Part shown: piece by piece, positions 1 through 64,000 of the stretch
How the letters are laid out: every line of letters starts with the position of its first letter
Position numbering within the stretch: position 1 is the first letter of the stretch
Origin: a virus
IMG/VR virus record: IMGVR_UViG_3300028837_001424
Span: 48,592 to 112,591 of that record
Reading direction: 5' to 3' (one strand)
Length of the DNA: 64,000 nt
Program-made: the position numbers and the translations under genes
The notes under the pieces: generated by a model
What the model was told of the DNA's origin: nothing
Seen by the model: the letters and a program-made list of their open reading frames with translations, nothing else
Database searches by the model: none

Positions 1-253
1 TAGCGTGACTCTGGCTGGCACCGGATTTAGAGATGGCGCGACGGTAACTTTCGACGGAGACGCTGCCGACAATATAGTGGTTGTCGATCCAACAGAAATT
101 ACCTGTGACACTCCTGCGCACGCGAAGGGTCTAGTTGATATAATAGTGACTAATGACGATACGCAGTCTGGAACTTTAGAAAACGGATTTGAATATCTTG
201 CCGGTAATGGCGGCAAGAGCCATGCTAAAAGACAACTACTAGGATTAATTTAA
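1..253 (+). CDS. C-terminal part of IPT/TIG (Ig-like) domain virion protein, 5'-truncated by window
   Basis: VTLAGTGF..ATVTFDG...VVDPTEITCDTPAH..G.VDIIVTN...SGTL.NGFEY is a typical IPT/TIG repeat. Confidence 0.75.
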   Translation, partial: SVTLAGTGFRDGATVTFDGDAADNIVVVDPTEITCDTPAHAKGLVDIIVTNDDTQSGTLENGFEYLAGNGGKSHAKRQLLGLI

Positions 254-519
254 TGGAAATTCCTCCTGAGGCAATCGTCAATGAAGCAGGTCAAGTTGCA
301 ATGTGCCACAGGAGACCTAGGCAAGTTTGCGTCAAGTGTGCTAACCGAAGCCATGTTTTTGTTCTTCGAGGCAATTGGGCACTTACATGGGTTGAAAGAG
401 AAGATGTGCCATGTATACTTGCCAAACGCTCAAAGCGTGGTTGTTGTGGCGGTAATAGCAGAAAGGCGTTTATGTTCGCCACAGCAGCGGCGATTAATTT
501 ATGGAATATGACGAAATAA
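253..519 (+). CDS. Small Cys-rich hypothetical protein (V..EDV...RGCCG motif)
   Basis: TAATG coupling to upstream gene; motif shared with C-terminus of 26858-27358. Confidence 0.6.
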   Translation: MEIPPEAIVNEAGQVAMCHRRPRQVCVKCANRSHVFVLRGNWALTWVEREDVPCILAKRSKRGCCGGNSRKAFMFATAAAINLWNMTK

Positions 520-585
520 TTTATTCATTAACTTGCACAATGTCAATTTGTTTTGTAAAATAGGTAAACACTTTAGGAGACGATC

Positions 586-1086
586 ATGACTGAATCAAAT
601 GTTGAAGAGGCCAAAGGATATACCAAAGAAGCGCTGATGCGAATGAGTAAGCAAGAAATCATCGCAGTGGCAGACGAGATCGGCGTTGATCTTTCTGTTT
701 TGCCTAAGCTTACCGAAGACTCGATTTCTGACGCCATCTTGGTTTTTCTTGAGCCTTATCTGGAAAAAGATGGTTCATTAGACGAGCTTCCAGTTGAGTA
801 TATTGAGGAAGAATTGGCAGAACCGACTGAGCCAGTCGAGTTAGAGGGACTGGTGGAACCAGAAGAGCCGACCGAGACTCCTGAGCCATGCGAAACGGAA
901 GAGGTGGCGGAATCAGAGGAGCCGGCTGAAGCAGAAGAACAAATCGAATCGGAAGAGCCTGTCGAGCCTGAAGAGCCATCAGGTCCAGATCCCACCGTAA
1001 TGTCTGGTTCTCATCAAGAGATTCTAAGGCCTGTCAAGATTGAACAATCTGTTAGGGTGCGGCGCATAGCGGAAAGCAATAAGTGA
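586..1086 (+). CDS. Acidic protein with N-terminal Rho-N/HeH-like helical module and Glu/Pro-rich linker
   Basis: RBS AGGAG; YTKEALMRMSKQEIIAVADEIGVDLSVLPKLT; EPEEP repeats. Confidence 0.65.
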   Translation: MTESNVEEAKGYTKEALMRMSKQEIIAVADEIGVDLSVLPKLTEDSISDAILVFLEPYLEKDGSLDELPVEYIEEELAEPTEPVELEGLVEPEEPTETPEPCETEEVAESEEPAEAEEQIESEEPVEPEEPSGPDPTVMSGSHQEILRPVKIEQSVRVRRIAESNK

Positions 1087-1904
1087 AAATTGCTGTTACA
1101 GGACCTAAAGGGCGGCTAGGCTCTTGCCTAGTAGATAAAGGTTGTATCCCGCTTGACTTTGATATAAACAATCCAAGTCTTGTCGAGAGCGAACTGGATA
1201 GCATTAAGCCAGATGTACTTATAAACTGTGCAGCCTGGACCGATGTAGACGGTGCGGAGGTGGGCGAAAATCTTTATGAGGTGCTTCTTACCAATCTACG
1301 CTCACCTGGCATCCTAAGGGTAAATCACGAAGGCTTGTTTGTTCAGATATCCACTGGATATGTATTTGGAAATGATGAAGGCCCTTTTACTGAGGCAGAT
1401 GAACCAGATCCATTGAGTTGGTACGGTTGGTCGAAATTCGGAGGCGAGAAGGCCGCCGAAATACGCTCTCCAACTTTGATTATTCGAACGCTTGATTTAT
1501 TTGGAATTAACACTAGAACTGATTTTGTGAAACAAGTACGAGAAATGATTGAATCAAATTCCCAAATAGAATTGCCCGATAATCTTTTTGGTACACCTAC
1601 TTATATTCCACATTTAGCCGAGGCTTTGCTGATAGCAATCGAACGCGGTTTAACTGGCATTATAAACATCGCGGGCGATCTCACTCTGAGCCGCTACGAT
1701 TGGGGAAGAACGATAGCTAGACATTTTGGGGCTGACCCTGACATTATAGTACCTACCCAAACGATAAAGGGTAAGGCGCAGAGGCCACTGCGGGGTGGCT
1801 TGAATGTCAACAACGCCCAAAAACTAGGTCTTCCTATTTATTCTCCCATCGATGGATTACGCGGCATATCGGAGTGGGAGAATGCCAGGGGTAAAGCCTT
1901 CTGA
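1083..1904 (+). CDS. rmlD: dTDP-4-dehydrorhamnose reductase-like (RmlD family)
   Basis: VTGPKGRLG, INCAAWTDVDGAE, STGYVF, YGWSKFGGE, GTPTY motifs. Confidence 0.85.
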   Translation: MKIAVTGPKGRLGSCLVDKGCIPLDFDINNPSLVESELDSIKPDVLINCAAWTDVDGAEVGENLYEVLLTNLRSPGILRVNHEGLFVQISTGYVFGNDEGPFTEADEPDPLSWYGWSKFGGEKAAEIRSPTLIIRTLDLFGINTRTDFVKQVREMIESNSQIELPDNLFGTPTYIPHLAEALLIAIERGLTGIINIAGDLTLSRYDWGRTIARHFGADPDIIVPTQTIKGKAQRPLRGGLNVNNAQKLGLPIYSPIDGLRGISEWENARGKAF

Positions 1905-2346
1905 GCGTCCTCTAAACTCAGTTCTTTTCTTAACCTATAAAAGAGCCGATCTTATAGACGAGCGTATTAGAGAGATTGAGCGCTTGTACTCTTCGCGTTC
2001 CGACGTTGAGCTTATTGTATTTGATAACGGTTCTGAGGGTTCGAACATCGCATTATGCCTTTTGGCACAGTCCGAGGTGGCCAGACTCAATAATTGGAAA
2101 CTACAATTTCATACACATAAGATTGAAAAGAATGTCGGCTTTTCGGCTGGCTGGAATGAGGCTTTGCAATTCGCGAATGGCGAATATATATTCTTGCTCA
2201 GTGACGACGTACAGGCATTTGGCGATTTTATTACACCGGTTATTGCCGCATTAAAAGTAGCACCTAACGCAATTGTTGGGGAAGCGTATATTAATTGGCC
2301 CGCTGGCTGGAATGAGTTTGGGCACCTTCCACCAAAGGAGCCATGA
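1882..2346 (+). CDS. Glycosyltransferase family 2, short and possibly truncated
   Basis: LIVFDNGSE, NVGFSAGWNEAL, FLLSDD; lacks the usual C-terminal half. Confidence 0.65.
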   Translation: MPGVKPSERPLNSVLFLTYKRADLIDERIREIERLYSSRSDVELIVFDNGSEGSNIALCLLAQSEVARLNNWKLQFHTHKIEKNVGFSAGWNEALQFANGEYIFLLSDDVQAFGDFITPVIAALKVAPNAIVGEAYINWPAGWNEFGHLPPKEP

Positions 2347-2603
2347 TGACTGATCCAATCAAACCCAGTATTGATGAGATTGATGTTGAACATTTGGAGA
2401 TTAAGCGAATAATCCCGATTCATCCCGAAGCCAAATATATGATCTTATGTGGCCCTGATGTTTTACAAGCAGAGGCCGATCAATTGGCGGTTAGGATAAA
2501 AGAATGGTACTCAGATCCCGAAACGCCAATTGCGATTGTAATGGGAGATATTTCGCTTGTCAGGGTTGACAAGATAACCGATGAGGCGTTGGACATTGGC
2601 TAA
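2343..2603 (+). CDS. Hypothetical protein
   Basis: RBS AAGGAG, coupled with neighbours. Confidence 0.55.
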   Translation: MMTDPIKPSIDEIDVEHLEIKRIIPIHPEAKYMILCGPDVLQAEADQLAVRIKEWYSDPETPIAIVMGDISLVRVDKITDEALDIG

Positions 2604-3564
2604 GAAAAAGAAACTCAAGGTCATAATAACAGGTATTTGGTATCCAGTAGCAATCTGTCGATACCTGTGGGAAGCCTTACTCAGCTATCCCAATATTGAA
2701 ACATGGTGTGCTGGTCCTTATGCAGGGCGCGAAATCCCTTGGGCTAATAAAGAAAATCCAAGAGGAATGAATCTGCCACAAAAATATGTACTCAAGCCAG
2801 ATCACCCGACGCCAATGACCCAACCTCCGATGGTTTCTTATGCAATGCTTGAGAAACACAAGCCCTGGGAACCCGACCTGTGGTTGGAAGTAAACGCCGG
2901 ATTGCAGGCTATAGGTAAGCCGATTAGTGCGCCATTGGCTGTTGTAGCAACAGATCCTCATGTGCTCAACTACACAGGTGCGCGCGAGCGCGCAGATTAC
3001 TTTTTCAATATGCAAACGCCCTATATGAAGTCAGGTGACATCTGGCTACCATATGCATATTCCCCTAAGTGGCACGCGCAAACGGATAAACCAATCAGAG
3101 AGCGCGAGTGGGACGCCGCCTTGATCGGCCTTCAATACCCCAACCGAATAAATCTTGTGAATAGGTTGCGCCAGCCAAACAATCATCTACACAGGGAAGG
3201 CGCTGGTTTCAAAGTCTTCTCGAAGCTAGGACCGTCCTATGATGATGCCCGTGAGATTTATCACAACACGAAGATAGGACTCAATTGGTCAAGTCTTCAA
3301 GACACAACGGCTAGATGCTACGAACTGATGGCCTTTGGTATACCAGCGGTTATGAACAGAGTTCCCGATCTCATGAAGCTTTTTAAGGATCGTCGAGATT
3401 TCCTTGGCTTTGACAGTGAGGACGAGGCCGTAGCCATCATTCACGAGCTTCTAAACGATATGGACTGGGCGGAGGAAGTTGGAAAGCAAGGACGCAAGGC
3501 CGTTGAGGAACATACTTGGGAAGCAAGAATAAAAACCATTATACAAGAGACAGGAGTGATTTAA
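2596..3564 (+). CDS. Glycosyltransferase, GT-B fold (CgeB/Glyco_trans_1_2-like)
   Basis: KIGLNWS...TARCYELMAFG...EHTWEARI C-terminal motifs. Confidence 0.75.
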   Translation: MAKKKKLKVIITGIWYPVAICRYLWEALLSYPNIETWCAGPYAGREIPWANKENPRGMNLPQKYVLKPDHPTPMTQPPMVSYAMLEKHKPWEPDLWLEVNAGLQAIGKPISAPLAVVATDPHVLNYTGARERADYFFNMQTPYMKSGDIWLPYAYSPKWHAQTDKPIREREWDAALIGLQYPNRINLVNRLRQPNNHLHREGAGFKVFSKLGPSYDDAREIYHNTKIGLNWSSLQDTTARCYELMAFGIPAVMNRVPDLMKLFKDRRDFLGFDSEDEAVAIIHELLNDMDWAEEVGKQGRKAVEEHTWEARIKTIIQETGVI

Positions 3565-3566
3565 TT

Positions 3567-4478
3567 ATGAAATGTGTCGTGATTGGAGGTTCGGGATTTC
3601 TTGGCGGCGCAATAGTTGACGAGCTAGTGGCAAGAGGCGATCAAGTTATTAGTGCCGATAGGAATATTCGCGAATTGAAAGATGGTGTCGAGAGCCGCTT
3701 CTGTGACTTGACGGAACCATCAACCATAAAAGATGTGGTTGATGGCGCAGACGAGGTTTATCTGATAGCTGGCGTTCTTGGAACGTCTGAATTGGATGAT
3801 CAGATTATTAGTGCGATTAGAGTAAATGTGATGGGAGCAGTGAATACCCTAAATGCCTGCGTCGAAGCTGGCGTAAAACGATTGTTCTACCCAAGCAAGC
3901 CCAATCCTTGGTTGAATACTTATACAATCACCAAGATCGCGGCAGAGCAATTCATGAAGATATACCACGAAAGATATGATCTGAACGTCATTGTAATGAG
4001 ATGGTTTAATGCTTATGGGCCAGGACAACATGCTTATCCTGTGAGGAAAATTGTTCCGACATTTTGCTTACAAGCAAGATACGGAGAGCTTTTGACCATA
4101 TTTGGGACGGGCGAGAACGTATGCGATCTTGTGTCCTCCAGGGATATTGCCCGGTGGTCCGTTGAGGCAACGAGGCTGGAATTGTGTAAGCAAGTTTGGG
4201 ATTTTGGCCGTGGAATAGGAATGACGGTCAACCAAGTAGCGGCAGATATTCTTACCGTTGCTGATAAAGATGTGCGAAATGTTCAACATATACCAATGCG
4301 TAGGGGCGAAGTTGAGGGAACGAAATTGGTGGCAGACATCGATGATTTGAGGGATGCGTTTGCCCAAAAAGGGAAAAAGATATATTTCGAATCATGGATG
4401 GAAACGCTCAGGGAAACCTATCGATATTACGAGCATTTGCCAATGGAGAAATTATTAAAAGCAATGGAGATCTGGTAA
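3567..4478 (+). CDS. NAD-dependent nucleotide-sugar epimerase/dehydratase
   Basis: GGSGFLG, YTITK (YxxxK), RWFNAYGPGQ. Confidence 0.85.
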   Translation: MKCVVIGGSGFLGGAIVDELVARGDQVISADRNIRELKDGVESRFCDLTEPSTIKDVVDGADEVYLIAGVLGTSELDDQIISAIRVNVMGAVNTLNACVEAGVKRLFYPSKPNPWLNTYTITKIAAEQFMKIYHERYDLNVIVMRWFNAYGPGQHAYPVRKIVPTFCLQARYGELLTIFGTGENVCDLVSSRDIARWSVEATRLELCKQVWDFGRGIGMTVNQVAADILTVADKDVRNVQHIPMRRGEVEGTKLVADIDDLRDAFAQKGKKIYFESWMETLRETYRYYEHLPMEKLLKAMEIW

Positions 4479-4484
4479 GTATTT

Positions 4485-4781
4485 ATGACGGAAAAAGATT
4501 GTATCTATGAGGCAATTGCCGCGCACTACGAGCGCATGATAACCTATAACGTGCGCGAGGCACTTGTGATGAACAAATGCCTTCATTCAGTAAGCGGGCT
4601 TTACGACGTGCTTTGGCAGCATAAGCGAGAGCTTATTATGTGCGGTGCATTTGATCAACTATGGGAAAGTGCTAACGCCTTGATGCAAGTAATTGAAGTG
4701 CGCGCAGAAATTACGGGATTAAGGGCTATTTCATCAGAGAGTATGACCAAGGATATTACAAATAAACTGAAGGATCTTTAG
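4485..4781 (+). CDS. Hypothetical protein
   Basis: ORF in operon. Confidence 0.45.
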   Translation: MTEKDCIYEAIAAHYERMITYNVREALVMNKCLHSVSGLYDVLWQHKRELIMCGAFDQLWESANALMQVIEVRAEITGLRAISSESMTKDITNKLKDL

Positions 4782-4785
4782 GTAA

Positions 4786-5460
4786 ATGGGCAAAAAACTT
4801 GTTCCCACATCGGCAATATTTGAATTGAAAGATGCTCATAAATTTGGCATAGGAAAGGGACTAGAAATTCATGAGCGAATGAAGGGGCGCTATGCAGGCC
4901 AACCTTATGATTGGGGCGTTTTAGCAGAAATGATTAAGTGGGCAGGAGACGGGGATCATTTAGAAATCGGAACATTGTTTGGAGGAAGTGCCATATTATC
5001 GGCGTTGACGAAAATTAAATATGGGCTAAGTGGCAATATTATTTGCGTCGATCCACTAGATAGTTATTACGGCATTAAAGTCGATCCTGGAAGCAACGTT
5101 CCAGTCACACCCGAAATTGTGAGAAAGAATCTTGAGCTTTTCAATGTTCAGGATCGAATTGAGCTAGTGACTAAGAAATCTCAACCCTGGCCCTTGCCTC
5201 CAAACCGCAAGTTTAATAGTGCATATATAGATGGTCAGCATGATTATAAGGCCTGTTTATCAGATTGGGTAAATTGCGAAGCTTGTGTTGATAAGGTAAT
5301 ACAATTTGATAATCATGACATGGCACACGCTGCTATTTGCAACGTCGTTTCTCAAGTGTCTAAAGACGAATGGTTAACTGTACATATTAGTGGAATAAGC
5401 GCCGTGTTGGCGAGGCGTACTTGGCTTAGGCCCGATTGGAAAAAGAGGGAATTATGGTAA
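4786..5460 (+). CDS. Class I SAM-dependent methyltransferase (Methyltransf_24-like, probable sugar O-methyltransferase)
   Basis: LEIGTLFGGSA, CVDP, AYIDGQHDY. Confidence 0.8.
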   Translation: MGKKLVPTSAIFELKDAHKFGIGKGLEIHERMKGRYAGQPYDWGVLAEMIKWAGDGDHLEIGTLFGGSAILSALTKIKYGLSGNIICVDPLDSYYGIKVDPGSNVPVTPEIVRKNLELFNVQDRIELVTKKSQPWPLPPNRKFNSAYIDGQHDYKACLSDWVNCEACVDKVIQFDNHDMAHAAICNVVSQVSKDEWLTVHISGISAVLARRTWLRPDWKKRELW

Positions 5461-6182
5461 ACAAAGATTTAAATATCGAGAATTACAAAAATCGCCATCT
5501 TGGAGAGCGGGCATTTATTGTAGGCAATGGTCTAGGCACAACTCCCGAAATACTGGATCGACTTGAGCATTCTGGATGGATCACATTTGGAATGAACCGT
5601 ATTGGAATGATCTTCCCCAAAACTTCCTGGCGTCCAAGATTTTATATAGGCACTACCTCGGCTATAAATGATCCTATCCATAGACCCGATAATCTGGCTG
5701 GTATTCGCTCGTCTGAGATTGCTTTTTGCTGTGATGGCTACAAGAATTATCTGGATGAAAGTATTAACGATAACGTGATTTATCTTAGTTGCTCCCAGCT
5801 TGAGGATTGGCTAGGAAAACACAATGAAGCAACCAATGATTTTTGGTCAGACGATATATCTAATCGCCTTTCTAAATTTGCTTGCACCGCTTTTCCGGCA
5901 ATGCAGGTGGCGGCTTATTTAGGACTTAATCCGATTTATCTTATTGGTTGCGACGCGGACTACAGACCTCCTGTTGATGGCGTCGATCCATCTCACTTTG
6001 ATCCTAAATATAGACCGTGGCACGCGTATCCAAGTTACGAGAACTTGAATCTAGGTATACAACGGGCACACGAAATAGCGCAAGTGGCTGCAGACAGATT
6101 GGGAATAGAAATAATTAATATTTCCCCAATCAGCGAAATTACTGCCCATACGTTTGGAAGCTTGGACGAGGCATTGGCATGA
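5454..6182 (+). CDS. DUF115 / Maf / MptE-like protein (putative glycosyltransferase)
   Basis: KNRHLGERAFIVGNG, TFGMNRI, WRPRFY, AAYLGLNPIYLIGCD, SHFDPKY. Confidence 0.75.
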   Translation: MVNKDLNIENYKNRHLGERAFIVGNGLGTTPEILDRLEHSGWITFGMNRIGMIFPKTSWRPRFYIGTTSAINDPIHRPDNLAGIRSSEIAFCCDGYKNYLDESINDNVIYLSCSQLEDWLGKHNEATNDFWSDDISNRLSKFACTAFPAMQVAAYLGLNPIYLIGCDADYRPPVDGVDPSHFDPKYRPWHAYPSYENLNLGIQRAHEIAQVAADRLGIEIINISPISEITAHTFGSLDEALA

Positions 6183-6577
6183 CTAAACCCAAAAGTGCAT
6201 TCAGTGGACACAAATTTAATATAGTTAGATGGCGCGGAAACCCAACGGAAGCAACGCTAAAAAGCGGACATGTTGTACGCAAAGAAAAATATATTTATTA
6301 TCGTGACACGAATGACAGGTGGATTGCTGTACGTGCCTCCGACTATCATGGCGAACACTTTGTCTATGTTGATCCACTTTTCAACGATGGTGTATTAGGG
6401 CATTTCTCGTTTATGTGTACTTGTGGTAGCCCCGCGGTTATTGTAGGCCCGGCAGACGCCGCACTAGAAGACACTAATTGCCCAGAACGATTATTGGTGT
6501 GCTACATATACCATCTTACGCTTACAAAGTATGGTCACGGCTGGCATCAAACCAGCGATGGTAGGAGATGGGTATGA
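6179..6577 (+). CDS. Hypothetical protein
   Basis: Coupled ORF in operon. Confidence 0.5.
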   Translation: MTKPKSAFSGHKFNIVRWRGNPTEATLKSGHVVRKEKYIYYRDTNDRWIAVRASDYHGEHFVYVDPLFNDGVLGHFSFMCTCGSPAVIVGPADAALEDTNCPERLLVCYIYHLTLTKYGHGWHQTSDGRRWV

Positions 6578-7218
6578 AACTTAGTCATGAGGCCTGGTTT
6601 TTGGGGCTTAAACTGGAAGGGGAAATCAAAAAGAAACTGGTTGGCGAGTATCAAATGTGGGATAACCAGTTGGGTTTGCTCGCGCAAGTCGTTGAATGTG
6701 CCGGCAATGGATATCATCTTGACATAGGTACAATGTGGGGAGGATCAGCGATATTAGCCGCACTGGTAAAAAAGAGGATGGGCTTAGGCGGACTGGTTTA
6801 TACAGTTGATCCTCTTGATCAACAATTTTTTGATGATAATAAGGGTTATTTGAGCAGTCATAAAGACCCAGTTATACCTACAGTTGAACAAATACTGGAA
6901 AACTTCAAGACTTTTGGTGTCGAAGATCGAATTATTTTCAAGCAAGTTAAATCATCAGATTTGCCATATCAGTTTAGACGTTTACCAGTATCGGCATTTA
7001 TTGATGGGGCACACGACTTTGACAGCGTATTAATTGACTGGGCAACTTGTAGCAAATATTGCAATTTTATAATGTTCCATGATTATTCTGAGATCTCGGC
7101 TTGGAAGGGCGTGAATGAAGTGGTTGATAGATATGTGCTCAAGGACGATAAATTTGAAGTGCTAGGCGAGGCAATACACTGTATCGCTTTTGTAAGAAAA
7201 GAACAAGAGAATATATAA
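6574..7218 (+). CDS. Class I SAM-dependent methyltransferase (Methyltransf_24-like), paralogue of 4786-5460
   Basis: LDIGTMWGGSA, TVDP, AFIDGAHDF, MFHDY. Confidence 0.8.
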   Translation: MKLSHEAWFLGLKLEGEIKKKLVGEYQMWDNQLGLLAQVVECAGNGYHLDIGTMWGGSAILAALVKKRMGLGGLVYTVDPLDQQFFDDNKGYLSSHKDPVIPTVEQILENFKTFGVEDRIIFKQVKSSDLPYQFRRLPVSAFIDGAHDFDSVLIDWATCSKYCNFIMFHDYSEISAWKGVNEVVDRYVLKDDKFEVLGEAIHCIAFVRKEQENI

Positions 7219-7905
7219 ATGAAAGTTGTCATGATAGCCAGGAGTAAAAACGAGGCATTGAATATAGGAAGGTTTTGCAACGCCTATCGGGATTGTGTTG
7301 ACATGATACTTCTGGCAGATGGAGGGAGCGAAGACAATACCGTTGACATTGCAAAAGGCTTCAAGAATGTGCAGGTACGCCATTTCAAGGAACGAATGGA
7401 ATTTCCAGGAGGAGTTTGGAGGAATCCTCACGGCAAACACATGAACTTTCTTATTGATTGGGCATTAGAGGAAGATCCCGACTGGATTATCTTTGATGAT
7501 ATTGATTGTATACCGACCGAGGCACTTCGATTAAATCTTCGAGAAATAATGGCGAACGCCGATCATCCCTCAATTTGGCTTTATCGGTTATATGTTTGGG
7601 GGAAGGATCAATATTTTCCCAAACTTAATGAGCCAGGTAAAAGTATATATGCCTGGAAGCCCGAATTGGGTATAGTGGCACAAAACGAGCCGCCCTTAGC
7701 GTGTGTTCTTTTAAATGTTCCAAGCGATACTAAGGGAGTGATTCTTGAGCCTCCGTTTTGTATTATGCATTATTTTTGTCAGACCGAAGAGTTGGCCCAG
7801 GCCAAGTTGGAATTCTACAGGGCTACTGGAGAACAGACGGGCATACAACATCCGAGCAAATTTGGCGGGCCATTGGAATATTTGCCCGATTGGGCGCATG
7901 AGTGA
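7219..7905 (+). CDS. Glycosyltransferase family 2
   Basis: RSKNEA, LADGGSEDNT, WIIFDDID. Confidence 0.8.
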   Translation: MKVVMIARSKNEALNIGRFCNAYRDCVDMILLADGGSEDNTVDIAKGFKNVQVRHFKERMEFPGGVWRNPHGKHMNFLIDWALEEDPDWIIFDDIDCIPTEALRLNLREIMANADHPSIWLYRLYVWGKDQYFPKLNEPGKSIYAWKPELGIVAQNEPPLACVLLNVPSDTKGVILEPPFCIMHYFCQTEELAQAKLEFYRATGEQTGIQHPSKFGGPLEYLPDWAHE

Positions 7906-7910
7906 AATAG

Positions 7911-8597
7911 ATGAAGATTGTGGTAGTGGTCAGAACCAAGAATGAGGTTCGTAACATAGCTCGATTTTGCGCTGCATATAAAGAATGCGCTGATCTTATT
8001 CTCGTGGCGGATGGCGGAAGTGAGGATTATACAGTACCCATTGCCAAATGCTTCAATAATGTAAAGGTTCGCCACTTTGAAGAACGCATTGAATTTCCAG
8101 GAGGCTTGTGGCGCAATCCGCATGGCAAACACATGAACTTTATGTTTGATTGGGCGGTTGACGAGGGTGCGGACTGGATTATTTTTGACGATTGCGATTC
8201 TGTTCCTACCGCTACGCTGAAAGAGAACATTCGGGAAATAATGACGAGTGCCGTCCATCCAACAATTTTCGCAGACAGATTGTATATTTGGGGTAGGAAT
8301 AAATATTTCCCCAAACTTAATGAATCGTGGACGCCTTTATATGCCTGGAGACCAGAAGCGGGTATAGTGGCAGAAGAGAGAAATCCAATAGCGTGCCAGA
8401 TATTGAATATACCGCCAGTGGAAGAACGCGTAATTCTTAAGCCGCCGCTGTGTTGTTTGCATTATTTTTGTCCAGACAAGGAGACTGCACAAGCTAAACT
8501 AGATTTCTATATAACTATCGGCGAGCAAAAAGACGCAACGCATCCGCTTGAATTCGGAGGGCCATTAGAAGATTTACCGGAGTGGGCACATGAATAA
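7911..8597 (+). CDS. Glycosyltransferase family 2, tandem duplicate of previous gene
   Basis: Same length (228 aa), shared ADGGSED, WRNPHGKHMNF, YFPKLNE, AQAKL, FGGPLE..P.WAHE. Confidence 0.8.
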   Translation: MKIVVVVRTKNEVRNIARFCAAYKECADLILVADGGSEDYTVPIAKCFNNVKVRHFEERIEFPGGLWRNPHGKHMNFMFDWAVDEGADWIIFDDCDSVPTATLKENIREIMTSAVHPTIFADRLYIWGRNKYFPKLNESWTPLYAWRPEAGIVAEERNPIACQILNIPPVEERVILKPPLCCLHYFCPDKETAQAKLDFYITIGEQKDATHPLEFGGPLEDLPEWAHE

Positions 8598-9198
8598 AGT
8601 TGTAGCGTTGGCCATGAATTATAAATGCCTTTTGGGTTATCAAGAGCCTTATGAAGAGCCGATTGTTTTTCTAAAGTCTAGAGAAGCCATCATCGGACCT
8701 GGAGAGACAATCTTTATACCTCATGATGCTATTGTTTGGCCAGAGGTTGAATTGGCTATTATTATTGGCAAGCAGGCTAGGAATGTTTTGCCCAAGGATG
8801 CTTATAAATATATTATTGCGTATGCGATCGCAAATGATGTTACGGCATATTATGGGGATGAACGAGATGTGCATTATGCTAAATCCAAATGCCCAGACAC
8901 ATTTCTGCCAATGAGCCATATTGTATATGCGCCCGAAGCACCTATCTGGAAATCTCAAGAACTAACCACATTCATTAATAGCCATAGGGTGCAAGCTGGC
9001 AATGTTGGAGACATGATTTTTGGAGTTGAAAAAGCGGTAGAATTTATTTCTAGTTGGATGACGCTCAATAAAGGCGATGTTATTATAACTGGTACGCCCT
9101 GGCACAATCGACCAGAATTACACGACGGCGATATCGTGACTGTTGCGATTGAGGGATTGGGCGAAGTGATTAATCCGGTAAAACTAAGGAAAAACTAA
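8590..9198 (+). CDS. Fumarylacetoacetate hydrolase family protein
   Basis: PIVFLK, EVELAIIIGK, ANDVTA, KSKCPDTFLP, GDVIITGTP. Confidence 0.85.
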   Translation: MNKVVALAMNYKCLLGYQEPYEEPIVFLKSREAIIGPGETIFIPHDAIVWPEVELAIIIGKQARNVLPKDAYKYIIAYAIANDVTAYYGDERDVHYAKSKCPDTFLPMSHIVYAPEAPIWKSQELTTFINSHRVQAGNVGDMIFGVEKAVEFISSWMTLNKGDVIITGTPWHNRPELHDGDIVTVAIEGLGEVINPVKLRKN

Positions 9199-10691
9199 TG
9201 GCTCATTCTATAACGCAGTTCAAAGATAAATATAAGGGCGAGCGCTGCTTCATTATAGGGAACGGTCCAAGCCTTGCTCGAACACCACTTAGTTTAATTA
9301 AGGGAGAATACTCTATTGGCATAAACAGGATAGGGATGCGATATGATAAAACCGATTGGCGTCCCAGTCACTTCTTGTGTGTTACTCAATGGGTAAAGAA
9401 GGACGATTATCGGGCAGATGTACTAAAATCAATCGATCTTGGCATACCTTGTTTTATAGGCGAACGTATTAGACACTTTATTAATCGGGAAGATGAAAAC
9501 ATCACTTGGGTTGATTGTACTTTTCCACACGCGGATGAATCGTATGACATAAACAAAACAAGTCTAAAGTGGTGGCTTAGAGATATATCAGATGGGATAT
9601 TGAATTATTATTCGAATGCAACATTTGCAGCAACGAAGCTGGCGGTTTATATGGGTTTTAATCCGTTAATTTTTGTCGGTTGTGATTTGGGCTGGAAAGG
9701 TTTAAATTATTTGGAATACGGCCTAGACCATGATCATTTTGATAATCGTTATGAAGACGCAACTTTTGAAAAACCCGCTGACCATTGGGACAAATTCAAT
9801 CCTGATGCAATTCGAGCGCACGAGATTATAAGAGTTTGTACAAAGAGTATAGGGGTAGATGTTTACAATGCCACTTTGGGCGGCGAGCTTGAAGTATATC
9901 CAAGAGTTAATTTTTTGAAGACGGCCATGAAGATTTCTGAACCGCAACCCAAGGGGCTTGATGTGAAAGAACTACTGGGCCAATATAAGGGAGAAAGGAT
10001 TTTCATAGTCGGCTGCTCAAAGAGTCTTACGGTAGAACAACTTGATCTTATTAAGGGCGAGTATTCGTTTGGATTAAATCGTATTGCGATGTTATACGAC
10101 GAAACCGAATGGAGGCCGACCTTTTATAAAGCGGCACCACCAGAATATTTGAGCTATAAGCCCTTTAGAGATGATGTAATCAGATCCATAGAGCTTGGAA
10201 TTCCCTCGTTCTTGTGTGTTCGCTTACGCTCACACGTAGAAAACGGCATTGAGTATGGTATTGGTGATGCATACGATAATGTTCATTATATTTCATGCAC
10301 GGCTAGGACTCATGGCGAGGATCTTGAGTGGTGGGCAACAAACTATAAAGAAGGGGGAAACGTCGGACGATATTCAAGCTCCACTTTTAGATCGGCCATG
10401 ATTGCGATCAAAATGGGTTTTGAGGAGATCGTATTTATCGGCGTAGATATGGATTATCAGATACACGAAGAGGATGGTCCTGACCCCAACCATTTTGCCC
10501 CTGACTATGTTCCAAGACTTGGGCGCTCCGATGTTCATTTAGAGGCGATTAATAAATCGTTTTTAGAGCAATATGAAAGGTTAGAGGAACAAGCCAAATT
10601 CTTGGGCATTAAGGTGATAAACGCAACAGAAGGTGGGCTACTTGAAGTTTTCCCGCGAGCCAATTTAAAAGAATTAATTAAAAGGGAATAA
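9198..10691 (+). CDS. Two-domain DUF115 / Maf / MptE-like protein
   Basis: Two copies of YKGER.FI.G...LIKGEYS.G.NRI...WRP...MGF....F.G.D...HF...Y...NAT.GG.LEV.PR. Confidence 0.75.
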   Translation: MAHSITQFKDKYKGERCFIIGNGPSLARTPLSLIKGEYSIGINRIGMRYDKTDWRPSHFLCVTQWVKKDDYRADVLKSIDLGIPCFIGERIRHFINREDENITWVDCTFPHADESYDINKTSLKWWLRDISDGILNYYSNATFAATKLAVYMGFNPLIFVGCDLGWKGLNYLEYGLDHDHFDNRYEDATFEKPADHWDKFNPDAIRAHEIIRVCTKSIGVDVYNATLGGELEVYPRVNFLKTAMKISEPQPKGLDVKELLGQYKGERIFIVGCSKSLTVEQLDLIKGEYSFGLNRIAMLYDETEWRPTFYKAAPPEYLSYKPFRDDVIRSIELGIPSFLCVRLRSHVENGIEYGIGDAYDNVHYISCTARTHGEDLEWWATNYKEGGNVGRYSSSTFRSAMIAIKMGFEEIVFIGVDMDYQIHEEDGPDPNHFAPDYVPRLGRSDVHLEAINKSFLEQYERLEEQAKFLGIKVINATEGGLLEVFPRANLKELIKRE

Positions 10692-10692
10692 A

Positions 10693-11526
10693 ATGAACAA
10701 AATTATGGGTTTCATTGAGCATTTATTGGGCTGGGAAATTGAAAAAAAGCCCAACAAAACAGAAAATCGCTTGACAAACAGGCGAATACCTATGAATAAG
10801 ATTGCGGTTATTATACCCGCCAGACTTGCATCAACGAGATTTCCTCGCAAGGCCTTGGCCGATATATATGGAAAGCCCGTGATACAAAGAGTTTACGAGG
10901 CGGCTAGCCAAGCCAAAGGTATAGCTGACGCATTTGTTGCGACGCCCGATGTTGAATTGGCAGAGGTCGTCGAATCCTTTGGTGGCAAGTATATTATGAC
11001 TGGTCCACAAGACACTTGTCTAGGAAGATGCTCGGAGGCAATGAGAGACGACGCACTTTTTGATTATTATGGGGCAGTTATTGCACAGGGCGACGAGCCT
11101 ATGTTGAAGCCCGAAATGCTTGATGTAGCAGTTGAGGCACTTGGCAAGTATGGTGTTTGTTGGTTAGTAAAAAAGATTCTGCCCCATGAAGATCCAACCG
11201 ACATCAATATGATAAAGTGTGCTTTGAATAGTAACGGCAATATTATTTATGTTTCGCGCGGGGCAATTCCTATCCCTACGCCTGAAGGAGACCATGACTT
11301 TATACCAACTTATTATAAACAAGTAGGCGTAGTCGCATTTGGCAGAAGAATGCTAATCGAATTCAATAATCTTGAAAGAGGACCACTGGAGAAATGCGAG
11401 GGTATAGATTTGCTCAGATTTCTTGAGCATGGCGTAATAGTAAGTTCGGCTCTTTCGCCCTATGATACACAATCGCTTGACACCCCAGAAGATTTGGAAC
11501 GAATACTGGACATGTGGCCTAAATGA
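10693..11526 (+). CDS. kdsB: 3-deoxy-manno-octulosonate cytidylyltransferase (CMP-Kdo synthetase-like); alternative start 10792
   Basis: IIPARLASTRFPRKAL.DI.GKP, QGDEP, SRGAIP, LEKCEGIDLLRFLEHG, DTPEDL. Confidence 0.85.
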   Translation: MNKIMGFIEHLLGWEIEKKPNKTENRLTNRRIPMNKIAVIIPARLASTRFPRKALADIYGKPVIQRVYEAASQAKGIADAFVATPDVELAEVVESFGGKYIMTGPQDTCLGRCSEAMRDDALFDYYGAVIAQGDEPMLKPEMLDVAVEALGKYGVCWLVKKILPHEDPTDINMIKCALNSNGNIIYVSRGAIPIPTPEGDHDFIPTYYKQVGVVAFGRRMLIEFNNLERGPLEKCEGIDLLRFLEHGVIVSSALSPYDTQSLDTPEDLERILDMWPK

Positions 11527-12335
11527 ATAATAGAGTTGCAGCCATCATTGTTAATTATAATATGCCCGAAAGAACAGATGCCTTATGTTCTTATATAAAG
11601 GTACATGTTAAATGGCCCTACGATCTTATTGTTGTAGATAATGGTAGTGATCCAAAATATCCGTCCGAATGGACTACCGTTAAGCTTCAACAAAATGTAC
11701 AAACAACAAATGGCTGGTTGTGTGGTGTTGCCTATGCAAAAGGATTAGCTAGTATGCGCAAGGAGCCTTATTTGGGCTACTGGTTCATGATAACAAGTGC
11801 CGAGTTTGTAAAAGAAAGCAAAGACCCGCTTACGCCAATAGCGAATATATTGCTGGATATACCCGACGCGGTTGTGGCCTCGCCGGCGCTTACCAAGGAT
11901 AGCACAACTGCACATGTACAAATGATAACAAGAGGAGGCAACGACCCAAGACGCACATGGCTACTTGATAACATTGCTGCGTTATGGAGGGCAGATTGGC
12001 TCGATTCCATTGGCGGTTTCCCGCCAGAACTTACCATGGCCTGGGGTTGTGATTTTGAAACCTGTTATCTTGCAAGAAAGGCTGGCAAAAGTATCTGGAT
12101 ACACGAGGGCACGCGTGTCAAAAAAATAAGTGACATAGGTTACACAATGGATCGCATGGGAATGACCGCTGAGGAGAGAGGCCCTATGGCCGGTCTTGAA
12201 ATGAGGAATTATCTTGTGCCTAAATACGGCGAAGATTATGACGCAAGACTTCATAAGGAATACACAGACCCAAAATGGTGTAGTCGTGTTACAAGGATAA
12301 ATGAATGGCAGCCTTCTGCCGATAAGGAGAATTAA
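11523..12335 (+). CDS. Glycosyltransferase family 2
   Basis: AIIVNYN, IVVDNGSD, IGGFP..AWGCDFE. Confidence 0.75.
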   Translation: MNNRVAAIIVNYNMPERTDALCSYIKVHVKWPYDLIVVDNGSDPKYPSEWTTVKLQQNVQTTNGWLCGVAYAKGLASMRKEPYLGYWFMITSAEFVKESKDPLTPIANILLDIPDAVVASPALTKDSTTAHVQMITRGGNDPRRTWLLDNIAALWRADWLDSIGGFPPELTMAWGCDFETCYLARKAGKSIWIHEGTRVKKISDIGYTMDRMGMTAEERGPMAGLEMRNYLVPKYGEDYDARLHKEYTDPKWCSRVTRINEWQPSADKEN

Positions 12336-12336
12336 A

Positions 12337-13203
12337 ATGGCCAAAGACCCTGCAGTGGGACCTATTACTAGATATGACAAATTCGGGAACGCAAGAGTTG
12401 ATCGAGGAGAGGCACTACCCGTTGTTCCAGTAGAGGAAGTAATTGAGTATGCTCCCGAAAAGAAGGACATGAAGACGATCATTTTGGCTGGCGGTCATGG
12501 TACTAGATTGCAGGATGAAACCGAGGGGAAGATCCCTAAGCCATTGGTAAAGATTGGCCTAATGACAATGCTTCAACACATCATTTACCTTTATGAAGGC
12601 CAAGGCAATAGCCAGTTCATAGTGGCGGGTGGCTATAAGGCAGACGCGTTGTTGAAATGGCGAGAAGAATTGCATGATGTGTTTGGGCATCGTGAATTAA
12701 ATGTTCTTATAACCGATACTGGCGTAGAGACGCAGACTGGTGGCCGGCTTCTACGTTTAAAATATTACTTGTCTAAACCGTTCATGATGACCTATGGCGA
12801 TGGCTTGTCTGATATAAATTTATCGGCGCTTGCGGAGTTTCATGATCGAATGGTTATTGATCACAACATTCTTGTTACTTTGACTGCGGTAAGACCGCCA
12901 GCGCGCTTTGGAAATCTTGTAATCGAAAACGGTCTTGCAAAGCTATTTGTAGAAAAATCGCAGGCTACAGGTGGTTGGATCAATGGCGGTTTCTATATTA
13001 TCCAGCCAGATGCTTTGAATTTGATCAGCGGTGATTCCTGTAGATGGGAATATGATGTTTTGCCTACATTGGCAATTCAGGGAAGGCTTGCCGCATACCA
13101 GCATACTGGTTATTTTCAAATGTGCGACACATCGCGAGATCTGGAATCACTGAGAAGTATATGGGAGCTTGGAAATGCCCCATGGGCGAGGTTATTTAAA
13201 TGA
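12337..13203 (+). CDS. rfbF: Glucose-1-phosphate cytidylyltransferase
   Basis: ILAGGHGTRL..PKPLV.IG, DTGVETQTGGRL, TYGDGLSD, RPPARFG, WINGGF, QMCDT. Confidence 0.85.
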   Translation: MAKDPAVGPITRYDKFGNARVDRGEALPVVPVEEVIEYAPEKKDMKTIILAGGHGTRLQDETEGKIPKPLVKIGLMTMLQHIIYLYEGQGNSQFIVAGGYKADALLKWREELHDVFGHRELNVLITDTGVETQTGGRLLRLKYYLSKPFMMTYGDGLSDINLSALAEFHDRMVIDHNILVTLTAVRPPARFGNLVIENGLAKLFVEKSQATGGWINGGFYIIQPDALNLISGDSCRWEYDVLPTLAIQGRLAAYQHTGYFQMCDTSRDLESLRSIWELGNAPWARLFK

Positions 13204-14249
13204 CAGACGATTTGATTAAGCAATTGAAAAACCAACGAGTTTTGGTAACCGGTGCCACTGGTTTTATGGGCCAAAGGCTTGTCGATATTTTATTGAGCGC
13301 GGGAGCGTATGTAAGCGCGCTAGTACTTGACATTGATTTTGCCAGTCGGTTTTATAGAGAAACCTACATGAGTTGTCTGGCCAATCGAATAGAGAAAACC
13401 ATCACCGGTGATCTGCGCAATTACTTTGACTGTGAACGGGCAGTTGCCGAATCGAGACCTACTATCATATTTCATTTGGCGGCCATAACCCAGGTATGCG
13501 ATGCAAGCAGGATGCCTCTACAAGCGTTTGATTCGAACATTATGGGTACGGCCAATCTGCTTGAGGCGGCGCGCAAGATAGCTCCTGGAGAGATTGCAAT
13601 AGTAGTTGCTTCAAGCGATAAAGCGTTTGGTGAACCAATTGACGAGATGCCATTTAATGAAAACTCAGTACTAAACCCTATTCATCCTTACGATGTATCT
13701 AAGGCATCGGCGGATCTGGTTGCGAGATGTTACGCTTTACATTATGGAGAAAAAGTTGCCATTACTCGTTGCGGAAATGTATACGGGCCGGGCGATATCA
13801 ATTGGCAGCGCCTCATACCCGAAGCGATTAGGTGTGGCCTAACTGGTAAAACGCTGATCATTCGTAGCGATGGGTCACTGGTGAGAGAATACAATTATGT
13901 CGATGACATAATTGATGCTTACATTCGGATTGCGCTTTCACTCATGCCTTGGGGCGGTCAACCTGAGCCATGGGCGCTGGGTACATCTTGGACGGTTTCA
14001 GATAATCGAGGACGTATGAGCGTTTTAGAAATAGTAGATAAGATAAGCGCCGTCATAAATCAAGATATCAAAATTGATATATTAGGAAAAGCTCAAGACG
14101 AGACGGGAGAATTGATACTTGAATCTGGTTTAATTAGACGCAAATTGGATTGGCGACCAAAAACGGAACTGCCAGAAGGCCTACGAAAAACTACCAGATG
14201 GCTTGTCAAGCACCTAAGAAGTAGAGGTGAGGTTGTAAAAACGGTATGA
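13200..14249 (+). CDS. rfbG: CDP-glucose 4,6-dehydratase-like SDR
   Basis: VTGATGFMG, FHLAA, SSDKAFG, PYDVSK, RCGNVYGPGD. Confidence 0.8.
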   Translation: MTDDLIKQLKNQRVLVTGATGFMGQRLVDILLSAGAYVSALVLDIDFASRFYRETYMSCLANRIEKTITGDLRNYFDCERAVAESRPTIIFHLAAITQVCDASRMPLQAFDSNIMGTANLLEAARKIAPGEIAIVVASSDKAFGEPIDEMPFNENSVLNPIHPYDVSKASADLVARCYALHYGEKVAITRCGNVYGPGDINWQRLIPEAIRCGLTGKTLIIRSDGSLVREYNYVDDIIDAYIRIALSLMPWGGQPEPWALGTSWTVSDNRGRMSVLEIVDKISAVINQDIKIDILGKAQDETGELILESGLIRRKLDWRPKTELPEGLRKTTRWLVKHLRSRGEVVKTV

Positions 14250-14728
14250 ATGGTTTGATTGATGGCGTAAGTGTGACGGATCTAAAAGTTATTAAGGATG
14301 AGCGCGGGGCCGTATGGCATATGCTGCGCGCGGGCAATATGCCATTTTTTGAGCCAATGGGAGAAGTATATTTTTCAATGGTGCGTCCAAATGTTGTAAA
14401 GGCCTGGCACTGTCATAAAGCCATGAGGCTAAATTATTGCTGTGTTGTTGGAGAAATTCAATTAGGATTAGTGGATCTGAGGCTATCCAGTCCAACTTTT
14501 GGCATAGAGAATACAATATATTTAAGTGACGGAATGTTACCGAATTACAAATTAGTTAGCATACCGCCGCTTGTATGGAACGGGTTTAGAAGTCTTGCTA
14601 TAAACAACAATAGCGCGCTTATGGCCAATATGGCCACGCTTCCGCATGATCCAGAAGAAATAGTTAGAGTCCACCCTAGAGAATTTCCAGTAGATTATTA
14701 TTGGGGAGATTACGAAATAGCGGGCTAA
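14246..14728 (+). CDS. rfbC: NDP-4-keto-6-deoxyhexose 3,5-epimerase (RmlC cupin)
   Basis: DERG, EVYFS, KAWHCH, DLRLSSPTFG, IPPLVWNGF. Confidence 0.8.
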   Translation: MNGLIDGVSVTDLKVIKDERGAVWHMLRAGNMPFFEPMGEVYFSMVRPNVVKAWHCHKAMRLNYCCVVGEIQLGLVDLRLSSPTFGIENTIYLSDGMLPNYKLVSIPPLVWNGFRSLAINNNSALMANMATLPHDPEEIVRVHPREFPVDYYWGDYEIAG

Positions 14729-14801
14729 TTGCGCCCAGGCACGCAGGAGCGTGTAGGAGACGATTTTTGATGGAAAACATGATACAGGACACCTTAATCC
14801 G

Positions 14802-15167
14802 ATGATGATCATTGTAAACTGTCGGGCGCTATATTCTTGCCCATGGATTTCATATTTACTCAGTGAGCTACAACCAGCCGAAAATCAGGTTGTAGTATGC
14901 GGGATGCTCTCCGACTATGACAGCGGCAAGATTGAAGCCGCCAAAGCAGCGTTCCGAGCGATAGATTACGAGATCTGCCAGGATAATAACTTGCGTAGTC
15001 ATGTTGCAATGCTCAATCTATTGACAAATCGGCACCAGGAAAAGACGGGCGACTTCCTGCTTGTAAGCAGTATACCTGCCGATCAGGAAGCCGCCGTATC
15101 GATCGGCATGGAATATATTCAACCGGAGTTGTTCGATGTAGTTTATAAAGGATTGATTAATGGCTAA
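14802..15167 (+). CDS. Hypothetical protein (possibly degenerate HAD-like)
   Basis: LLV....DQEAA.SIGMEY resembles a HAD C-terminus; weak. Confidence 0.4.
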   Translation: MMIIVNCRALYSCPWISYLLSELQPAENQVVVCGMLSDYDSGKIEAAKAAFRAIDYEICQDNNLRSHVAMLNLLTNRHQEKTGDFLLVSSIPADQEAAVSIGMEYIQPELFDVVYKGLING

Positions 15168-16476
15168 TAAGCAATCAAGGCTTAAGCTCCAAATAGCCGG
15201 TCTGGCTGATATCTACGCCGAGAGAGAGTATCGAGGCCAGGAAGAATTCAAGGCTGGAAAAACCTATATACCTCCAAGCGGAAAAGTTGTTCGAGGCCTA
15301 GAGGCGGCGTATGGCGTAGAGGCCGTTCTTGACGGTTGGCTTACGGAGGGCCGTTGGGTTGATCAATTCGAAAAGAAACTAGCGTCTTACATCAGCGTCA
15401 GATATGCATCAATGTGTAACTCAGGATCATCGGCAAATCTATTAGCTATTAGTGCGTTGATGTCCCCCAAGTTCAAGAAGCGCCTTAAGCCTGGCGACGA
15501 GGTGATTGTTGCCGCGGCCGGCTTCCCAACAACGCTCAACCCCATCATTCAAAAAGGATTAATTCCGGTATTTGTCGATGTAGAGCTAGGGACTTATGTG
15601 CCAACCATAAAGATGATCAAGAACGCTATGACAGATAAAACGCGCGCCATCTTCTTAGCCCATACGCTCGGCAACCCAGTTTCCATTGCAAAATATTGCC
15701 AAAAATGGCAAGATACTGGCATATATTTGATTGAGGATAATTGTGACGCACTTGGCTCTACACTAAGGGGTAAGCGCACTGGCTCCTTTGGCATTATGGC
15801 GACTCACAGCTTCTATCCTGCACATCACATTACTACAGGTGAGGGCGGTGCGGTGGTTACGAATAAACCTAGCGTGAAGAAGATTGTTGAAAGCTACCGT
15901 GACTGGGGGCGAGCTTGTTGGTGTAAACCGGGCAAAGAAAATACGTGTGGCAAGCGCTTCGAGGGCAAGTTTGGAAAATTACCAGAGGGCTATGATCATA
16001 AATACGTATATTCACATATCGGCTACAATCTAAAAAGCACTGACATCCAGGCGGCCATAGGTTTAGCCCAGCTTACAAGATTAGATCAATTTAAAATGAT
16101 AAGATGCAGAAACTTCGCTTTTTTGCTAGAAATCTTAAAGGATTATAGCGATCTTATCATCTTGCCCGAAGCAACCAAAAACTCTGAGCCATCGTGGTTT
16201 GGTTTTCCCATCACGATACGACCAAAAGCGCCGTTTGCTCGCAAAGAAATGATTGAGTATCTCAACAGGCGCAAGATTGGAACGCGTCTTTTATTCGGAG
16301 GCAATTTATTAAAGCAGCCAGCTTATGAGGGTATAAAGTATCGCCATTTTTCAAGACTAAAAAACTCAAACCTAATCGCTAGCAATACTTTTTGGATAGG
16401 ATGTTGGCCGGGCATTGACGATGCAAGATTAACTTTCATGGCCGAAGTTCTCCGGGCATTCTTGGAGCAATTTTAA
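15160..16476 (+). CDS. rfbH: CDP-4-keto-6-deoxyglucose 3-dehydrase (E1, DdhC/RfbH)
   Basis: NSGSSANL, GFPTT.NP, EDNCDALGS, SFYPAHHITTGEGG (His replaces the Schiff-base Lys), WGRACWC..NTCGKRF Cys cluster, YDHKY.YSHIGYNLK. Confidence 0.9.
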   Translation: MANKQSRLKLQIAGLADIYAEREYRGQEEFKAGKTYIPPSGKVVRGLEAAYGVEAVLDGWLTEGRWVDQFEKKLASYISVRYASMCNSGSSANLLAISALMSPKFKKRLKPGDEVIVAAAGFPTTLNPIIQKGLIPVFVDVELGTYVPTIKMIKNAMTDKTRAIFLAHTLGNPVSIAKYCQKWQDTGIYLIEDNCDALGSTLRGKRTGSFGIMATHSFYPAHHITTGEGGAVVTNKPSVKKIVESYRDWGRACWCKPGKENTCGKRFEGKFGKLPEGYDHKYVYSHIGYNLKSTDIQAAIGLAQLTRLDQFKMIRCRNFAFLLEILKDYSDLIILPEATKNSEPSWFGFPITIRPKAPFARKEMIEYLNRRKIGTRLLFGGNLLKQPAYEGIKYRHFSRLKNSNLIASNTFWIGCWPGIDDARLTFMAEVLRAFLEQF

Positions 16477-17531
16477 TGACTTCATACAAAATAGATCTCT
16501 TAGCAACTCATGGAAGTCCATTGGGTGTGACACCGCCAGACATTTATGGACACGGTGTTGGGGGTGCCGAATTAGCCATGATGACTCTAATGCAAACATT
16601 TGCCGAGAGGGGCCATCAGGTGCGCGTTTTCAATGACCCAAAGAAACCTGGGGAATATGATGGTGTGCAATATCTATTCCGTAATCAATTTAAGCCAAAA
16701 GATAAAAGGGATGTTCTTATTCCATTTAGACAACCCAACGCATTAGTTAAGGCTTCCCGTGCCGCAAAGGGAAAATTTTGGTGGTCCACTGATCAATACA
16801 CAATTGGAGATTACGCGAAGTTTTCAAAGGTAGTTGATTTTTGCGTAACGATTAGCCCACATCATACTGAGTACCATAAAAACCGTTATGGTATACCGGA
16901 TGAAAAAATAGGCCATATCGACTTAGGAGTTCGCCTTGCAGACTACGACATTAAAGTAGATAAAGTTCCAGGCAGAATGATATTTTGTAGCGTACCGGCC
17001 AGAGGTCTTATGATCCTTCACTCGGCATGGCCACTTATACGGCGAAAAGCGCCGAAGGCGACTCTGGTTATAACAAGCGATTATGCTCTTTGGGGAGCAG
17101 GCGGCGGAGGGACTGCTAAATGGCGGATTCATTGGGTTGGGATGGAGGGCGTAAATTATGTCGGAAATGTTCCTCGTCGCGAGCTTATCAAATACCAACT
17201 AGAGGCCGAGGTTTTACCATATACTTGTACATATGACGAGCTATTTTGTCTCTCAGTCGCGGAGTGTCAAGTTGCCGGCGCAATGCCTGTTACTACAGAT
17301 GCGTCGGCACTTAAAACCACAAATCAATTCGGAATAAAGGTTTCTGGAGATCCTACAACGCCTCAGTTTGTAGAGGAGTTTTCTGATCGAGTAGCCGCGC
17401 TCGTTACTACAGAGAGACAATTTCTAGAAGCCAGACGCGCAAGCATGATTGCGGCTGCCAAGTCTCGATTTGATTGGCATGTAATTGCCGAAAAGTGGGA
17501 AAAACTGTTTGAGGATGGGAGGATTAAGTGA
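16476..17531 (+). CDS. Glycosyltransferase family 4 (GT-B)
   Basis: GVGGAE, ELFCLSVAECQVAG, RFDWHVIAEKW. Confidence 0.8.
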   Translation: MTSYKIDLLATHGSPLGVTPPDIYGHGVGGAELAMMTLMQTFAERGHQVRVFNDPKKPGEYDGVQYLFRNQFKPKDKRDVLIPFRQPNALVKASRAAKGKFWWSTDQYTIGDYAKFSKVVDFCVTISPHHTEYHKNRYGIPDEKIGHIDLGVRLADYDIKVDKVPGRMIFCSVPARGLMILHSAWPLIRRKAPKATLVITSDYALWGAGGGGTAKWRIHWVGMEGVNYVGNVPRRELIKYQLEAEVLPYTCTYDELFCLSVAECQVAGAMPVTTDASALKTTNQFGIKVSGDPTTPQFVEEFSDRVAALVTTERQFLEARRASMIAAAKSRFDWHVIAEKWEKLFEDGRIK

Positions 17532-18814
17532 TTTTATTTATTAGCGACTTCGATTTTAGGGGTTCGGGATATCTGCACATAGCAACAAGCTTGTGCAACG
17601 AGTTGGCGACTAGACATGGTAGAAAAGTTACTGCGTTGGGCATCGGCTACGACCGATCACAACACAATTGGCCCTTTTCGATTATTCCAGTTCGTCAGCG
17701 CGAATGGGGAAGACATATTCCAGCCATGGTCCATAACTTTATCCAGATGGGGAAATCTGGCCAATGGGATGAAGTAGAGGCGATTGTTGTTGCCTTAGAT
17801 ATTCCTATGCACGCAAATATGATGAAGATCAAAAGGGAAAACACGCCCTATATAGGCATCTTTCCAATTGAGAGCGGCCCTTTATGCAATACATGGGACT
17901 TTGCTATTGGTCACATGAGCGAACGATTAGTGATTAGCGAGTTCGGAAAGCATATGATTGACGAGTCTGGCACCAATACCTCCGTTTATATACCTATAGG
18001 AATCGATTCAACATCTTGGCGTATGCCATCGGATGTAGAAAGGAAGGCAATTAGGAAAGGGATGGGTTATGATGAAGATCAGTTTGTGGTTCTGACGGTT
18101 GCCGATAATCAAGAGCGCAAAAACTTGAGCATAGCGGCAGATGTTATAGAGCGCCTCAAAAAACATTTAAACGTGAGGTGGTCGTTGGTGACTCGAATCA
18201 ACTGTCCAGTAGGCTGGAAGCTCGACGATCTCATGCATCAATTCGACATAATTGATCAAGTAGATAAATATGATAAGGGACTGGCGTTTGATCGGCTATG
18301 GATGCTATATGCTTCAGCAGACGCATTCCTGTTGACGAGCAAGGCCGAGGGGCTTTGTTTACCAATCCTAGAAGCAATGGCAACTGGGTTGCCAGTTGTG
18401 GCAACCTCTTGTACCGCAATTCCCGAACACATTTGGGAAGATCCTGATTGGAGTCGCTGTAGTGATGGTATCTGGCACAAAGGAAAGCCACGAGGCCGAA
18501 GAGGCTATGGTTTGAACGTGGAATACACAACTATTGATCCTTGGGGTAACTCCGTTAGAAGCTTTCCAGATCCCAAGCACGCCGTAAAATTGCTAAGGAA
18601 GATCGCCAAGATGAAGCCGTCTCAAAAGCAGGATTTCATTCAACCAGGTAGGGACTATGCCGTTGGTCGAACTTGGCAACGAGCAGGAAATGTACTGGAA
18701 GAGACGCTCAAACGGGTGATCAAAAAGGCGCAACCAAAAGATGAGCCTGGAACTGTGATACCATCATCACAGCCAAGGGTGATACCCGAAATAACAGAGG
18801 AGAATTCGGTATGA
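17528..18814 (+). CDS. Glycosyltransferase family 4 (GT-B)
   Basis: NQERKN, LYASADAFLLTSKAEGLCLPILEAMATGLPVV. Confidence 0.85.
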   Translation: MILFISDFDFRGSGYLHIATSLCNELATRHGRKVTALGIGYDRSQHNWPFSIIPVRQREWGRHIPAMVHNFIQMGKSGQWDEVEAIVVALDIPMHANMMKIKRENTPYIGIFPIESGPLCNTWDFAIGHMSERLVISEFGKHMIDESGTNTSVYIPIGIDSTSWRMPSDVERKAIRKGMGYDEDQFVVLTVADNQERKNLSIAADVIERLKKHLNVRWSLVTRINCPVGWKLDDLMHQFDIIDQVDKYDKGLAFDRLWMLYASADAFLLTSKAEGLCLPILEAMATGLPVVATSCTAIPEHIWEDPDWSRCSDGIWHKGKPRGRRGYGLNVEYTTIDPWGNSVRSFPDPKHAVKLLRKIAKMKPSQKQDFIQPGRDYAVGRTWQRAGNVLEETLKRVIKKAQPKDEPGTVIPSSQPRVIPEITEENSV

Positions 18815-19710
18815 GCAAGCGCACAAGGGCAAGAAAGCCAAAACAGGGAAGAGCAAGAAAGAAACAAGGACCAGCGCCGAAAACATTGGTTGATATCTGT
18901 ATGCTGGTCTTTGGTGAGTGGGGGTTACTCTCAAAAGCTATCAGGGCGATTCCGGCTGCAGCCGAGGGGCTGAATGCCAGCTATCGAGTCATAGTCGTCG
19001 ATAATGGCACACCTGATTGGGAGACTGAGGAAAAGGAAATTGTAACGGCCAAGGAACAATCAGCACCAATTAAGGAACTGCTTAGGCCACAGGACATCTT
19101 TTTTAGGCTCGATGAAAACAAGGGCTTCCCCGGTGGTTACAACGTCGCGGTCGGCAAGGGGCGCTCGCCGCTTATTCTCATCTTGACTTCAGACGTTTTC
19201 CTGTTTCCTGGCGCGATTACAAAACTTGTTAGCGTTCTGGACGATCCTGAAGTTGGTATCGCAAGCCCGATGTTGCTCTATCCAGCGGACGAATCTCCCC
19301 ACGGGCCTCCTGGTAGCGTGCAGCATGCCGGCATTGGATTCGATATTCGAGGCGATCCCTATCATATTTTCATGGGTTGGCAGCCAGATCATGAGAAGGT
19401 AAATCAGCGTAGAGAGTTACAAGCGGTTACGGGAGCATGTATTCTAACTCGGCGTGCTTTATGGCAAAGAATAGGCGGCTTCTCTGAGCTTTATAATCAG
19501 GGAACATTTGAGGATATGGAGCTTGCATTTGCCATCCGCCAAATGGGCTACAAAATAATTTTCGAGCCAAGCGCGCGAGGTGAACACTATGTTGGAGGTT
19601 CCATAAAACATGGTGCTATGAGGCCGGGTTTTAATCTCGCATTAAATTCAACAATTTTCCGTGGCCGTTGGGCACCATCTCTGAAATGGGATACTTATCG
19701 ATTTTATTGA
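18811..19710 (+). CDS. Glycosyltransferase family 2
   Basis: VVDNG, NKGFPGGYN, VQHAG, AVTGAC, IGGFSELYNQGTFEDMEL. Confidence 0.85.
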   Translation: MSKRTRARKPKQGRARKKQGPAPKTLVDICMLVFGEWGLLSKAIRAIPAAAEGLNASYRVIVVDNGTPDWETEEKEIVTAKEQSAPIKELLRPQDIFFRLDENKGFPGGYNVAVGKGRSPLILILTSDVFLFPGAITKLVSVLDDPEVGIASPMLLYPADESPHGPPGSVQHAGIGFDIRGDPYHIFMGWQPDHEKVNQRRELQAVTGACILTRRALWQRIGGFSELYNQGTFEDMELAFAIRQMGYKIIFEPSARGEHYVGGSIKHGAMRPGFNLALNSTIFRGRWAPSLKWDTYRFY

Positions 19711-19794
19711 CCCTGCCGTGCCAAGCCCAACCTAACATCGCCAGACCTCGCATCGCCAAGCCGTACTCCGCCGCGAACCGCCTAGCCATGCCTC
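19710..19794 (-). ncRNA. Pentamer guide unit A1: 17 x (NN + GGY-type triplet)
   Basis: Minus: GA ggc AT ggc TA ggc GG ttc GC ggc GG agt AC ggc TT ggc GA tgc GA ggt CT ggc GA tgt TA ggt TG ggc TT ggc AC ggc AG ggt. Confidence 0.8.
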
Positions 19795-19807
19795 GTTTAT
19801 AATTCAT

Positions 19808-19872
19808 TCCTAGCCTCGCCACACCGCACCAAACACTGCGCCACCTAGCCGGACACCGCCCCACCTTGCCCT
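19808..19872 (-). ncRNA. Pentamer guide unit A2: 13 x (NN + GGY-type triplet)
   Basis: Minus: AG ggc AA ggt GG ggc GG tgt CC ggc TA ggt GG cgc AG tgt TT ggt GC ggt GT ggc GA ggc TA gga. Confidence 0.8.
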
Positions 19873-19906
19873 AACTGGGGAGAGTTCTCACATACTCTCC
19901 CCAATT
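19873..19906 (-). other. RNA hairpin immediately 5' of array A
   Basis: Minus AATTGGGGAGAGT-atgtgaga-ACTCTCCCCAGTT, 13-bp stem with one U-G wobble that pairs only on the minus strand. Confidence 0.75.
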
Positions 19907-19910
19907 CGAA

Positions 19911-20507
19911 TCAAAGTATCGAAACTTCGAATCGTCCATATGGCCCGCCCTTTGCAGGACGCCAATCGCCAAGACCTACAGCGTTGCCAGCCAGTTCGAG
20001 CCAGTGGATGAGTCTGTCTTTATCCACAAACTCTTCGTTGTACTGTAGCTCGCCTTCAATACTCCAATCTTCTGGAATAATTGGGCGAGTGCGCATGACG
20101 GTAGCCTGCCCGACACGAACGCCAATGCGGAAGCGGAAGCGTTCATCTTTCCACAGTTCCTTGGGATCTTTAGGACCGTCGTATTGAAGGACATAGTGGT
20201 GGTCACAAAATATACCAACACCTGCTGCCTTTCCTTCCTTCTCCATACGAGCGGCGCTACCCCTGCCAGCCAAGGCCGCCTTTAGTAATCGACCTGGAAT
20301 GACAGGCACTCCGTCATTGATGTATAGCGCACCCATAAACTCAAGGCGCGCCATTTCCTCGAAATCCTTCTCAGTCTTCTTGCGCTGAGAACTCACCTTC
20401 TTGAGCTTTTTTGCCCAAGTATTCAATGGATCTGCTAGCTGTCCATTGTGGAGGATCAGGGGGCTGATCCCCGTCAAACGAAATTTCAGAGTCTTCAGGA
20501 CGTTCAT
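19911..20507 (-). CDS. RAMP/Cas7-like protein 1 (putative guide-RNA-binding, Vipr-like), 198 aa
   Basis: RBS GGAG; N-terminal LKFRLTGISPLILH, central IPGRLLKAAL, RTRP..W, C-terminal Gly-rich loop GLGDWRPAKGGPYGRFEV; flanked by pentamer arrays. Confidence 0.75.
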   Translation of the reverse strand: MNVLKTLKFRLTGISPLILHNGQLADPLNTWAKKLKKVSSQRKKTEKDFEEMARLEFMGALYINDGVPVIPGRLLKAALAGRGSAARMEKEGKAAGVGIFCDHHYVLQYDGPKDPKELWKDERFRFRIGVRVGQATVMRTRPIIPEDWSIEGELQYNEEFVDKDRLIHWLELAGNAVGLGDWRPAKGGPYGRFEVSIL

Positions 20508-20805
20508 CGAACTTCTCCAATATCTTAACCGGCAAGCCCGCTTCCACATTGTCCTCTATTATCGTTTCGGCTCGACGTGAGTATCGAAGCCCTCTGATAT
20601 ATGAGGTGAGAAAGTCGTGGCATCGACGGCAGACGGTTATGAGATCCTCACCGATCTCTTCTCCGTATCTTTCGTATGTCTTATGATGCACCTCCAATTC
20701 TTCTACACAAGGAACTCCTGTTAATTCGGCAATGCCGAATATTTTTGAAAGTTGACATTCGTAGTTATCTCTTTCTAGGATTGCTTTTCTTACTAGGTTA
20801 TCCAT
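20371..20805 (-). CDS. HNH endonuclease overlapping the 5' end of the RAMP gene
   Basis: RBS GGAG; RKAILERDNYECQ...C...LEVHHKTY...EDLITVCRRCH. Confidence 0.8.
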   Translation of the reverse strand: MDNLVRKAILERDNYECQLSKIFGIAELTGVPCVEELEVHHKTYERYGEEIGEDLITVCRRCHDFLTSYIRGLRYSRRAETIIEDNVEAGLPVKILEKFDERPEDSEISFDGDQPPDPPQWTASRSIEYLGKKAQEGEFSAQED

Positions 20806-20826
20806 AATGGACTCCGAATAAAGTAA

Positions 20827-20921
20827 TCCTTGCCTCGCCCTGTCGTGCCGGACCTTGCCAAACCGTACCAGACCGCGCCCAAACATACACTGCCAGATCC
20901 AGCCACGCCTGGCCGCGCCTC
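20827..20921 (-). ncRNA. Pentamer guide unit B1: 19 units
   Basis: Plus: tcc TT gcc TC gcc CT gtc GT gcc GG acc TT gcc AA acc GT acc AG acc GC gcc CA aac AT aca CT gcc AG atc CA gcc AC gcc TG gcc GC gcc TC. Confidence 0.8.
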
Positions 20922-20934
20922 GAATATAATTCCT

Positions 20935-21009
20935 TCCCTGCCATGCCCCGCCGTATCCCACCGCGCCAGATCGTGCCTAGCCGGACTTCGCCACGCCAAA
21001 CCACGCCTT
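20935..21009 (-). ncRNA. Pentamer guide unit B2: 15 units
   Basis: Minus NN series: AA GT TT GT GA CC TA AC CT GC GG AC GG AT AG. Confidence 0.8.
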
Positions 21010-21023
21010 GAACATAATTGCTG

Positions 21024-21098
21024 TCCTTGCCGCGCCCCACCAAACCTCTCCATGCAGCACCAAGCCTGGTCGCGCCAAACCTTAACTTACCGTGCCTC
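21024..21098 (-). ncRNA. Pentamer guide unit B3: 15 units
   Basis: Minus NN series: GA AC AA AA TT GC CA TT GC AT GA TT GG GC AA. Confidence 0.8.
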
Positions 21099-21108
21099 GA
21101 AACCAAAA

Positions 21109-21172
21109 TCCCGCCACCCATTATTCGAGGTTGCCCTACCATGAACAAGCCAAGCTGTAATGGGAAGCGGGA
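21109..21172 (-). other. Structured leader stem-loop 5' of array B
   Basis: Minus TCCCGC-tt-CCCATTA ... TAATGGG-tg-GCGGGA with inner TTGTTC/GGGCAA helix. Confidence 0.65.
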
Positions 21173-21227
21173 GTCTGATCTCGATAAAAACAAAAGGCTT
21201 GGTAGATGTCCATGGCAGGTTAGTAGA

Positions 21228-21256
21228 AGTGTACCATAGCGGGCACAGTATGTCAA
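21228..21256 (-). promoter_or_regulatory. Sigma70-type promoter for the array B-HNH-RAMP1-array A operon
   Basis: TTGACA-17 nt-TACACT. Confidence 0.75.
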
Positions 21257-21311
21257 GACCAATGTATTAATCGTTTAAAACAACCAAATTCCATGATATA
21301 ATTATCTTTGC

Positions 21312-21643
21312 ACTTTACCAAACCAATCGCTTGGTGGCTCGAAGAATACCGTTCTACGGGTTAAAAAAGGCACACACGACAGGTGGCGGTGTGGTTCCAG
21401 GCGATGGGAAGCATAAGGGTCGTGGAGATCGGGCGAATGCGCCGCCTTACCGATCGAGCGCGACATCGTTGGTAGCTCAAAACTACATATCCAGTAGACG
21501 ACGATGTGCGGGCAAGATTCCCGCCAGTGACGTTGATGCTAGCTAGGCCAGTTAGCGGAGTCCTGTGGCCCGAATAATGCGACTGATTGCCGAGAGGTTG
21601 GGAGGATTGGCATCCTCCCCTGAGCGATTGTGTTTGGTGAAGT
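21312..21643 (+). ncRNA. Putative ~330-nt structured non-coding RNA of unknown class
   Basis: Ends pair (ACTTTACCAAACCAATCGCTT / GAGCGATTGTGTTTGGTGAAGT), several internal hairpins, extended -10 TGATATAAT at 21294-21302. Confidence 0.6.
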
Positions 21644-21868
21644 CATCAGAAAGGAAATTGGTAAATTTCATGGTAAAATAGATTTGCGAGCGCGCCTCTT
21701 CATTGGGCTATATTTCCCCTAATGATGAGAACTACTCCTGAGTAGCGCTTAGCTCAGGAGGCTAAGCTGGTAACAGCGGACGCGGTAGCCGGTGCCGCTA
21801 TACACAGAGACCGGCAATCACTTTGTAACAAAGGAGGCCAACATGACGAACCTTTAGTGAGGTGAATC

Positions 21869-22072
21869 ATGTCCAAAATTCAGAAAGGCGGTAAGAAAAA
21901 CCGCAAACATGGCCGTGCAGCGCGCAAGCCCAAAACTGCACGGTATCGTATTTCCAATCGTCGAGCAAAAAATAAAACCAAAAGAGTTCTGCGTAGCAGC
22001 GGCAAAAAGGCTGCAAAACAATACGCGCGGGAACAAAACACAACTGGCTATCTACTCAAATTGCTAAGTTGA
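21869..22072 (+). CDS. Small, very basic (K/R-rich) protein
   Basis: RBS GAGGTG; MSKIQKGGKKNRKHGRAARKPK. Confidence 0.6.
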   Translation: MSKIQKGGKKNRKHGRAARKPKTARYRISNRRAKNKTKRVLRSSGKKAAKQYAREQNTTGYLLKLLS

Positions 22073-22139
22073 ACACTGATATGTAACAACTTATTGCACG
22101 ATAACATATTTTATGTTATTGCGAATTTTAATGTTAATG

Positions 22140-22173
22140 AAAAAGCCCCTAAGCTGGAAGCCAGGGACTTTTT
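22140..22173. terminator. Bidirectional intrinsic terminator
   Basis: AAAAAGCCCCTAAGC-tggaa-GCCAGGGACTTTT between convergent units. Confidence 0.6.
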
Positions 22174-22226
22174 CGTATCGCGCCATTGTGCCACTCCGGC
22201 ACGGTTACATTATATCACAACTGGGC

Positions 22227-22664
22227 TTACTCAGCGACGATTGGCTCAGGGAGCATTTCTCCCATAATGTCGGTTTCTATTTCGGCCAATCTATAAGTAT
22301 CCGTATCAGTAAGATGCTCAAAACCGACTCGGTAATACGTCCGCACGTTTTGATTAAAGCTAACGTAGTCAATCCAGCCGCGAATAACGTAATAATCAAG
22401 AGCGTTAGGCTCATTCTTGTATTCCTTCATGTCACATTCGGACCACTCTTGAAATACTGCTCCCGTCTTATCCCATAGAATATCTTCGATGGTCTTTTGA
22501 GAGCGGCTGCATAGCTGACCCTTAATTGACGGGCCTTGATCACTGGTAGTTGCTTTACCATTTAGTAAATAATGTGCGGAAGTGGCAACGGCATATGCCA
22601 GCAGAATGAGAGTAAAAACGGCAACATATCTTAGACATCCTTTACCGGTCGTATTTTTCTTCAT
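22227..22664 (-). CDS. Hypothetical membrane-anchored protein with its own promoter (moron-like)
   Basis: N-terminal TM segment YVAVFTLILLAYAVA; RBS AAGGA. Confidence 0.6.
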   Translation of the reverse strand: MKKNTTGKGCLRYVAVFTLILLAYAVATSAHYLLNGKATTSDQGPSIKGQLCSRSQKTIEDILWDKTGAVFQEWSECDMKEYKNEPNALDYYVIRGWIDYVSFNQNVRTYYRVGFEHLTDTDTYRLAEIETDIMGEMLPEPIVAE

Positions 22665-22687
22665 GGTATTTATCCTTTACTGTGATT

Positions 22688-22732
22688 ATGCTACCCGATA
22701 CGGTACAGTATGTCAAGTTACCTTGGTACTAT
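22688..22732 (-). promoter_or_regulatory. Promoter with conserved upstream box (copy 1)
   Basis: ATAGTACCAAGGTAAC-TTGACA-17-TAGCAT. Confidence 0.65.
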
Positions 22733-22741
22733 CAATAAATA

Positions 22742-22769
22742 AAGAGGCGGGTATATATACCTGCCTCTT
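22742..22769 (-). terminator. Intrinsic terminator ending the RAMP2 operon
   Basis: Minus AAGAGGCAGGTAT/ATACCCGCCTCTT followed by TATTTATT. Confidence 0.55.
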
Positions 22770-22881
22770 GTGCTGTCTGGCAACCAGACGATCACCCACC
22801 ACTGATTGTCAACTTATAAGTTGTCAAATGATGATGGAATGACAACAAATATGTTATCAACAACTAAAGCTCAATGCGATT

Positions 22882-23076
22882 TTAGATCTCATTGATAAAT
22901 TGTCCAAGTCGTTCAACTTTTTCTTGAACAACACTAAAGTTTTTTGCGACACGAGCAACATCTCCAAAAATCAAGCCCCTATTTGCTTTATCAAGAGCTT
23001 TATTAATGTCTTGATACAAGCTCTTGGCAGTCTCGATGGGTTTGTAATTGGCACAGTTCTCACAAGTTTTGTTCAT
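22882..23076 (-). CDS. Small hypothetical protein (CxxC) downstream of array C
   Basis: RBS GGAGGT; MNKTCENCANY. Confidence 0.55.
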   Translation of the reverse strand: MNKTCENCANYKPIETAKSLYQDINKALDKANRGLIFGDVARVAKNFSVVQEKVERLGQFINEI

Positions 23077-23099
23077 CTTAGTTACCTCCGATGTAAAAA

Positions 23100-23234
23100 G
23101 CTTTGCTATGCTTTGCTCTGCTTTGCTGCGCTCTGCTGCGCTGCGCTTTGCTAAGCTTTGCTGGGCTCGGCTACGCTGCGCTTGGCTGCGCTCCGCTTGG
23201 CTAGGCTCGGCTGCGCTCTGCTGCGCTGCGCTAC
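23100..23234 (-). ncRNA. Pentamer array C: 27 x (NN + AGC)
   Basis: Plus strand GCT-NN 27 times with invariant GCT; begins 5 nt after the RAMP2 stop codon; followed by a T tract on minus. Confidence 0.75.
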
Positions 23235-23239
23235 GACCA

Positions 23240-23878
23240 CTATTCCATTGTTACAGGGTTAGTATCCTTCTCAAGAGTTTGCACAGTCCCGATTTCTTTA
23301 ACTTTCTTCCATTCAACTACTTCAAATGAACCAAAGGTTGGTCTATAGGCACATAGCCCTACGAATATACCGCCACGATTAAACCAATCCTCGGCCTTGG
23401 AAATGCTGAAATACTCATTTTCGTAAATGCTTATATTGAATTTTAATGACCAGGGCAAATCCAAAACGGGACGACTCACATTGACCCTAACTTTTGGGTT
23501 TGGCCTTGCCATTCTTGTATCTATGTAAAATGGAGACTTATTCAAATCTTCGGCGACCTCCAGTTTTACATTGCTTTCTTCGTGTTCTTTTCCATTTTGG
23601 AAAGGAATATATGCGGGTTGCACAGAGATACAACCACGGATCACTGGAGACAAAGTTTTCCACTCTTTGCTATTTACAAACATCCGTAGGCAGGAATGGC
23701 TATCTTTACTCGCCAGAAAGCCTTCGATGCTTGAGCTTGGCAAGCAGACGGTTTTGCCGTCGCGGGGGTCGAGGTAAATTTTTTGCTCGACGGGCGTTTC
23801 GTCCTGCGAGACCCATTTGTCGAACATGATCGGCGTCAGACCGTTTAAGACTACTTGTACTTTCACCATGTTTAGCAT
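23240..23878 (-). CDS. RAMP/Cas7-like protein 2 (Vipr-like), 212 aa
   Basis: VQVVLNGLTPIMFD, LPSSSIEGFL, SRPVLDLPWSLKF, GGIFVGLCAYRPTFGSFEV: same motif order as RAMP1. Confidence 0.7.
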   Translation of the reverse strand: MLNMVKVQVVLNGLTPIMFDKWVSQDETPVEQKIYLDPRDGKTVCLPSSSIEGFLASKDSHSCLRMFVNSKEWKTLSPVIRGCISVQPAYIPFQNGKEHEESNVKLEVAEDLNKSPFYIDTRMARPNPKVRVNVSRPVLDLPWSLKFNISIYENEYFSISKAEDWFNRGGIFVGLCAYRPTFGSFEVVEWKKVKEIGTVQTLEKDTNPVTME

Positions 23879-24236
23879 TGTTCTTGCTCCTTTCGCTTAT
23901 AAAGCGGCGCGACTGGTCAACCAATTCTCGGCGCGCATCACTTATTCTTTCTATTAGAGGTTGCTCTTTTCCTTCCAACCAGTTTATTACGAGCTTTAGA
24001 ATTTCATCATCAAGTTTAAATATCTCCCGATCATCAAAGCAATAAGAAGCCAGTAGGCACTTAAGTTCATCTTCGACTTTCAGGGGTTCATCAACTAGGC
24101 TGGCGTGGCATATTGTTAATTTGCTGTTGGCGGCTAAAAAAGCACGATAGCGCCTATTGAAATCGTCGGCTTTTCCTATTTTGAATAGATTATCAAATCC
24201 GAGGTCAAATAGGTAAACGTAGCCGCTAGACATCAT
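23706..24236 (-). CDS. GIY-YIG family (T5orf172/Mug113-like) nuclease overlapping the 5' end of RAMP2
   Basis: GYVYL....LFKIGK..D..RR...VEDEL...REIF; RBS AAGGAG. Confidence 0.75.
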   Translation of the reverse strand: MMSSGYVYLFDLGFDNLFKIGKADDFNRRYRAFLAANSKLTICHASLVDEPLKVEDELKCLLASYCFDDREIFKLDDEILKLVINWLEGKEQPLIERISDARRELVDQSRRFISERSKNNAKHGESTSSLKRSDADHVRQMGLAGRNARRAKNLPRPPRRQNRLLAKLKHRRLSGE

Positions 24237-24256
24237 TCTCCTTCATTTGTAACTTA

Positions 24257-24285
24257 ATCATATCACATACTTGATTATGAGGCAA
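24257..24285 (-). promoter_or_regulatory. Candidate promoter for GIY-YIG-RAMP2-array C operon
   Basis: TTGCCT-17-TATGAT. Confidence 0.5.
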
Positions 24286-24392
24286 ATTTAAATAGACGGT
24301 GCAAATGCTCTACTAACCCATTACAAAAATGGCTAATATAAAGTCGAATTTGAAGTTTTTTCGTCGCGGCAATTTGTGGAGGGATGTGAGAA

Positions 24393-24707
24393 ATGACCGA
24401 GGAACAAGCAACGCAAGGTCCGAAGCTCGATCCGCGCTACAACCCAGCAGTTGAAAATAGCAAGATCAGGATAGAGTTTTCGGGGAATACCGCGCGCATC
24501 GCCGACGTTGGCTTTTACCAAGTTGATTCGTTTCAACTAATTGCGATTGGCGAGTATTTGAAGCAGCGCGGCCTTCAAATGATTGCAATGACTGAGGCTA
24601 AAGTTGCTCAGGACATGATGCGACGTGCCCAAGCCGAAAAAATAGCAGTCGCCGGACGTATTCCTGAGCCTGACGAGCTACCTGCTAACATGAGGCCACC
24701 TGGCTAG
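24393..24707 (+). CDS. Hypothetical protein
   Basis: RBS GGAGG. Confidence 0.55.
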   Translation: MTEEQATQGPKLDPRYNPAVENSKIRIEFSGNTARIADVGFYQVDSFQLIAIGEYLKQRGLQMIAMTEAKVAQDMMRRAQAEKIAVAGRIPEPDELPANMRPPG

Positions 24708-24744
24708 AGATTTTAGCCTCATAAATTGAATAAAGGATTCGACA

Positions 24745-25449
24745 ATGGCTGTGGATTGGGTTCATTTGGCACCCGTTATCCTGACAGACGATCTTTTCTT
24801 TAGTTATATTGGAGATCCGGTTTATACGGGTACTTCAACCCAGCGCGATGCTGCTTATTTAATAGCCGAGCAGGAAATGATCCAAGAGATCAAGACGCCA
24901 CTCTTGCCCACGTCGATGACAGGCACTTGGAGGTATCCAGGTATTTATGGTAACCCAACCATCGTTCTACCTTATCAAAAGATTAATACTGTAGACAGCG
25001 TTGCAATTCTATATGGTGGTGGTACTGGTGTTTGCGGCCTACAAAGTGTCGCCGGCTGCCATCGGATTAAGAGTGATACATATGGATACATTGATGCTCA
25101 TTGTATAGGCAATCTTGCAATATTAAATTGCGGTTGCACTATTACCGATATGTATCAGGTTCGAGTAGCTTTTACGGCTGGTTTATCAACTGGCATCGCC
25201 GCTGATGACAAGTCATTACACATGGCATTGGCGATGATCGCAGAGCAATATTTAACAGAGATTATCGATCCTGGTGCTAGTCCGGGCGGGCCAGGCGCAC
25301 CTGGCATTGTAGGTTGGTCATCATTGGGGTACAGCGAGAAAATGAATCCGGCTGCATTAAAGTTGACTCCAATGGGGGCTAGTGGAAGGATGAATGCGGT
25401 TAGACGTATGGTCCGGCACCTTAAAAAGAAACGTGCCCTGAGGTTCTGA
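24745..25449 (+). CDS. Putative head-tail adaptor/connector
   Basis: Position before head-closure and neck genes; S.SSLGYSE-type C-terminal motif. Confidence 0.5.
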   Translation: MAVDWVHLAPVILTDDLFFSYIGDPVYTGTSTQRDAAYLIAEQEMIQEIKTPLLPTSMTGTWRYPGIYGNPTIVLPYQKINTVDSVAILYGGGTGVCGLQSVAGCHRIKSDTYGYIDAHCIGNLAILNCGCTITDMYQVRVAFTAGLSTGIAADDKSLHMALAMIAEQYLTEIIDPGASPGGPGAPGIVGWSSLGYSEKMNPAALKLTPMGASGRMNAVRRMVRHLKKKRALRF

Positions 25450-25835
25450 TGCAGCACCTTGTAACCAAATTTGATGTTTATCGGATAACTTTTGCCGACG
25501 ATTCGGTTGGTGGCGCAGAAGCAACAAGTAGTCTCACTTATAAAAATATCAGAGGCACTATGCTGATCAGGCCTCCGTCTCAACTTCTCCTTGAGCAGGG
25601 CCTAGAAACGCCCAGAGTAGCCGATGTGATTATACGGCCTCGACCAGGAACAGCTACTTTATATGAAAGAGATCAATTGCTGGTAACCGGGCCTCCAGGA
25701 CATCCAAACCTAAACGAGCGCTGGCGCATCGAGAGTGTTCAGCAGCCTGATATGCACCCTAAAAATCGGAGGACATTTTTCAAACTTAGGTGTACTCGGA
25801 TTGATCGAACAAGGACGGAATCGGCGGTAGTTTAA
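25449..25835 (+). CDS. Putative head-closure protein
   Basis: DDSVGG..., ERDQL...WRIESV pattern and synteny. Confidence 0.55.
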   Translation: MQHLVTKFDVYRITFADDSVGGAEATSSLTYKNIRGTMLIRPPSQLLLEQGLETPRVADVIIRPRPGTATLYERDQLLVTGPPGHPNLNERWRIESVQQPDMHPKNRRTFFKLRCTRIDRTRTESAVV

Positions 25836-26401
25836 TGGCAAATGTTAGAAGGCGTAGTAGCAATAGCGAGATCAGAAACCGATTAATCATTGGCGGTTTA
25901 AAGGGCATTCATGCCTGGGCGTGGTTAGTCTCTCAGCGCGCCCAACACTACGCGCCTGTTGCACAGCATCATCTTTCGCCCAGTATACATCCAGGTTTGC
26001 CACATGTTGAAGATGAAGCAGTTTTCAATAACAAGGTTGGCACGAACGTTGAATATGCACGAGCGCATGAATACGGATCTGGTATTCACGCACTTAATCC
26101 AGCAGACAGAGAACTTATTTTAATTGAGGCTGGTTATTGGACAGGTAAGAGTGATAAAAAAGCATTATCTTTCCATTGGCCCGGTGGGCCAAAGGATTTG
26201 CCGAATTACGATCCCAAGAGAGATAAATTTGTCTTTACTAGAGTTTGGCATCCTGGCGTGCCAGCAGCCAACCAAGGAGAGGGCTTCCTTAGAAAAGCAA
26301 TGAAAGAATCGGCCAAGGAAGGACGCAAGTTATTTCTCGACGCAGTGTTTGCCGAGTTTCCCAAAACTGCCCATCATCTTGGATCTTTGCTAGAGGACTA
26401 A
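25835..26401 (+). CDS. Neck / tail-completion protein (HK97 gp10-like)
   Basis: AQHYAPV, VGTNVEYARAHEYG, HPG, FLRKA. Confidence 0.65.
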   Translation: MANVRRRSSNSEIRNRLIIGGLKGIHAWAWLVSQRAQHYAPVAQHHLSPSIHPGLPHVEDEAVFNNKVGTNVEYARAHEYGSGIHALNPADRELILIEAGYWTGKSDKKALSFHWPGGPKDLPNYDPKRDKFVFTRVWHPGVPAANQGEGFLRKAMKESAKEGRKLFLDAVFAEFPKTAHHLGSLLED

Positions 26402-26402
26402 C

Positions 26403-26843
26403 GTGATTGACAATGCAGTTATCCAAGCGGATCTGGTAACAGATCTAAAAGCAGACGGCACATTAACTGCTTTGTTGGCTTCGGAAGATGAAGTAAGAGA
26501 GGATCAATATCAAGGCACAGTATTTGGTTATCCGGCAGTAAGAGTTGCTATAGACGGCCAAACACCTATAGACGATAGAGAGCAGTGCGATCATGCTCGA
26601 CTCAACTTCACTATTGTTTGTTTGACCGAAACTGGATCAAGCAAAACGTGTGACGAACTTGCTGGTGTAGTAAAAGATCGTCTGCATAAAAGGTTTTTTG
26701 TTGGTACTGGTTGGCGCTCATGGTTTCGTTGTACTGGTTTGCGCTCGGCCGATCGGTTACCTCAAAAACTATGGAGAGCAATAGTTATGGTTTCGGGTGT
26801 TGTTTATCCCACAACGCCTCAGACCGGCTGGCATTCACCATAA
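26403..26843 (+). CDS. Tail terminator (DUF3168-like)
   Basis: LKADGTLTALL...V...YPAV; synteny. Confidence 0.55.
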   Translation: MIDNAVIQADLVTDLKADGTLTALLASEDEVREDQYQGTVFGYPAVRVAIDGQTPIDDREQCDHARLNFTIVCLTETGSSKTCDELAGVVKDRLHKRFFVGTGWRSWFRCTGLRSADRLPQKLWRAIVMVSGVVYPTTPQTGWHSP

Positions 26844-26857
26844 TCGGGAGTTGTTAT

Positions 26858-27358
26858 ATGGCCGAATCAAAAGAATATACCAAAACTACTCTAATGCGAA
26901 TGAGCAAGCCAGACATTTTCGCAGTAGCAAACGAGATCGGCGTCGACTTGTCAGTTTTACCTAAGCTTACAAAAGATTCGATTGCTGACGCCATTATTGT
27001 ATTTTTGGAACCCTATGTGGAAATGAGTCCTGTTGCCGAGGATCATGAATTAGAAGAAGTTGAGGAAACAACCGAACCGCGCGTCTCGGAGCCTGAATCT
27101 GCGACAGTTGAGGTTGAAGAGGTCAAGCGTCAAATTCCAGCGCAGTTTGCAATCGTCGAAACAGCCATCAAGTCACAGTGGCCAGGTCGTCTTGTGGTTA
27201 GCAATAACCCAAGTGGCAAGGAATATATTTGGGAAAAGCCTGGCGATACAATTATGGTGGCAAATGAGGATGTGAACCACGTCATGAGTAGGAACCGAAG
27301 CGAAGCCCGCGGGTGCTGCGGTTCTACTGGTGGTCACATCTATTTTGTATTAGCCTAG
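26858..27358 (+). CDS. Protein combining the 586-1086 N-terminal module and an RGCCG module
   Basis: YTKTTLMRMSKPDIFAVANEIGVDLSVLPKLT...; VANEDVNHVMSRNRSEARGCCG. Confidence 0.65.
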   Translation: MAESKEYTKTTLMRMSKPDIFAVANEIGVDLSVLPKLTKDSIADAIIVFLEPYVEMSPVAEDHELEEVEETTEPRVSEPESATVEVEEVKRQIPAQFAIVETAIKSQWPGRLVVSNNPSGKEYIWEKPGDTIMVANEDVNHVMSRNRSEARGCCGSTGGHIYFVLA

Positions 27359-27382
27359 GTAACTAGGTAATGGAGGAAAGCT

Positions 27383-28018
27383 ATGGCACTCTTAACAGGT
27401 ACTCCTGAAGGCACTATCGTCACTCAGGAAGAGGTTTTCATTGAGGGCGCGCCGTACATCTACTATCAGGACTATGATGCTCCTTTACTATTTAATCCTG
27501 AGACGGTAGGAGGTGTTGACTTCTACTGGGGTTTGTCGGGAACGGCTGCTTACCCCGTGTATGAGTTGGCGTGCTACGAGGATGTTGCACTCGCGGATGA
27601 CCTAACCGTGAATTCGGTTCGATGCGATCAAGTTGGTGATAGGGCGGTGATTCAGAAACGCAACCACCTTGTGTTCACTTTCAGCTTATCGGCCTTATTC
27701 CCGCTCACTACGATCAAACCGATTATCCGTGGCTCAGCGGTGACGACAAGTACTGACTGGGAACATATGGGTATCGGAACGATCAACAATAACCTTTACT
27801 ACCATGTATATCTGCCAAAGGTCTACGACGAGGATGCGGCTGACTGGGTTTCGATAACCATTCACCGTGCTCAATTCGTGGATGCTTGGACGATTGCTAT
27901 GGTGTCGGGAGATAAGTGGATGCTAGGAGGCATTGCGCTTTGGGCATTGTCCGATTCTACAATGCCATCAGGCCAGGAGTTTGCTACGATTACCCGTTTT
28001 GATCGGAGTGCGCTCTAA
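27383..28018 (+). CDS. Putative major tail tube protein
   Basis: Strong RBS GGAGG, 211 aa beta-rich, upstream of chaperone and tape measure genes. Confidence 0.6.
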   Translation: MALLTGTPEGTIVTQEEVFIEGAPYIYYQDYDAPLLFNPETVGGVDFYWGLSGTAAYPVYELACYEDVALADDLTVNSVRCDQVGDRAVIQKRNHLVFTFSLSALFPLTTIKPIIRGSAVTTSTDWEHMGIGTINNNLYYHVYLPKVYDEDAADWVSITIHRAQFVDAWTIAMVSGDKWMLGGIALWALSDSTMPSGQEFATITRFDRSAL

Positions 28019-28025
28019 TCTCGCA

Positions 28026-28673
28026 ATGAATCGAATTGACCTAGATCTAGGTGGGCGCACTTACATGGTACAGCGCGCCCGCCTAGGAACGTATCTTGAT
28101 TTACAAGATCAATTAACCGCGTTGGCCAAGGCTGTTAAGAATCGTGACACCATGGCAATGGCTGATGCTATTTTTGAATATCTTAGAATTGCGATACTTG
28201 AGATTTCTCGCGCTCAATTCGATGAGTTTCCTTGGCTTGAGATAACCTGGGCGTTTGCCAGGGTTGTGCTGTTGAATCAAATACCAGGAAAGCTAGCAAT
28301 GCTTCAGCATAAAATCGGGGGCGGTAAGCCAGTACCTTGGGATCATGGAGAACGCGACAGACTTACATGGATTCATATTATCGCCAGAACTTATCATTGG
28401 TCAAAAAAAGAAATCGAAAACCTCTGGCCCGAAGAGGCTATTGGGCTTATTCAAGAAATACTAGCTGATCAACAATTGGATCGAGAGTTTATGCACGCTC
28501 TGTCCGAGGTGGCTTATGTTTTTAATACACAAACAAAGAAGAGTAAATACGTTCCTCTCCTTCGGCCTCCCTGGATGGTGCTACGAGATATCGAACAGGT
28601 AGTTACACTTATACCCAAGAAAATGCTTCCTGTTGGACACATCGTAAGGGCAGCCGGTGAGGAAATACATTAA
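28026..28673 (+). CDS. Putative tail assembly chaperone
   Basis: Position; IARTYHWSKKEIENL motif typical of chaperones. Confidence 0.5.
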   Translation: MNRIDLDLGGRTYMVQRARLGTYLDLQDQLTALAKAVKNRDTMAMADAIFEYLRIAILEISRAQFDEFPWLEITWAFARVVLLNQIPGKLAMLQHKIGGGKPVPWDHGERDRLTWIHIIARTYHWSKKEIENLWPEEAIGLIQEILADQQLDREFMHALSEVAYVFNTQTKKSKYVPLLRPPWMVLRDIEQVVTLIPKKMLPVGHIVRAAGEEIH

Positions 28674-29019
28674 CGAAATTCCCCAACCGATGAACATCAA
28701 CGACGCGATTGAGGTCATGAAGATCGTCGCGCCTCACGCTCAATATTTAATTAATCATGGAGACACAGGTCCTAGTCTTATATTGGCACTTATTGACGTT
28801 CTTGAAAGCTCTAAACCGACAGATTCTTTTAAACTCATATCGTTGATGCACAACAAATCGGTTGATGAAGTAACCAAAGATATGATTAATTTCGGTGGCG
28901 AGGGCTTAGTTAGTGCGCTCAGTAGTGGCTTTGCGGCAAACCCATTACCAGATATGATAAATGGCGCAGCCGTTATTGGTTTATGTGATCAGAGGTGGAG
29001 AAATGCCAGCGGCGGATGA
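28657..29019 (+). CDS. Hypothetical protein (tail assembly region)
   Basis: Coupled ORF. Confidence 0.45.
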   Translation: MRKYINEIPQPMNINDAIEVMKIVAPHAQYLINHGDTGPSLILALIDVLESSKPTDSFKLISLMHNKSVDEVTKDMINFGGEGLVSALSSGFAANPLPDMINGAAVIGLCDQRWRNASGG

Positions 29020-31723
29020 TTTTGTTGTAGATGCTCTTGTAGTTGAAATTTTTGCTGATGCTCGTAATTTGTTAAAGGGTTTAGAAGAAGCATTGGAAGA
29101 TGCCGAGGGCGAGTTAGAAAAGTGGGACGCTGTTGAAGAGCGGATCTATAATGGCATTGAGCGCATTAAAACCGCCGCCGAGGAGGCTGGTGTTGTATTG
29201 ACTGATGCGTTTATTAAACAGTTGGCCCCTAGCCTAGCTGAAATGGCAAGAATAGCTCCGAATATGGAAAAGTTCGGTGATGCCATGGACGAAATAATGC
29301 CAAAGATAATTGAGGAGGCGAAATTATATGAAAAAATGGATGAAGTATTAAAAGACGTTAATAAGCATTACGCCGAAATGGGCAAGGTAATGCCGCTTGA
29401 AGAGCAAAAAAAGCTTATAGACCAATTGAAGAAACAGATAAAGCTTGGCAATGAGCTTGACACAAGCCAAAAAGAAATCATTGACAATATGGAGAGAGTC
29501 GGAGGGGAGTTTAAAGAGGCGACTGTAGAAGGGCAAGGCCTTGGCGGGATGCTCGGTGGGCTAAAGGGGCAATTAACAGGACTCATTACCAACTTTGCTA
29601 AAGGCTTGGCGGTTTTAACTCTTTTACGAAAAGCGTTTCAATCACTAAAGAAGCTTATAAGCGAAAGTGTAGTTGAGATGGCGCAAGCCGTCGAAACCGG
29701 CTTTGAATTGCAGGCGGCTGTTCGAGGTTACCAGATGGCGGTCGGCGAAGCGGCTGGTACACAGGCTGAGTGGTTAGCATTTACCAAGGACCTACGTGCT
29801 GAGTTCGGATCTACTACTGAGGAAGTCAATAGAATGACATCCGCGGCCGTGACAATTGCCGCGCAATATCATTTAACCGGCGAGGAGGCACAGGATTTAG
29901 CTAGGCACTCTATGGCACTGGCCGAAGTTACTCGTATAGGACCTTTGTCTGCGATGCAGGCATTGACTCAATATATTACTCGTGGAACGATCCCTCGAAT
30001 TCAAGGACTCAATATCAATCTTACCCAGTCGGCACTCCAGGCTTTTGCTTTCAGTAAGGGAATTGAGCAGAACGTCAAGGATTTGTCTGACGCTGATCAG
30101 CAAGCGCTTCGTTATGCATTCGCTCTTGAACAAACGAATTGGGCATTGGAAACTGCCAGCGAGGGTGCAGACACTTATACTGAGCGCTTGGAACGTCTCC
30201 AGATGGAACAGGAAGACGTGAAGGAGGGTATTGGGGCGCTTGCCGCACCGTTCGTTGAATTCTGGGAGCTTATGAAGACACGTACCATTCAAGCGGTTGG
30301 AGTAATACTTGCTACAGTATTGAAATTGTCGGTTGGACTTGGCAAGATTGTTGCGCAAGGAATAATGGCGTTCGCGGTAACGATTAAAGCTGTTATTGAC
30401 GATCTTGTGGCTCGTTATGAAGGAGCCAAGGCCGCGTTTGAGAAGGGGGGCATTGGTGAACTTGCCAAATATTTAATTGAGGGTGGTGAAGATACAGGAT
30501 TAAAAGAAAAAGGGCTACTTCAAACCTTTACCGAATCATGGGAGTCGGCGGGCGAGCAGTTTGATCAAATAATAGGAGAGAAGTTTTCGTCAGCGTTCGC
30601 CAATTTGGCTGACATGTTTGGCGCAAGCGAAGATGATGCCGCCGCTTGGTCAGCAGCAATGAAGGATATGCTGCTCGAAGTTGGTGAGGATATAACGAAA
30701 CTGGCCAACCAATGGGCGACTGGCCTTGAAAGGATAGAGCAACGATTACAGGATGCAATTGCCGACATTCACCTGAATTTTGCCCGACGCAGGCGCGATG
30801 CGGCCATTGATTTAGAGCAAGATCTGGAAAAGATAGACCTTGATTTTATGAGGCGTCGTCAAGAAGCAAAATTCGAGAACCAACTTGAGGAAAGGCGTCG
30901 GCTGGAAGATCACCTGATCGCAATGAAGCGATTAGAAATGGATTATTTGTTCGATCTCGAAGACGCGGTAAGAGAGCGTGATGCTCGTGCAGTAATAGAC
31001 CTCACTAGACGCTATAAGAAAGAAAAGAAAGAGCGCGAGGGGGATTACAGCTTACAAAAACAACGGAGAGAACAGGATAATAAGCTTGATCTTCAAGAGA
31101 TGAAGCAACTTGCCATTCTCAAGAAACTTGAACGTATAAAGGCATTTGAAGAGGAGATGTACGATCTCGCTGTTCAGGAACAGGAGAGAATTGCTGATCG
31201 CCAAGTGAGGGTCGAACGGGAGATACGGGATCTTCAAAAAAATATTCAGAACAAATTACAACTGGAAGCACAGGGTCTAAGCGAGTCTCTTCAATTGAAC
31301 CAGGAATACACAAAGCAACTGTTTGACATTCTTAATGCCGCTTTTGGTGCGGGCGGATTTACTGAGGAGCTTATAGAAAGATATATATCTCTATTACAAA
31401 TGGCAGCATCGGCTACCGGAGGGACTGCTACAACAGCGCCTACGGTCACAACTACGCGGAGACAAAGTGGAGGCGATTTTATTGCAACTTCGCCAATGAC
31501 AATGATGGTTGGAGAAGGTCGACCTGAAAGGGTTAGTGTAACACCTCTTTCGGGTGCAACAGGCGCGCCCATGGGTGGGTTTGGCCAGGAAGGACAGCCT
31601 ATACAAATTGACTTGAATGTTGATGCTGACGAAAGGCTCATCGTAGAAGTTGCAGAACAAACCATGAGTAGGGTGGCCGATGTCATTGTCAGCGTCAATA
31701 GAAAGTCAAAGCGAGGCATGTAA
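29003..31723 (+). CDS. Tape measure protein
   Basis: ~900 aa helical Ala/Glu-rich with coiled coils; C-terminal GG......MVGEGRPERV motif. Confidence 0.85.
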   Translation: MPAADDFVVDALVVEIFADARNLLKGLEEALEDAEGELEKWDAVEERIYNGIERIKTAAEEAGVVLTDAFIKQLAPSLAEMARIAPNMEKFGDAMDEIMPKIIEEAKLYEKMDEVLKDVNKHYAEMGKVMPLEEQKKLIDQLKKQIKLGNELDTSQKEIIDNMERVGGEFKEATVEGQGLGGMLGGLKGQLTGLITNFAKGLAVLTLLRKAFQSLKKLISESVVEMAQAVETGFELQAAVRGYQMAVGEAAGTQAEWLAFTKDLRAEFGSTTEEVNRMTSAAVTIAAQYHLTGEEAQDLARHSMALAEVTRIGPLSAMQALTQYITRGTIPRIQGLNINLTQSALQAFAFSKGIEQNVKDLSDADQQALRYAFALEQTNWALETASEGADTYTERLERLQMEQEDVKEGIGALAAPFVEFWELMKTRTIQAVGVILATVLKLSVGLGKIVAQGIMAFAVTIKAVIDDLVARYEGAKAAFEKGGIGELAKYLIEGGEDTGLKEKGLLQTFTESWESAGEQFDQIIGEKFSSAFANLADMFGASEDDAAAWSAAMKDMLLEVGEDITKLANQWATGLERIEQRLQDAIADIHLNFARRRRDAAIDLEQDLEKIDLDFMRRRQEAKFENQLEERRRLEDHLIAMKRLEMDYLFDLEDAVRERDARAVIDLTRRYKKEKKEREGDYSLQKQRREQDNKLDLQEMKQLAILKKLERIKAFEEEMYDLAVQEQERIADRQVRVEREIRDLQKNIQNKLQLEAQGLSESLQLNQEYTKQLFDILNAAFGAGGFTEELIERYISLLQMAASATGGTATTAPTVTTTRRQSGGDFIATSPMTMMVGEGRPERVSVTPLSGATGAPMGGFGQEGQPIQIDLNVDADERLIVEVAEQTMSRVADVIVSVNRKSKRGM

Positions 31724-32091
31724 TGGCAATTGGCGATTATAAAATTGATGGACATGCAATCCTAAGTCCCACTACGGGACGCTGGTTGCCTCGACGGCCA
31801 CTTGATATTCAAGGGGACAGTAGGGCTATCTATCCTGGCGTAAGATCGTTTGAGTTGAAATGGCAACTTGTTTCTCATGAGGAATGGTCGGATCTGGTTC
31901 AAAACTTCAGTAACATAGAATGGACGGGTACTCACGCCATTTGGATTCCATGCTGGCCAACGGCAACTGGCTCGGCGTTTGCTTTTTGTAATTATAGTGG
32001 AACGTTGCTACTTGAACCGACAATGGGGCCGTACTTCGAAACGTATCCGAGCAATGTTGTACTCGCGATAACGAAAATAGTTGCTGGTTAA
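31723..32091 (+). CDS. Putative distal tail protein
   Basis: Immediately after tape measure gene. Confidence 0.5.
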   Translation: MAIGDYKIDGHAILSPTTGRWLPRRPLDIQGDSRAIYPGVRSFELKWQLVSHEEWSDLVQNFSNIEWTGTHAIWIPCWPTATGSAFAFCNYSGTLLLEPTMGPYFETYPSNVVLAITKIVAG

Positions 32092-32208
32092 TAATAAAAG
32101 TTGGAGAATTGAGAGCAGCGCTTGAACATAGTGGGTTTCTTGTTATCACTGGCTACGCTCTCAAAACTCCAACACTAGGATTGTACCATTAATAACTTGT
32201 AGGTAAAC

Positions 32209-35200
32209 ATGTACTTAACTCCCAATCAACTTACGAGCGTGCGGAACAGGCCTCACCGAACGACTCTCTGGTTGGGCATCTATCAACCTGTCACCGTATT
32301 CTCTGCTCAGATTAATATGCCAGCCATTGCCAAGGGGGAGCGGGCCATTACTGTTACGTCACTAAGCGGCGCGCCAGCAAGCGTTGTGGATGGTATGACT
32401 GCGTATTTTGGCGTTAGTGCGGGCAATAAAAATCTAGGCAGAATCAGAGTTCGGGCGGCAACCGCGACTACAATTACCCTCGCAGAAAACTCTATCAATT
32501 GGTCAAATGGATGGTATCTAACCATTGTTCGGTACTTTGAACCCTGGACGGTTATGCCGCGAATCGTACTTGACGATGACAACGTGCCAATCTTTTATAA
32601 GGACTATGATATTCTTTACACGGATCAAAACCAACTATACGATCCTGTAGTTTGCCTGGGACCGCACCATGCAGGATTTATCGAGTCAGGTATTACTGGC
32701 ACTCATCAGGTATGGTACACGTCTAGTGGGAGCTATGATCCTACACCGGGCGGGGGAATAGATAGTTATGACTGGGCCTTTGAGGGCGGCAATCCTTCTG
32801 GATCTACATCGGCTGATCCTGGCTGGGTAACTTATACTGGTTGCGGGCATTTCACAACTTCGCTTGAAATCACCACGGATGATTCTAAGAGCTTTACAGG
32901 ATATAGGCACGTTCAGATACTAACAAAGCCAGAGAACGCCGTGCCAGGCTGCCTACCGATAGCTGGCTGGGGTTTAAAGAGCCTTGAGGGCGACCGTGAT
33001 GGTGGCGGCTACACGGCAGGGATTTGGGTGCGCCAACCGATCGATCTTGATAATATTGTTGATGGCTCTCTGTGTGTTATTTTCTCAGAGGATTGGGAAG
33101 GTACACAGGAAACCAAAGTCGGCGCAAATGCCGAGAATCGAGATCATACCCTGTTTGTCGGCTACATTGTAAAAGATAGCATAAGATATGATGCGGTTAC
33201 CAGTGTTGTTGAATTTGACGTAGAAAATGCTTTGCTTGTTATGGAAAATTCGTCTACCATTTTCACCGCTATTTTGGATGATAAAAGAACAGCAAGTACT
33301 TGGAACGAATTAAGAGACATGACAATGGATCGTGCCTTGGTTCATTTTTTACGCTGGCATTCAACCCTATTGAAAGTGTCTGATTTCTCTCCCACGGGCA
33401 ATACCAAGAACGTCAAGAGTCAAGTGTTTAGTGGTCAGAACATTTACGAAATATGCAACACGATGATGGAGAGTAGCTTATTGGCTCACATGGTGTCCGA
33501 TAGGCAGGGTAAAGTATGGACCGAGATTGATGCAAGTGTGATGCCTACGGGAAGTGCCCGCATGGCCACTGGTAGCTCGCGCCATGGCATCGGTCATATG
33601 CAAGACGTGATCAGTATGACTCGTCAAGATTGGCGCAACGAGATCTCCATTGAAAGAGAACCCGCTTGTGAATTAGCTTATTTAGAACTAGGCGGCATAG
33701 CCTATTCAGGAAATGTGACTGGTACGATTGATCCATTCCTTTCGGGAGCTCCGGGAGTAGCGCCAGATTATCATGGTGGCATTGAAAGATATAGTGGCCT
33801 TGTTATTGATGGACAAGCTGGACTAAATGAAATCACAGGATATTCTTGGGCAAGAAAAAATGCAGTTTATCCGATTGTAAGTATTCCACTCGCCGGCGAT
33901 TACCGATTCCTTGACATAGCGCCTCAACAAAGAGTTTTGCTTAATGTTGAAGAATCGGATACTTGGCGACGGATAAACTTTGTCGAAAAGTCGTTTATTC
34001 CTCAAGCAATAAGTTACGATTGGAGTGCGGATCATCAAGTATTGCTTATGGACATGGACTTGAGGGAGGAAACATATGGATACCTTGCCGATTCGGTGAT
34101 TATTCCAACAGATCCGCCTTGGGATGATCCAAGATTACCTATTTGGACGATTGATTTTCCTCCAATTATTCCGCCTGAACCTTGGGAACCTCCAATTACG
34201 CCACCAGAAGGTTCTGGCGGGCTAGTTTATGTAATGACTTCCAATAAATTGACTCGAACGCGAAACGGAAATGCACCTACAGGCATCATGGTCAATTGGG
34301 AGGACATTACCCCAAACTATGGAGATGACGGCATTACTGGAAGTATGTGGGGCTTCTGGCTTGATACTGCAGATCCAGAAAATTTTGGTTATCTACACAC
34401 AAGAGTAGGTGCCAGTGACGGTTATATTTATAGAATCAGTCAACTGAATAGCGCAACACCAGTTTATACTGAGATTCTAAATCCTGCTCAATGGGACGCT
34501 ATAATAGGTGCCCCTGACTATGGTGGCCAATTACGTGATTTTAGCCAATCGCCCGTAATGCCGAATGTTTGTTGGTTACTTGGCGACGACGATAGTGGCT
34601 CATGGAGATTGAGAATTGCATGGTCACCAGATTATGGTGTTAACTGGAATCTAGTAGCAACTGGCGAGCGCGACATAAGAGACGAGCGCAATTTGTGTAT
34701 TGATGCATCTGAGTGGTCATCCCCATCCGCATATCAAGGCTGGAATGCATATCGTTGGGGTCAAGATGGCCTTATGCGTACTCAGACGATGGGCGGAGTT
34801 TGGGTACAAACTAACGCGCCGAACTTTAATGAACTACATGATTTTGTTATACCATACGAAGATAATGCGGGAGATAACAAGCTCTATGTATCTAGCGAGT
34901 CAGGAGCAAATAAGGTTCTTTATTACGGTCTAACAATGTATCTTGGCGACTTGACTGTGATAACACCATCATATGATGGTTATAATTGGGGGCGAAAACG
35001 CAGTGGCCAGAGGAGCGGGAATTATAGAGGCCTTGGTGTCTGTCGACATGATTCTAATAAACTTGGATTCTGGCTACAAAGAGCAGTTGCCGAACCAGGA
35101 GATCATGCCGTCTCGGTATTTTTCCGTAGTACTACAGGCCCGTTTGGCCTTGTACCTCTATATTCAATAAATACTTTTATGTGCATCCAAGATTGGCACA

Positions 35201-35394
35201 AGAACAATGACAGTATTCTTTGGGCACTAGGCATGTTGTATAGCTCACAGCCTGGGAAGATTATACGAACACTTAATTTTGGCGATAAGTGGGACGATTT
35301 GACGCCAGCATGGGAGCGGGATATAGGAACAATAGGTGCGCCCGATAATCTAGGTTTTAATCCGATGTCGCTACAGATTTGTTGGACGGTATAA
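32209..35394 (+). CDS. Large tail-tip/baseplate protein with PKD-like domain and C-terminal Asp-box beta-propeller
   Basis: SGSYDP...SYDWAFEGG (PKD); Pro-rich linker; SPDYGVNW, TLNFGDKW Asp-box-like motifs. Confidence 0.65.
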   Translation: MYLTPNQLTSVRNRPHRTTLWLGIYQPVTVFSAQINMPAIAKGERAITVTSLSGAPASVVDGMTAYFGVSAGNKNLGRIRVRAATATTITLAENSINWSNGWYLTIVRYFEPWTVMPRIVLDDDNVPIFYKDYDILYTDQNQLYDPVVCLGPHHAGFIESGITGTHQVWYTSSGSYDPTPGGGIDSYDWAFEGGNPSGSTSADPGWVTYTGCGHFTTSLEITTDDSKSFTGYRHVQILTKPENAVPGCLPIAGWGLKSLEGDRDGGGYTAGIWVRQPIDLDNIVDGSLCVIFSEDWEGTQETKVGANAENRDHTLFVGYIVKDSIRYDAVTSVVEFDVENALLVMENSSTIFTAILDDKRTASTWNELRDMTMDRALVHFLRWHSTLLKVSDFSPTGNTKNVKSQVFSGQNIYEICNTMMESSLLAHMVSDRQGKVWTEIDASVMPTGSARMATGSSRHGIGHMQDVISMTRQDWRNEISIEREPACELAYLELGGIAYSGNVTGTIDPFLSGAPGVAPDYHGGIERYSGLVIDGQAGLNEITGYSWARKNAVYPIVSIPLAGDYRFLDIAPQQRVLLNVEESDTWRRINFVEKSFIPQAISYDWSADHQVLLMDMDLREETYGYLADSVIIPTDPPWDDPRLPIWTIDFPPIIPPEPWEPPITPPEGSGGLVYVMTSNKLTRTRNGNAPTGIMVNWEDITPNYGDDGITGSMWGFWLDTADPENFGYLHTRVGASDGYIYRISQLNSATPVYTEILNPAQWDAIIGAPDYGGQLRDFSQSPVMPNVCWLLGDDDSGSWRLRIAWSPDYGVNWNLVATGERDIRDERNLCIDASEWSSPSAYQGWNAYRWGQDGLMRTQTMGGVWVQTNAPNFNELHDFVIPYEDNAGDNKLYVSSESGANKVLYYGLTMYLGDLTVITPSYDGYNWGRKRSGQRSGNYRGLGVCRHDSNKLGFWLQRAVAEPGDHAVSVFFRSTTGPFGLVPLYSINTFMCIQDWHKNNDSILWALGMLYSSQPGKIIRTLNFGDKWDDLTPAWERDIGTIGAPDNLGFNPMSLQICWTV

Positions 35395-36848
35395 TGGGAA
35401 AAGGCAAAAAAAGACTAGAGGGCGCATTATCTAAGCTTATTGGAGATAAGGCCGACAAGCTTGAGTTGGTGCCGGCTAGCGTCGGTGCGTACATAAATGG
35501 TCGCAAGACGGTCCAGGTTGTCGATAAGCCCGATTATATTTGGGTTCGTGTTCGAGGTACTACAGAGCAGAGGACACAGGCATTTAATTCGCATCCATCA
35601 GGCGTTGGTCACCATTGGGATTTGCCAGTTCTAATCTATAAAGATCCTGCCTTTCCTCAAATCTGGAAGGTGTATGGCAGAGACATTGAGAGATACACTG
35701 ATTGGGAAGGTGTAGCATATCAAGTACCTCATGGAAGGAGTCATTCTTTTTTAGGCGGCTCTCAGAAGTGTGGTGATGATCCAGTGTGGGTTGCCCGCGA
35801 GCAAATCACGCCATTACAACCTCACCCGAAACCTACTGGCACATGTGCTATTGATATAAGTTCTGACTTCTATTATTTCGGTGGTCGTTATCATTGGTTT
35901 ACTGCAACTGGCACTATTGATCTTTGTGCTAGTTTTCTACCCACTGGTGGTCATCATGGCAAGTTTGTCACGGTTTATCTTGATGGTGATACAGGGAATC
36001 CTGCTTATCTTGAAGGACCTGAATTTGATCTTATTCTTGCTCCCACCGATCCTGGTATTTATATTTCTGTGCCAACTGACGAGCAGGGTGTACCAGTTGC
36101 AGCCTGTTTAATGACAACTGGAACCACATGGGTCGGATGGGGTGAACTATACGACTTAAGATTTATTCAATCACCAGTTGTTGCTACTGGTTCATATGTG
36201 TGGATTTACGACGAAGGTGCTATCCAGGGACGGGTGCATTCATTAAATTTCGAGGGTGACGGAATCGCAGCTATTGTTTCGGGTAGTTTTGTGCATATCG
36301 TTTATACGCCACCAGCAGCGTCTTTGGGCGCAACCATGCACTGGGACGATGGTTCGCCTCTTTGTACTGGTACAATTATTGATTGGGGTAATAATCTTGA
36401 TGTCTCTTGTAGTGGCACAGTGGTCCGTGTTGATGCATCGGGACTAGGAACCGAGGTTTTACTAAAAACGGCCCACAGTGATGCCGCTGATGCACATACG
36501 ACAGATAATACGTGGGAAGACATTGACAGTATGGTTGTATTGATTTCTCCAACACAATCCTGTGATATTAAATCTGATATTACGTTTGAATGTAGCCCCG
36601 CGTCTGTCAACTGGGAGCATTGGGCCATAAGGTTTGTACTTAATACTGGTACGTTTAGCGAAAATTGGGAGCGCGGCAAAGATGCTAATGCTGATCAAGA
36701 TTGGCTAAAGCTTTTCCATTGCCATACTGTATTTGAAAACGTGTCTGCAGGCACACATCAAGTAAAGGCGCAATGGTGGGACAGAGGCTCTAACATGGAC
36801 CTAACGTTTCAATCAAGACGATTAACGGTCACGACAATAGAAAGGTAA
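35394..36848 (+). CDS. Putative tail fibre / receptor-binding protein
   Basis: Synteny; C-terminal NVSAGTHQVKAQW beta-sandwich typical of phage fibre tips. Confidence 0.55.
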   Translation: MGKGKKRLEGALSKLIGDKADKLELVPASVGAYINGRKTVQVVDKPDYIWVRVRGTTEQRTQAFNSHPSGVGHHWDLPVLIYKDPAFPQIWKVYGRDIERYTDWEGVAYQVPHGRSHSFLGGSQKCGDDPVWVAREQITPLQPHPKPTGTCAIDISSDFYYFGGRYHWFTATGTIDLCASFLPTGGHHGKFVTVYLDGDTGNPAYLEGPEFDLILAPTDPGIYISVPTDEQGVPVAACLMTTGTTWVGWGELYDLRFIQSPVVATGSYVWIYDEGAIQGRVHSLNFEGDGIAAIVSGSFVHIVYTPPAASLGATMHWDDGSPLCTGTIIDWGNNLDVSCSGTVVRVDASGLGTEVLLKTAHSDAADAHTTDNTWEDIDSMVVLISPTQSCDIKSDITFECSPASVNWEHWAIRFVLNTGTFSENWERGKDANADQDWLKLFHCHTVFENVSAGTHQVKAQWWDRGSNMDLTFQSRRLTVTTIER

Positions 36849-36946
36849 TAGAATCAATTTATCCAAATTCTACGGTGCAAATTATCTTGCTAATTGTCGA
36901 TTGAAGGATTATTGTTTATAAGCACTTCGCTTTTGTGAGGTTCTAA

Positions 36947-37288
36947 ATGGCTGGGAACAAAAACAGTAAAAACAGCGGGCGTGTATCGACTCAGCAATTT
37001 CATGACGAGCAAATAAAAGCAACCGAGGCAATTGGTGACATTAGATTAGAGATGTCCGCGATGGAGCTACGCATTGTAGAGAAAATCAATAAGACAATAA
37101 CCGATGGAATCACGGCACAACTCGAATACCAGAAAGGGGCAGACGCCAAGTTCGCCGCCGACAAGGTTCGCATTGGCACACTAGAAGGTAATGTTGAAAA
37201 ACTAGAGAAGTGGGATAAACGAATAGGAGTCGTATCTGCAATTAGCACAATTATAGGTGGAATTCTTGGAATAGATAGACTTAGTTAA
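36947..37288 (+). CDS. Coiled-coil protein with C-terminal TM (lysis-module type)
   Basis: RIGTLEGNVEKLE + IGVVSAISTIIGGILGI. Confidence 0.5.
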   Translation: MAGNKNSKNSGRVSTQQFHDEQIKATEAIGDIRLEMSAMELRIVEKINKTITDGITAQLEYQKGADAKFAADKVRIGTLEGNVEKLEKWDKRIGVVSAISTIIGGILGIDRLS

Positions 37289-37316
37289 TTGGGGAAGTGA
37301 GTAACAGGAGGATAAT

Positions 37317-37628
37317 ATGGATGCACCACTCTTTATAACCGCAACCGCTCTTGCCGCCTTTGTTGTGGAACTGGTGAAATACCTGATCCGCAACTTCATA
37401 CTGAAAGACCCTGAGTTTGACTTTGCACCGATTTTCTACGAGATCGGCGTCCCGCTTGTGGTTTTTCTTTCTGAGCTACTGCTAGGATTAGCAGAGCTTG
37501 GACCAATGCCCGAATTTAGCCTTGTGTTCTTTGCTCGTTGGTTCATCGGTGTAGTGATTGCGCTGGGAACTTACATGCTTACAATCAAGCCGCACAAGGT
37601 CTACCGCGCAAGTCTGCGAGATCAATAA
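37317..37628 (+). CDS. Putative holin
   Basis: RBS AGGAGG, about three TM segments, basic C-terminus. Confidence 0.55.
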   Translation: MDAPLFITATALAAFVVELVKYLIRNFILKDPEFDFAPIFYEIGVPLVVFLSELLLGLAELGPMPEFSLVFFARWFIGVVIALGTYMLTIKPHKVYRASLRDQ

Positions 37629-37659
37629 TCTCGCTTTCTCACTTCCCACCCCCCGCGAC

Positions 37660-37684
37660 AGCCGCCCTCATCGTGAGGGCGGCT
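37660..37684 (+). terminator. GC-rich hairpin after holin
   Basis: AGCCGCCCTCA-tcg-TGAGGGCGGCT. Confidence 0.5.
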
Positions 37685-37730
37685 TGGATTAAACAAATCT
37701 TCGCAAAATTGATGTATAATATTATATAAA

Positions 37731-38096
37731 ATGAAAAAGCTTATAAGTAGTGGATTAATTAGGTCTGGCAGTATACTACCATGGGTTTTTATGTACGAGG
37801 AAAATTTTGAGGATTGGTTTGTTAATAATCAATATAACAGAAGCTTTTTTGAGGACTTTGAGGACGATTGGTCTACCGACAACGCATTCGTGTCCTCCGT
37901 CTTTACTGAAGAGTTCGAGAGTTGGCCGTTGCCTGGCACATGGGTTGTGACATTCACTGATGTTTTCGAGAGTAATTGGTTCGTCGATAATGCGTATGGA
38001 GTATTGCTAGAAGAAGATTTTGAGTCAACTTGGTCCCTCGACAATGCGTTTGATACTCCAGTCATGACAGAGGATTTTGAAAATGGAGTTTGGTGA
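37731..38096 (+). CDS. Acidic repeat protein (E[D/E/N]FE..W x6); start may be 37791
   Basis: EENFEDW, FEDFEDDW, TEEFESW, TDVFESNW, EEDFESTW, TEDFENGVW. Confidence 0.55.
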   Translation: MKKLISSGLIRSGSILPWVFMYEENFEDWFVNNQYNRSFFEDFEDDWSTDNAFVSSVFTEEFESWPLPGTWVVTFTDVFESNWFVDNAYGVLLEEDFESTWSLDNAFDTPVMTEDFENGVW

Positions 38097-38641
38097 TGGC
38101 AAGGTCAGACTGGGATATTGGAGGTGATGGGGGTCAAGGCATTACTGATGTTGATGGGTCGAAGCGGTGCGAATTATCAGGCATAAAGTGGATGGCCTGG
38201 AATGGCGATTCGGAATTAACCGATGTAGAAATCATCGCAGATATTAGATTATATGGAACGAATGGCTATAATCAAGGCGGTCTATTTCTTAGGGCAGGCG
38301 AGGGAGTAGCACCTGGATCAGACCCGACGTGGAACTGCTATCGGTTTAGGCGTCAATATCAAAGCCACTGTTATCTAGATGTAATCGCAAACGGCGTTAA
38401 AACACAATTAGCATATGCAACGACTAGCTTTAACTATAACCAATGGGTGCGTACTAGGTTTAGAATTGATGGATGGCAAATTTCCGTAGATGAATATTTC
38501 GGAAGTGACTGGCAACAATTGATGTTGGTCGAGGACACGAGCCATCATCACCTTGACGGTTATGTGGGGCTTATTGGGACCAATACTAATTCTGTAGGCT
38601 CGATCTTATATGATGATATTGAGATATCGGAGAAAGCATAA
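38090..38641 (+). CDS. Concanavalin A / lectin-like beta-sandwich protein
   Basis: GGLFLR...CY...NQWVRTRFRIDG..I...GYVGL...YDDIEI. Confidence 0.55.
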   Translation: MVMARSDWDIGGDGGQGITDVDGSKRCELSGIKWMAWNGDSELTDVEIIADIRLYGTNGYNQGGLFLRAGEGVAPGSDPTWNCYRFRRQYQSHCYLDVIANGVKTQLAYATTSFNYNQWVRTRFRIDGWQISVDEYFGSDWQQLMLVEDTSHHHLDGYVGLIGTNTNSVGSILYDDIEISEKA

Positions 38642-38667
38642 TAAGAAATTAGTTAGAACTCGCCTCT

Positions 38668-40131
38668 CTAATATCGCCAACCAACGTCATCCCCATATTT
38701 ATCTTGTGCGTCAGCATTAATTTGTTCAAGATGATTCCTGGCTTCATAGCTCTTGCCATTGTAAATTGCCGTACCGTTATTGATGAGAATAGGTGTAACG
38801 GTGTGATAATCTTGATCATCAAAGTATTCAACAACGCCAACACATTGCTGCCAATTCTGTCTGGCCTTTTTACCAGGCACAACGCCATCTATTCTACAAA
38901 GACAACCCATTGACCATACGCCAACCGTCCTCGCCCCATTGCGCTCGTGTATGGTTTTTAATGCACATTCCACTCTATGGCTATGGCCAATGATGTGAGT
39001 TTCGTTGACATCGTTTATCATTGCCGAAACAGTGCCACCAGACTTTGCGCGCACGACTTGTCCGTGTTCACAAACAATATAATCGTTCAACCATACCTGC
39101 CCGTTAGGATAATCCTCTATCCATTCAACGTCGATGTCGTGTAGGGCCATAATACGAGGGATGCTCATAAGAGGCGGTAAATCAATCCCATCAACTGAAC
39201 GAAGCCCAAAAGCCTCCTTGAAATGCTTATTCAAAATATTTGGGATTCTTATTTCGTGATTACCCTGAATTAAGGCCGCACGGGCTTTAGGATCAGCTAG
39301 ACGGAATTGCACCATCCACCACTTGCCTTCAATAACGGCGGGTTGTGTCGTCCAGTAATAGTTTGGTGATCGAATAAATTTATCTGTCCAATCAGCTAGA
39401 TCCAACCAGTCGCCTAAGTAGATGTGTGCGTCAAAGTGATATGTCTGTGCAATCTGTAAAGCTATATCGAGCGCGCCTCTATCATGGAAAGGCGTGAGCT
39501 TTGCCGTGCGGAGCGATTTCGTAAAACCGAACTGTGCATCAGGGATTATGAGCGCACGCTTCATAAAAGCCGCCTCCTGGGGCTGAGGCTGCTCTAGCTG
39601 AGTGACCGTGATCTCGACTGGCGAAACAACTGGAAATAAAGGAATTGGCTTTTTTCGAACTAGCCACACCTTCACCTGGAACAATGGCTCAACAACAATT
39701 TCCTCACAACCTTTTGGACCAAACTTAGCACCAACCTCCCACTTATTAATTATGTGTCTTTGTACTTCCCAAATATCCAGGTCGATCTCGCAATATTCTA
39801 TGAGTTGTTCGAGCGATGTAATTCTATCGCTCTTTATAGATTCGACAATCATCATATTGTCTTTTTCTTCAAATTCGACCACGGCCATTTCCGGTACTTC
39901 TCTACGGCGCTCCCCCTCTGTTTCTGCTTGGCCATTTAAAACAGCAGACCACTTGCGCTCAATGGACCTGAGCGAGCGCCCTAATGCCTCTGCTATTTCT
40001 TTATTCATTAAGTTGGTGTGGAGCTTACAGTGCTCCAAGAATTTCCGCTCGTCTGGATGCCAGGGACCAGTAATGAAGCCGTCATCATCAATTCTGATGC
40101 GGCCCTCATATCTCATTCCTTTATATTCCAT
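38668..40131 (-). CDS. Calcineurin-like metallophosphoesterase with N-terminal HTH
   Basis: IIPDAQ, LGDWLD, QGNHE, CEHG, IGHSHR; KEIAEALGRSLRSI. Confidence 0.75.
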   Translation of the reverse strand: MEYKGMRYEGRIRIDDDGFITGPWHPDERKFLEHCKLHTNLMNKEIAEALGRSLRSIERKWSAVLNGQAETEGERRREVPEMAVVEFEEKDNMMIVESIKSDRITSLEQLIEYCEIDLDIWEVQRHIINKWEVGAKFGPKGCEEIVVEPLFQVKVWLVRKKPIPLFPVVSPVEITVTQLEQPQPQEAAFMKRALIIPDAQFGFTKSLRTAKLTPFHDRGALDIALQIAQTYHFDAHIYLGDWLDLADWTDKFIRSPNYYWTTQPAVIEGKWWMVQFRLADPKARAALIQGNHEIRIPNILNKHFKEAFGLRSVDGIDLPPLMSIPRIMALHDIDVEWIEDYPNGQVWLNDYIVCEHGQVVRAKSGGTVSAMINDVNETHIIGHSHRVECALKTIHERNGARTVGVWSMGCLCRIDGVVPGKKARQNWQQCVGVVEYFDDQDYHTVTPILINNGTAIYNGKSYEARNHLEQINADAQDKYGDDVGWRY

Positions 40132-40218
40132 ATGGGGACTCCAAGTTATCGATTTCCCTTCTCACGATAAGCATTATAGACTATTAGTATCTTTTTAGCA
40201 AAACAGTTTGCACCTAAA

Positions 40219-40247
40219 GAAAACACCCCTTTTTCGGGGTTTTTTTC
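40219..40247. terminator. Candidate intrinsic terminator
   Basis: AAAACACCCC-ttttc-GGGGTTTTTTT. Confidence 0.5.
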
Positions 40248-40268
40248 ATGCCCTAGAACAAAATACCG

Positions 40269-40916
40269 TCAATCATGTTTTACTAGAACGGGCTTCCAGC
40301 CACGCTTCAAGTATCCATCAACCTGCTTGTCAGTTACGTTCTCGTCAACCACTACTTCAATGGCATCTGGTTTCCAAATCCTAAAAATACCAGGACTGAA
40401 CTCTGGTTCTCTTGTTGAGCCATCGTCTTGCTGAGGATATTCAGCGATCACTTTCCTATGGGCCAATAAGACAAACGTTTCTCCGATCTTGAAGTCGCGA
40501 GGTATCGAGTTGAGCCGGCGACTTATCCCCATTTCCTCGGCTTCAATTATGAAGTGACCAATTGTGGGATAAAACCTCTTGCCAATCCAGATCAAACCAG
40601 CCTTTAGATCTTGGCTATTATCGGTTGCCAAGAGGCCTCTACTGACAATTTGATTAATGACACAATGAGCACATTCGGCCAATGGGGCATAACAAGGAAC
40701 ATCTTTAAGGCAAGCCAAAATCAATCTTTCGGCATCGACCCATGTCCATCCTCTCGCGGGCTTGAAGCCAGTGCCACAACAAGGACAAACCTTGAGAGGA
40801 ATTGGCAGACGGCCACAACGAATTGGAGGCCCTCTACCCACCAGATATTTACCACCTATCTTTCGGTAGCCACAGCCTCGCTTTGATTCAACTGAGATTT
40901 TGACAGATGGATGCAT
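40269..40916 (-). CDS. Hypothetical Cys-rich protein
   Basis: ESKRGCGYRK..G.YL; RBS AAGGAG. Confidence 0.55.
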   Translation of the reverse strand: MHPSVKISVESKRGCGYRKIGGKYLVGRGPPIRCGRLPIPLKVCPCCGTGFKPARGWTWVDAERLILACLKDVPCYAPLAECAHCVINQIVSRGLLATDNSQDLKAGLIWIGKRFYPTIGHFIIEAEEMGISRRLNSIPRDFKIGETFVLLAHRKVIAEYPQQDDGSTREPEFSPGIFRIWKPDAIEVVVDENVTDKQVDGYLKRGWKPVLVKHD

Positions 40917-40980
40917 TTACATCTCCTTATCCAATAGACCTGGCATGGCGGCATGTGGGGGAATTAGTTTGATTCATGTG

Positions 40981-41619
40981 TCACACTGCGAAGTCCTTAT
41001 GTTTTATTTTTGTAATTATCCTGCCCCCGCTTCTGTTGCGCAATTCCACCTGCGGGCGCATTACCAATCCTTCAGCAAGAAAATCTCCGAATGTCGATTT
41101 TAGACCATCGCTAACTAAGTCAATGCCAGTGCCTAATTCACCCGTACCCACGATAGGCACGACATCAATCCCTAAAACGCCCGCTATATCCTCTACGTTT
41201 TCTCTTTCAAGCCACACTTCGCCAATGCGAACATCGAACGCAATAAACGACACGCCATCAGGGATATAATTGACGCCGACCTTTTGTATTTTTGCGCCAT
41301 ATCCTTCCCCATAAATCGTCATGCTCGTTTCGGGATAAGCCGCCAGGAATTTTTCTTTAGGAAATATAGTTTGTAATTTAGAGAATAGGAATGTGGGCAT
41401 TTGCGCTCTCTCTGTTCTGCCCCCCAGTCTCACTTCCCCATCCTCGCAATCCCACATAACACGGATATTTGTGCCATCTATCTTCTCTGTGAATACCCAA
41501 GTATTACTCTTTAGATAATCGAACTCTTGCAGGGCGTATAGTCCCCATAGAAGAGTCTTATAGTTGTTCTCTGGATCACGCAGAAACACAGTCTTGATTT
41601 TCGGGTATTTGTCACTCAT
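40981..41619 (-). CDS. RNA ligase (Rnl2-like nucleotidyltransferase)
   Basis: EKIDGTN (motif I), YGE, FDV, EGLV, KIK. Confidence 0.8.
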   Translation of the reverse strand: MSDKYPKIKTVFLRDPENNYKTLLWGLYALQEFDYLKSNTWVFTEKIDGTNIRVMWDCEDGEVRLGGRTERAQMPTFLFSKLQTIFPKEKFLAAYPETSMTIYGEGYGAKIQKVGVNYIPDGVSFIAFDVRIGEVWLERENVEDIAGVLGIDVVPIVGTGELGTGIDLVSDGLKSTFGDFLAEGLVMRPQVELRNRSGGRIITKIKHKDFAV

Positions 41620-41655
41620 CTCTCTCGCCTCAAAACGCAATATACTCGTGGCTCG

Positions 41656-41886
41656 TCACTCAAACTTTTCATGCCATTTATCATAAACGTCTCGACTAAC
41701 TTTCATAGTAGAAACGATGCGAATTTCGTCATCAAATTGATCTTGAAGTTCTATCATCCATTCCCACGGTTCCTGATCTATAAAACAGTTATCTAGTTTC
41801 CAGTCCGAGTTCGGTTTATTGTTCCGCCAAATATATGAGATGAAGTAGCAGTTATTATTCATTTCAATCTCCTTCTGATTGAACAT
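41656..41886 (-). CDS. Hypothetical protein
   Basis: ORF in operon. Confidence 0.45.
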   Translation of the reverse strand: MFNQKEIEMNNNCYFISYIWRNNKPNSDWKLDNCFIDQEPWEWMIELQDQFDDEIRIVSTMKVSRDVYDKWHEKFE

Positions 41887-43210
41887 CCCTTAGTGCCGGA
41901 ATGCGTTTGCCCTCAATTAATTCAGGAACGCATATGATCACGCATTTTTCTTCATCCTGTTCGCCAATGCCAGCCATCGATGCCGTCTTAATCATGTCCT
42001 TTGTTGGCTTGTATAGGCAGGCCAACACTCCTCGTTGCGCCCTCTCTTTGGTGACAGTGCCGATCAGATCTCTTACATGTGCGAGGTGATTGCGCCCGCC
42101 TTTGACCGAGATAATTGTTTTGTAAACCTCACCGTCTTTAAGAACGTCCACCAACACACCATCAATACCGCTATCCTTGCCTTTCTTAGCAGTCTTTTGT
42201 TTGACCTTATTTACCTCAAGAACATTCAATACCCATGCTTGGAACTGGAATTTATCTCGCATAGCCAATGCTTCTGCTTGCTTGAAGGTGTGAGGTTCGC
42301 CACTAATTTCTACTTCAAACCCAGCCTCTTGTAATCGTCGCTCAGCTATGTCGATCGCCATGAAGGTAAGATCACATCCTATGCCGACACGCCCTAGTTT
42401 GGCAGCTACCACCACTGTAGTACCAGATCCGCAGAATGGATCGAATACTACATCGCCTGGATTGCTTGAAGCTTTGATAATGCGCTCTAGAAGTCGCTGA
42501 GGCTTCTGGGTTTGGTAACCTGTGTATTCGATTGATGAGCGTGGGGCAATCCCAATACCTGTCCACCAATCCTCGGGAATCTTACCTTTGACAATGTACT
42601 TTGGGTCATCTATATTAGATTTGCCGCCCTTGAACCCGCCGGCGTGTGGTCCACCATCAGCATGAGGTATCCTAACTTCGTCTTTATTAAACGTCCAGGC
42701 TTTACCAATTGAATACCAGAGAATATTGTCATGTTTACGATTAAACTGGCGCATACCTGGAGAACCTGGACCTGTGTACGCCCATATTACCTCATTGCGG
42801 AAGTTGTCAGCACCAAATATTGCATCCATTAACGATCGCAAGTGATGTACTGCAAACTTGTCACAATGTAAGTAGATGCTCCCAGTCTCTTTCAATAGCC
42901 TTCGACATTCAATTAACCTCTCGGCCATAAAGTAAAGATAGGAGAGCATCCCACAACTACCAATGATCTTGAGCATACCTTCGGTCCATTTGGAGATAGA
43001 GTTTCCGCGCTTCACTAAGCGCTCGTAAAGCCTCATATCACTAGAGTCCCACGACCAGGTATCATCAAAGGCTTTTGCTTGTCCATTGGCCACTATAACG
43101 TTGTATACCTTTTTTGAGTTGAATGGGGGGTCTAGGTAGATGAGATCAACGCTTTCATCTGCCATGTCTTGCATAAAGGTTAGGTTATCTCCAAAGTGCA
43201 AGCGATGCAT
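41864..43210 (-). CDS. Amino-DNA methyltransferase (beta class) fused to Mrr-like endonuclease domain
   Basis: IYLDPPF, TQKP, VFDPFCGSGTT; C-terminal DSGIDG...IISVKGG...VRDLIG. Confidence 0.8.
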   Translation of the reverse strand: MHRLHFGDNLTFMQDMADESVDLIYLDPPFNSKKVYNVIVANGQAKAFDDTWSWDSSDMRLYERLVKRGNSISKWTEGMLKIIGSCGMLSYLYFMAERLIECRRLLKETGSIYLHCDKFAVHHLRSLMDAIFGADNFRNEVIWAYTGPGSPGMRQFNRKHDNILWYSIGKAWTFNKDEVRIPHADGGPHAGGFKGGKSNIDDPKYIVKGKIPEDWWTGIGIAPRSSIEYTGYQTQKPQRLLERIIKASSNPGDVVFDPFCGSGTTVVVAAKLGRVGIGCDLTFMAIDIAERRLQEAGFEVEISGEPHTFKQAEALAMRDKFQFQAWVLNVLEVNKVKQKTAKKGKDSGIDGVLVDVLKDGEVYKTIISVKGGRNHLAHVRDLIGTVTKERAQRGVLACLYKPTKDMIKTASMAGIGEQDEEKCVIICVPELIEGKRIPALRDVQSEGD

Positions 43211-43229
43211 ATTGATCCCCAAAGTTATT

Positions 43230-43577
43230 TTAATTCCAAGTGAGATAGATTGATCTAATACCAAGAACAAAATTTATTATTCCTAATAGGTTAAAGATAA
43301 GCCCTATAAGGCTGGGTTCCCAAACGTGCCAAGTTAGAAGCATTGCCGGTCCAGTATATGCATTTGGTGGCTTAAACTTACTTTTGGTTGTTTGATCTTT
43401 CCACACACCAATACTAAACAGAATCGCACCCGCAGAAAGTGTCTGTAACTGAGAATTTGAAACACCCTTAGTTTCAATACAGAGCGAGGTGATAAACACA
43501 ACAACTCCTGTATAAAAAATCGCTTTATACCATTTGTCAATAGCCATTGCCTTAAAAAAGTCAGTCATTATATTCAT
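43230..43577 (-). CDS. Hypothetical membrane protein
   Basis: About three hydrophobic segments. Confidence 0.5.
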   Translation of the reverse strand: MNIMTDFFKAMAIDKWYKAIFYTGVVVFITSLCIETKGVSNSQLQTLSAGAILFSIGVWKDQTTKSKFKPPNAYTGPAMLLTWHVWEPSLIGLIFNLLGIINFVLGIRSIYLTWN

Positions 43578-43600
43578 TGACCCTCATTTTTGTTCCAATA

Positions 43601-43630
43601 GGCCTAGCGGGGTTCGACGCCCGCTAGGCC
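43601..43630 (-). terminator. Hairpin after lipoprotein gene
   Basis: GGCCTAGCGGG...CCCGCTAGGCC. Confidence 0.55.
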
Positions 43631-43654
43631 CAAGTCATTCATTCGTAGATTTTT

Positions 43655-44995
43655 CTACTGACCACCGACTGGTTGAGGTGGATCAGGTCTCTCAACCCCG
43701 TGGCACTTATCAAACGATTCTTGGTCACGCTGGCCTCGTAGGTGTCTTGCCCACAAGCACTTGAGGACGCAAATAGGCTGTCGGTAATAACCGTACCGAT
43801 CGCAAGCCCAGTAACCATATTCGGTTCCATCGTCATAGACCATGCCACCGCAAGGCTGATTGTCTGCGACCCACTCCACAACTCCCGCACCACAAATGGC
43901 TGGTTGCCGTTCGACAGATACTCCGCTTTCGGTCAAGACCATACAGTAGGGGAGCCATCCTTCGGGCGGGCTGTAGCTAATGAGAAGTTGCAACGGACAC
44001 ACTGGCTTAGGATAGGTACACGATCCGTCATCAAGCTCTGCAGCCGGATTGTAATTCATGGCTTCGGGATCTGTACAGCCATAAATGGCGGCTCTCTCTT
44101 CGGTTTCGATTTGTTGATCGCATTCGTGTTCTGGATCACGACTGTCGAAGTATTCAATGAGGCGGTGTCTGAACCATATGCCGTCTTCCAGATACCAGTC
44201 AGCCCACTCTCCAATGATCTTGTTGGTAACGGAACAAACTTGATAATATTCACAGCTACCATCGTCATATTCGGCGTCAGGGTTGTAATTCTCGGCATCT
44301 TCGTCCGTGCAGCCACCAATGGCATCCTTATACTCTGTTTCAGTGCGAGTAGAGCATATGTGTTCAGTATTTTGGGCGTCATAGATGGTTACTGTTCTTG
44401 AACGCACCCACTCATCTCCTACTAGCGCCCACTCTGACCAATTGCCATAGACAGGATCGGTTTGCTCATCGCACACCTGATAGTATTCACAGGAGCCATC
44501 ATCATATTCGGCTTCGGGATTGTAGTTTTCAGCCACGGGATCAGTACACCCCTGGGTGGCATCCCGATATTCGTATTCCATATCGCTTGAGCACGCATGC
44601 TGCTGATTGCGCACGTCGTAGAATGTGACAGAACGCGAGCGCTCCCATGTATCGCTTACCAGAACCCAATCAGACCATGCACCAAAGACAGGGCCGATCT
44701 GCTCGCTACATACTTCGTAATAGATGCACGAGCCGTCATCCACGGTGGCATCTGGATTGAAGTTTTCGGCGGCGGGGTCGGTGCAACCGGGAACGGATGG
44801 ACACCATGAATGACCATAGAAACGAGATTCAAACATTCCAGGATCATCGGTGCTTTGAACGACGCCGTCTTTGGTATAGTAGTAAAGCCCATCCTGCTCA
44901 CAATAACCGAGCACTTCGTAATTGTGTCCGCCGTACTCACAACCAGTTAATAGTAGACCGATTATGAGCATGAAAAAAATCAGCCATCTTTTCAT
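43655..44995 (-). CDS. Cys-rich repeat lipoprotein
   Basis: Lipobox LTGC; 4 x GCTD..A.N[YF]NP.A..DDGSC alternating with W..W...RSR segments; RBS GGAGG. Confidence 0.75.
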   Translation of the reverse strand: MKRWLIFFMLIIGLLLTGCEYGGHNYEVLGYCEQDGLYYYTKDGVVQSTDDPGMFESRFYGHSWCPSVPGCTDPAAENFNPDATVDDGSCIYYEVCSEQIGPVFGAWSDWVLVSDTWERSRSVTFYDVRNQQHACSSDMEYEYRDATQGCTDPVAENYNPEAEYDDGSCEYYQVCDEQTDPVYGNWSEWALVGDEWVRSRTVTIYDAQNTEHICSTRTETEYKDAIGGCTDEDAENYNPDAEYDDGSCEYYQVCSVTNKIIGEWADWYLEDGIWFRHRLIEYFDSRDPEHECDQQIETEERAAIYGCTDPEAMNYNPAAELDDGSCTYPKPVCPLQLLISYSPPEGWLPYCMVLTESGVSVERQPAICGAGVVEWVADNQPCGGMVYDDGTEYGYWACDRYGYYRQPICVLKCLWARHLRGQRDQESFDKCHGVERPDPPQPVGGQ

Positions 44996-45024
44996 CGTTA
45001 TGACCCTCCTTTTAGGTCAACCAA

Positions 45025-45069
45025 ATTATACCCGCACGGGCATATATGGTCAAGTTACTTTGGTACTAT
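45025..45069 (-). promoter_or_regulatory. Promoter with conserved upstream box (copy 2)
   Basis: ATAGTACCAAAGTAAC-TTGACC-17-TATAAT. Confidence 0.75.
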
Positions 45070-45138
45070 TTTTTGCTCGTTGAACCAAGCCAACGAACCA
45101 GGTTTACAAAGACTAGTGCAATCACGATCACTAATATG

Positions 45139-45924
45139 TTAGAGTAATTCAGGGGCATCGTTTTCCTTCTTTTCGCTATCATCGGGTGGTTTTGATGCCT
45201 TCTTTTTATTTAAGAGCAACTGATACATTGCTCGATAGCACTCGACGGTTTTCTCTTCGCATTCTGATTCCTGTAGATTGATCCACGCGTTGGCCTCTTT
45301 TTGGATCATGCCGATCTCGTCAATTGCATAATCGTATACGGATCGTCTCGCCTGAGGCGGAGTAACTTCAGCAGACTTTATATGATCCTCGCCGTTTTCT
45401 GTGGCCTCTGACGACTCTGGTGCTGCGTCTTCTTCAACAGCGCGTTGATCAGCTTTAGGATTTTTTAACCAACCATAGAACTGGCCTTTTGCATTAAGCT
45501 TGCAAGATAATCTTCGAATTGGGTAATCGTATGAATCTCGGCCTATTCCCCATTGGAAACCAGCGCGCTTGAAGCCCTGAGAGACTAGACCCTTCTTGCC
45601 TCCGAAGCCGCTTTCATCTCTTTCCAGTTTCTCTTGACCAGTATCCCACTTCCAGATCCAGTCTTCCGTTTCGGGATTATGAATACCTATCCCTACCATC
45701 AAAATGCCAGCTATTTCCCTCACCCCGCTTTGCCAACTGAGAGGGCCACAAGCAGCGTCTAATCGAGATTGAGTAAACCGGGCGTCGATATGTGGCAGTG
45801 CTATCGCACTGGCTGAACCGTTTGGCAATTTTTGGATCGAACCCTTACGAGCTACAAAGGAAATGTTTCCTGGTGGGGTTGGTGATTGAAGAATTTCAAC
45901 TATTTCTTTAATTGTCCTAGTCAT
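45139..45924 (-). CDS. Rad52/Rad22-like single-strand annealing protein (Sak type)
   Basis: HIDAR....RLD..CG..W, WIWKWDTG, KG..S..FKRA..WGIGR..Y. Confidence 0.8.
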   Translation of the reverse strand: MTRTIKEIVEILQSPTPPGNISFVARKGSIQKLPNGSASAIALPHIDARFTQSRLDAACGPLSWQSGVREIAGILMVGIGIHNPETEDWIWKWDTGQEKLERDESGFGGKKGLVSQGFKRAGFQWGIGRDSYDYPIRRLSCKLNAKGQFYGWLKNPKADQRAVEEDAAPESSEATENGEDHIKSAEVTPPQARRSVYDYAIDEIGMIQKEANAWINLQESECEEKTVECYRAMYQLLLNKKKASKPPDDSEKKENDAPELL

Positions 45925-46147
45925 TGTTTGGCTCCTTCGCCTCGTCATTATAACCTATAACTAGCAATCCTTGCTTGAATTGAAGCTCACGAATAATTGG
46001 CAAACAATTGATACATGAGTAGGTGCCCTCGTTAGGCGCACCACCACTGGGGAAGGCCTTACATATTGGGATTGGATAAATGTATGGGCGCATATCACCC
46101 CTTTTCATTGGCGTACCACAGAACGGGCATTCAAGAGTGCTTTTCAT
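45917..46147 (-). CDS. Small zinc-finger-like protein
   Basis: CPFC...CINC. Confidence 0.5.
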   Translation of the reverse strand: MKSTLECPFCGTPMKRGDMRPYIYPIPICKAFPSGGAPNEGTYSCINCLPIIRELQFKQGLLVIGYNDEAKEPNND

Positions 46148-46365
46148 ATTAGCGTGTCCGCTGCTTTGCGAATTGCCTCCAAATTGTCTGGTACTGGCTT
46201 GCCCCAGCTTGGCGGTATGTTAGGCGGATAGATTGTAATGCCCCAAACTACATATCTTTTACATTCAGGACATTGATGGTATTGTCCTGCTTCTATGTCG
46301 AGCCTTGTTGCTTCAGACCAGTGGAATTTATGGGAACAGTAAGGGCAACTAGGTTTATATTTCAT
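46144..46365 (-). CDS. Small zinc-finger-like protein
   Basis: CPYC...CPEC. Confidence 0.5.
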   Translation of the reverse strand: MKYKPSCPYCSHKFHWSEATRLDIEAGQYHQCPECKRYVVWGITIYPPNIPPSWGKPVPDNLEAIRKAADTLI

Positions 46366-46589
46366 ATTTGATCACTCCTTTCTGCTAACCTGCGCTGTTC
46401 GTTCAGTTCTTGAAGTGTCACAATCTCGCCTTCGTAGCAATCTGCACATTGCTGCTTACCAGGAAAGCCGATGAACCAGTCGTAATATTCGGGGTAATCA
46501 GGATGGCGTTCTTGTTGTAATCTGCCACAATTAATGCAGCGTACCCCAAGCGTGCCATCACTAACAGTTTGTGAAGATTGTTTAGTCAT
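46362..46589 (-). CDS. Small zinc-finger-like protein
   Basis: RBS GGAGG; CINC...CADC. Confidence 0.5.
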   Translation of the reverse strand: MTKQSSQTVSDGTLGVRCINCGRLQQERHPDYPEYYDWFIGFPGKQQCADCYEGEIVTLQELNEQRRLAERSDQI

Positions 46590-46623
46590 ATTACCTCCTT
46601 CACAAGATGGTCGTGTTAGACGT

Positions 46624-46668
46624 ATTATACCATAATAGGAATAGTTAGTCAAGGTACGTTGGTACTAT
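46624..46668 (-). promoter_or_regulatory. Promoter with conserved upstream box (copy 3)
   Basis: ATAGTACCAACGTACC-TTGACT-17-TATAAT. Confidence 0.75.
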
Positions 46669-46728
46669 ATGAAATGTTAAATCGTCAAAAAACTTGCGCG
46701 ATGTAAAAGCTTGTGCTAATATATTCTT

Positions 46729-46910
46729 CTAGGGAGAAGTGAGGCGCGGGTGTCCAACGTCAAATCCAAAAATCCAAATCAAAACGGCGGATCAACAATA
46801 GAACGCCTGCGTCGTTTTGAACAAGCGTTTCCTCCAGAAACAAATATGGAATACAATCAATCGGCGACACGTAAAGTGTTTCTCACTTCTCCTATAGAAA
46901 CGGTTTTTTT
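46729..46910 (+). ncRNA. Putative structured RNA or attenuator upstream of replication gene
   Basis: GGAGAAGTGAG (46733-43) pairs with CTCACTTCTCC (46882-92); inner TCAAAACGGCG/CGTCGTTTTGA; T7 tract; upstream TTGCGC-17-TAATAT. Confidence 0.5.
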
Positions 46911-47156
46911 ATGCCAATGATCTTATAATGCCATCAACTGAAAGCAACCCAACGCGGCCAAGCGAAAGATCATTGGTAAGATAGACCTCCTCAGGCAGCC
47001 ATAATGTGATGAAACAATCCAACCCCGCATCGAAGCAAGCAAATAGCTCAGCCTCTCGCATTATGGCTATCCTTCATCCGGTAGATCAGTGATTGCCGCT
47101 CGCTGAAAAACCGGATGCCTGAGGGGGCCTATCTTTTACTTTGCGATGGAGTAAGC

Positions 47157-47960
47157 ATGTCAGACGCATTATCACAACCTGAAAGTTATCGTGATTTTAT
47201 CCGTAGCATTCTGGGTGATCGAGTTGTAGCTTATTATCCTAGTCTTGCCAGACGGTTCGGTGTAAAGAGCGCCATCCTGCTATCGCAGTTATTCCATTAT
47301 GCTAGCCTACAGGAAGATCCCGATGACTGGTTCCATGCAAAGATTACGACTATCCATGATCATACGGGTATGACAAAGAAAGAACAGGTTGGTGCGCGCA
47401 AGGTACTATCCCAGTGGGATGTATTGAAAGTTGAGCGCAGAGGTATGTCACGGAAGAACTGGTACAAGTTAGACCTTGAGGCCCTAGTACTGGCGGTTTC
47501 GGAAGATGCTGTAATGCCAGAACCACCAGAACCAGCACTACCGGAGAGGAACGAACTACCAGAACCAGCACCACCAGTAGTTACCAAAGGGCACCACCGT
47601 AGGTCCCCAAAGAGCACCACTGGTAGTGCCGAAAGGGCACCACGTATTAAAGAGTCTTTTAAAGAGTCTCTTAAAGATAAAGAGGAAGAGATTGGATCTC
47701 TTTCTCAAGACGAATGGGTGCTAGTTTTAATTTATATGAAGCGTCACTATTATCCTCGTCCTTCAAATGACAAAGATTACGACCATTTCTGGGGCGATAC
47801 GGGTTTTGCCGGACGGAAGAATGGTAAATATCAAGTTGTTTGTCGAGACAAGAAACATCGGGATTACCTTGATAGTCATGGCACAAAGATGATTTGTGAA
47901 AATGCGCTACTTAATGTGTTGGGAGAGAAAGTTGAAGTTGAGTTTGTGGTGGAGGGATAG
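47157..47960 (+). CDS. Phage replication initiator (N-terminal wHTH, C-terminal DnaA-N-like)
   Basis: AILLSQL..Y...WF......TGMT..EQ..AR..L; internal iterons; ALLNVLGEKVEVEFVV. Confidence 0.7.
   Translation: MSDALSQPESYRDFIRSILGDRVVAYYPSLARRFGVKSAILLSQLFHYASLQEDPDDWFHAKITTIHDHTGMTKKEQVGARKVLSQWDVLKVERRGMSRKNWYKLDLEALVLAVSEDAVMPEPPEPALPERNELPEPAPPVVTKGHHRRSPKSTTGSAERAPRIKESFKESLKDKEEEIGSLSQDEWVLVLIYMKRHYYPRPSNDKDYDHFWGDTGFAGRKNGKYQVVCRDKKHRDYLDSHGTKMICENALLNVLGEKVEVEFVVEG
47577..47677 (+). repeat. Iterons plus AT-rich repeats: likely replication origin
   Basis: GTAG..(C)C.AAAG[G/A]GCACCAC x3 at ~22-24 nt spacing, then TAAAGAGTCT x2. Confidence 0.7.
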
Positions 47961-48688
47961 TGAATTTCGGTAGTCTATTCTCTGGAGTTGATGGCCTCGG
48001 ATTAGGACTCGAATGGGCTAGTATGACTTGCGCGTGGCAAGTAGAAATAGATGATTGGCGTCGATGGGTACTTGAAATGCACTGGCCAGACGTGCCGAAA
48101 TATGGAGATGTAAGAAATGTCGGACGACACAACCTTGAGCCAGTTGACCTTATTGCTGGCGGATTCCCTTGCCAACCTTACAGTGTTGCCGGGAAGCGAA
48201 GAGGCGCAGAAGATGACCGCAATCTCTGGCCAGAATTTAGCCGAGTTATTAAAGAGATGCAACCAAGATACGTCCTTGCTGAGAACGTTCCTGGAATCAT
48301 CACCACCTATCTCGACACAGTGCTATCTGACTTGGAAAGTCAGGGCTACACCTGCGGGACGTTTAATATTCCAGCTTGTGCCTTCGGCGCACCACATAGA
48401 CGGTATCGCATCTTCGTTGTGGCCTACTCCGGCAGCAAGAGATGGCTATTTGATAAGCCGGATTTCGATAGCGTCTCGAGCAAAGACGTATGGCGAACGC
48501 ATGAACAGAAGCCAATTAGGGGAAGTATTAGCGGGCGATTACGGTTGGGGCCACCACCCAACGTTCAGCGAGTGGATGATGGGTCTGAGTTTGGGATTCA
48601 CCGACTTAGAGCGTTAGGTGACGCAGTCGTGCCACAAGTAGCCGAATGGATTGGTAGAAGGATAATTGAATTTTCGGAGGGCACATGA
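47960..48688 (+). CDS. DNA (cytosine-5) methyltransferase, large polypeptide
   Basis: SLFSG, GGFPCQ, ENVPG, PHRRYR, ALGDAVVP. Confidence 0.9.
   Translation: MNFGSLFSGVDGLGLGLEWASMTCAWQVEIDDWRRWVLEMHWPDVPKYGDVRNVGRHNLEPVDLIAGGFPCQPYSVAGKRRGAEDDRNLWPEFSRVIKEMQPRYVLAENVPGIITTYLDTVLSDLESQGYTCGTFNIPACAFGAPHRRYRIFVVAYSGSKRWLFDKPDFDSVSSKDVWRTHEQKPIRGSISGRLRLGPPPNVQRVDDGSEFGIHRLRALGDAVVPQVAEWIGRRIIEFSEGT
48117..48617 (+). CDS. Nested alternative-frame ORF, probable second subunit of the C5-methyltransferase
   Basis: LWPTPAARD and HPTFSEWMMGLSLGFTD (motif IX-like); the main frame lacks a clear motif IX. Confidence 0.55.
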   Translation: MSDDTTLSQLTLLLADSLANLTVLPGSEEAQKMTAISGQNLAELLKRCNQDTSLLRTFLESSPPISTQCYLTWKVRATPAGRLIFQLVPSAHHIDGIASSLWPTPAARDGYLISRISIASRAKTYGERMNRSQLGEVLAGDYGWGHHPTFSEWMMGLSLGFTDLER

Positions 48689-49365
48689 AACAAAGCAAGA
48701 GTAATTTAGAGAGAGCTTTCGATACCCAGTTCCGTATTCTTGGAGAAGATCTACCGAAGCCAGAAAGCGATTATGTTTTTCATCCAACTCGTAAATGGCG
48801 TCTTGATCGAGCGTGGCCAGATTATAAACTAGCGGTTGAGATCGAGGGCGGTGTTTATGGTAGGCCAGTCAAATGTCACAATTGCGGTGTCCAGGTTAGG
48901 GCTAGAAAAAAGGACGGCTCTGTTGGCAAAGTACTAAGACCTTCTTATGGACATGCCTCATTTGGTCGGTATATGGGCGACAAGGAAAAATATAATACAC
49001 TTGAGTCAATGGGCTGGAATCTTCTGCGCTTTAGCAATGAAGATATATTGGCAACCCCATTCGAGATGGTGGATCTCATAAGAGAGGCACTTCATAGCCG
49101 GCGATATAGAGTAAGCATGATCGAGAAAATAACTAATCGGGAAATGGACGTATTGCGTCTTATAGCTGCAGGATTCAAAACGCCACAAATTGCCAAACGT
49201 CTTGGCGTGAAGCCAAACGCCGTGAGGACTTACGTCGGCGATCTCTGCCAAAAACTGATAGTACCTAATCGCGCAAGTGCTGTAGCTAGAGCGTGCTGTT
49301 GGGGGATTCTTAATCTTGATGAGATACCCTGGCCTGAGGAAGTTCTTGCCATAGATCTAGAATGA
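48685..49365 (+). CDS. Vsr/DUF559-like PD-(D/E)XK nuclease fused to LuxR-type HTH
   Basis: FHPTRKWRLDRAWP..KLAVEIEGG, DKEKYN...GW.LLRF; ITNREMDVLRLIAAG.KT.QIA..LG. Confidence 0.75.
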   Translation: MKQSKSNLERAFDTQFRILGEDLPKPESDYVFHPTRKWRLDRAWPDYKLAVEIEGGVYGRPVKCHNCGVQVRARKKDGSVGKVLRPSYGHASFGRYMGDKEKYNTLESMGWNLLRFSNEDILATPFEMVDLIREALHSRRYRVSMIEKITNREMDVLRLIAAGFKTPQIAKRLGVKPNAVRTYVGDLCQKLIVPNRASAVARACCWGILNLDEIPWPEEVLAIDLE

Positions 49366-49485
49366 AAACTCCTACTTGATTGTGACAATAATCTCATATA
49401 TAATAGAGAGGCAAGGCACGAGTACAATTGCCTTGCCTCCTTCGCACAGCTTCGGCGCTCAACCACCCCTTGCGCCGAAGCTTCT

Positions 49486-49758
49486 TTAAAGGCCCCTTGA
49501 AGACTCTTGCCATTTTCGAACATGGAAAGTAGTCGGCATTGGTTTAACTGTTATTTGGAGTGGTAGCCTTCTCCAGTTCATCATTGGTAAAGCCTTTTGT
49601 AGATCGCTTTCAGGAATGTCAAATTGGATGCGCATCCCATCTCCACCACCAGTGATCTTGATGGCCGATTGTATATCAGGGAATGATGCGTTGAACGTTA
49701 CTGACCTCAATTTATCTTGATCCTCTTTCGATAAGTAAGAAAACGGGTCTTCGCTCAC
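49486..49758 (-). CDS. Hypothetical protein
   Basis: RBS GGAGG. Confidence 0.5.
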   Translation of the reverse strand: MSEDPFSYLSKEDQDKLRSVTFNASFPDIQSAIKITGGGDGMRIQFDIPESDLQKALPMMNWRRLPLQITVKPMPTTFHVRKWQESSRGL

Positions 49759-49813
49759 TTGTCTATATCCTCCCAGTTGAAAATATTTTCAACTATGCTT
49801 ATTTTTTCAACTC

Positions 49814-50560
49814 TCATGCAAGAAATAGAGGTCCAACCGATTGCCTTACGTATTCTTCATGAATATCAATGCCGATACCTTTTCGTTTCAATCCCTCAGC
49901 CACATGCACAGTTGTAAAGCTTCCAGCAAAAGGATCGAGTACAGAATCACCAATAAACGAATATAGTTCTATCAATCTTTTAGGTAACTCTGCGGGGAAT
50001 GGTGCAGGATGCCATTTCCTTGTTTTGGGAGGAAAATACCAAATCGAACTCGTGGCCTTAATAAATGTGTCAGAATCAATTGTATCTTCGCCCTTGGCTC
50101 GTTTTGCATCTCCCTTGTGGCCTACGATTATAAACTCATGCTGATCACGGAGCGATGGATTGGATGCTGAGAGCCAAGACCCCCAGGCTGTTCCTAGTAT
50201 TGAGTGGGTTTTATTCCAAATAATTACACCGCGTAGTTCAAAGCCGATGTTCTCTAATTGATCTGTAACCCTATGCCCAAGCGGGAAATAGCCATCTGGG
50301 CTGCCAGGTCGACCATACCCATGGACGACATTGATTGCAATTCTTCCACCATTACAAAGAACTCTATGACATTCTTTCCAAGCCAATAACATATCTGCGA
50401 GGTATTCATCATATCCTTCCCACGACGAATAGCTACGGGCATTTGCATATGGCGGCGAAGTGACTATAAGTTGAATGCTTTCATCTTCTATAAGATTCAT
50501 ATTACGAGCATCACCTAAATAATATTTCGCCAAGGCCCTTTCGTGAATTAATTTCATCAT
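49814..50560 (-). CDS. Amino-DNA methyltransferase (N4-C/N6-A, beta class)
   Basis: VTSPPY, HPAPFP, VLDPFAGS. Confidence 0.85.
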   Translation of the reverse strand: MMKLIHERALAKYYLGDARNMNLIEDESIQLIVTSPPYANARSYSSWEGYDEYLADMLLAWKECHRVLCNGGRIAINVVHGYGRPGSPDGYFPLGHRVTDQLENIGFELRGVIIWNKTHSILGTAWGSWLSASNPSLRDQHEFIIVGHKGDAKRAKGEDTIDSDTFIKATSSIWYFPPKTRKWHPAPFPAELPKRLIELYSFIGDSVLDPFAGSFTTVHVAEGLKRKGIGIDIHEEYVRQSVGPLFLA

Positions 50561-51063
50561 GATACTGCCGGGTTGCACAATGCTCTCCTTAGACGAGGGA
50601 AACGACTTTCCATCAACCTCAATCTTTTTGGACCAACTATCAAGAAGTCTTGATGTTCGCCAACCAATCCAAGGACCTCGAACACTTCTTGAGTATGATC
50701 ATTAAGCCAAAGACTGCCCGAAGGATATACGCCAGTTTCTCTACCCTCATCCATTTGAGTTTCGGTCATATAGCTTCCCAAAAAACATTCGGTTGGATCG
50801 GCAACGCATCGATAAGAAGGATATCTTTTACTTAGAGGTGCCCCATTTAGAAGCTCTAACTCGCGCTTTCTTTTATTTGACTCTCTTTTGGCGATAAGAT
50901 AATCATTGTTAGCACTGGAACGAACTTTTTCTGAATGTTTCAAATAACACGAATTACAGAGCCAGCGTTGATGTATTCTCGATGTTTGTCTTTTGGATGC
51001 ACCTTTAAAGCTTTCGGGGTTATCGTCGCCGCAATCATCACATGGTCTGATCAACACATCCAT
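50557..51063 (-). CDS. Hypothetical protein with N-terminal CxxC pair
   Basis: RBS AGGAG. Confidence 0.5.
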   Translation of the reverse strand: MDVLIRPCDDCGDDNPESFKGASKRQTSRIHQRWLCNSCYLKHSEKVRSSANNDYLIAKRESNKRKRELELLNGAPLSKRYPSYRCVADPTECFLGSYMTETQMDEGRETGVYPSGSLWLNDHTQEVFEVLGLVGEHQDFLIVGPKRLRLMESRFPRLRRALCNPAVS

Positions 51064-51084
51064 GCCGAGGTACTCCTATTGAGT

Positions 51085-51333
51085 TTAATTTAATTTAGGT
51101 TTGCCTGGCTTACGAGGTTTTTTGTTAAACTCTAGTATGTCACTTAAATGAATGAGATATTGATTTCCTTTCTTCATGGCCGGCAAACGACCAGAGGTAA
51201 TAAAAACACGGACTCGACGTTGAGTTAGCCGAAGGATTTGAGCGGCCTCGGCGACCGTTCTTAAAGTAGCCATATCGGATCTTGTGCGTACCTTAATTTC
51301 TTCCTGGACTGGATCGGCTGGCAATGGTGTCAT
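51085..51333 (-). CDS. Excisionase-like HTH DNA-binding protein
   Basis: TVAEAAQIL.LT..RV...I.SGRLPA.K.G.QYLI. Confidence 0.75.
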   Translation of the reverse strand: MTPLPADPVQEEIKVRTRSDMATLRTVAEAAQILRLTQRRVRVFITSGRLPAMKKGNQYLIHLSDILEFNKKPRKPGKPKLN

Positions 51334-51395
51334 CTTTTTGATATCTCCTTGCTTATTATCACATTGTCTGATTGTACCAGATAGGGAACGCTTGG

Positions 51396-51626
51396 TCAAT
51401 CACTATTTCTAAGTAGCTCCCGCTCCCTTTGCCTATTCCATTCAGGATCGATCAGGTCATAATGATGGCGCTCATTATCTTCTTCTATCAAGCGTCTAAC
51501 GGTTTCCGCCTTGCTTAAATCCAACCTATGGCTGATCTGAGTCAGGATAAAATCTTCGTATTGATTCAAACTGACATATACAGTGAGCTTTCTTCGCTTT
51601 TTGTCAGGAATTTTCTCGAATGCCAT
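51396..51626 (-). CDS. Ribbon-helix-helix-like regulator
   Basis: LTVYVSL...ILTQISHRLDLSKAETVRRLI. Confidence 0.55.
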   Translation of the reverse strand: MAFEKIPDKKRRKLTVYVSLNQYEDFILTQISHRLDLSKAETVRRLIEEDNERHHYDLIDPEWNRQRERELLRNSD

Positions 51627-52134
51627 AAACTATTCGCCTTTCTACAAGCTCGAATTTGACAACCCAAACAAGAGGATTGTTGTCCCAAAAATAATCGGTA
51701 CGGCGGTAGATGCTATTCCATAGGCTCGCAAAACGTGACACGATAAAACGATCAAGCAATGGTTGTGCAAGATGCATCACGTCATCATATTCAATTCCTT
51801 CAGCAATTGCATCTGCCGCCGAGATCGATCTTACAGGCTCTTGCCGCAACTCTAGAATTTTGAAACGTCCCAATTGCCAACCGCCTCTACAAGCTTGAAT
51901 GGCATATGTTGGCTGGTTGTCAGTGATTACCCTATCGCCGTTTACGCGACTACGCTGGCGTTGTTTATTACTCCAATCAATAGTACCATCTCCGACCCGC
52001 AGGTACATTCTACCCTTTCGTTTGAAAGCAATAATTCTGCCATCCTGGTAAATAGGTTCGTCATCCTCATAGACAGGACGGCGGGTTTGATCCTTTTTGC
52101 CCTTGAAGATTAATTGCCACGTCTTAAAAATCAT
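51604..52134 (-). CDS. ASCH/PUA-like protein
   Basis: GKKDQTRR, IS..DAIAEG, F..LW.SIY, NPLVWVVKF. Confidence 0.65.
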   Translation of the reverse strand: MIFKTWQLIFKGKKDQTRRPVYEDDEPIYQDGRIIAFKRKGRMYLRVGDGTIDWSNKQRQRSRVNGDRVITDNQPTYAIQACRGGWQLGRFKILELRQEPVRSISAADAIAEGIEYDDVMHLAQPLLDRFIVSRFASLWNSIYRRTDYFWDNNPLVWVVKFELVERRIVYGIRENS

Positions 52135-52502
52135 TTTGTTTTCCAATCAGCTTTGTATCCTAGCGGATGCGCATACCAAATGCCCCGTTTTTTATTATCT
52201 TTGGTATACTTGAACTCTAGCCTTACAGCGTCGCCAACTTGAACGATTCCACCAACTTGAAAGCGTTTCAATATTCGTGTAAAGTAACGACGGCCATGAG
52301 TCTTGATTATTACAAACTCAGGAAGAATTTCAGATACCCAGCCCCAATAATTATAAGTCACTGCAACGAAATCGCTGTTAGGTAATTCGACCAGGACGCC
52401 CTCTCTAGCATGTCGACGAAGGTGACTAGTAAGCGCTCCCCTATTTCCACCTATTGATTTGCCGCAAACATCACAAACAAAATTACTATAATTGATAGGC
52501 AT
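52131..52502 (-). CDS. Hypothetical protein with C2H2 zinc finger
   Basis: FVCDVCGK.......LTSHLRRH. Confidence 0.55.
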   Translation of the reverse strand: MPINYSNFVCDVCGKSIGGNRGALTSHLRRHAREGVLVELPNSDFVAVTYNYWGWVSEILPEFVIIKTHGRRYFTRILKRFQVGGIVQVGDAVRLEFKYTKDNKKRGIWYAHPLGYKADWKTK

Positions 52503-55500
52503 TAAGCAATTCTCTTTCGGCGATCAATTCAGCAGTACGAGATCCGATGGTGTATGACCAGCCATTCTTTGTCATAACCCTATAATTACGACCCTGAGCC
52601 ATCATCTTAATATCTCGCTCCTCCAAGTCACGGCTCATAAATACTGGCTCTATTGTGCCAACAAGTGGCTTAGTATAACTTGAGTCTTTCATCGATATCC
52701 TCTAAGTTAATTGGTTTTATATTATTGATGTTTCGCAAAAGATCCGAAACTACGGCTCGATAGACCTGCATCAGTGATGGAGTTATCCGGTCATCTGTGC
52801 CGTCAAAACGGAAATCCTCTTGAAGTTGAGCTATCAGCTTTGCGATATTACGGATCTCGTTTTTATTCATTGTCATAGTTCCCATTGTGGAAGCGCTGGA
52901 TTAGGTATAAGTTTCCCCGGCTTTTTCGGCTGCTCGTTTTTTTCTTTATGGAATTCCCCATTTTTGGTTTCAAGATCAGCACCATAAAGCGCCTGCCGAA
53001 TATCGCAAAGTATGACAGCATTCCAGAGCAATAGAACGATGATGATTACGAGTAAAATATTACGCATCATTATGGATTCCCCGCATTCCGAGCATCGCTG
53101 ATTGTCTCACTATTGTCTGAAGACTCTTTGTGACTAACGTCTTTGTTCCTTTTGGCACATTCGGCAAGGGCTTCTTTTTCTGTCGGGAATAATCTATCAA
53201 CAGACCATAACCGACCACCACCGATTCCAGTTTCAATGCACATATATTTTTCTTCTCTTTTTTCCTCTTGAAATTCAAAACTGCGTATCCTTACTTCGAT
53301 CTGCCCAATTGTAAGCACATGACCAACCACCCATATTTTACCGACAATTTTCCATTCTCCACCATCGCCTTTACAAATTGGACAACGAACGATTTTCCCG
53401 TCTCGGCCAGTAATTTCGGATCTATTAAGCATACTTGTTGGTTTGTTGCTACCTTCGCAGAACGTACAGCGTATCCATATTCTTGATCTCTCCTCTTTGA
53501 TGCTAATTACTTCCTGTCCTAAGTTATATCTGGTTCGAATATCCACTTCAGTCTCCTTAGAATGGAATATCTTGTTTGTCTAATTCCTTGGCACAATGCG
53601 GGCAAACCTCACAACCTAATCCGGGTATATCAACACCATATCTCACGGCAGGGGAACAGGTGCATCTATTTTCCTCATGCTCATCAATCTCTCGCTGATC
53701 TCTAACCGCGTCCATTATCCTGTCTCTGATCCTCCGACGGAAGACAAACAGCTTGTCAATTCCTCGATAACCGGGGAGCAGCTCGTCACAGCGCACTAAA
53801 ACGATGTTCATGGCCCGATCGAAGTCGAGTCCTGTTTCTCGTGCCAGAAATTCGGCAAGCTGTTGTTTTTCAAGGGATAATTGCTCTAATGTCTCGGTGT
53901 ATTCTTTCATTCTTAGTTCCCGGTTTATCTTAGCGAATGAGTTACGAGGCATTGAATTGCTCCTTAATTTTGATTTGCCATCGAACAAATTCACTCTCTG
54001 GGCCCGGATGTATAGTTGCTTTATTTGTTAGGACTAACCGATATGCAATCCATTGAAGCCTTTTTATTGACCCATCGGTAATCTTATGATAAGAATTTTG
54101 TTTATGGTTCCTATAGAAAAAGGCACTTGCACCATCTTTGTAGGCAACAAGCGAAATATCATTGATCATTTCATCTGCTCCTCTGCTTTGCTGATTATCC
54201 CAACACGGTGTCGGGATAAAACCTCACGGGCATTATTAATTTCATTATCGTAGAACGATTTACCATAAAGTTTTATTTCATGTGCGTGTCGTTCCAAAAA
54301 TCTTGCCAAAACATCTAGCAAATCATCGTTGATGGCTTCGAGTTTCTCTATCTTCCTATATGGGGCCATTCGAGCATCAAGTTTGGCTTGGTATTTGGCA
54401 GAGGTTTTATATTGCCGTTCCTCTACCTTGTCAGGATCGTGTTGGCTACACCATCGATGACCGCGTTTTTCTACTTTCCATTTACGCGTGCACTGATGCC
54501 AATGCCATCCGCCCTGACCAGACACGGAAGCCGCACAGTAATCTGGATCAAATTCTGCTTCATATCTATCACGCTTTTTATAAACAAAAAGCCCTCCAGG
54601 CAATATTTGCTCACTCATTGCGATTGCTCCTCTGCTTTGCGGATGGCTTCACTTGCCTGCTTTTTTAGCGCAAGCAATACTAAGGCATTTCCGACTGAAA
54701 CCTCATCGTCATATTCGCCTAATTTATCTATCAGCCCAAAGGCGGCTTTTGCTACCTCCAGCAGGTCATCATGGCAGTTGCAAGCGGTGACGATGAGGCG
54801 GGCGTTGGCTTTATCCTCGTTATCATTGGATAACCCAACCGTATAACAGATTTCTGTTCTCCACTGTGCCTGCTTGTGAGTACCTGATTTATTGGCTTGA
54901 ATGCTCCTGCAACCTCCTACATTTGGAGGCATTGGTTGTACTCTCCAAGGTAAAGCCGTATGCTCGGTCATCTTGTCTGCTCCTTTATTTCCTTCCATCG
55001 AAAGCCAGTCCATTTCCAACGGCGAAGGATCTTAAAGGTTGGTTCGGTGTAGTTTGGTACTTCATGCAATTCGTTTGTACCAGGAGTGCTTGATAGCCAG
55101 AGGCTTTGGCAGACTCTCGTAATTTTTGCCATAGCTATTACACTCCCGCGTTTGCGATTATTCTTGCCATAATCTAAATCTGGAGACCAGTCTGGTTCTT
55201 GGGAAAATTCAACCCAGTATGCTCTCCCATTATCTATCCATACGGGAGCATACTCAGTTACAATTTGTCCGACAGTAATACCTGATTTGATGGCTGTCAT
55301 CTTGTCTGCTCCTTACCATCACAATAGTCTTGCCAGCCTTTGCGCAACTTCTTAATGTAATCACGTTGTCGCTCTCTCAGACCACGGGCGTAATCGCTAA
55401 GGTAAGTCTTGCCACAGTGCTTGCATACGCTCCAAGTGGGATCGCGACTTTGCTGAGAGCGCGCTAGATCTGGCTCGTGCTTACAATCTATTTGGTCGGT

Positions 55501-55720
55501 CATCTTGTTGATCCTCCGCTTTGCGGATTGCTTCGTGGGCGAGGTCTTGTGCTTCAATTCCGTCAAGAGTTGTTAATAGAATATCTTCGGGGTCGAGTCC
55601 GCCGCGCCCCTGTAGTATCAGCCCTTGGGCATCTGTCTTGAAACAAATGTCTTCCAGCGTTGAATGCTTTGTGGGCTTTGTAATGATCCAGAATTTATGC
55701 GTCACCTTATTTGCTCCTTC
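52486..55720 (-). other. Block of small, coupled hypothetical early genes
   Basis: Overlapping start/stop ORFs (e.g. 52486-52692, 52670-52885, 52873-53070, 53070-53546, 54166-54618, 54968-55300) with GGAG RBSs. Confidence 0.5.
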
Positions 55721-55730
55721 AATCAACACA

Positions 55731-55775
55731 AGTATACCGCACAAGGAATAATTGGTCAAGGTACTTGGGTACTAT
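55731..55775 (-). promoter_or_regulatory. Promoter with conserved upstream box (copy 4)
   Basis: ATAGTACCCAAGTACC-TTGACC-17-TATACT. Confidence 0.75.
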
Positions 55776-55780
55776 TAAAA

Positions 55781-55821
55781 AGAGCCTAGCCCCACAACAT
55801 CATCGGGTTGGGCTAGGCTCT
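55781..55821 (-). terminator. Intrinsic terminator
   Basis: AGAGCCTAGCCC...GGGCTAGGCTCT followed by TTTT on minus. Confidence 0.6.
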
Positions 55822-57353
55822 CGGCTACAGGGCGAACGATCAGAATCCTCTTTACTCCTTTATTTGATCGCCCTGATCCGAAACAGGGGGTTTCTTCGTG
55901 CGCTTTGGTTTAGTGTTCGGCTTGGGCTTAGCTCTTTTGAGATGTTTGAATATCTCAAGATCGCCGCAGATTGGACAGAAAACCATTGAGACTTGGATTT
56001 TCTGAACCAGCACTTTGCTGGCAGGATCGTATTGGAGATTAAGTAATTGAGGCTGCTCAAATTTATCCTCGGCCTCCTCTACGTAATTTCCACAGATCCA
56101 GCAATATGGTCCTTGTTCCATTGTAACCTCCGTATACATTTTGTATATGATTGACTACAAAGTGTATTCAATTACTCGAAGATTAATACCTCTGATCTAA
56201 TCTTGCTAAGTATTCGATACATCGAGGCGTACATATTTTTGAGATGTGTGAATTTCCCATGGATTTTCTCATAAGCACGCCAGCTTTTGGTGCTACTCCT
56301 ACAAGCATCTCGAACAATCTCCCAAAGCTCATCCTCTGTCTTGTCGCCCATGTGAAAAGTTAATTCTTTTACTTGCTTAATGCGATCACCCATTCTAGCC
56401 TCCATCTTCATCTTTGGCAGACCTTCTCCTACCCCTTTATACGTCTGCCCTTACGACCTGCCCGTGTGTCACGGCGTCTTGGGCGAGGAGAACCACTTCG
56501 CTACACCCACGTAAGGGGTACAGGCCGTGCCATACATTGTTTACTCTCGTATTTCAACGCCATAGTACATCATGGCTCGGACTAGGTGTGCAGTAGCCTT
56601 TCGAATATGGCTCATCGCACGTTCTTTATCATAGGACTTATAAGCAGCATTCTTAGCTTTCTGGAGTTCCAATTCTGATTCTGATGCAATTGCCTCAGCG
56701 ACTTGTTGAAATCTATGTTCCAATGTATGGCGTACTTTATATTTTGTCATTTCTCACTCTCCTAAATATCTATGGTAAGGTCCGTTGCGTTATGTGACGC
56801 AGTCACTCCGATAGAAGATCTGATAGGAAAGCGCCAATAAGATAAAGAATTATCAACAATGTAACTATGCATAACCAATGCCAATCCAAAAGGGGAGTCA
56901 AGTTGGCAACCAAAACACCAATCAGATATCCAATGTCGTACCTTTTTATTTTCATCTCACTCTCCCGCAACACACTTGCGCATAGCCACTCTATGCTCTT
57001 ATCCCTGCCTACCGCTGGCTGATCTTATTCCTGCCCATTTCCCCGCATTTTTTCCCATGCTCCGGCACGCATTGCCCCCTGCCGCTGGCCGATAAGAAAC
57101 TAATTTTCGCTGTGTGCGAGGCTGGATTCTGCTACCTTCGCCTGCTCAAACAGGATTGGCTCAGGAAACCTAGTCATCGCCTGGGCGAACCAGAGTTCCA
57201 CGGTAGGATACATTGGCCCATTTGGATTAGCGGGTTGAGCTACGGCACTCATGACGAGATTGCCCGATATCTCCCAGCCCTTATCTCTAAAATCATTAAC
57301 TGCTTTTTCAAGATCTGAGGCGCTGTCGTAAACAAGGATCTGATATGTGTCGG

Positions 57354-57923
57354 TCATTCGACACCTCCATCTAATTGCTTTAATAATAAGTCAAGCGAAA
57401 CCGGAAAATAGTTCCAACAATCCACACCAACATCTAAACGAATACCGCTCTTTTCGTCGATCGGAACGTTAGGATCGTAATTTTCATATTGATGATCAAT
57501 TTTGCCATGGGAATGTGCATGAAAATGTAGGCTACCTCGGTTCGATCCCTCCCAAGAATGTAGAGGATAATGGCACAAAGTAATTTTCTTCTTTTGATAC
57601 TTTATGGTGAGAAGAGGCGGCAAGATGCGCAGGTTTTCGGGCATATTGTAAGTAGGCTTTTTCATATCTTTAATCCAGCGCTTATCATGACCACCAGGTA
57701 TCAAGCTGATAAAACCATTTAACTGGCTGAAGAATTTCATAAAAGTTTTGTATCCGCCTAATGTAAAATCACCCAAATAATAAACAGTATCGCGATTTGA
57801 TACTACGCCGTTCCAGCGCCGAATCATCTCGCTATTCATTTCATCAACAGACACAAATGGTCGCTCACAATACTTGATAATTTTAGCGTGATCAAAGTGA
57901 TGACCTGCAGATAGATAGATCAT
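57354..57923 (-). CDS. Calcineurin-like phosphoesterase
   Basis: HFDH.KII..C.RPF..V.EMN, YYLGDF, GGHD, LCHYP, HAHSH, DVGVD. Confidence 0.75.
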   Translation of the reverse strand: MIYLSAGHHFDHAKIIKYCERPFVSVDEMNSEMIRRWNGVVSNRDTVYYLGDFTLGGYKTFMKFFSQLNGFISLIPGGHDKRWIKDMKKPTYNMPENLRILPPLLTIKYQKKKITLCHYPLHSWEGSNRGSLHFHAHSHGKIDHQYENYDPNVPIDEKSGIRLDVGVDCWNYFPVSLDLLLKQLDGGVE

Positions 57924-59238
57924 TGATTTACTACTTCCTTAGCGTCGGGGGAGAGATTGTGCCATGCCTCAAACAAGATTTTAAGATCAACCGCAGGATT
58001 GGGAGCTTGGATGTCACTAAACGCTGGCAAGAACTTAGCCAACTCCCTAATCACACGAGCCATGCGCAATGTTTCCCTAGAGTTAGTAATATAGCGAAAG
58101 ATTTGATTTTCAATATCGTATTTGCAGTTCCTTTCAATCTGACTTAGGCGCAAAGCAAACGGCTCCTGTTTTTCAGGAGGAAGTTCGACTTGAACATTAG
58201 TCATTTATCACTCTCCTTCACCACAAAGTAAGCTTCAACTAACTCCTTGGCATCGGGGGACCACTCGTCACGCAAAGCAATCACGATATTAGTTAGTGCA
58301 TCGTCTAAAACCCGCGGGTCAGCTTCTTCAGGGGTATCGTTAGCAATATTGCGTACCTCTTTTATCTGTTTCACCAACTCCCTAATCACACGAGCCATGC
58401 GGTTTCCGTCTATCTCGTAGTGGTCCAATGCCACGTATGCCTGCCCTATTGTGGCGGTATCTGAGCCCTCTGTAATTTTGATTCGAAACTCAATCTCACT
58501 CAGCCAAGTCATCTTACAACCTCCATATCGGCGTCAATCACCTACCTCTTCGTATCCTAGTTGTTTCAACAATCCCGTGATATATGCGGGCTGGTTTGTT
58601 ATGAATGCCCGTGTCCACATTTCTATCTGCTGTAAACGTACAATTTCTGCTTCGAGTTGGACGTAATCATCATACAGGGCTTTGTATTGCGCAGTCAAAT
58701 CATAAAGCCCAATAGCAAGCTCGTCCATGTCACCCTCGCCCGACTCCCATAACTCATATATGTTTTCTGACTTCTCCACTCTTGGCGGATAGTCGCTCAT
58801 TACTCACATCCGAGGGCTTTCTTTATAATATCTTCCAATTCACAGGAGCCGATCTTGGGTGGCATCCAAACATGATGCTCAAGAAAAGAATGTGGGGCAT
58901 CATCTTCCCAATACTCAATTCTCATGAACCGCCAGCCCACCATCTCGTCAATGGGATAACTCTGGACTCCGTACTCGGTCACAGAAACATACATTATTCT
59001 ACTCCCTAAGCGGCAACCAATGTCTAAGCTCCCTAGCCAATGCATCATAAGCCATCCGGTGTTGCGGATTCGACCTTGCTAAATCCTCAATAAATTTAAT
59101 GGTATCATCAATGGCCTCGTTGTATATGAATCGGATTTGCGCCCTCCTGTTTAATCCTATTATACTAGCACCAAGTGCCTCGACTATCTTCTTGCCGTCC
59201 TTAGAGAAATCGACATCTTTGGTTACCTTACCCATGGT
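57920..59238 (-). other. Block of small hypothetical genes
   Basis: Coupled ORFs 57920-58204, 58201-58512, 58534-58800 etc. Confidence 0.45.
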
Positions 59239-59909
59239 CCCTCCAATTGAACATAAAACTTTATTTGAAATAGTAACCACCAAACATCAAAACTATATCG
59301 CTTTCCTTGGAGAGGCAATGTGTCAACGTGTTCTTGCGATATATATGGCTCTTCCTGATCGATCATAAAACGAGGAAGTAATGCTCGTATATTATGCCTA
59401 CTAATTTCTGGAAGGGCTGGATAATAGATAAACTCAACGCCAAACTTGGTGACATTGGTAAGGTCCTCCAATTGCTTTGTAAAACCTTTTGATGTCTGAT
59501 CGAATTTGGCGAAGCGAGGAATCATATTTTTCCAATTCAAATGACCGCCACCAGGAAGACCTACGGCGCACCAAACGCGCGAACGATTGCCGGCATCGCT
59601 AAGCCCCCAAATTCCAGTCCATCCAACGAGGCGCTTATTAACCAATTCGCTACGGCGTGTCCTGGCACTTGAGTCAGTCATTATCTTCCGTACCTCGCCG
59701 TCCGTTCTAGTGAATTCGGGTAGATGGCTATACATTTCTTCATCTGTCATTGGACCAAGTTCATATAGAATATGCCAGACTTCCCATTGCTTACGACGAA
59801 TATCAACCACGGACCGGGCGGCCTCGTATGATGTCTCAGGATCTCCGTGCCTTGTCGGTGCATATTCGTCAAACAGATCAAGTTGTTGGTAAAACTTTTT
59901 TCTCATCAT
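59223..59909 (-). CDS. Hypothetical protein with winged-HTH
   Basis: RHGDPETSYEAA...GPMTDEE...RTRRSELV..LV. Confidence 0.55.
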   Translation of the reverse strand: MMRKKFYQQLDLFDEYAPTRHGDPETSYEAARSVVDIRRKQWEVWHILYELGPMTDEEMYSHLPEFTRTDGEVRKIMTDSSARTRRSELVNKRLVGWTGIWGLSDAGNRSRVWCAVGLPGGGHLNWKNMIPRFAKFDQTSKGFTKQLEDLTNVTKFGVEFIYYPALPEISRHNIRALLPRFMIDQEEPYISQEHVDTLPLQGKRYSFDVWWLLFQIKFYVQLEGPWVR

Positions 59910-60411
59910 TTGCCAGTTAATCGGATTTCTCTAGGTATTTCTCTGCCCACGTCAGCATATTGCGGAATTGCCGAATCGTTCGCAATTTGTCCTTATTGAT
60001 TGAATCAAGAGATTTCACCAACAGAGATAGTGCCTTGTTGCCCGTTGTTTTGAATCCTTTGATTCTGCTGACAAGGGCTTTGTTTGTAGCCCTAGCCTTA
60101 TCGCGTTGCCTGGTTGTTAACGTAGTGCCCTTGTTCATGCCCAAGAGATAACCAAAACCAAGGGTAAAAAGCGTCCAGAAAATACTAGCGTAAATATTCA
60201 TCGTATTGCCTCCTGTCAACTCATTGGTTTTTCAAAAGCAGCGATCAGTTTGGCGTCCCATACATTACCACACTTATCTGTATGTAAGACCACCAAACCA
60301 AGTGGGCATTGTGTTTTTTTGCGGATCTCACCAGGCTTTCCCCAAAAACCGAAGATCTGCAACCCACATTCAGGACATTGAATCTTGCAGGGGGTATTCA
60401 TTTGTTTTATC

Positions 60412-61050
60412 CTATTCTCGAATAGGTGCTGGCAATTGTTTGGTCATGAATTCTTGACCAGCATCCCAGGTTTCACGATCTAGGCTAGTTGATATGTCTC
60501 CCTCAAGGCCCGACAGTACATAAAGGAACTGTTCCAACTCGTCGCCCTTATGTAAGAAATAGGCAGTCTTCCGTGCCTCAATCACGGCAAGCAACGCCAT
60601 CTTTGCCCCCACTTTCTCTATTAGCTCATCGGAACTTGAGCCAGCCAAGCTAATGAGATCATCAAAGATTGCTGGCGATAACCCTTGCGATATACTTGCT
60701 AGGTGCCTTAAGAAACCTGAAGGTAATTCGCCATTGCGTAGCCAGATGTAACAGATTCTTCCTTCATCATCACGACCTAGATCCAATGGTGGCATTATGT
60801 AGATGTTATCAGTATCCCTTGTCTGAGTTGCCTTTCTGACCTTACTGAACCAGGACTTGGCATAGTTTCGATTATAGGTGACGGCCAGTTGGTCCATGGC
60901 TAGGAACATCATTTCTTGGCACTCCCCTTTGAACCAGTATATGCCATGCCCATTGCTCTCGTCGCTTAGGCAAAGCGTGTGCATTCTCTTGGCGATGCGC
61001 AATGCCTTGCTCTTCGTCCCCCTCGTATATTTATGGAACGACTTAGGCAT
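60412..61050 (-). CDS. Hypothetical protein coupled to ParB-like gene
   Basis: Overlapping start/stop. Confidence 0.5.
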   Translation of the reverse strand: MPKSFHKYTRGTKSKALRIAKRMHTLCLSDESNGHGIYWFKGECQEMMFLAMDQLAVTYNRNYAKSWFSKVRKATQTRDTDNIYIMPPLDLGRDDEGRICYIWLRNGELPSGFLRHLASISQGLSPAIFDDLISLAGSSSDELIEKVGAKMALLAVIEARKTAYFLHKGDELEQFLYVLSGLEGDISTSLDRETWDAGQEFMTKQLPAPIRE

Positions 61051-61828
61051 TTCTAAGCTCCTCCAAATTCTTTTTAAATACCCTTAGTGCATAAATGGCA
61101 TCATCAACTTTTTTGATCATCAATGGCGTGTGTCCCTTGGGATCAATCTTTCCAATTTCGGCTGATACGCCCCATTTGGCTGATTGATTAATGATGCGGC
61201 CAAGTAGGTCCATCATTTCCCTAACACCAGGCGCGCGCTCGTACATGTCAGCTAGTGTTGGTTTAGGCTCTGGGAACTTTGCCTTGGCTGCCTGCTTTCG
61301 TTCGTGTGCACGGACAGCAGCAGTAGCACCTATCTCGCCAGACCTGACTTGCTCCTTGATTTCGGGGTCGTCCTGGACTGCTTCAACACGACGGACGGTA
61401 GCATCAGAAGCACCAGTAACAGCGGAGACTTGAGAGCGAGAAACATCGGGGGTCGTCTGTGGACTACCCCCAAGCTGCTTGGCTCTACCTATCTTGCCAG
61501 CATCACTTGCATCAACGGCTTTACTTGGCCCATAAGCATCAAAGAATATCTGTACTTTCTGACCTTCGGTTAGATGGCGACGCCTCATATTGGCACCTAA
61601 CACCAATTCTAGCGGATCTACATCATCGCCCTTATCGTTGCATGGTGCATCAATGCCCAACTCAAGGCAAATTTCATAACGATTGCGACCGTCCAGAATC
61701 ATCCCTTGACAGATCGTAATTGGCTGGAGCAGTCCGATTTCTTGGATGCTCTTTTTGAGCAACTTGCGCTCATCTGGCGGCAACATGGGGAAATATCTCG
61801 ATAATGGGTGATACTCATAGGTTTTCAT
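61043..61828 (-). CDS. ParB/Srx N-terminal domain protein
   Basis: HPL...FP....E...LK.SI.E.GLLQPI...ILDGRNRY..C, NMRRRHLT. Confidence 0.75.
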   Translation of the reverse strand: MKTYEYHPLSRYFPMLPPDERKLLKKSIQEIGLLQPITICQGMILDGRNRYEICLELGIDAPCNDKGDDVDPLELVLGANMRRRHLTEGQKVQIFFDAYGPSKAVDASDAGKIGRAKQLGGSPQTTPDVSRSQVSAVTGASDATVRRVEAVQDDPEIKEQVRSGEIGATAAVRAHERKQAAKAKFPEPKPTLADMYERAPGVREMMDLLGRIINQSAKWGVSAEIGKIDPKGHTPLMIKKVDDAIYALRVFKKNLEELRNA

Positions 61829-61990
61829 CTTTAATCTCCTTTGCCTTCTTGATAATTATATCAACAATTGTGAATATTGACCTACCATCAACGCGCATAC
61901 CGGAACGCTTCTTTTTATACTTCCGGTCGCGCCTAGCATGTTTTGATCGGTCTCTTTTCCTTGCAGACATTTTATTAGCCAGATATAAAC

Positions 61991-63124
61991 CTAGTGTGCT
62001 GTTCGTAGCATGAGTTCTTTTTGAACTCGTGCCATAGTCCAGTTACCATCTTTAGCCTCACGCAAAAAGTCTTGTCGAACAACCGCCCCGTCAGGGCTAA
62101 AGAGGTTAAAACACGACTCTACCGTTGCTTCATCTGGTTTATCTATCAGCCATTGGCGATCAATACGTCCAGGGCGTAAGAAATATTCGTCTATGGCACC
62201 AATGTTGTTTGCAGTAATTATAAGCAAGCGCCCTTCAGAAGCAAGTGGACCATCAATTGCGTTGAGTAAACCAGAGACGGTCATCGCTGTCTTTTCTAGA
62301 CTAATCTTCTCGAAGTCTTCAATAATAAGCAGACACTTATCGGGCGTTCTTCCCAAGGCCCTAGCTAGTCCGCTGTCTGTCATATCGGGATCTGATAACG
62401 ATAGCAAATAGATAGGCAGATCTAACTCGGTGGCCAAAACTTGAATAACCGTTGATTTCCCATTTCCCGCGGGACCGTAAAGAAGATAGCCTCTTCGATA
62501 GGGCACTCCTCTTTCGCGATACCAATCTGTCCCAGCCAAGAATTTCTTTGCGTCTTCGGCGATCTCGTCAAAGAGGCCCCGACGTAAGAACAATGAATTT
62601 CCTGAACGGCTAGGAAAGAGTCGAATACGATCCCAATAACCTGATCTATCATTAATATAGATAATATTCTTGCCAAAACGCTCTGCATTTGCCATGTCAA
62701 CTGCCAATTCAATAACTCGCCGTATCGGTTCTGGATCGCGACCTAAGACCCTCATTGTGAGCACACTAATTTTTCCAGCAACCCCCTGATCTTCCAGCGT
62801 ATGCTCAATCCAGTATCGTGTACCCATATCTTGGAAAGAGTGCAAACCAATCCCTGGCCTAATGATAGCATCAAGCCCATTTGTTCTATGAATCGTAGAT
62901 ACATCAAGCCATTGGCACCTCTTCCCGTATTCTGTTTCGGCCAACCATACACTGATCCACTGAATGAGAGTTTGATCCCTTGTTGTAATTAGGATAGCCC
63001 ATTTTCGCTGAACGATATGCCAGATCAAGGTAGGCGTGTATCTTATTGCGGCCATTACAGCACCCATAAGCATGAGAGCTAAACCGCCCCGAAAGAAATC
63101 GTTGCTAGCAAATATTTCGTCCAT
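61991..63124 (-). CDS. BCS1-like AAA+ ATPase with N-terminal TM
   Basis: WY.ERGVPYRRGYLLYGPAGNGKS, IIEDFE, TVSGLLNAIDG, GRLLI.T.N, LRPGRID. Confidence 0.85.
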   Translation of the reverse strand: MDEIFASNDFFRGGLALMLMGAVMAAIRYTPTLIWHIVQRKWAILITTRDQTLIQWISVWLAETEYGKRCQWLDVSTIHRTNGLDAIIRPGIGLHSFQDMGTRYWIEHTLEDQGVAGKISVLTMRVLGRDPEPIRRVIELAVDMANAERFGKNIIYINDRSGYWDRIRLFPSRSGNSLFLRRGLFDEIAEDAKKFLAGTDWYRERGVPYRRGYLLYGPAGNGKSTVIQVLATELDLPIYLLSLSDPDMTDSGLARALGRTPDKCLLIIEDFEKISLEKTAMTVSGLLNAIDGPLASEGRLLIITANNIGAIDEYFLRPGRIDRQWLIDKPDEATVESCFNLFSPDGAVVRQDFLREAKDGNWTMARVQKELMLRTAH

Positions 63125-63218
63125 TTTAATGTGGCTCCTAAAGCCAGATAGCCCCCCACAAGACCGCGGCGAGTATCAGCAAAAGCAGTAGCCCGACAGT
63201 AATCATGGTGTCATTCAT

Positions 63219-63527
63219 TTACTCACCTCCGAGGGCTTCATACCAAGCGACCATCTCGTCGTCATCAGCATGATAAATGTTGTCTCCTATTGTGAATGTC
63301 AACTCATGCCATAGTTCTTTTCCTAGAGACTGCAACCGCTCATTCTCGGCTTTCAATACTTGAATAGTGTCAGCATCCATGATTATCTGCGCCGAGCTAT
63401 CAGCAAGATCATCTTCGAGTTGGGCGATGCGCTCGCGGGCATTACGCAAAACTTCTGCCCCATATTCGTCGTCCTGCTCTAGTTGATGCTTCTCAAAGTG
63501 TTCAAGCCGTTCATCCAATTCCATCAC
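63219..63527 (-). CDS. Hypothetical coiled-coil protein
   Basis: RIAQLE..., ends ALGGE. Confidence 0.5.
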   Translation of the reverse strand: MMELDERLEHFEKHQLEQDDEYGAEVLRNARERIAQLEDDLADSSAQIIMDADTIQVLKAENERLQSLGKELWHELTFTIGDNIYHADDDEMVAWYEALGGE

Positions 63528-63709
63528 TCACCTCCGAGGGCTTTGTCTGCTTTTTTACGAGCATTTTCTTCTATTGCCTCTTCTTCGGATAAAGTCCAAG
63601 CCTCAACTTCTCCTGTTCCGCCACATCGAGAGCAGGGTATATGTTCTGCCTATCTGCTTGCCCCAAGACCATTACATTGTGGACAATCAACTTGGTCGCT
63701 TGGCTTCAT
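63524..63709 (-). pseudogene. DnaJ-type zinc-finger small gene with in-frame TAG
   Basis: MKPSDQVDCPQCNGLGASR*AEHIPCSRCGGTGEV...KALGGE; TAG at 63650-63652. Confidence 0.55.
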
Positions 63710-63909
63710 TGCTCACCTCCGAGGGCGTTCAATAACAAACACCAAGCATCTGTTGGATTTCCTTCATCTCCTACCAACAACTCGGCTGCATCTTCGATCT
63801 TGCGCAACCGCGCATTCTCGGCTTCGAGTTGGGCAATATATTTATCAACTTCACTGGCATAATAAGCCGGTCTTCCACCTGACGTAACGGTTTTTGTCAG
63901 CTTCATCAC
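63706..63909 (-). CDS. Hypothetical protein
   Basis: YIAQLEAENARLR, ends ALGGEQ. Confidence 0.5.
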   Translation of the reverse strand: MMKLTKTVTSGGRPAYYASEVDKYIAQLEAENARLRKIEDAAELLVGDEGNPTDAWCLLLNALGGEQ

Positions 63910-64000
63910 TCACCTCCCAAATATTTTAGAATCAACTGTGCATATTCCTTACAAAATAGGCTGGAGTGTTTCATATCTTGAGGCCACGTTCTTATATGCG

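What the first reader, a model, noticed from the sequence alone, without database searches (positions are those of the whole stretch)
19710..21256. Putative RNA-guided system: RAMP/Cas7-like protein + HNH nuclease + five GGY-NN pentamer guide units in one operon
Seen: on the minus strand a TTGACA-17-TACACT promoter precedes a stem-loop, three pentamer units (15, 15, 19 repeats), an HNH gene, a 198-aa protein with RAMP-like motif order ending in a Gly-rich loop (GLGDWRPAKGGPYGRFEV), a hairpin and two more units (13, 17 repeats). Every 5 nt there is a near-constant GGY triplet and a freely varying dinucleotide. No CRISPR repeat-spacer array or cas1/2 is visible in the window. Established: Cas7/RAMP subunits oligomerise on guide RNA with fixed periodicity and flip bases out. 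Inference: one protomer binds each GGY, and the NN dinucleotides are the programmable code. I recall that recently reported VIPR-type phage systems have this GGY/NN architecture, but I cannot verify that here.
Basis: partly seen in the sequence, partly recalled or inferred. Interest (0 to 1): 0.97.

Follow-up and report, generated by a model that had tools for sequence, protein, structure and literature searches.

The report
Phage VIPR guide-RNA system with HNH
This stretch of an uncultured 113-kb phage is a complete example of VIPR, a CRISPR-related RNA-guided DNA-recognition system first published in 2026, here with five guide RNAs and an HNH nuclease partner, so it is a well-supported new member of a known kind rather than a new kind of system.

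Summary
The 198-aa protein is a full-length homologue (E 1.8e-29) of the solved SUSP1 Vipr protein (PDB 36pp) and keeps the residues that read G1, G2 and Y3 of each repeat. Related vipr genes carry same-strand pentamer arrays in 76 of 80 viral loci and an upstream HNH homologue in 69 of 80. It belongs to an HNH-linked clade, sister to the characterised SUSP1/Pseudomonas group. Its HNH is closest to the HNH domains of IscB and Cas5-HNH Cascade. One guide (vr4) spells the G-loop codons of vipr and fits a close relative's vipr (20/22) better than its own (18/22). That relative's guide hits this phage at 27/30, with skipped bases on wobble positions. A second, divergent VIPR locus with 27 AGC-NN pentamers and a T5orf172 gene lies 2 kb away. 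The scan has already found HNH-linked VIPR loci in at least seven other genomes. No expression or cleavage data could be obtained. Known kind, new member, moderate interest.

The parts
21228..21256 (-). Sigma-70-type promoter TTGACA-17-TACACT with TG-extended -10
   Evidence: Consensus scan, 10 of 12 matches. A near-identical TTGACATACTGT box recurs at 22716-22688(-).
21097..21184 (-). Leader hairpin ending in UUUCGA immediately before vr1
   Evidence: MFE -44.9 kcal/mol, z -4.47, 0 of 200 shuffles as stable.
21022..21096 (-). vrRNA unit vr1: 15 pentamers (13 guide units plus GGCAA-GGACA handle)
   Evidence: Parsed in register; handle inferred from relatives.
20933..21007 (-). vrRNA unit vr2: 15 pentamers (13 guide units plus handle)
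   Evidence: Separated from vr1 by the AU-rich spacer GCAATTATGTTCAA.
20825..20919 (-). vrRNA unit vr3: 19 pentamers (17 guide units plus handle). Its antisense codon reading contains A-H-[IM]-L-R-H-T-[CW]-A, like box II of tyrosine recombinases
   Evidence: No exact target found.
20371..20805 (-). HNH accessory (vap-like) gene, 144 aa; folded core is residues 1-80, and the disordered tail is encoded inside vipr
   Evidence: Pfam HNH 22.2 bits. Homologue directly upstream of vipr in 69 of 80 loci. Invariant C17, H40, H41, Y44, C59, C62, H63. Closest solved relatives are IscB and Cas5-HNH. Model.
19911..20507 (-). vipr1: Vipr RAMP protein, 198 aa
   Evidence: PDB 36pp SUSP1 Vipr, E 1.8e-29 over residues 5-197. 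phrog_4652, E 2.7e-50. Functional residues kept.
19873..19906 (-). 13-bp hairpin between vipr1 and vr4, not followed by a T-run
   Evidence: z -5.29. A hairpin at the same place in relative L086 has a different stem sequence.
19806..19870 (-). vrRNA unit vr4: 13 pentamers (11 guide units plus handle); reads K-G-G-P-Y-G-R/S-F-A-V-D/E as codons
   Evidence: Matches own vipr 19921-19952 at 18/22 and L086 vipr at 20/22.
19708..19792 (-). vrRNA unit vr5: 17 pentamers (15 guide units plus handle); its end abuts the stop codon of the convergent GT2 gene
   Evidence: GT2 gene 18811-19710(+).
23706..24236 (-). Second locus: T5orf172/MUG113-domain gene upstream of vipr2, overlapping it by 173 nt
   Evidence: Pfam T5orf172, E 1.6e-5; overlap.
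23240..23878 (-). Second locus: vipr2, a divergent Vipr paralogue, 212 aa
   Evidence: BLASTP to Vipr1, E 5e-6. phrog_4652, E 8e-7. 239 relatives. AF2 pLDDT 89.7 with top folds Csm3/Cmr4/Cas7-11.
23098..23232 (-). Second locus: one array of 27 perfect AGC-NN pentamers, ending in a T-run
   Evidence: Found independently by the triplet-agnostic detector.
53603..53646 (-). Site in ORF 53557-53994 matched by guide 3 of the related phage L086
   Evidence: 27/30 NN against a shuffle maximum of 21. In frame, with every skipped base on a wobble position.

Best explanation
The locus is a VIPR (Viral Interference Programmable Repeat) system of a 112.6-kb uncultured phage. Inferred from layout: one promoter drives a transcript that carries a leader hairpin, three vrRNAs, the HNH gene, vipr, a second hairpin and two more vrRNAs. 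Inferred from homology to the solved SUSP1 complex: Vipr1 protomers polymerise along each vrRNA, one per GGY-NN repeat. They sequester G1, G2 and Y3 with H20, R141, D181, W182 and R183 (SUSP1 H17, R138, D177, W178, R179) and expose the NN pairs. The NN pairs read double-stranded DNA in the gapped NN-x-NN code. Units are separated by a constant GGCAR-GGA handle and a short AU-rich spacer, probably cut by a host RNase (inferred). Targets are most likely genes of closely related competing phages. This is partly shown: vr4 spells the G-loop codons of vipr and fits a relative's allele better than its own, and that relative's guide fits a gene of this phage. The conserved HNH partner most likely nicks or cuts DNA held by the filament, making this clade a cutter rather than only a silencer. 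That last step is inference, about 50% likely.
For: Homology to solved SUSP1 Vipr and conservation of every named RNA- and DNA-contact residue. Five GGY-NN units with 87-94% constant positions and near-uniform NN. Arrays occur only at the two vipr loci in the genome and not in shuffles. Same-strand arrays lie next to vipr in 76 of 80 viral loci and in 4 of 4 annotated phages. An HNH homologue lies upstream in 69 of 80 loci, with an invariant catalytic and zinc core. The HNH profile hits IscB at 1.1e-8 and Cas5-HNH at 1.3e-8, and its top structural matches are Cas5-HNH at 35-36% identity. Close relative L086 (84% identity) has the same layout, handle and spacer but different NN. No guide matches the phage's own genome above shuffles except vr4. 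vr4 scores 18/22 on self against 20/22 on L086 vipr; L086 guide 3 scores 27/30 on this phage, in codon register. The genome is viral and rated complete, with no Cas1 and no CRISPR array.
Against: No transcription, processing, RNA-binding or cleavage data. Four of five guides have no identified target, and exact-match scans for vr3 and vr5 found nothing. The inter-unit tails show no significant fold, unlike the pseudoknot tail of the SUSP1 clade, so processing and 3' capping may differ. vr4 also matches the phage's own vipr at 82%, so self-sparing is not clear-cut. Nothing here shows that the HNH touches Vipr or cuts a target.
Confidence: 0.93

Rival explanations
1. It is a VIPR system that only silences transcription, as shown for SUSP1. 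The HNH is a co-travelling homing or selfish endonuclease, or has another role (for example DNA packaging or RNA processing), and is not a guided effector.
For: VIPR silencing without a nuclease is the only mechanism shown experimentally. Free-standing HNH genes are common in phages (PHROG hits). The C-terminal tail of the HNH is unconserved and predicted disordered.
Against: The HNH sits in the same position and frame in 68 of 69 loci, across Vipr proteins only 40-50% identical. Its presence tracks the Vipr tree, needing 5 changes against 15.6 in shuffles. Homing endonucleases do not usually stay linked to one partner over such distances. Its nearest solved relatives are the HNH domains of RNA-guided nucleases. 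The VIPR paper itself lists HNH-domain Vap proteins.
Confidence: 0.35
2. The pentamer tracts are not guide RNAs but DNA-level or protein-coding repeats: iterons, G-rich structural DNA, or a low-complexity ORF such as 20798-21262(-).
For: ORFs of 86-196 aa can be drawn across the arrays.
Against: A 5-nt period is not a multiple of 3, so any ORF changes its repeat frame. Only three of five positions are constant and the other two are near-uniform. Arrays are strand-specific and sit next to vipr in 76 of 80 loci. Homologous arrays in SUSP1 are transcribed and co-purify with Vipr.
Confidence: 0.01
3. It is a degenerate or minimal CRISPR-Cas (type III or IV-like) module whose array lies elsewhere.
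For: The Vipr fold is Cas7-like.
Against: No Cas1 in the complete 112.6-kb genome, with a positive control in 7 reference genomes. No repeat-spacer array, no PADLOC hit, and no other cas gene around the locus.
Confidence: 0.01

Closest known systems
Type II VIPR of Escherichia phage SUSP1 and the Pseudomonas fulva prophage (bioRxiv 10.64898/2026.04.26.720920; structures 10.64898/2026.04.26.720927, PDB 36pp)
   Same: Homologous Vipr protein (36% identity over the full length) with the same GGY-reading and skip-base residues. GGY-NN vrRNAs lie upstream and downstream of the genes on the same strand. The system is phage-encoded. No self-targets. Guides appear aimed at related mobile elements, including vipr itself.
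   Different: The accessory gene is an HNH nuclease upstream of vipr and overlapping it, not the family-less vap1 downstream. Units end in a GGCAR-GGA handle plus a ~14-nt AU-rich spacer with no significant fold, not a pseudoknot tail. Guide lengths of 11-17 units compare with 10-12 in SUSP1. Vipr1 falls in a sister clade, not inside the SUSP1 clade (quick tree).
Nuclease-bearing VIPR types (types III-V; HNH-domain Vap shown in fig. S21 of 10.64898/2026.04.26.720920)
   Same: A Vipr gene paired with a predicted DNA nuclease and GGY-type vrRNAs.
   Different: The paper describes the nuclease-bearing types III and V as enriched in host defence islands. This clade is abundant on viral contigs (521 confirmed viral matches, of which the 80 best were examined) and sits in a complete phage genome. 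I could not assign the type, because the paper's supplementary tables are not held.
Type I-E HNH-Cascade (Cas5-HNH; PDB 8yha, 8zp7, 8zlu) and IscB
   Same: The HNH core is the closest solved relative by sequence profile (1.3e-8 and 1.1e-8) and by fold (rmsd 2.3 A, 35-36% identity). It includes the EDL..LC..CH variant with D in place of the canonical N. In those systems the HNH cuts DNA held by an RNA-guided complex.
   Different: Here the HNH is a free-standing 144-aa protein, not a domain inserted in Cas5 or IscB, and the guide is a gapped pentamer repeat, not a contiguous spacer.
Non-canonical VIPR arrays (GAC/NN, CAC/NN, WGT/NN, TGH/NN; bioRxiv 10.64898/2026.10.21.760802)
   Same: The second locus (vipr2 plus AGC-NN) is a Vipr-like fold next to a period-5 array with a different fixed triplet.
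   Different: AGC is not among the triplets named in the text I could read. The array has 27 units, against about 10 reported. It coexists with a canonical GGY system in one genome.

Membership tests
VIPR system | Vipr protein: a minimal single-RRM RAMP homologous to SUSP1 Vipr | tested here: met
   phmmer against PDB 36pp, E 1.8e-29, residues 5-197 of 198; phrog_4652, E 2.7e-50.
VIPR system | Residues that read GGY and the skipped target base (SUSP1 H17, K33, R138, D177, W178, R179) | tested here: met
   All six are identical in Vipr1 in alignment A1; their roles come.
VIPR system | Adjacent same-strand tandem YNNGG (GGY-NN) repeats, at least 4 units | tested here: met
   Five units of 13-19 pentamers; none elsewhere in the genome apart from locus 2, and none in shuffles.
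VIPR system | GGY conserved while NN is hypervariable between related loci | tested here: met
   L086 (84% identical Vipr) shares GGY, handle and spacer but has unrelated NN strings.
VIPR system | Minimal locus with a vap accessory gene, no CRISPR array and no adaptation genes | tested here: met
   HNH gene only; no Cas1; no repeat-spacer array.
VIPR system | vrRNAs are expressed and co-purify with Vipr | not testable with these tools
VIPR system | Targets follow the 1-nt-skip rule, with skipped bases on wobble positions and no self-targeting | tested here: inconclusive
   Met for the relative's guide on this phage (27/30, in frame) and for vr4 on a relative's vipr (20/22). Four of this locus's five guides have no target found, and vr4 matches self at 82%.
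Type II VIPR (SUSP1 / P. fulva clade) | vap1 gene downstream of vipr | tested here: not met
   Arrays follow vipr directly; the only accessory gene is an upstream HNH. The reference loci have a downstream gene with no Pfam family.
Type II VIPR (SUSP1 / P. fulva clade) | Structured 3' tail (a pseudoknot in the SUSP1 clade) | tested here: not met
   Tails of about 20 nt give z -1.75 to +1.0. Pseudoknots as such are not predicted by this tool.
Type II VIPR (SUSP1 / P. fulva clade) | Vipr protein falls inside the clade | tested here: not met
   SUSP1, LESphi2, LittleE and MakoManhole form a clade (SH-aLRT 98) that excludes Vipr1 (quick tree, midpoint root).
CRISPR-Cas class 1 | Repeat-spacer array with cas1/cas2 and several cas genes | tested here: not met
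HNH (His-Me finger) endonucleases | beta-beta-alpha-metal core with a catalytic His and zinc-binding Cys pairs | tested here: met
   Pfam PF01844 at 22.2 bits against a 21.4 cut-off. Invariant H40, H41, H63, C17, C59, C62 in 30 clade members. Model pLDDT 93-97 over residues 1-80. Catalysis was not tested.

The most novel reading that the evidence does not exclude
The HNH-linked VIPR clade, abundant on viral contigs, is a phage-borne RNA-guided DNA-cutting system. A free-standing HNH, related to the HNH domains of Cas5-HNH Cascade and IscB, is brought to DNA held by a gapped-code Vipr filament. This phage runs two orthogonal VIPR systems side by side (GGY with HNH, AGC with a T5orf172/GIY-YIG-like protein), each Vipr loading only its own repeat type.
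Probability: 0.3. Interest if true: 0.6.

Novelty: new member of a known kind. Interest (0 to 1): 0.35.

Why it matters
VIPR is months old as a concept, and only the nuclease-free SUSP1-type systems have been characterised at the bench. This locus is a clean, compact, promoter-to-end example (about 1.55 kb) of the HNH-linked clade, which made up 69 of the 80 nearest viral loci. Its HNH is most like the HNH domains of Cas5-HNH Cascade and IscB. That makes it a reasonable candidate for testing whether the gapped NN-x-NN code can direct DNA cutting as well as silencing. The pair of this phage and relative L086, whose guides fit each other's genes, gives a ready natural target set. A GGY system and an AGC system in one genome offer a natural test of whether Vipr proteins discriminate between repeat triplets.

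Tried and rejected
1. Complex prediction of Vipr1 with HNH gave no verdict. It counts neither for nor against binding.
I have no contexts for the closest protein hits other than L086, and no expression data.
3. Single-protein locus scans in viral contigs found no close relatives. Alignments of the Vipr2 clade were too divergent for the locus finder.
4. Exact 10-unit 1-nt-skip patterns gave no hits for vr3 (viral and genome collections) or vr5 (viral).
5. I tested whether Vipr2's changes at both G1-reading positions (H to D, D to A) explain its AGC repeats. The changes are clade-wide, yet clade member Burkholderia phage vB_E436 has GG(C/A)-NN repeats. The simple reader-residue code is therefore not supported.
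6. I tested whether the conserved 41-290-nt overlap of HNH with vipr (68 of 69 loci, same frame) reflects a programmed frameshift or a functional overprinted tail. That frame is equally open in vipr genes without an HNH (median 129 against 140 nt), while the other frame closes after 9-15 nt. The tail is unconserved and predicted disordered, and there is no shared slippery motif at the junction. I read the overlap as a by-product of a stop-poor frame.
7. The vr5 match to the adjacent GT2 gene (21/34 untrimmed) and the vr1/vr2 matches near 53,400 are no better than shuffled guides.
8. Rfam found no family, so no hammerhead spacers. PADLOC found nothing.
Full report
OBSERVATION. The sigma-70-type promoter TTGACA-17-TACACT has a TG-extended -10. 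It is followed by an 88-nt hairpin (z -4.5) whose 3' arm ends in UUUCGA right at the first repeat. Three arrays of 15, 15 and 19 pentamers come next, then an HNH ORF (20805-20371), a 198-aa ORF (20507-19911), a 13-bp hairpin (z -5.3) and two more arrays of 13 and 17 pentamers. Over the 79 pentamers, position 1 is G in 87%, position 2 G in 90% and position 3 a pyrimidine in 94%, while positions 4 and 5 are close to uniform. A detector that makes no assumption about the constant triplet finds such period-5 arrays only here and at 23,082-23,244 in the whole 112.6-kb genome, and none in five shuffled genomes. All arrays lie on the coding strand of the neighbouring genes.

WHAT IT IS. The 198-aa protein has no Pfam family. 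It matches phrog_4652 (function unknown) at 2.7e-50 and, decisively, the solved chain PDB 36pp 'SUSP1 Vipr protein' at E 1.8e-29 over residues 5-197. Vipr is the protein of the VIPR systems described in bioRxiv 10.64898/2026.04.26.720920: a minimal RAMP that binds vrRNAs built of alternating GGY and NN. The companion cryo-EM paper (10.64898/2026.04.26.720927) assigns G1 to H17 and D177, G2 to R138 and W178, and Y3 to R179 and neighbours. It assigns K33 to the target-strand backbone next to the skipped base. All six residues are identical in the window's protein (alignment A1). tblastn finds the family in 135 phage records, including phiSUSP1 itself. The window belongs to a 112,591-bp viral record rated 100% complete. 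That record has no Cas1, with the control search positive in 7 reference genomes, no CRISPR-type array and no Rfam match.

LINKAGE IN RELATIVES. An alignment of 41 homologues retrieved at least 521 viral matches, and I examined the best 80. Same-strand GG period-5 arrays lie next to vipr in 76 of the 80, and in all four annotated reference phages. Only four loci have any such tract on the other strand. A homologue of the window's HNH protein lies directly upstream of vipr in 69 of the 80. In a quick maximum-likelihood tree the HNH-less reference phages (SUSP1, LESphi2, LittleE, MakoManhole) form their own clade (SH-aLRT 98). That clade is sister to a group of 61 rows, 58 of them HNH-linked, which holds the window's Vipr1. 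The HNH label needs 5 changes, against 15.6 in shuffles. The careful tree search did not finish and the root is a midpoint, so this is a grouping, not a polarity.

THE HNH PARTNER. The 144-aa protein passes Pfam's HNH threshold narrowly (22.2 against 21.4 bits). Thirty clade members share invariant C17, H40, H41, Y44, C59, C62 and H63, and a near-invariant D54 in place of the canonical Asn. The AlphaFold model is confident for residues 1-80 (pLDDT 93-97) and disordered beyond residue 90. Foldseek's top matches are the Cas5-HNH subunits of type I-E HNH-Cascade, with rmsd 2.3-2.4 A and 35-36% identity over 61-69 columns. The E-values there are weak (0.04-0.1) because the domain is short. The clade profile confirms the relationship by sequence: IscB at 1.1e-8 and CasD/Cas5-HNH at 1.3e-8, the latter sharing the EDL..LC..CH.A.T motif. 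In the reference type II loci the accessory gene lies downstream of vipr and has no Pfam family. The VIPR paper mentions HNH-domain Vap proteins (fig. S21 legend). [quoted passage not shown] I could not assign a type, because the paper's supplementary tables are not held.

ARRAY ANATOMY. Each unit ends with GGCAR-GGA. A terminal GGCAR-GG recurs in relative L086 and in many other loci, including LittleE, LESphi2 and MakoManhole. I therefore treat the last two pentamers as a constant 3' handle, which leaves guides of 13, 13, 17, 11 and 15 units. Between units lies a spacer of about 14 nt (for example GCAATTATGTTCAA) that does not fold better than shuffles (z -1.75 to +1.0). The AATTAT motif is shared only with the close relative L086. 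This differs from the pseudoknot tail of the SUSP1 clade and from hammerhead-interspersed arrays (no Rfam hit). Each block of arrays is preceded by a strong hairpin. The hairpin after vipr is kept in L086 with a different stem sequence. How the units are cut apart is unknown. Cleavage by a host RNase in the AU-rich spacer is my inference.

TARGETS. Under the published 1-nt-skip rule, no guide matches the phage's own genome better than shuffled guides, with one exception. Read as codons, vr4 spells K-G-G-P-Y-G-R/S-F-A-V-D/E. It matches the G-loop codons at the 3' end of the phage's own vipr (19921-19952) at 18/22, a score reached by 2 of 100 shuffles. The one close relative for which I could get DNA is L086, a 2-kb JGI contig with 84% protein identity and the same layout. 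vr4 matches its vipr at 20/22. Untrimmed, the figures are 19/26 and 21/26. The October 2026 paper (10.64898/2026.10.15.759431) describes vipr-targeting guides that score lower on self than on rivals. The pattern here agrees, but the margin is small and the self-match is above 80%, so self-sparing is not established. In the other direction, guide 3 of L086 matches ORF 53557-53994 of this phage at 27/30 (shuffle maximum 21). The match is in frame, with every skipped base on a wobble position. L086 carries its own homologue of that gene just downstream of its arrays, with a one-codon indel in the matched stretch, and the guide scores only 17/30 anywhere on its own contig. This is the signature of allele-specific conflict between related phages. 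vr3 read in antisense contains A-H-[IM]-L-R-H-T-[CW]-A, which resembles box II of tyrosine recombinases (the resemblance is from my own knowledge of that motif). Exact-match scans found no target. vr5 resembles a GT2 motif, but its match to the adjacent GT2 gene is not above shuffles.

MECHANISM. By homology to the solved complex, Vipr1 should polymerise one protomer per repeat, bury GGY and present NN for gapped pairing with double-stranded DNA. This rests on sequence homology and residue conservation, not on experiment here. Because the HNH is conserved in position, keeps its catalytic core and is most like the HNH of RNA-guided nucleases, I think it more likely than not (about 50-60%) that it nicks or cuts DNA held by the filament. 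The alternative is a silencing-only system with a co-travelling HNH. A complex prediction gave no verdict.

SECOND LOCUS. Two kilobases away, ORF 23878-23240(-) is a divergent Vipr paralogue. BLASTP to Vipr1 gives E 5e-6, phrog_4652 gives 8e-7, and it has 239 relatives in the representative library. Its model (pLDDT 89.7) matches Csm3, Cmr4 and Cas7-11 with Foldseek probability 1.00. Five bases after its stop begins one array of 27 perfect AGC-NN pentamers (23232-23098) that ends in a T-run. Upstream is a T5orf172/MUG113-domain gene; by my own knowledge that domain belongs to the GIY-YIG clan. Non-canonical fixed triplets beside Vipr-like folds were reported in 10.64898/2026.10.21.760802 (GAC, CAC, WGT, TGH). 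AGC is not named in the text I read, and 27 units is long. Vipr2 differs from GGY-reading Viprs at both G1-contact positions (H to D, D to A). Those changes are clade-wide, however, and a clade member (Burkholderia phage vB_E436) sits beside GG(C/A)-NN repeats. So they do not by themselves explain AGC.

OVERLAP. The HNH ORF runs 137 nt into vipr. In 68 of 69 related loci it does the same (41-290 nt, median 140), always with vipr in the +1 frame. The unrelated T5orf172 gene overlaps vipr2 by 173 nt in the same relative frame. A control explains this. That frame is open for a median of 129 nt at the start of vipr genes with no upstream HNH, while the other alternative frame closes after 9-15 nt. 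The tail is unconserved except where invariant Vipr codons force it, and it is predicted disordered. No frameshift needs to be invoked.

VERDICT. It is a new member of a kind published in 2026, in an HNH-linked clade that the scan has already met in at least seven other genomes. The points of some interest are the HNH's kinship with Cas5-HNH and IscB, the reciprocal guide-target relation with a close relative, and the coexistence of a GGY and an AGC system in one phage.

Noticed in passing
window 23098-24236 (-): Second, divergent VIPR locus: T5orf172-domain gene, vipr2 (212 aa, Cas7-like fold), then 27 perfect AGC-NN pentamers in one array ending in a T-run, followed at once by the RBS of a 64-aa ORF (22882-23076). 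The NN set has low diversity (GC x8, AA x6), and no target was found (best 31/54 in the phage's own genome).
   Followed up: partly
window 20371-20507 (-), and L007-L085: The HNH ORF overlaps vipr by 41-290 nt in 68 of 69 loci, always in the same relative frame. The control shows that this frame is stop-poor at the start of all vipr genes, so the overlap looks like a by-product. Why that frame is stop-poor is unexplained.
   Followed up: yes
window 53557-53994 (-): A 145-aa ORF of unknown family with a C-terminal Cys-rich motif (CEVCPHC). It is the site matched by a related phage's guide, and the relative carries a homologue directly downstream of its own VIPR arrays.
   Followed up: partly
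window 21256-21228 (-) and 22716-22688 (-): Two near-identical promoter boxes (TTGACATACTGT..) about 1.5 kb apart on the minus strand. One drives the VIPR locus and the other lies upstream of ORF 22227-22664, which suggests a shared promoter class in this phage.
   Followed up: no
L087 (Burkholderia phage vB_E436, PQ789831.1) 1875-2585, and L088 (phage DSL-LC04, OR003939.1) 1317-2231: Both deposited phages carry unannotated VIPR loci with arrays upstream of the vipr gene. In DSL-LC04 the Vipr protein is annotated as a helix-turn-helix transcriptional regulator. In vB_E436 the repeats are GG(C/A)-NN.
   Followed up: partly
window 19708-19710: The last pentamer of vr5 meets the stop codon of the convergent GT2 glycosyltransferase gene (18811-19710, +), so the 3' flank of vr5 is antisense to the end of that gene.
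   Followed up: no
window 21869-22072 (+): A 67-aa, very basic (Lys/Arg-rich) ORF between the two VIPR loci, on the opposite strand.
   Followed up: no

What the first reader, a model, noticed from the sequence alone, without database searches (positions are those of the whole stretch)
19710..21098. The NN code is gapped (NN-x-NN-x) and lands on codon positions 1-2, skipping the wobble base
Seen: joining the variable dinucleotides with a one-base gap and reading them as codon starts gives recognisable conserved peptides in 3 of 5 units (RAMP C-terminus, GT2 ED motif, integrase HxLRH box). Two read in the RNA's own sense and one in antisense. Inference: the target is dsDNA rather than mRNA, every third target base is ignored, and guides are retained when they phase with codons of conserved motifs. 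Such guides would be almost immune to escape by synonymous third-position mutation, effectively recognising a peptide motif at the DNA level.
Basis: partly seen in the sequence, partly recalled or inferred. Interest (0 to 1): 0.95.

Follow-up and report, generated by a model that had tools for sequence, protein, structure and literature searches.

The report
VIPR gapped-guide locus in sediment phage

Summary
Window 19708-21096 holds five GGY-NN pentamer arrays on the minus strand around an HNH gene and a small Cas7-like (RAMP) gene. This is a VIPR locus. [quoted passage not shown]

My own tests agree:
- Guide A1 matches the GT2 gene of related ~100-112 kb viruses at 28/34 read bases, only with a one-base gap (0/200 shuffles reach it; gaps 0, 2 and 3 are at chance). 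The phage's own GT2 allele scores 21/34.
- Guide A2 matches the end of its own vipr gene 18/20 (1/1000 shuffles).
- The first 8 dinucleotides of B1 hit 41 viral contigs, and 38 of them read H[MI]LRHTCA, the integrase box II.
- B2 matches an HK97 capsid gene 24/28.

This scan has already noted VIPR in at least 268 other genomes.

One point may be new. In this HNH-linked clade, the outermost guide tends to read a variant allele of the gene that flanks the cassette (13/190 guides at p<=0.01; reversed-guide control 0). The 4.7-kb island holding both VIPR systems is missing from four relatives. This suggests homing-like or allele-exclusion behaviour, which I did not prove.

The parts
21228..21256 (-). 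promoter-like site (TTGACA-17-TACACT) about 130 nt upstream of array B3; candidate operon promoter
   Evidence: consensus scan only
21027..21096 (-). vrRNA unit B3, 14 GGY-NN pentamers; target not identified
   Evidence: seed scan and extension at chance
20938..21007 (-). vrRNA unit B2, 14 pentamers; candidate target is an HK97-type major capsid gene (24/28 read bases in L214)
20830..20919 (-). vrRNA unit B1, 18 pentamers; its first 8 dinucleotides read the tyrosine-integrase box II (HMLRHTCA) in antisense
20920..20937 (-). 18-nt linker between units (GGAAGGAATTATATTCGA on minus). Linkers of the same kind lie at 21008-21026 and 19793-19810. The motif GGAnGGCATyATTCrCAr is conserved in relatives
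20371..20805 (-). HNH endonuclease gene (accessory 'vap'), overlapping the start of vipr
   Evidence: Pfam PF01844 E 1.7e-4 and PHROG HNH families; homologous HNH gene directly upstream of vipr in 67 of 84 loci
19911..20507 (-). vipr gene: a 198-aa minimal RAMP (Cas7-like) protein
   Evidence: phrog_4652 E 3e-50; 35.8% identity to the phiSUSP1 and SUSP2 gene; AlphaFold2 (AF2) model pLDDT 94 with top structural matches Cmr4/Csm3/Cas7, Z up to 11.5
19923..19952 (-). near-self site of guide A2 in the vipr C-terminal G-loop (KGGPYGRFEV), 18/20 read bases
19877..19902 (.). 8-9 bp GC-rich hairpin between the vipr stop and unit A2, with no T-run on either strand
   Evidence: read from the sequence
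19811..19870 (-). vrRNA unit A2, 12 pentamers; reads the C-terminus of Vipr proteins
19708..19792 (-). vrRNA unit A1, 17 pentamers, outermost and abutting the GT2 stop codon; reads the conserved YGAGTFEDxDYCF motif of GT2 genes
19489..19539 (+). own GT2 allele at the A1 site (LYNQGTFEDMELAFAIR), 21/34 read bases; it departs from the family consensus at near-invariant G and C
19711..24392 (.). 4.7-kb island holding both VIPR systems; absent between the GT2 gene and the next gene in four syntenic relatives
23096..23232 (-). array of the second system: 27 AGC-NN pentamers, starting 7 nt after the stop of the second vipr-like gene
23240..23869 (-). second, divergent vipr paralog
   Evidence: hhalign against the Vipr profile, probability 95%, E 4e-8; phrog_4652 8e-7
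23706..24236 (-). T5orf172 (GIY-YIG-like) gene overlapping the start of the second vipr
   Evidence: Pfam PF10544 E 1.6e-5

Best explanation
This is a VIPR (Viral Interference Programmable Repeat) locus in a ~112-kb virus from marine sediment.

Proposed mechanism:
1. The minus strand is probably transcribed as one unit: B3-B2-B1, HNH, vipr, hairpin, A2-A1. Transcription and processing are inferred.
2. The transcript is cut into five vrRNAs.
3. Vipr, a minimal Cas7-like RAMP, polymerises on each vrRNA, one protomer per pentamer. It hides the GGY triplet and presents the NN dinucleotide. This is shown for the SUSP1 system and inferred here.
4. The presented dinucleotides pair with one strand of dsDNA while every third target base is skipped.
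5. Because the guides are kept in register with codons, the skipped base is the wobble base, so synonymous changes do not free a target.

The guides here read conserved motifs: A1 a GT2 glycosyltransferase, A2 the C-terminus of rival Vipr proteins, B1 a tyrosine integrase, and B2 an HK97 capsid protein. The linked HNH nuclease suggests that the target is cut and not merely silenced. That is an inference.
For: Protein:
- phrog_4652, E 3e-50.
- A homologue of the vipr gene of phages phiSUSP1 and SUSP2, the published model system.
- RAMP fold, Z 11.5-10 to Cmr4/Csm3.

RNA genes:
- In 84 loci with a homologue, 209 GGY-NN arrays lie on the gene strand and 1 on the other strand.

Rule:
- A1 at gap 1 scores 28/34 in relatives' GT2 genes with 0/200 shuffles reaching it; gaps 0, 2 and 3 are at chance.
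- A2 scores 18/20, p about 0.001.
- Codon phase.

Published experiments on related systems:
- Gel-shift binding assays (EMSA) with competitor DNA.
- GFP repression only with 1-nt-skip targets.
- Cryo-EM structures of the filament.
- Satellite recombinase silencing.
Against: - There is no expression or biochemical data for this locus, and no RNA run holds it.
- B3 and the AGC-NN array have no target.
- B1 matches over only half its length.
- A2's exact target was not found as DNA.
- The units carry an 18-nt linker, not the pseudoknot tail of the SUSP1 clade.
- HNH activity is untested.
Confidence: 0.9

Rival explanations
1. The cassette is an RNA-guided homing or allele-exclusion element. This extends the best explanation and does not replace it. 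The outermost guides read variant alleles of the genes next to the cassette (A1 the flanking GT2 gene, A2 a rival vipr). The HNH nuclease cuts genomes that carry the susceptible allele during co-infection. The cassette, together with its own mismatched and therefore immune flanks, is then favoured or copied in by repair.
For: - The 4.7-kb island is absent from four syntenic relatives, where GT2 is followed within 50-120 nt by the next gene.
- A1 abuts GT2, and its site lies about 170-220 nt from the junction.
- The own allele scores 21/34, against up to 28/34 (DNA) or 29/34 (protein level) in relatives. It departs from the family at residues that are 97-98% conserved.
- In 190 guides from 83 other loci of this clade, near-self matches to flanking DNA are enriched only at gap 1: 13 at p<=0.01 (binomial 9e-8). 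The reversed-guide control gives 0, and gaps 0, 2 and 3 give 0, 1 and 0.
- In 10 of 14 cases the guide is the outermost array on the side of the targeted flank.
- The HNH gene is conserved upstream of vipr in 67/84 loci.
Against: - The relatives in hand share only about 50% protein identity, which is too far for homologous repair.
- The closest GT2 homologue (81% identity) also carries the 'NQ' variant.
- No cleavage, copying or empty-versus-filled pair of near-identical genomes was seen.
- Plain interference with related co-infecting viruses would give the same pattern.
- Motifs in neighbouring genes may simply be the ones a rival of the same family is sure to carry.
Confidence: 0.25
2. The peptide readings are pareidolia. 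On this view the NN positions vary neutrally in a protein-binding repeat RNA, and the matches to conserved motifs are chance.
For: - Inside the window, A1's match to GT2 (15/20, 21/34) is no better than shuffles.
- An all-against-all search in 400 kb of loci was only weakly enriched at gap 1: 9 observed against 4 shuffled at >=18/20.
- 10-dinucleotide exact scans found nothing.
Against: - A1 against relatives: 0/200 shuffles reach the score, only at gap 1, with the top three hits being the GT2 gene in three separate genomes.
- A2: 1/1000 shuffles, and the site lies in the adjacent gene.
- 38 of 41 B1 seed hits are integrase box II, where about 6% is expected if the wobble bases were random.
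- Published reprogramming experiments.
Confidence: 0.03
3. The guides act on mRNA and not on DNA, as antisense regulators of translation or stability.
For: B1 reads its motif in antisense, so it could pair with an integrase mRNA. The structural relatives of the protein (Csm3, Cmr4) belong to RNA-targeting type III complexes.
Against: A1, A2 and B2 have the same sense as the coding strand of their targets, so they cannot pair with the mRNA. Published binding assays and structures show dsDNA targets on either strand.
Confidence: 0.04

Closest known systems
VIPR type II system of Escherichia phage SUSP1 (Vipr + vap1 + vrRNAs; bioRxiv 10.64898/2026.04.26.720920, .720927, 10.64898/2026.10.15.759431)
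   Same: - Homologous Vipr protein (35.8% identity).
- GGY-NN pentamer vrRNAs on the gene strand on both sides of the genes.
- One-base skip in codon register.
- Targets include a recombinase and rival vipr genes, with the self-match lower than the non-self match.
   Different: - The accessory gene here is an HNH nuclease that lies upstream of vipr and overlaps it, not a DNA-binding vap1 downstream.
- Units are packed head to tail with an 18-nt linker, not a pseudoknot tail.
- Arrays have 12-18 repeats.
- The host virus is an uncultured ~112-kb sediment virus.
Nuclease-associated VIPR types (III-V) of the same preprint
   Same: The vap is a predicted nuclease (an HNH domain is shown for a representative vap in fig. 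S21). The guides match viral sequences in IMG/VR.
   Different: The preprint describes these types as enriched in host defence islands. Here the system sits in a virus genome and one guide reads the gene next to it. The supplementary type tables were not read, so I could not assign a type number.
Class 1 CRISPR Cas7 backbone (Cascade, Csm, Cmr)
   Same: A RAMP fold with a G-rich loop. The protein polymerises on a guide RNA, with periodic interruption of guide-target pairing.
   Different: - Period of 5 nt on the guide with only 2 paired, against 6 nt with 5 paired.
- Guide and target are out of step (5 against 3).
- No CRISPR repeats, Cas1/2, Cas5/6 or large subunit.
- Guides are hard-wired and not acquired.
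Free-standing homing endonucleases of phages (T4 seg/mob genes) and TnpB/IscB guide-directed transposon retention
   Same: A nuclease gene in a small insertion that is absent from relatives. Recognition of a conserved site in the neighbouring gene. The carrier's own allele is mismatched.
   Different: Recognition would be by RNA through a gapped code, not by the protein or by a contiguous guide. No homing event was shown.

Membership tests
VIPR system | Vipr protein: a small single-domain RAMP (RRM core, G-rich loop, thumb) homologous to published Vipr proteins | tested here: met
   - tblastn to the phiSUSP1 and SUSP2 gene: 35.8% identity over 93%, E 3e-25.
- phrog_4652, E 3e-50.
- AF2 model pLDDT 94; the top 22 structural matches are all CRISPR RAMPs, Z up to 11.5.
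- C-terminal GLGDWRPAKGGPYGRF loop.
VIPR system | vrRNA genes: tandem YNNGG (GGY/NN) pentamers, about 9-16 per unit, in the intergenic DNA flanking vipr, on the gene strand | tested here: met
   Five units of 12-18 pentamers on the minus strand. In 84 homologous loci there are 209 arrays on the gene strand and 1 on the other.
VIPR system | Conserved 3' tail after the repeat tract (a pseudoknot in the SUSP1 clade) | tested here: inconclusive
   Each unit ends in GGCA[AG] followed by a conserved ~18-nt linker (GGAnGGCATyATTCrCAr). No pseudoknot was sought, and the preprint also describes other array architectures.
VIPR system | Two-gene operon of vipr plus an accessory vap gene, with no CRISPR array or other cas genes | tested here: met
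   An HNH gene overlaps vipr and is conserved in 67/84 loci. No Rfam family, CRISPR repeats included, was found in the window.
VIPR system | Targets follow the 1-nt skip rule, with the skipped base mostly at the codon wobble position, on either strand | tested here: met
   - A1: 28/34 at gap 1 against <=23 at gaps 0, 2 and 3, and 0/200 shuffles.
- A2: 18/20 at gap 1 only.
- Codon phase.
- Sense orientation for A1, A2 and B2; antisense for B1.
VIPR system | vrRNAs are expressed, co-purify with Vipr, and direct binding to dsDNA | not testable with these tools
   No RNA run holds the stretch. This needs small-RNA sequencing and binding assays.
Homing endonuclease cassette | Nuclease cuts the cassette-free allele near the insertion site and the cassette is copied in by repair | not testable with these tools
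   Only indirect evidence: the island is absent in four relatives, the guide site is about 200 nt from the junction, and the own allele is mismatched.

The most novel reading that the evidence does not exclude
In the HNH-linked VIPR clade, the outermost guide of a cassette is aimed at a variant allele of the gene that flanks the cassette, and another guide is aimed at rival vipr genes. The cassette would then behave as an RNA-guided analogue of a free-standing homing endonuclease, or as an allele-exclusion device. It would cut co-infecting relatives that carry the consensus allele, while the carrier is protected by substitutions inside the guide site.
Probability: 0.25. Interest if true: 0.7.

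Novelty: new member of a known kind. Interest (0 to 1): 0.3.

Why it matters
It was reported only in 2026. This locus gives an independent computational confirmation on uncultured sediment viruses and on a nuclease-linked clade that the preprints treat only briefly. If the flank-directed guides reflect homing or allele exclusion, VIPR would be a selfish mobile cassette as well as a silencing weapon. That bears on how RNA-guided nucleases spread and on the proposed descent of CRISPR from viral systems.

Tried and rejected
- Rfam at gathering thresholds found nothing in the window.
- PADLOC found no defence family for the four proteins.
A2's exact target therefore rests on protein-level inference.
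- The search for related loci with the single protein found no close viral relative.
- Exact 10-dinucleotide gap-1 scans gave 0 hits: A2 and B1 in viral contigs, B1 and B2 in genome contigs.
- The A1 8-dinucleotide seed hit 12 contigs, none a GT2 gene, with extension at chance.
- The B3 seed hit 29 contigs with extension at chance.
- In the own genome and in three whole relatives, nothing exceeded shuffles for B1, B2, B3 or the AGC-NN array (tested whole or split in two) at gaps 0-3.
- Four annotated phage loci (LESphi2, wV8, LittleE, MakoManhole) gave no convincing self-match: one of 12 arrays beat all 100 shuffles at gap 1 (LittleE, 14/16, not followed up) and the rest were at chance.
- No RNA holder was listed for the stretch.
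- A G-quadruplex reading of the GG-N3 repeats was dropped because the paralogous array uses AGC.
- The plus-strand TATAAT-like motifs between units are part of a conserved linker also found in relatives with other sequences, so I do not read them as promoters.
Full report
**What is there**

The stretch 19708-21096 contains five arrays with a strict 5-nt period, NN-RCC on the plus strand and GGY-NN on the minus strand. A four-unit pattern occurs 8 times in the window against 0.13 expected. A periodicity scan finds it only here and, with another constant triplet, at 23096-23232.

Between the arrays, on the minus strand, lie two overlapping genes:
- an HNH endonuclease gene, 20371-20805 (Pfam PF01844);
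- a 198-aa gene, 19911-20507, that matches PHROG 4652 at E 3e-50 and has no Pfam family.

Reading the minus strand 5' to 3', the order is:
1. a promoter-like site at 21256-21228;
2. arrays B3, B2, B1;
3. HNH;
4. the small gene;
5. a GC-rich hairpin at 19877-19902;
6. arrays A2, A1. A1 ends at the stop codon of a convergent GT2 glycosyltransferase gene (18811-19710).

Units are joined by an 18-nt linker whose motif (GGAnGGCATyATTCrCAr) recurs in relatives.

**What the protein is**

tblastn finds the small protein in 135 phage records, including Felixounaviruses such as wV8, phiSUSP1 and SUSP2, Mycobacterium phage LittleE, Gordonia phages and Pseudomonas LESphi2. All four loci I fetched have GGY-NN arrays beside the gene, on its strand.

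In 80 further metagenomic loci plus those four:
- 209 arrays lie on the gene strand and 1 on the other;
- 72 of 84 loci have at least one array;
- a homologous HNH gene sits directly upstream in 67 of 84.

An AlphaFold2 model built on 35 homologues has pLDDT 94.3. Its best structural matches are CRISPR backbone RAMPs (Cmr4, Csm3, type VII Cas7). Foldseek gives E 1.6e-4 and VIA-align gives Z 11.5-10, with the top 22 entries all CRISPR RAMPs.

**It is a known kind of system**

[quoted passage not shown] It defines VIPR as:
- Vipr, a minimal RAMP;
- an accessory vap gene;
- vrRNAs of 9-16 GGY/NN repeats.

The paper shows the "1 nt skip rule" by pangenome searches, competitor gel shifts, GFP repression and reprogramming against lambda. 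Skipped bases fall mostly on the wobble position, and targets lie on either DNA strand. SUSP1, its model phage, is among my hits.

A companion paper gives cryo-EM structures in which Vipr sequesters each GGY and presents NN while every third target base is skipped. A third paper shows a guide reading a satellite recombinase in codon register. It also describes guides aimed near the start or end of rival vipr genes, with self-match lower than non-self.

This scan has also noted VIPR in at least 268 other genomes.

**Independent tests on this window's guides**

I wrote a gapped matcher that scores only the NN positions, and compared gaps 0-4 with guides whose dinucleotide order was shuffled.

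In the window and in the whole 112.6-kb virus record, only A2 stands out. It scores 18/20 at gap 1 on the vipr C-terminus (19952-19923, KGGPYGRFEV). Only 1 of 1000 shuffles reaches this, and other gaps give 14-15.

A1's match to the adjacent GT2 gene (15/20; 21/34 over the full guide) is not above shuffles. So I asked whether A1 reads other alleles:
- GT2 homologues from other contigs, scored at codon positions 1-2, reach 29/34 at the homologous site (for example MYGAGTFEDMEYCFAAR), against 19-23 for shuffles.
- At the DNA level, in 24 viral loci with a GT2 homologue, A1 scores 28, 27 and 25 of 34 at gap 1. No shuffle in 200 reaches this (maximum 24). Gaps 0, 2 and 3 give 21-22.
- In three whole related genomes (317 kb), the three best gap-1 hits are the GT2 gene of each genome: 28, 25 and 24, with a shuffle maximum of 23.
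- In 22 of 24 loci the best site is the homologous one, in codon phase.
- Across 20 sites the majority-base fraction is 0.84 at each read position and 0.52 at the skipped one.

B1: its first eight dinucleotides at gap 1 hit 41 IMG/VR contigs. In 38 of them the antisense frame reads H[MI]LRHTCA. About 6% would do so if the free wobble bases were random. Four ORFs tested are Pfam Phage_integrase. The rest of the guide does not match these genes (best 27/36), so the true target is a different integrase.

B2: a seed scan found a contig (L214) with ten consecutive exact dinucleotides and 24/28 overall. The match is in sense and in phase in an HK97-type major capsid gene (PF05065, E 2e-33). I rate this as a candidate (roughly p 0.02 given six seed hits).

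B3 and the AGC-NN array have no target.

A1, A2 and B2 have the sense of the target's coding strand, so they cannot pair with its mRNA. This supports DNA as the target.

**Beyond the finding**

The window's genome is syntenic with four viral contigs of 52-112 kb, one of them complete with terminal repeats. In all four, the GT2 gene is followed within 50-120 nt by the homologue of window ORF 24393-24707. So 19711-24392, which holds both VIPR systems, is an island they lack.

A1, the outermost guide, abuts GT2 and reads a site 170-220 nt inside it. The phage's own allele (LYNQGTFEDMELAFAIR) departs from the family consensus (VYGAGTFEDMDYCFAVR) at a G that is 97% conserved and a C that is 98% conserved. 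It scores lower than 20 of 22 homologues.

A2 would match the closest Vipr homologues (…KGGPYGRF[ET]VEIL) at up to 21/24. The own gene scores 19/24 on that same protein-level scale, which is 18/24 at the DNA level.

I then tested 190 guides from the 83 other loci against their own contigs, with arrays masked:
- At gap 1, 13 guides beat their shuffles at p<=0.01 (binomial 9e-8) and 22 at p<=0.05.
- Reversed guides give 0 and 3.
- Gaps 0, 2 and 3 give 0, 1 and 0 at p<=0.01.
- The sites lie in long ORFs in codon phase and match 70-83% over the whole guide, with amino-acid-like differences (for example a Walker A box, LLLGETGSGK).
- In 10 of 14 cases the guide is the outermost array on the side of the targeted flank.

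This layout, together with a conserved HNH gene, resembles a free-standing homing endonuclease whose specificity is held in RNA. It could equally be plain interference with relatives that are sure to carry the neighbouring gene. The relatives in hand are too distant (about 50% protein identity) for repair-mediated copying, and no homing event was seen. Preprints 1 and 3 do not contain the words "homing" or "allele". I did not read their supplementary tables.

**Second system**

At 23096-24236 a T5orf172 (GIY-YIG-like) gene overlaps a divergent vipr paralog (hhalign probability 95%, E 4e-8 against the Vipr profile). It is followed by 27 AGC-NN pentamers. The preprint mentions variant repeats such as YNNNG, into which CNNAG fits. 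The paralog has only three homologues in the protein collection.

**Verdict**

- The locus is a new member of a known kind.
- The flank-directed guides are the only part that may add something new.

Noticed in passing
window 23096-24236: A second, paralogous VIPR-like system: a T5orf172/GIY-YIG-like gene overlaps a divergent vipr gene, followed by 27 AGC-NN pentamers with an internal repeat of the series GC GC AG GC. No target was found at gaps 0-4. The paralog has only three homologues in the protein collection.
   Followed up: partly
window 19711-24392: Both VIPR systems sit in a 4.7-kb minus-strand island inside a plus-strand gene run. In four syntenic viral contigs (L138-L141) the GT2 gene is followed directly by the homologue of ORF 24393-24707.
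   Followed up: yes
L006, L007, L011, L032, L040, L060, L065, L074, L075, L078 (metagenome loci): In the HNH-linked clade, the outermost guide of a cassette often matches, at a one-base gap and 70-83% of read bases, a long ORF in the flank next to it. Examples are a Walker A motif in L074 and 20/24 in L078. The enrichment is seen only at gap 1.
   Followed up: partly
window 19489-19539: The phage's own GT2 allele carries N in place of a 97%-conserved G and A in place of a 98%-conserved C, inside the site read by guide A1. This may be escape from self-targeting, or a sign that the enzyme is altered.
   Followed up: partly
window 21100-23080: The stretch between the two systems holds only short ORFs with no Pfam match (22113-22478 +, 22227-22664 -). 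Its content is unexplained.
   Followed up: partly
L085-L125 (IMG/VR contigs): Many of the contigs that carry the HMLRHTCA integrase are 41-42.6 kb long, which suggests one widespread family of temperate phages or satellites. They are not full matches to guide B1.
   Followed up: no
L002 (Escherichia phage wV8) 3768-3825 and 5161-5218: The repeat_region 'DR_4' annotated in the GenBank record on both sides of gp096/gp095 overlaps the ends of the vrRNA units. The record's annotators had seen part of the VIPR RNAs as a plain direct repeat.
   Followed up: no

What the first reader, a model, noticed from the sequence alone, without database searches (positions are those of the whole stretch)
19486..19794. 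Guide A1 encodes the catalytic motif of a different allele of the adjacent GT2 gene: possible RNA-guided homing or allele exclusion
Seen: A1 = GA AT TA GG GC GG AC TT GA GA CT GA TA TG TT AC AG, readable as E-I-Y-G-A-G-T-F-E-D-L-D-Y-C-L. The neighbouring GT2 gene reads E-L-Y-N-Q-G-T-F-E-D-M-E-L-A-F at 19486-19530; over 17 codons, 9 dinucleotides are identical, including five in a row (GTFED). The array ends exactly at this gene's TGA (19710). Established: GGFDE...ED.DYC is the GT2 catalytic-base region, and free-standing HNH nucleases spread by cutting rival alleles of neighbouring genes. Inference: the cassette attacks the syntenic GT2 of related phages, which could drive its own inheritance. 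A host GT2 target is also possible.
Basis: partly seen in the sequence, partly recalled or inferred. Interest (0 to 1): 0.9.

Follow-up and report, generated by a model that had tools for sequence, protein, structure and literature searches.

The report
VIPR guide aimed at rivals' neighbouring gene
The five-base repeat array beside this phage's sugar-transferase gene is a guide RNA of a VIPR system (a CRISPR-like phage weapon described in 2026), and it spells the conserved active-site codons of that gene as related phages carry them, not the phage's own altered copy, so it looks like a weapon with a built-in immune allele.

Summary
A1 (19710-19794, minus strand) is 17 YNNGG units. Its NN string matches the adjacent GT2 gene at 19486-19536 in 9 of 17 dinucleotides (22/34 nt), in codon register.

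Alone, that match is no better than shuffled guides give. Against the GT2 family it is decisive:
- A1 hits the homologous site in nearly every relative, up to 29/34 at DNA level and 30/34 inferred from protein. The shuffled-guide maximum is 24/34.
- Only the one-base-skip reading works.
- The resident allele is among the worst matches. It has replaced two near-invariant residues (G229N, C239A) inside the footprint.

The locus is a VIPR system (bioRxiv 10.64898/2026.04.26.720920). The RAMP-like protein matches PDB 36pp, SUSP1 Vipr, at E 1.8e-29. The HNH gene is a conserved Vipr partner, not a free-standing nuclease.

Related phages have GT2 joined directly to the next gene and carry no vipr, so 19711-24392 is an inserted island. 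No perfect target was found, and none was found in prokaryote genomes.

Allele-specific attack on relatives is well supported. Cleavage and homing are inferred only. In 80 related VIPR loci, guides resemble flanking genes more often than chance allows. This scan has noted the same pattern on other phage DNA.

The parts
18811..19710 (+). GT2 glycosyltransferase, the last gene of the phage's glycan gene block
   Evidence: Pfam PF00535 at 1.7e-9, plus PF13641 and PF13506. The AlphaFold model has pLDDT 92 and a GT-A fold; its nearest solved structures are polypeptide GalNAc-transferases and K4CP.
19486..19536 (+). Resident copy of the A1 target site (ELYNQGTFEDMELAFAI), matching A1 at 22/34 nt
   Evidence: E234 and D235 are invariant in the family. 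The resident N229 and A239 replace G and C, which are 97-98% conserved.
19710..19794 (-). vrRNA unit A1 (U5): 17 YNNGG repeats, with an AT-rich 3' end overlapping the GT2 stop codon
19808..19872 (-). vrRNA unit U4 (13 repeats), which spells the C-terminus of vipr alleles
   Evidence: It matches the resident vipr at 18/26 and the closest foreign alleles at up to 23/26.
19875..19900 (-). 10-bp hairpin between the vipr stop codon and U4
   Evidence: Read directly from the sequence.
19911..20507 (-). vipr1, the Vipr RAMP protein (198 aa)
   Evidence: PDB 36pp 'SUSP1 Vipr protein' at E 1.8e-29 over residues 5-197. phrog_4652 at 2.7e-50. tblastn to phage SUSP1.
20371..20805 (-). HNH accessory gene (vap), overlapping the vipr start by 137 nt
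   Evidence: Pfam PF01844 at 1.6e-4 and phrog_119 at 1.7e-8. A homologue lies directly upstream of vipr in 62 of 80 IMG/VR loci. There is a weak match to the HNH of Cas5-HNH Cascade 8yb6.
20827..21098 (-). Three vrRNA units upstream of HNH: U3 at 20827-20921, U2 at 20935-21009 and U1 at 21024-21098
   Evidence: The antisense reading of U3 is compatible with tyrosine-recombinase box II.
21228..21256 (-). Promoter-like site TTGACA-17-TACACT upstream of the operon
   Evidence: This is a consensus match only.
19711..24392 (.). 4.7-kb island that is absent from related phages
   Evidence: In L007-L010 and others, the GT2 homologue is followed within about 50-120 bp by the homologue of ORF 24393-24707. 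Five related records contain no vipr, and the positive control on the window's own genome found both vipr genes.
23100..24236 (-). Second, divergent VIPR-like module: a T5orf172 (GIY-YIG-like) gene at 23706-24236, vipr2 at 23240-23878, and 27 NN-AGC units at 23100-23234

Best explanation
A1 is one of five guide RNAs (vrRNAs) of an HNH-type VIPR system carried on a 4.7-kb island inserted right after the GT2 gene of an uncultured 112.6-kb phage. As published for VIPR, Vipr protomers should coat the GGY triplets and present the NN dinucleotides. These pair with double-stranded DNA while skipping every third base, so the guide reads codon positions 1 and 2.

A1 reads the invariant Y-G-x-G-T-F-E-D-x-[DE]-Y-C-F codons around the ED motif of GT2 as they stand in related phages that lack the island. 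The resident gene has changed four residues in the footprint (N229, Q230, L238, A239) and falls to 65% identity, below the 80% level used in the VIPR papers to call targets.

The likely effect is allele-specific interference with co-infecting relatives. The filament binds inside their late head-to-neck operon, and the coupled HNH probably cuts there. The resident genome is spared.

Shown: family membership, the reading rule, the target family, island absence in relatives, and the poor self-match. Inferred: expression, binding at 76-88% identity, cleavage, and any fitness effect.
For: - The Vipr protein matches the solved SUSP1 Vipr.
- YNNGG arrays lie on both sides of the genes.
- The HNH-vipr pairing is conserved in 62 of 80 loci.
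- A1 finds the homologous GT2 site in 24 of the 26 loci scanned: 29/34 in L016, 28/34 in L006, 27/34 in L007 and L011. Only skip 1 works, and the shuffled maximum is 24.
- Across 119 GT2 homologues the median is 26/34, 23 reach at least 28/34, and the best two reach 30/34. The resident copy scores 22/34 at DNA level, and only 6 of the 119 score lower on the protein-inferred maximum.
- The resident GT2 departs from residues that are at least 95% conserved at only three positions, and two of them lie in the 17-codon footprint (P about 0.05).
- In three near-complete related genomes, A1 is the only guide with an above-null hit.
- Relatives lack both the island and vipr.
- U4 behaves the same way toward vipr alleles: 18/26 against the resident copy and up to 23/26 against foreign ones.
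- The published rule, the 80% criterion, active-site targeting and lower self-match scores are described in 10.64898/2026.04.26.720920 and 10.64898/2026.10.15.759431.
Against: - No perfect or 17/17 target was found in IMG/VR, JGI metagenome contigs or GTDB genomes.
- The three most complete relatives score only 76-79%, just under the published 80% line.
- Mismatch tolerance of VIPR is not reported in the papers read.
- The enrichment of resident substitutions in the footprint is only marginal (P 0.04-0.06).
- Expression and processing of A1 are untested, and its 3' tail is only about 10 nt and unlike the SUSP1 tail.
- The HNH Pfam score is barely above the cut-off.
Confidence: 0.72

Rival explanations
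1. RNA-guided homing, an extension of the best explanation. The HNH cuts the rival GT2 about 175-225 bp from the island junction. Repair from the resident genome then copies the immune GT2 allele together with the island into the rival, as with the free-standing Seg and Mob endonucleases of T4.
For: - The target site lies 175 nt from the island boundary, in a gene convergent with the array.
- Relatives have an empty site.
- The resident allele has diverged.
- Two nuclease-type genes (HNH and T5orf172) sit in the island.
- Among 89 unique guides from related HNH-VIPR loci, 7 have near-matches in their own locus at p<=0.01, where 0.9 are expected (binomial 3e-5). 43% of those lie within 300 nt of the guide, against 3.7% for shuffles. 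They are mostly in register in long ORFs of core genes: two ORFs without a Pfam family, an M23 peptidase protein and ribonucleotide reductase.
- The precedent for nearby-target homing is in PMC2330249 and PMC2790892.
Against: - No cleavage or gene-conversion data exist.
- Available relatives are only about 50% identical, so conversion tracts cannot be looked for.
- No island-bearing sibling phage was recovered.
- Other guides (U1-U3) do not point at flanking genes.
- Published VIPR activity is silencing, not cutting.
Confidence: 0.3
2. Silencing only. The A1 filament acts as a transcriptional roadblock in the rival's late operon, upstream of its head-tail connector genes. The HNH has another role, and no DNA is cut or converted.
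For: - All experimentally shown VIPR activity is transcriptional repression, on either strand.
- GT2 lies just upstream of neck genes on the same strand in relatives.
Against: - HNH is tightly and conservatively coupled to this Vipr clade.
- The VIPR authors themselves infer target destruction for nuclease-bearing types.
- Silencing alone does not explain why targets sit next to the cassette.
Confidence: 0.25
3. Self-regulation. A1 binds the phage's own GT2 to tune the glycan or late operon.
For: The resident site is the best skip-1 match of A1 in the phage's own genome.
Against: - 22/34 is what shuffled guides reach.
- The resident allele is among the least matched of 119 homologues.
- Published systems show no self hits at 80% or above.
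Confidence: 0.04
4. The target is a GT2 of the bacterial or archaeal host.
For: The host is unknown.
Against: - The core pattern Y-G-A-G-T-F-E-D-x-[DE]-Y-C has no exact match in one genome each of 185,579 prokaryote species, and neither does the 15-unit pattern.
- The motif family is found on about 100-118-kb phage contigs syntenic with this phage.
Confidence: 0.04

Closest known systems
VIPR systems (Vipr RAMP protein, vrRNA and vap): bioRxiv 10.64898/2026.04.26.720920, 10.64898/2026.04.26.720927 and 10.64898/2026.10.15.759431
   Same: - A Vipr homologue (PDB 36pp).
- YNNGG arrays flanking the genes.
- The one-base-skip, wobble-aligned reading.
- Guides aimed at active-site codons of competitors, at rival vipr genes and at recombinases.
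- A self-match lower than the non-self match.
- The HNH accessory fits the nuclease-bearing types; type III is the most likely, but the assignment was not verified.
   Different: - The papers place nuclease-bearing types mainly in host defence islands, whereas this one sits on a phage.
- The papers do not report guides aimed at the allele of the gene next to the cassette, resident escape substitutions in near-invariant residues, or any homing idea.
- The separators here are 10-17 nt and AT-rich, not a roughly 40-nt pseudoknot tail.
- A second module in the island uses an AGC scaffold.
Free-standing homing endonucleases of T4-like phages (SegB, PMC2330249; MobE, PMC2790892)
   Same: - A nuclease-bearing insert between conserved genes that is absent from relatives.
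- A target in the neighbouring gene of relatives, close to the insertion point.
- A resident allele that has diverged at the site.
   Different: - Recognition here would be by an RNA-loaded Vipr filament, not by the nuclease protein.
- The HNH is not free-standing.
- Neither cleavage nor gene conversion has been shown.
TnpB/IscB RNA-guided homing in IS200/IS605 elements (10.1101/2023.03.14.532601; PMC10690162)
   Same: A mobile element whose own guide RNA directs a nuclease to the element-free version of its site, which favours its inheritance.
   Different: - The proteins are unrelated (RuvC effector versus RAMP filament plus HNH).
- That guide is contiguous.
- That target is the empty insertion site itself rather than a coding motif of a neighbouring gene.
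HNH-Cascade (Cas5-HNH type I variants, PDB 8yb6)
   Same: A RAMP-based RNA-guided complex armed with an HNH domain. It is the weak best PDB match of the window's HNH (E 0.025).
   Different: There the HNH is fused to Cas5 within a multi-subunit Cascade with a CRISPR array. Here it is a separate 144-aa protein beside a single RAMP.

Membership tests
VIPR system | A Vipr protein homologous to characterised Vipr (RAMP family) | tested here: met
   phmmer to PDB 36pp 'SUSP1 Vipr protein' gives E 1.8e-29 over residues 5-197 of 198. tblastn to phage SUSP1 gives 36% identity at full length. phrog_4652 scores 2.7e-50.
VIPR system | Tandem YNNGG repeats with conserved GGY and variable NN, next to vipr | tested here: met
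   Five units of 13-19 pentamers with scaffold conformity of 0.90-0.93. Homologous loci in other phages carry the same arrays.
VIPR system | A conserved structured 3' tail after the repeats (SUSP1 clade) | tested here: inconclusive
   The units end in short AT-rich stretches of 10-17 nt with no obvious pseudoknot. The paper describes other array architectures, such as staggered and ribozyme-separated arrays.
VIPR system | An adjacent accessory (vap) gene acting on DNA | tested here: met
   An HNH gene lies upstream of vipr and overlaps it. A homologue is present in 62 of 80 related loci.
VIPR system | Targets obey the one-base-skip rule with the skips on wobble positions | tested here: met
   For A1 against GT2 loci, skip 1 reaches 29/34 while skips 0, 2 and 3 reach 21-22. 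All hits are in codon register.
VIPR system | A natural target at 80% NN identity or more, and a self-match below 80% | tested here: met
   30/34 for P0045 and P0036 (inferred from the genetic code), 29/34 for L016 and 28/34 for L006, against 22/34 for the resident copy.
VIPR system | vrRNAs are expressed, processed and bound by Vipr; the complex binds DNA | not testable with these tools
Free-standing homing endonuclease (intronless homing) | A nuclease gene inserted between conserved genes and absent from relatives | tested here: met
   Synteny in L007-L010 and others. No vipr was found in five related records, and the positive control worked.
Free-standing homing endonuclease (intronless homing) | Protein-only, self-contained recognition by the nuclease | tested here: not met
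   The HNH is a conserved partner of vipr, and specificity lies in the guide.
Free-standing homing endonuclease (intronless homing) | Site-specific cleavage of the rival allele and one-way gene conversion in co-infection | not testable with these tools
   This needs biochemistry and crosses.
GT2 glycosyltransferase (GT-A fold) | A GT-A fold with conserved D-x-D-type and ED motifs | tested here: met
   Pfam PF00535 and PF13641. The model has pLDDT 92 and matches GT-A enzymes. E234 and D235 are invariant in 120 homologues. That D235 is the catalytic base is an analogy to the TED motif of BcsA (PMC4330554) and was not mapped residue by residue here.

The most novel reading that the evidence does not exclude
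HNH-armed VIPR cassettes are RNA-guided homing or 'weapon plus immune allele' elements of phages. Their guides read the conserved codons of the genes flanking the cassette as they stand in cassette-free relatives. The nuclease cuts there, and repair drags the cassette and its linked resistant allele into the rival genome.
Probability: 0.3. Interest if true: 0.85.

Novelty: new variant of a known kind. Interest (0 to 1): 0.6.

Why it matters
VIPR was described only in 2026, as a silencing system aimed at satellites and prophages. In this case a nuclease-linked VIPR on a large environmental phage aims a guide at the active-site codons of the gene next to it, as carried by sibling phages. The carrier's own copy has altered two almost invariant residues.

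If the nuclease cuts, this would be a programmable version of phage homing endonucleases. It would link RNA-guided targeting to selfish gene spread in viruses. It would also explain why such cassettes sit in otherwise conserved structural operons, and why odd substitutions appear in conserved motifs of neighbouring genes. Finally, it provides a natural set of matched, near-matched and escaped sites for measuring VIPR mismatch tolerance.

Tried and rejected
- Exact gapped-pattern scans for A1 found nothing. These were the full 17 units and 15 units with one free base in IMG/VR, the strict 15 units in JGI metagenomes and GTDB genomes, and 10 units with CTN-Leu in IMG/VR.
- A relaxed pattern gave one metagenome locus, L006, at 28/34.
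- The core motif had no match in GTDB genomes.
- A second protein search seeded with the best allele, P0045, gave no better match.
The DNA and context of the best protein hits (P0045, P0036) and of the closest GT2 and Vipr relatives (P0002, P0121) could therefore not be read.
- A single-protein search for Vipr relatives in IMG/VR found none; the alignment search found 409.
- Guides U1-U3 and the 27-unit second array have no above-null target in the phage's own genome, in 26 GT2 loci or in three whole related genomes.
- An attempt to replicate 'relatives match better than the resident' for locus L059 failed for lack of close relatives.
- A PDB sequence search with the GT2 profile aligned only the N-terminal half, so the ED motif could not be mapped onto a solved catalytic base.
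- Rejected: chance resemblance, on the family statistics.
- Rejected: the array as a decayed GT2 fragment, because period 5 cannot arise from period 3 by decay.

Full report
**What is there.** The plus-strand ORF 18811-19710 is a GT2 glycosyltransferase (Pfam PF00535, PF13641). Directly after its stop codon, the minus strand carries an operon:
- a promoter-like site at 21256-21228
- three pentamer arrays at 21098-20827
- an HNH gene at 20805-20371
- a 198-aa gene at 20507-19911
- a hairpin
- two more arrays at 19872-19808 and 19794-19710

Every array is a run of 13-19 units NN-GGY in strict 5-nt phase.

**What the system is.** The 198-aa protein matches phrog_4652 (2.7e-50). It also matches the solved 'SUSP1 Vipr protein', PDB 36pp, at E 1.8e-29 over almost its whole length. 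Homologues in wV8/SUSP1-type coliphages, Pseudomonas phage LESphi2, Mycobacterium phage LittleE and Gordonia phage MakoManhole all have NN-GGY arrays beside them.

A literature search found the system described in 2026 as VIPR (10.64898/2026.04.26.720920; structure in 10.64898/2026.04.26.720927; biology in 10.64898/2026.10.15.759431). According to those papers:
- Vipr protomers bind the GGY triplets and present the NN dinucleotides.
- The NN dinucleotides pair with double-stranded DNA while skipping every third base.
- The skipped base usually falls on the codon wobble position.
- Natural targets are called at 80% NN identity or more, and self-matches fall below that.

**The HNH gene.** In 62 of 80 IMG/VR loci that encode relatives of this Vipr, a homologue of the HNH lies immediately upstream of vipr. 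Where the match runs the full length of the HNH, it overlaps the vipr start as it does here. It is thus the accessory (vap) gene of this Vipr clade, not a free-standing endonuclease. Its weak best PDB match is the HNH of Cas5-HNH Cascade. The paper mentions HNH vaps and nuclease-bearing types, mainly in host defence islands. I could not verify the type number.

**The self-match.** A1 against 19486-19536 gives 9 of 17 dinucleotides (22/34 nt) in codon register. It is the top skip-1 hit of A1 in the 112.6-kb genome. However, shuffled guides average 21.4 and reach 23, and within the locus p is 0.05. On its own this match is weak.

**The family match.** A search with the GT2 protein returned 120 homologues, many on 100-118-kb contigs. 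At the aligned site they read E-x-Y-G-[AKL]-G-T-[FY]-E-D-[MIV]-[DE]-Y-C-F. A1, read by the rule, gives [DE]-[IM]-Y-G-A-G-T-[FL]-[DE]-[DE]-L-[DE]-Y-[CW]-[FL]-T-[RS].

All residues other than L, R and S have a single two-base codon prefix, so NN identity can be computed from the proteins. The results were:
- The median is 26/34, 23 of 119 homologues reach at least 28/34, and the best two (P0045, P0036) reach 30/34 (88%).
- The resident copy scores 22/34 at DNA level, and only 6 of the 119 score lower on the protein-inferred maximum.
- Its 81%-identical relative P0002 is the lowest of all.
- At DNA level, in 26 loci fetched from IMG/VR and a metagenome, A1 lands on the homologous codons in all but two loci, with 29/34 in L016, 28/34 in L006 and 27/34 in L007 and L011.
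- Skips 0, 2 and 3 give only 21-22, and 200 shuffled guides never exceed 24.

This is far beyond chance. It also independently reproduces the one-base-skip rule.

**The resident allele.** Across the whole protein, the resident GT2 departs from residues that are at least 95% conserved at only three places. Two of them (G229N, C239A) are inside the 17-codon footprint (hypergeometric P about 0.05). Q230 and L238 add further mismatches. E234 and D235 are invariant. By analogy with the TED motif of BcsA (PMC4330554), this is probably the catalytic-base region. I could not map it residue by residue: the PDB sequence search aligned only the N-terminal half, and the fold search gave a GT-A fold nearest to polypeptide GalNAc-transferases.

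**The island.** In related phages (L007-L011, L013, L016, L018, L023, L025) the gene order aminotransferase, GT4, GT4, GT2 is conserved. In the closer ones (L007-L010, L023) the GT2 gene is followed within about 20-120 bp by the homologue of window ORF 24393-24707 or 24745-25449, and then by the connector and neck genes. Window 19711-24392 is therefore a 4.7-kb insertion.

Five related records, four of them at least 90% complete, contain no vipr. The same search finds both vipr genes in the window's own genome. In three whole related genomes A1 is the only guide with an above-null hit, 26-27/34 at GT2.

**Host target.** Neither the 15-unit pattern nor the core Y-G-A-G-T-F-E-D-x-[DE]-Y-C pattern has an exact match in one genome each of 185,579 prokaryote species. 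The host-GT2 alternative has no support.

**Other guides.**
- U4, the unit next to vipr, reads x-K-G-G-P-Y-G-R-F-A-V-E-Y. The resident vipr C-terminus matches it at 18/26. The closest foreign alleles (P0121, 85% identical) could reach 23/26. One resident mismatch is the synonymous switch from AGR to CGN arginine.
- U3 in antisense is compatible with tyrosine-recombinase box II.
- Both behaviours are described for other VIPR systems.
- U1 and U2 have no target that I could find.

**Is neighbour-targeting general?** I called arrays in the 80 IMG/VR loci (182 arrays). For 89 unique guides in loci of at least 8 kb, I compared the best match within the guide's own locus with 200 shuffles.
- Seven guides reach p<=0.01, against 0.9 expected (binomial 3e-5).
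- Their sites are closer to the guide than shuffled hits: 43% lie within 300 nt against 3.7%, Mann-Whitney P 0.005.
- 86% lie in register in long ORFs, against 42% for non-significant guides.
- The best-matched neighbour ORFs I annotated are a head-tail connector gene, an M23 peptidase protein, ribonucleotide reductase and a GH108 lysin. Not all of these are among the seven, and two other neighbour ORFs have no Pfam family. Several sites lie near the end of an ORF convergent with the array, as in this window.

The numbers are small and only +/-6 kb was scanned, but the pattern recurs. Earlier notes of this scan describe the same arrangement in other phage genomes. I treat those notes as leads, not evidence. 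The three VIPR papers do not mention homing or flanking-gene targets.

**Reading.** It is well supported that A1 is a VIPR guide aimed at the conserved ED-motif codons of GT2 alleles of related, island-free phages, and that the resident allele is a poor match. It is an inference that the complex binds sites with 76-88% identity and that the HNH cuts them.

Homing, meaning repair-driven copying of the island and its linked immune allele, fits four observations: the 175-nt distance between target and island, the empty site in relatives, the nuclease genes and the recurrence. It resembles SegB/MobE homing (PMC2330249, PMC2790892) and TnpB-guided homing (10.1101/2023.03.14.532601). Nothing here shows cleavage or conversion. 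A silencing-only roadblock upstream of the rivals' neck genes remains a live alternative.

**Limits.** No perfect target was found.

Noticed in passing
window 23100-24236 (minus strand): A second, divergent VIPR-like module lies in the same island. It has a T5orf172 (GIY-YIG-like) gene at 23706-24236, a weak Vipr paralogue at 23240-23878 (phrog_4652 at 8e-7), and one array of 27 perfect NN-AGC units at 23100-23234. The AGC scaffold is not among the repeat consensuses listed in the VIPR paper. No target was found.
   Followed up: partly
window 19808-19872 (U4) and 19917-19955: Guide U4 spells the C-terminal K-G-G-P-Y-G-R-F motif of vipr. The resident copy matches at 18/26 and the closest foreign alleles at up to 23/26. 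One resident mismatch is a synonymous AGR-to-CGN arginine switch. The same arginine switch is seen between a guide and its neighbouring gene in L097.
   Followed up: partly
window 20827-20921 (U3): Read in antisense, U3 gives ...A-[HQ]-[IM]-L-[RS]-[HQ]-T-[CW]-A-S, which is compatible with tyrosine-recombinase box II. No such gene or target was found in the phage or in three related genomes.
   Followed up: partly
window 20371-20507; L052, L056, L067 and others: The last 45 codons of the HNH gene overlap the first 45 codons of vipr in another frame. The same overlap is seen in many related loci, so it is a conserved arrangement and not an assembly error.
   Followed up: partly
L003 2700-2960 and 4200-4420; L004 1640-1700 and 2980-3150: In Mycobacterium phage LittleE and Gordonia phage MakoManhole the vrRNA arrays are separated by tRNA-like minihelices (an acceptor-like stem plus a T-arm with a UUCGAnU loop). 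ARAGORN calls no tRNA there. This suggests processing by RNase P or RNase Z. The VIPR paper mentions hammerhead separators, not these.
   Followed up: partly
window 18811-19710: The GT2 model (pLDDT 92) is closest in fold to polypeptide GalNAc-transferases. This would fit glycosylation of virion proteins by the glycan gene block.
   Followed up: no
window 21242-21257 and 22702-22717: The promoter-like sequence of the VIPR operon (minus strand CTTGACATACTGT[GA]CC) occurs twice in the island, with 15 of 16 bases shared. The second copy lies upstream of minus-strand ORF 22227-22664, whose function is unknown.
   Followed up: no
L081 6587-6661 and 8874-8918: A guide of another HNH-VIPR locus resembles, at 22/30, an in-frame site in the ribonucleotide reductase large-subunit gene 2.2 kb away. 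That gene is a classic target of homing elements.
   Followed up: no
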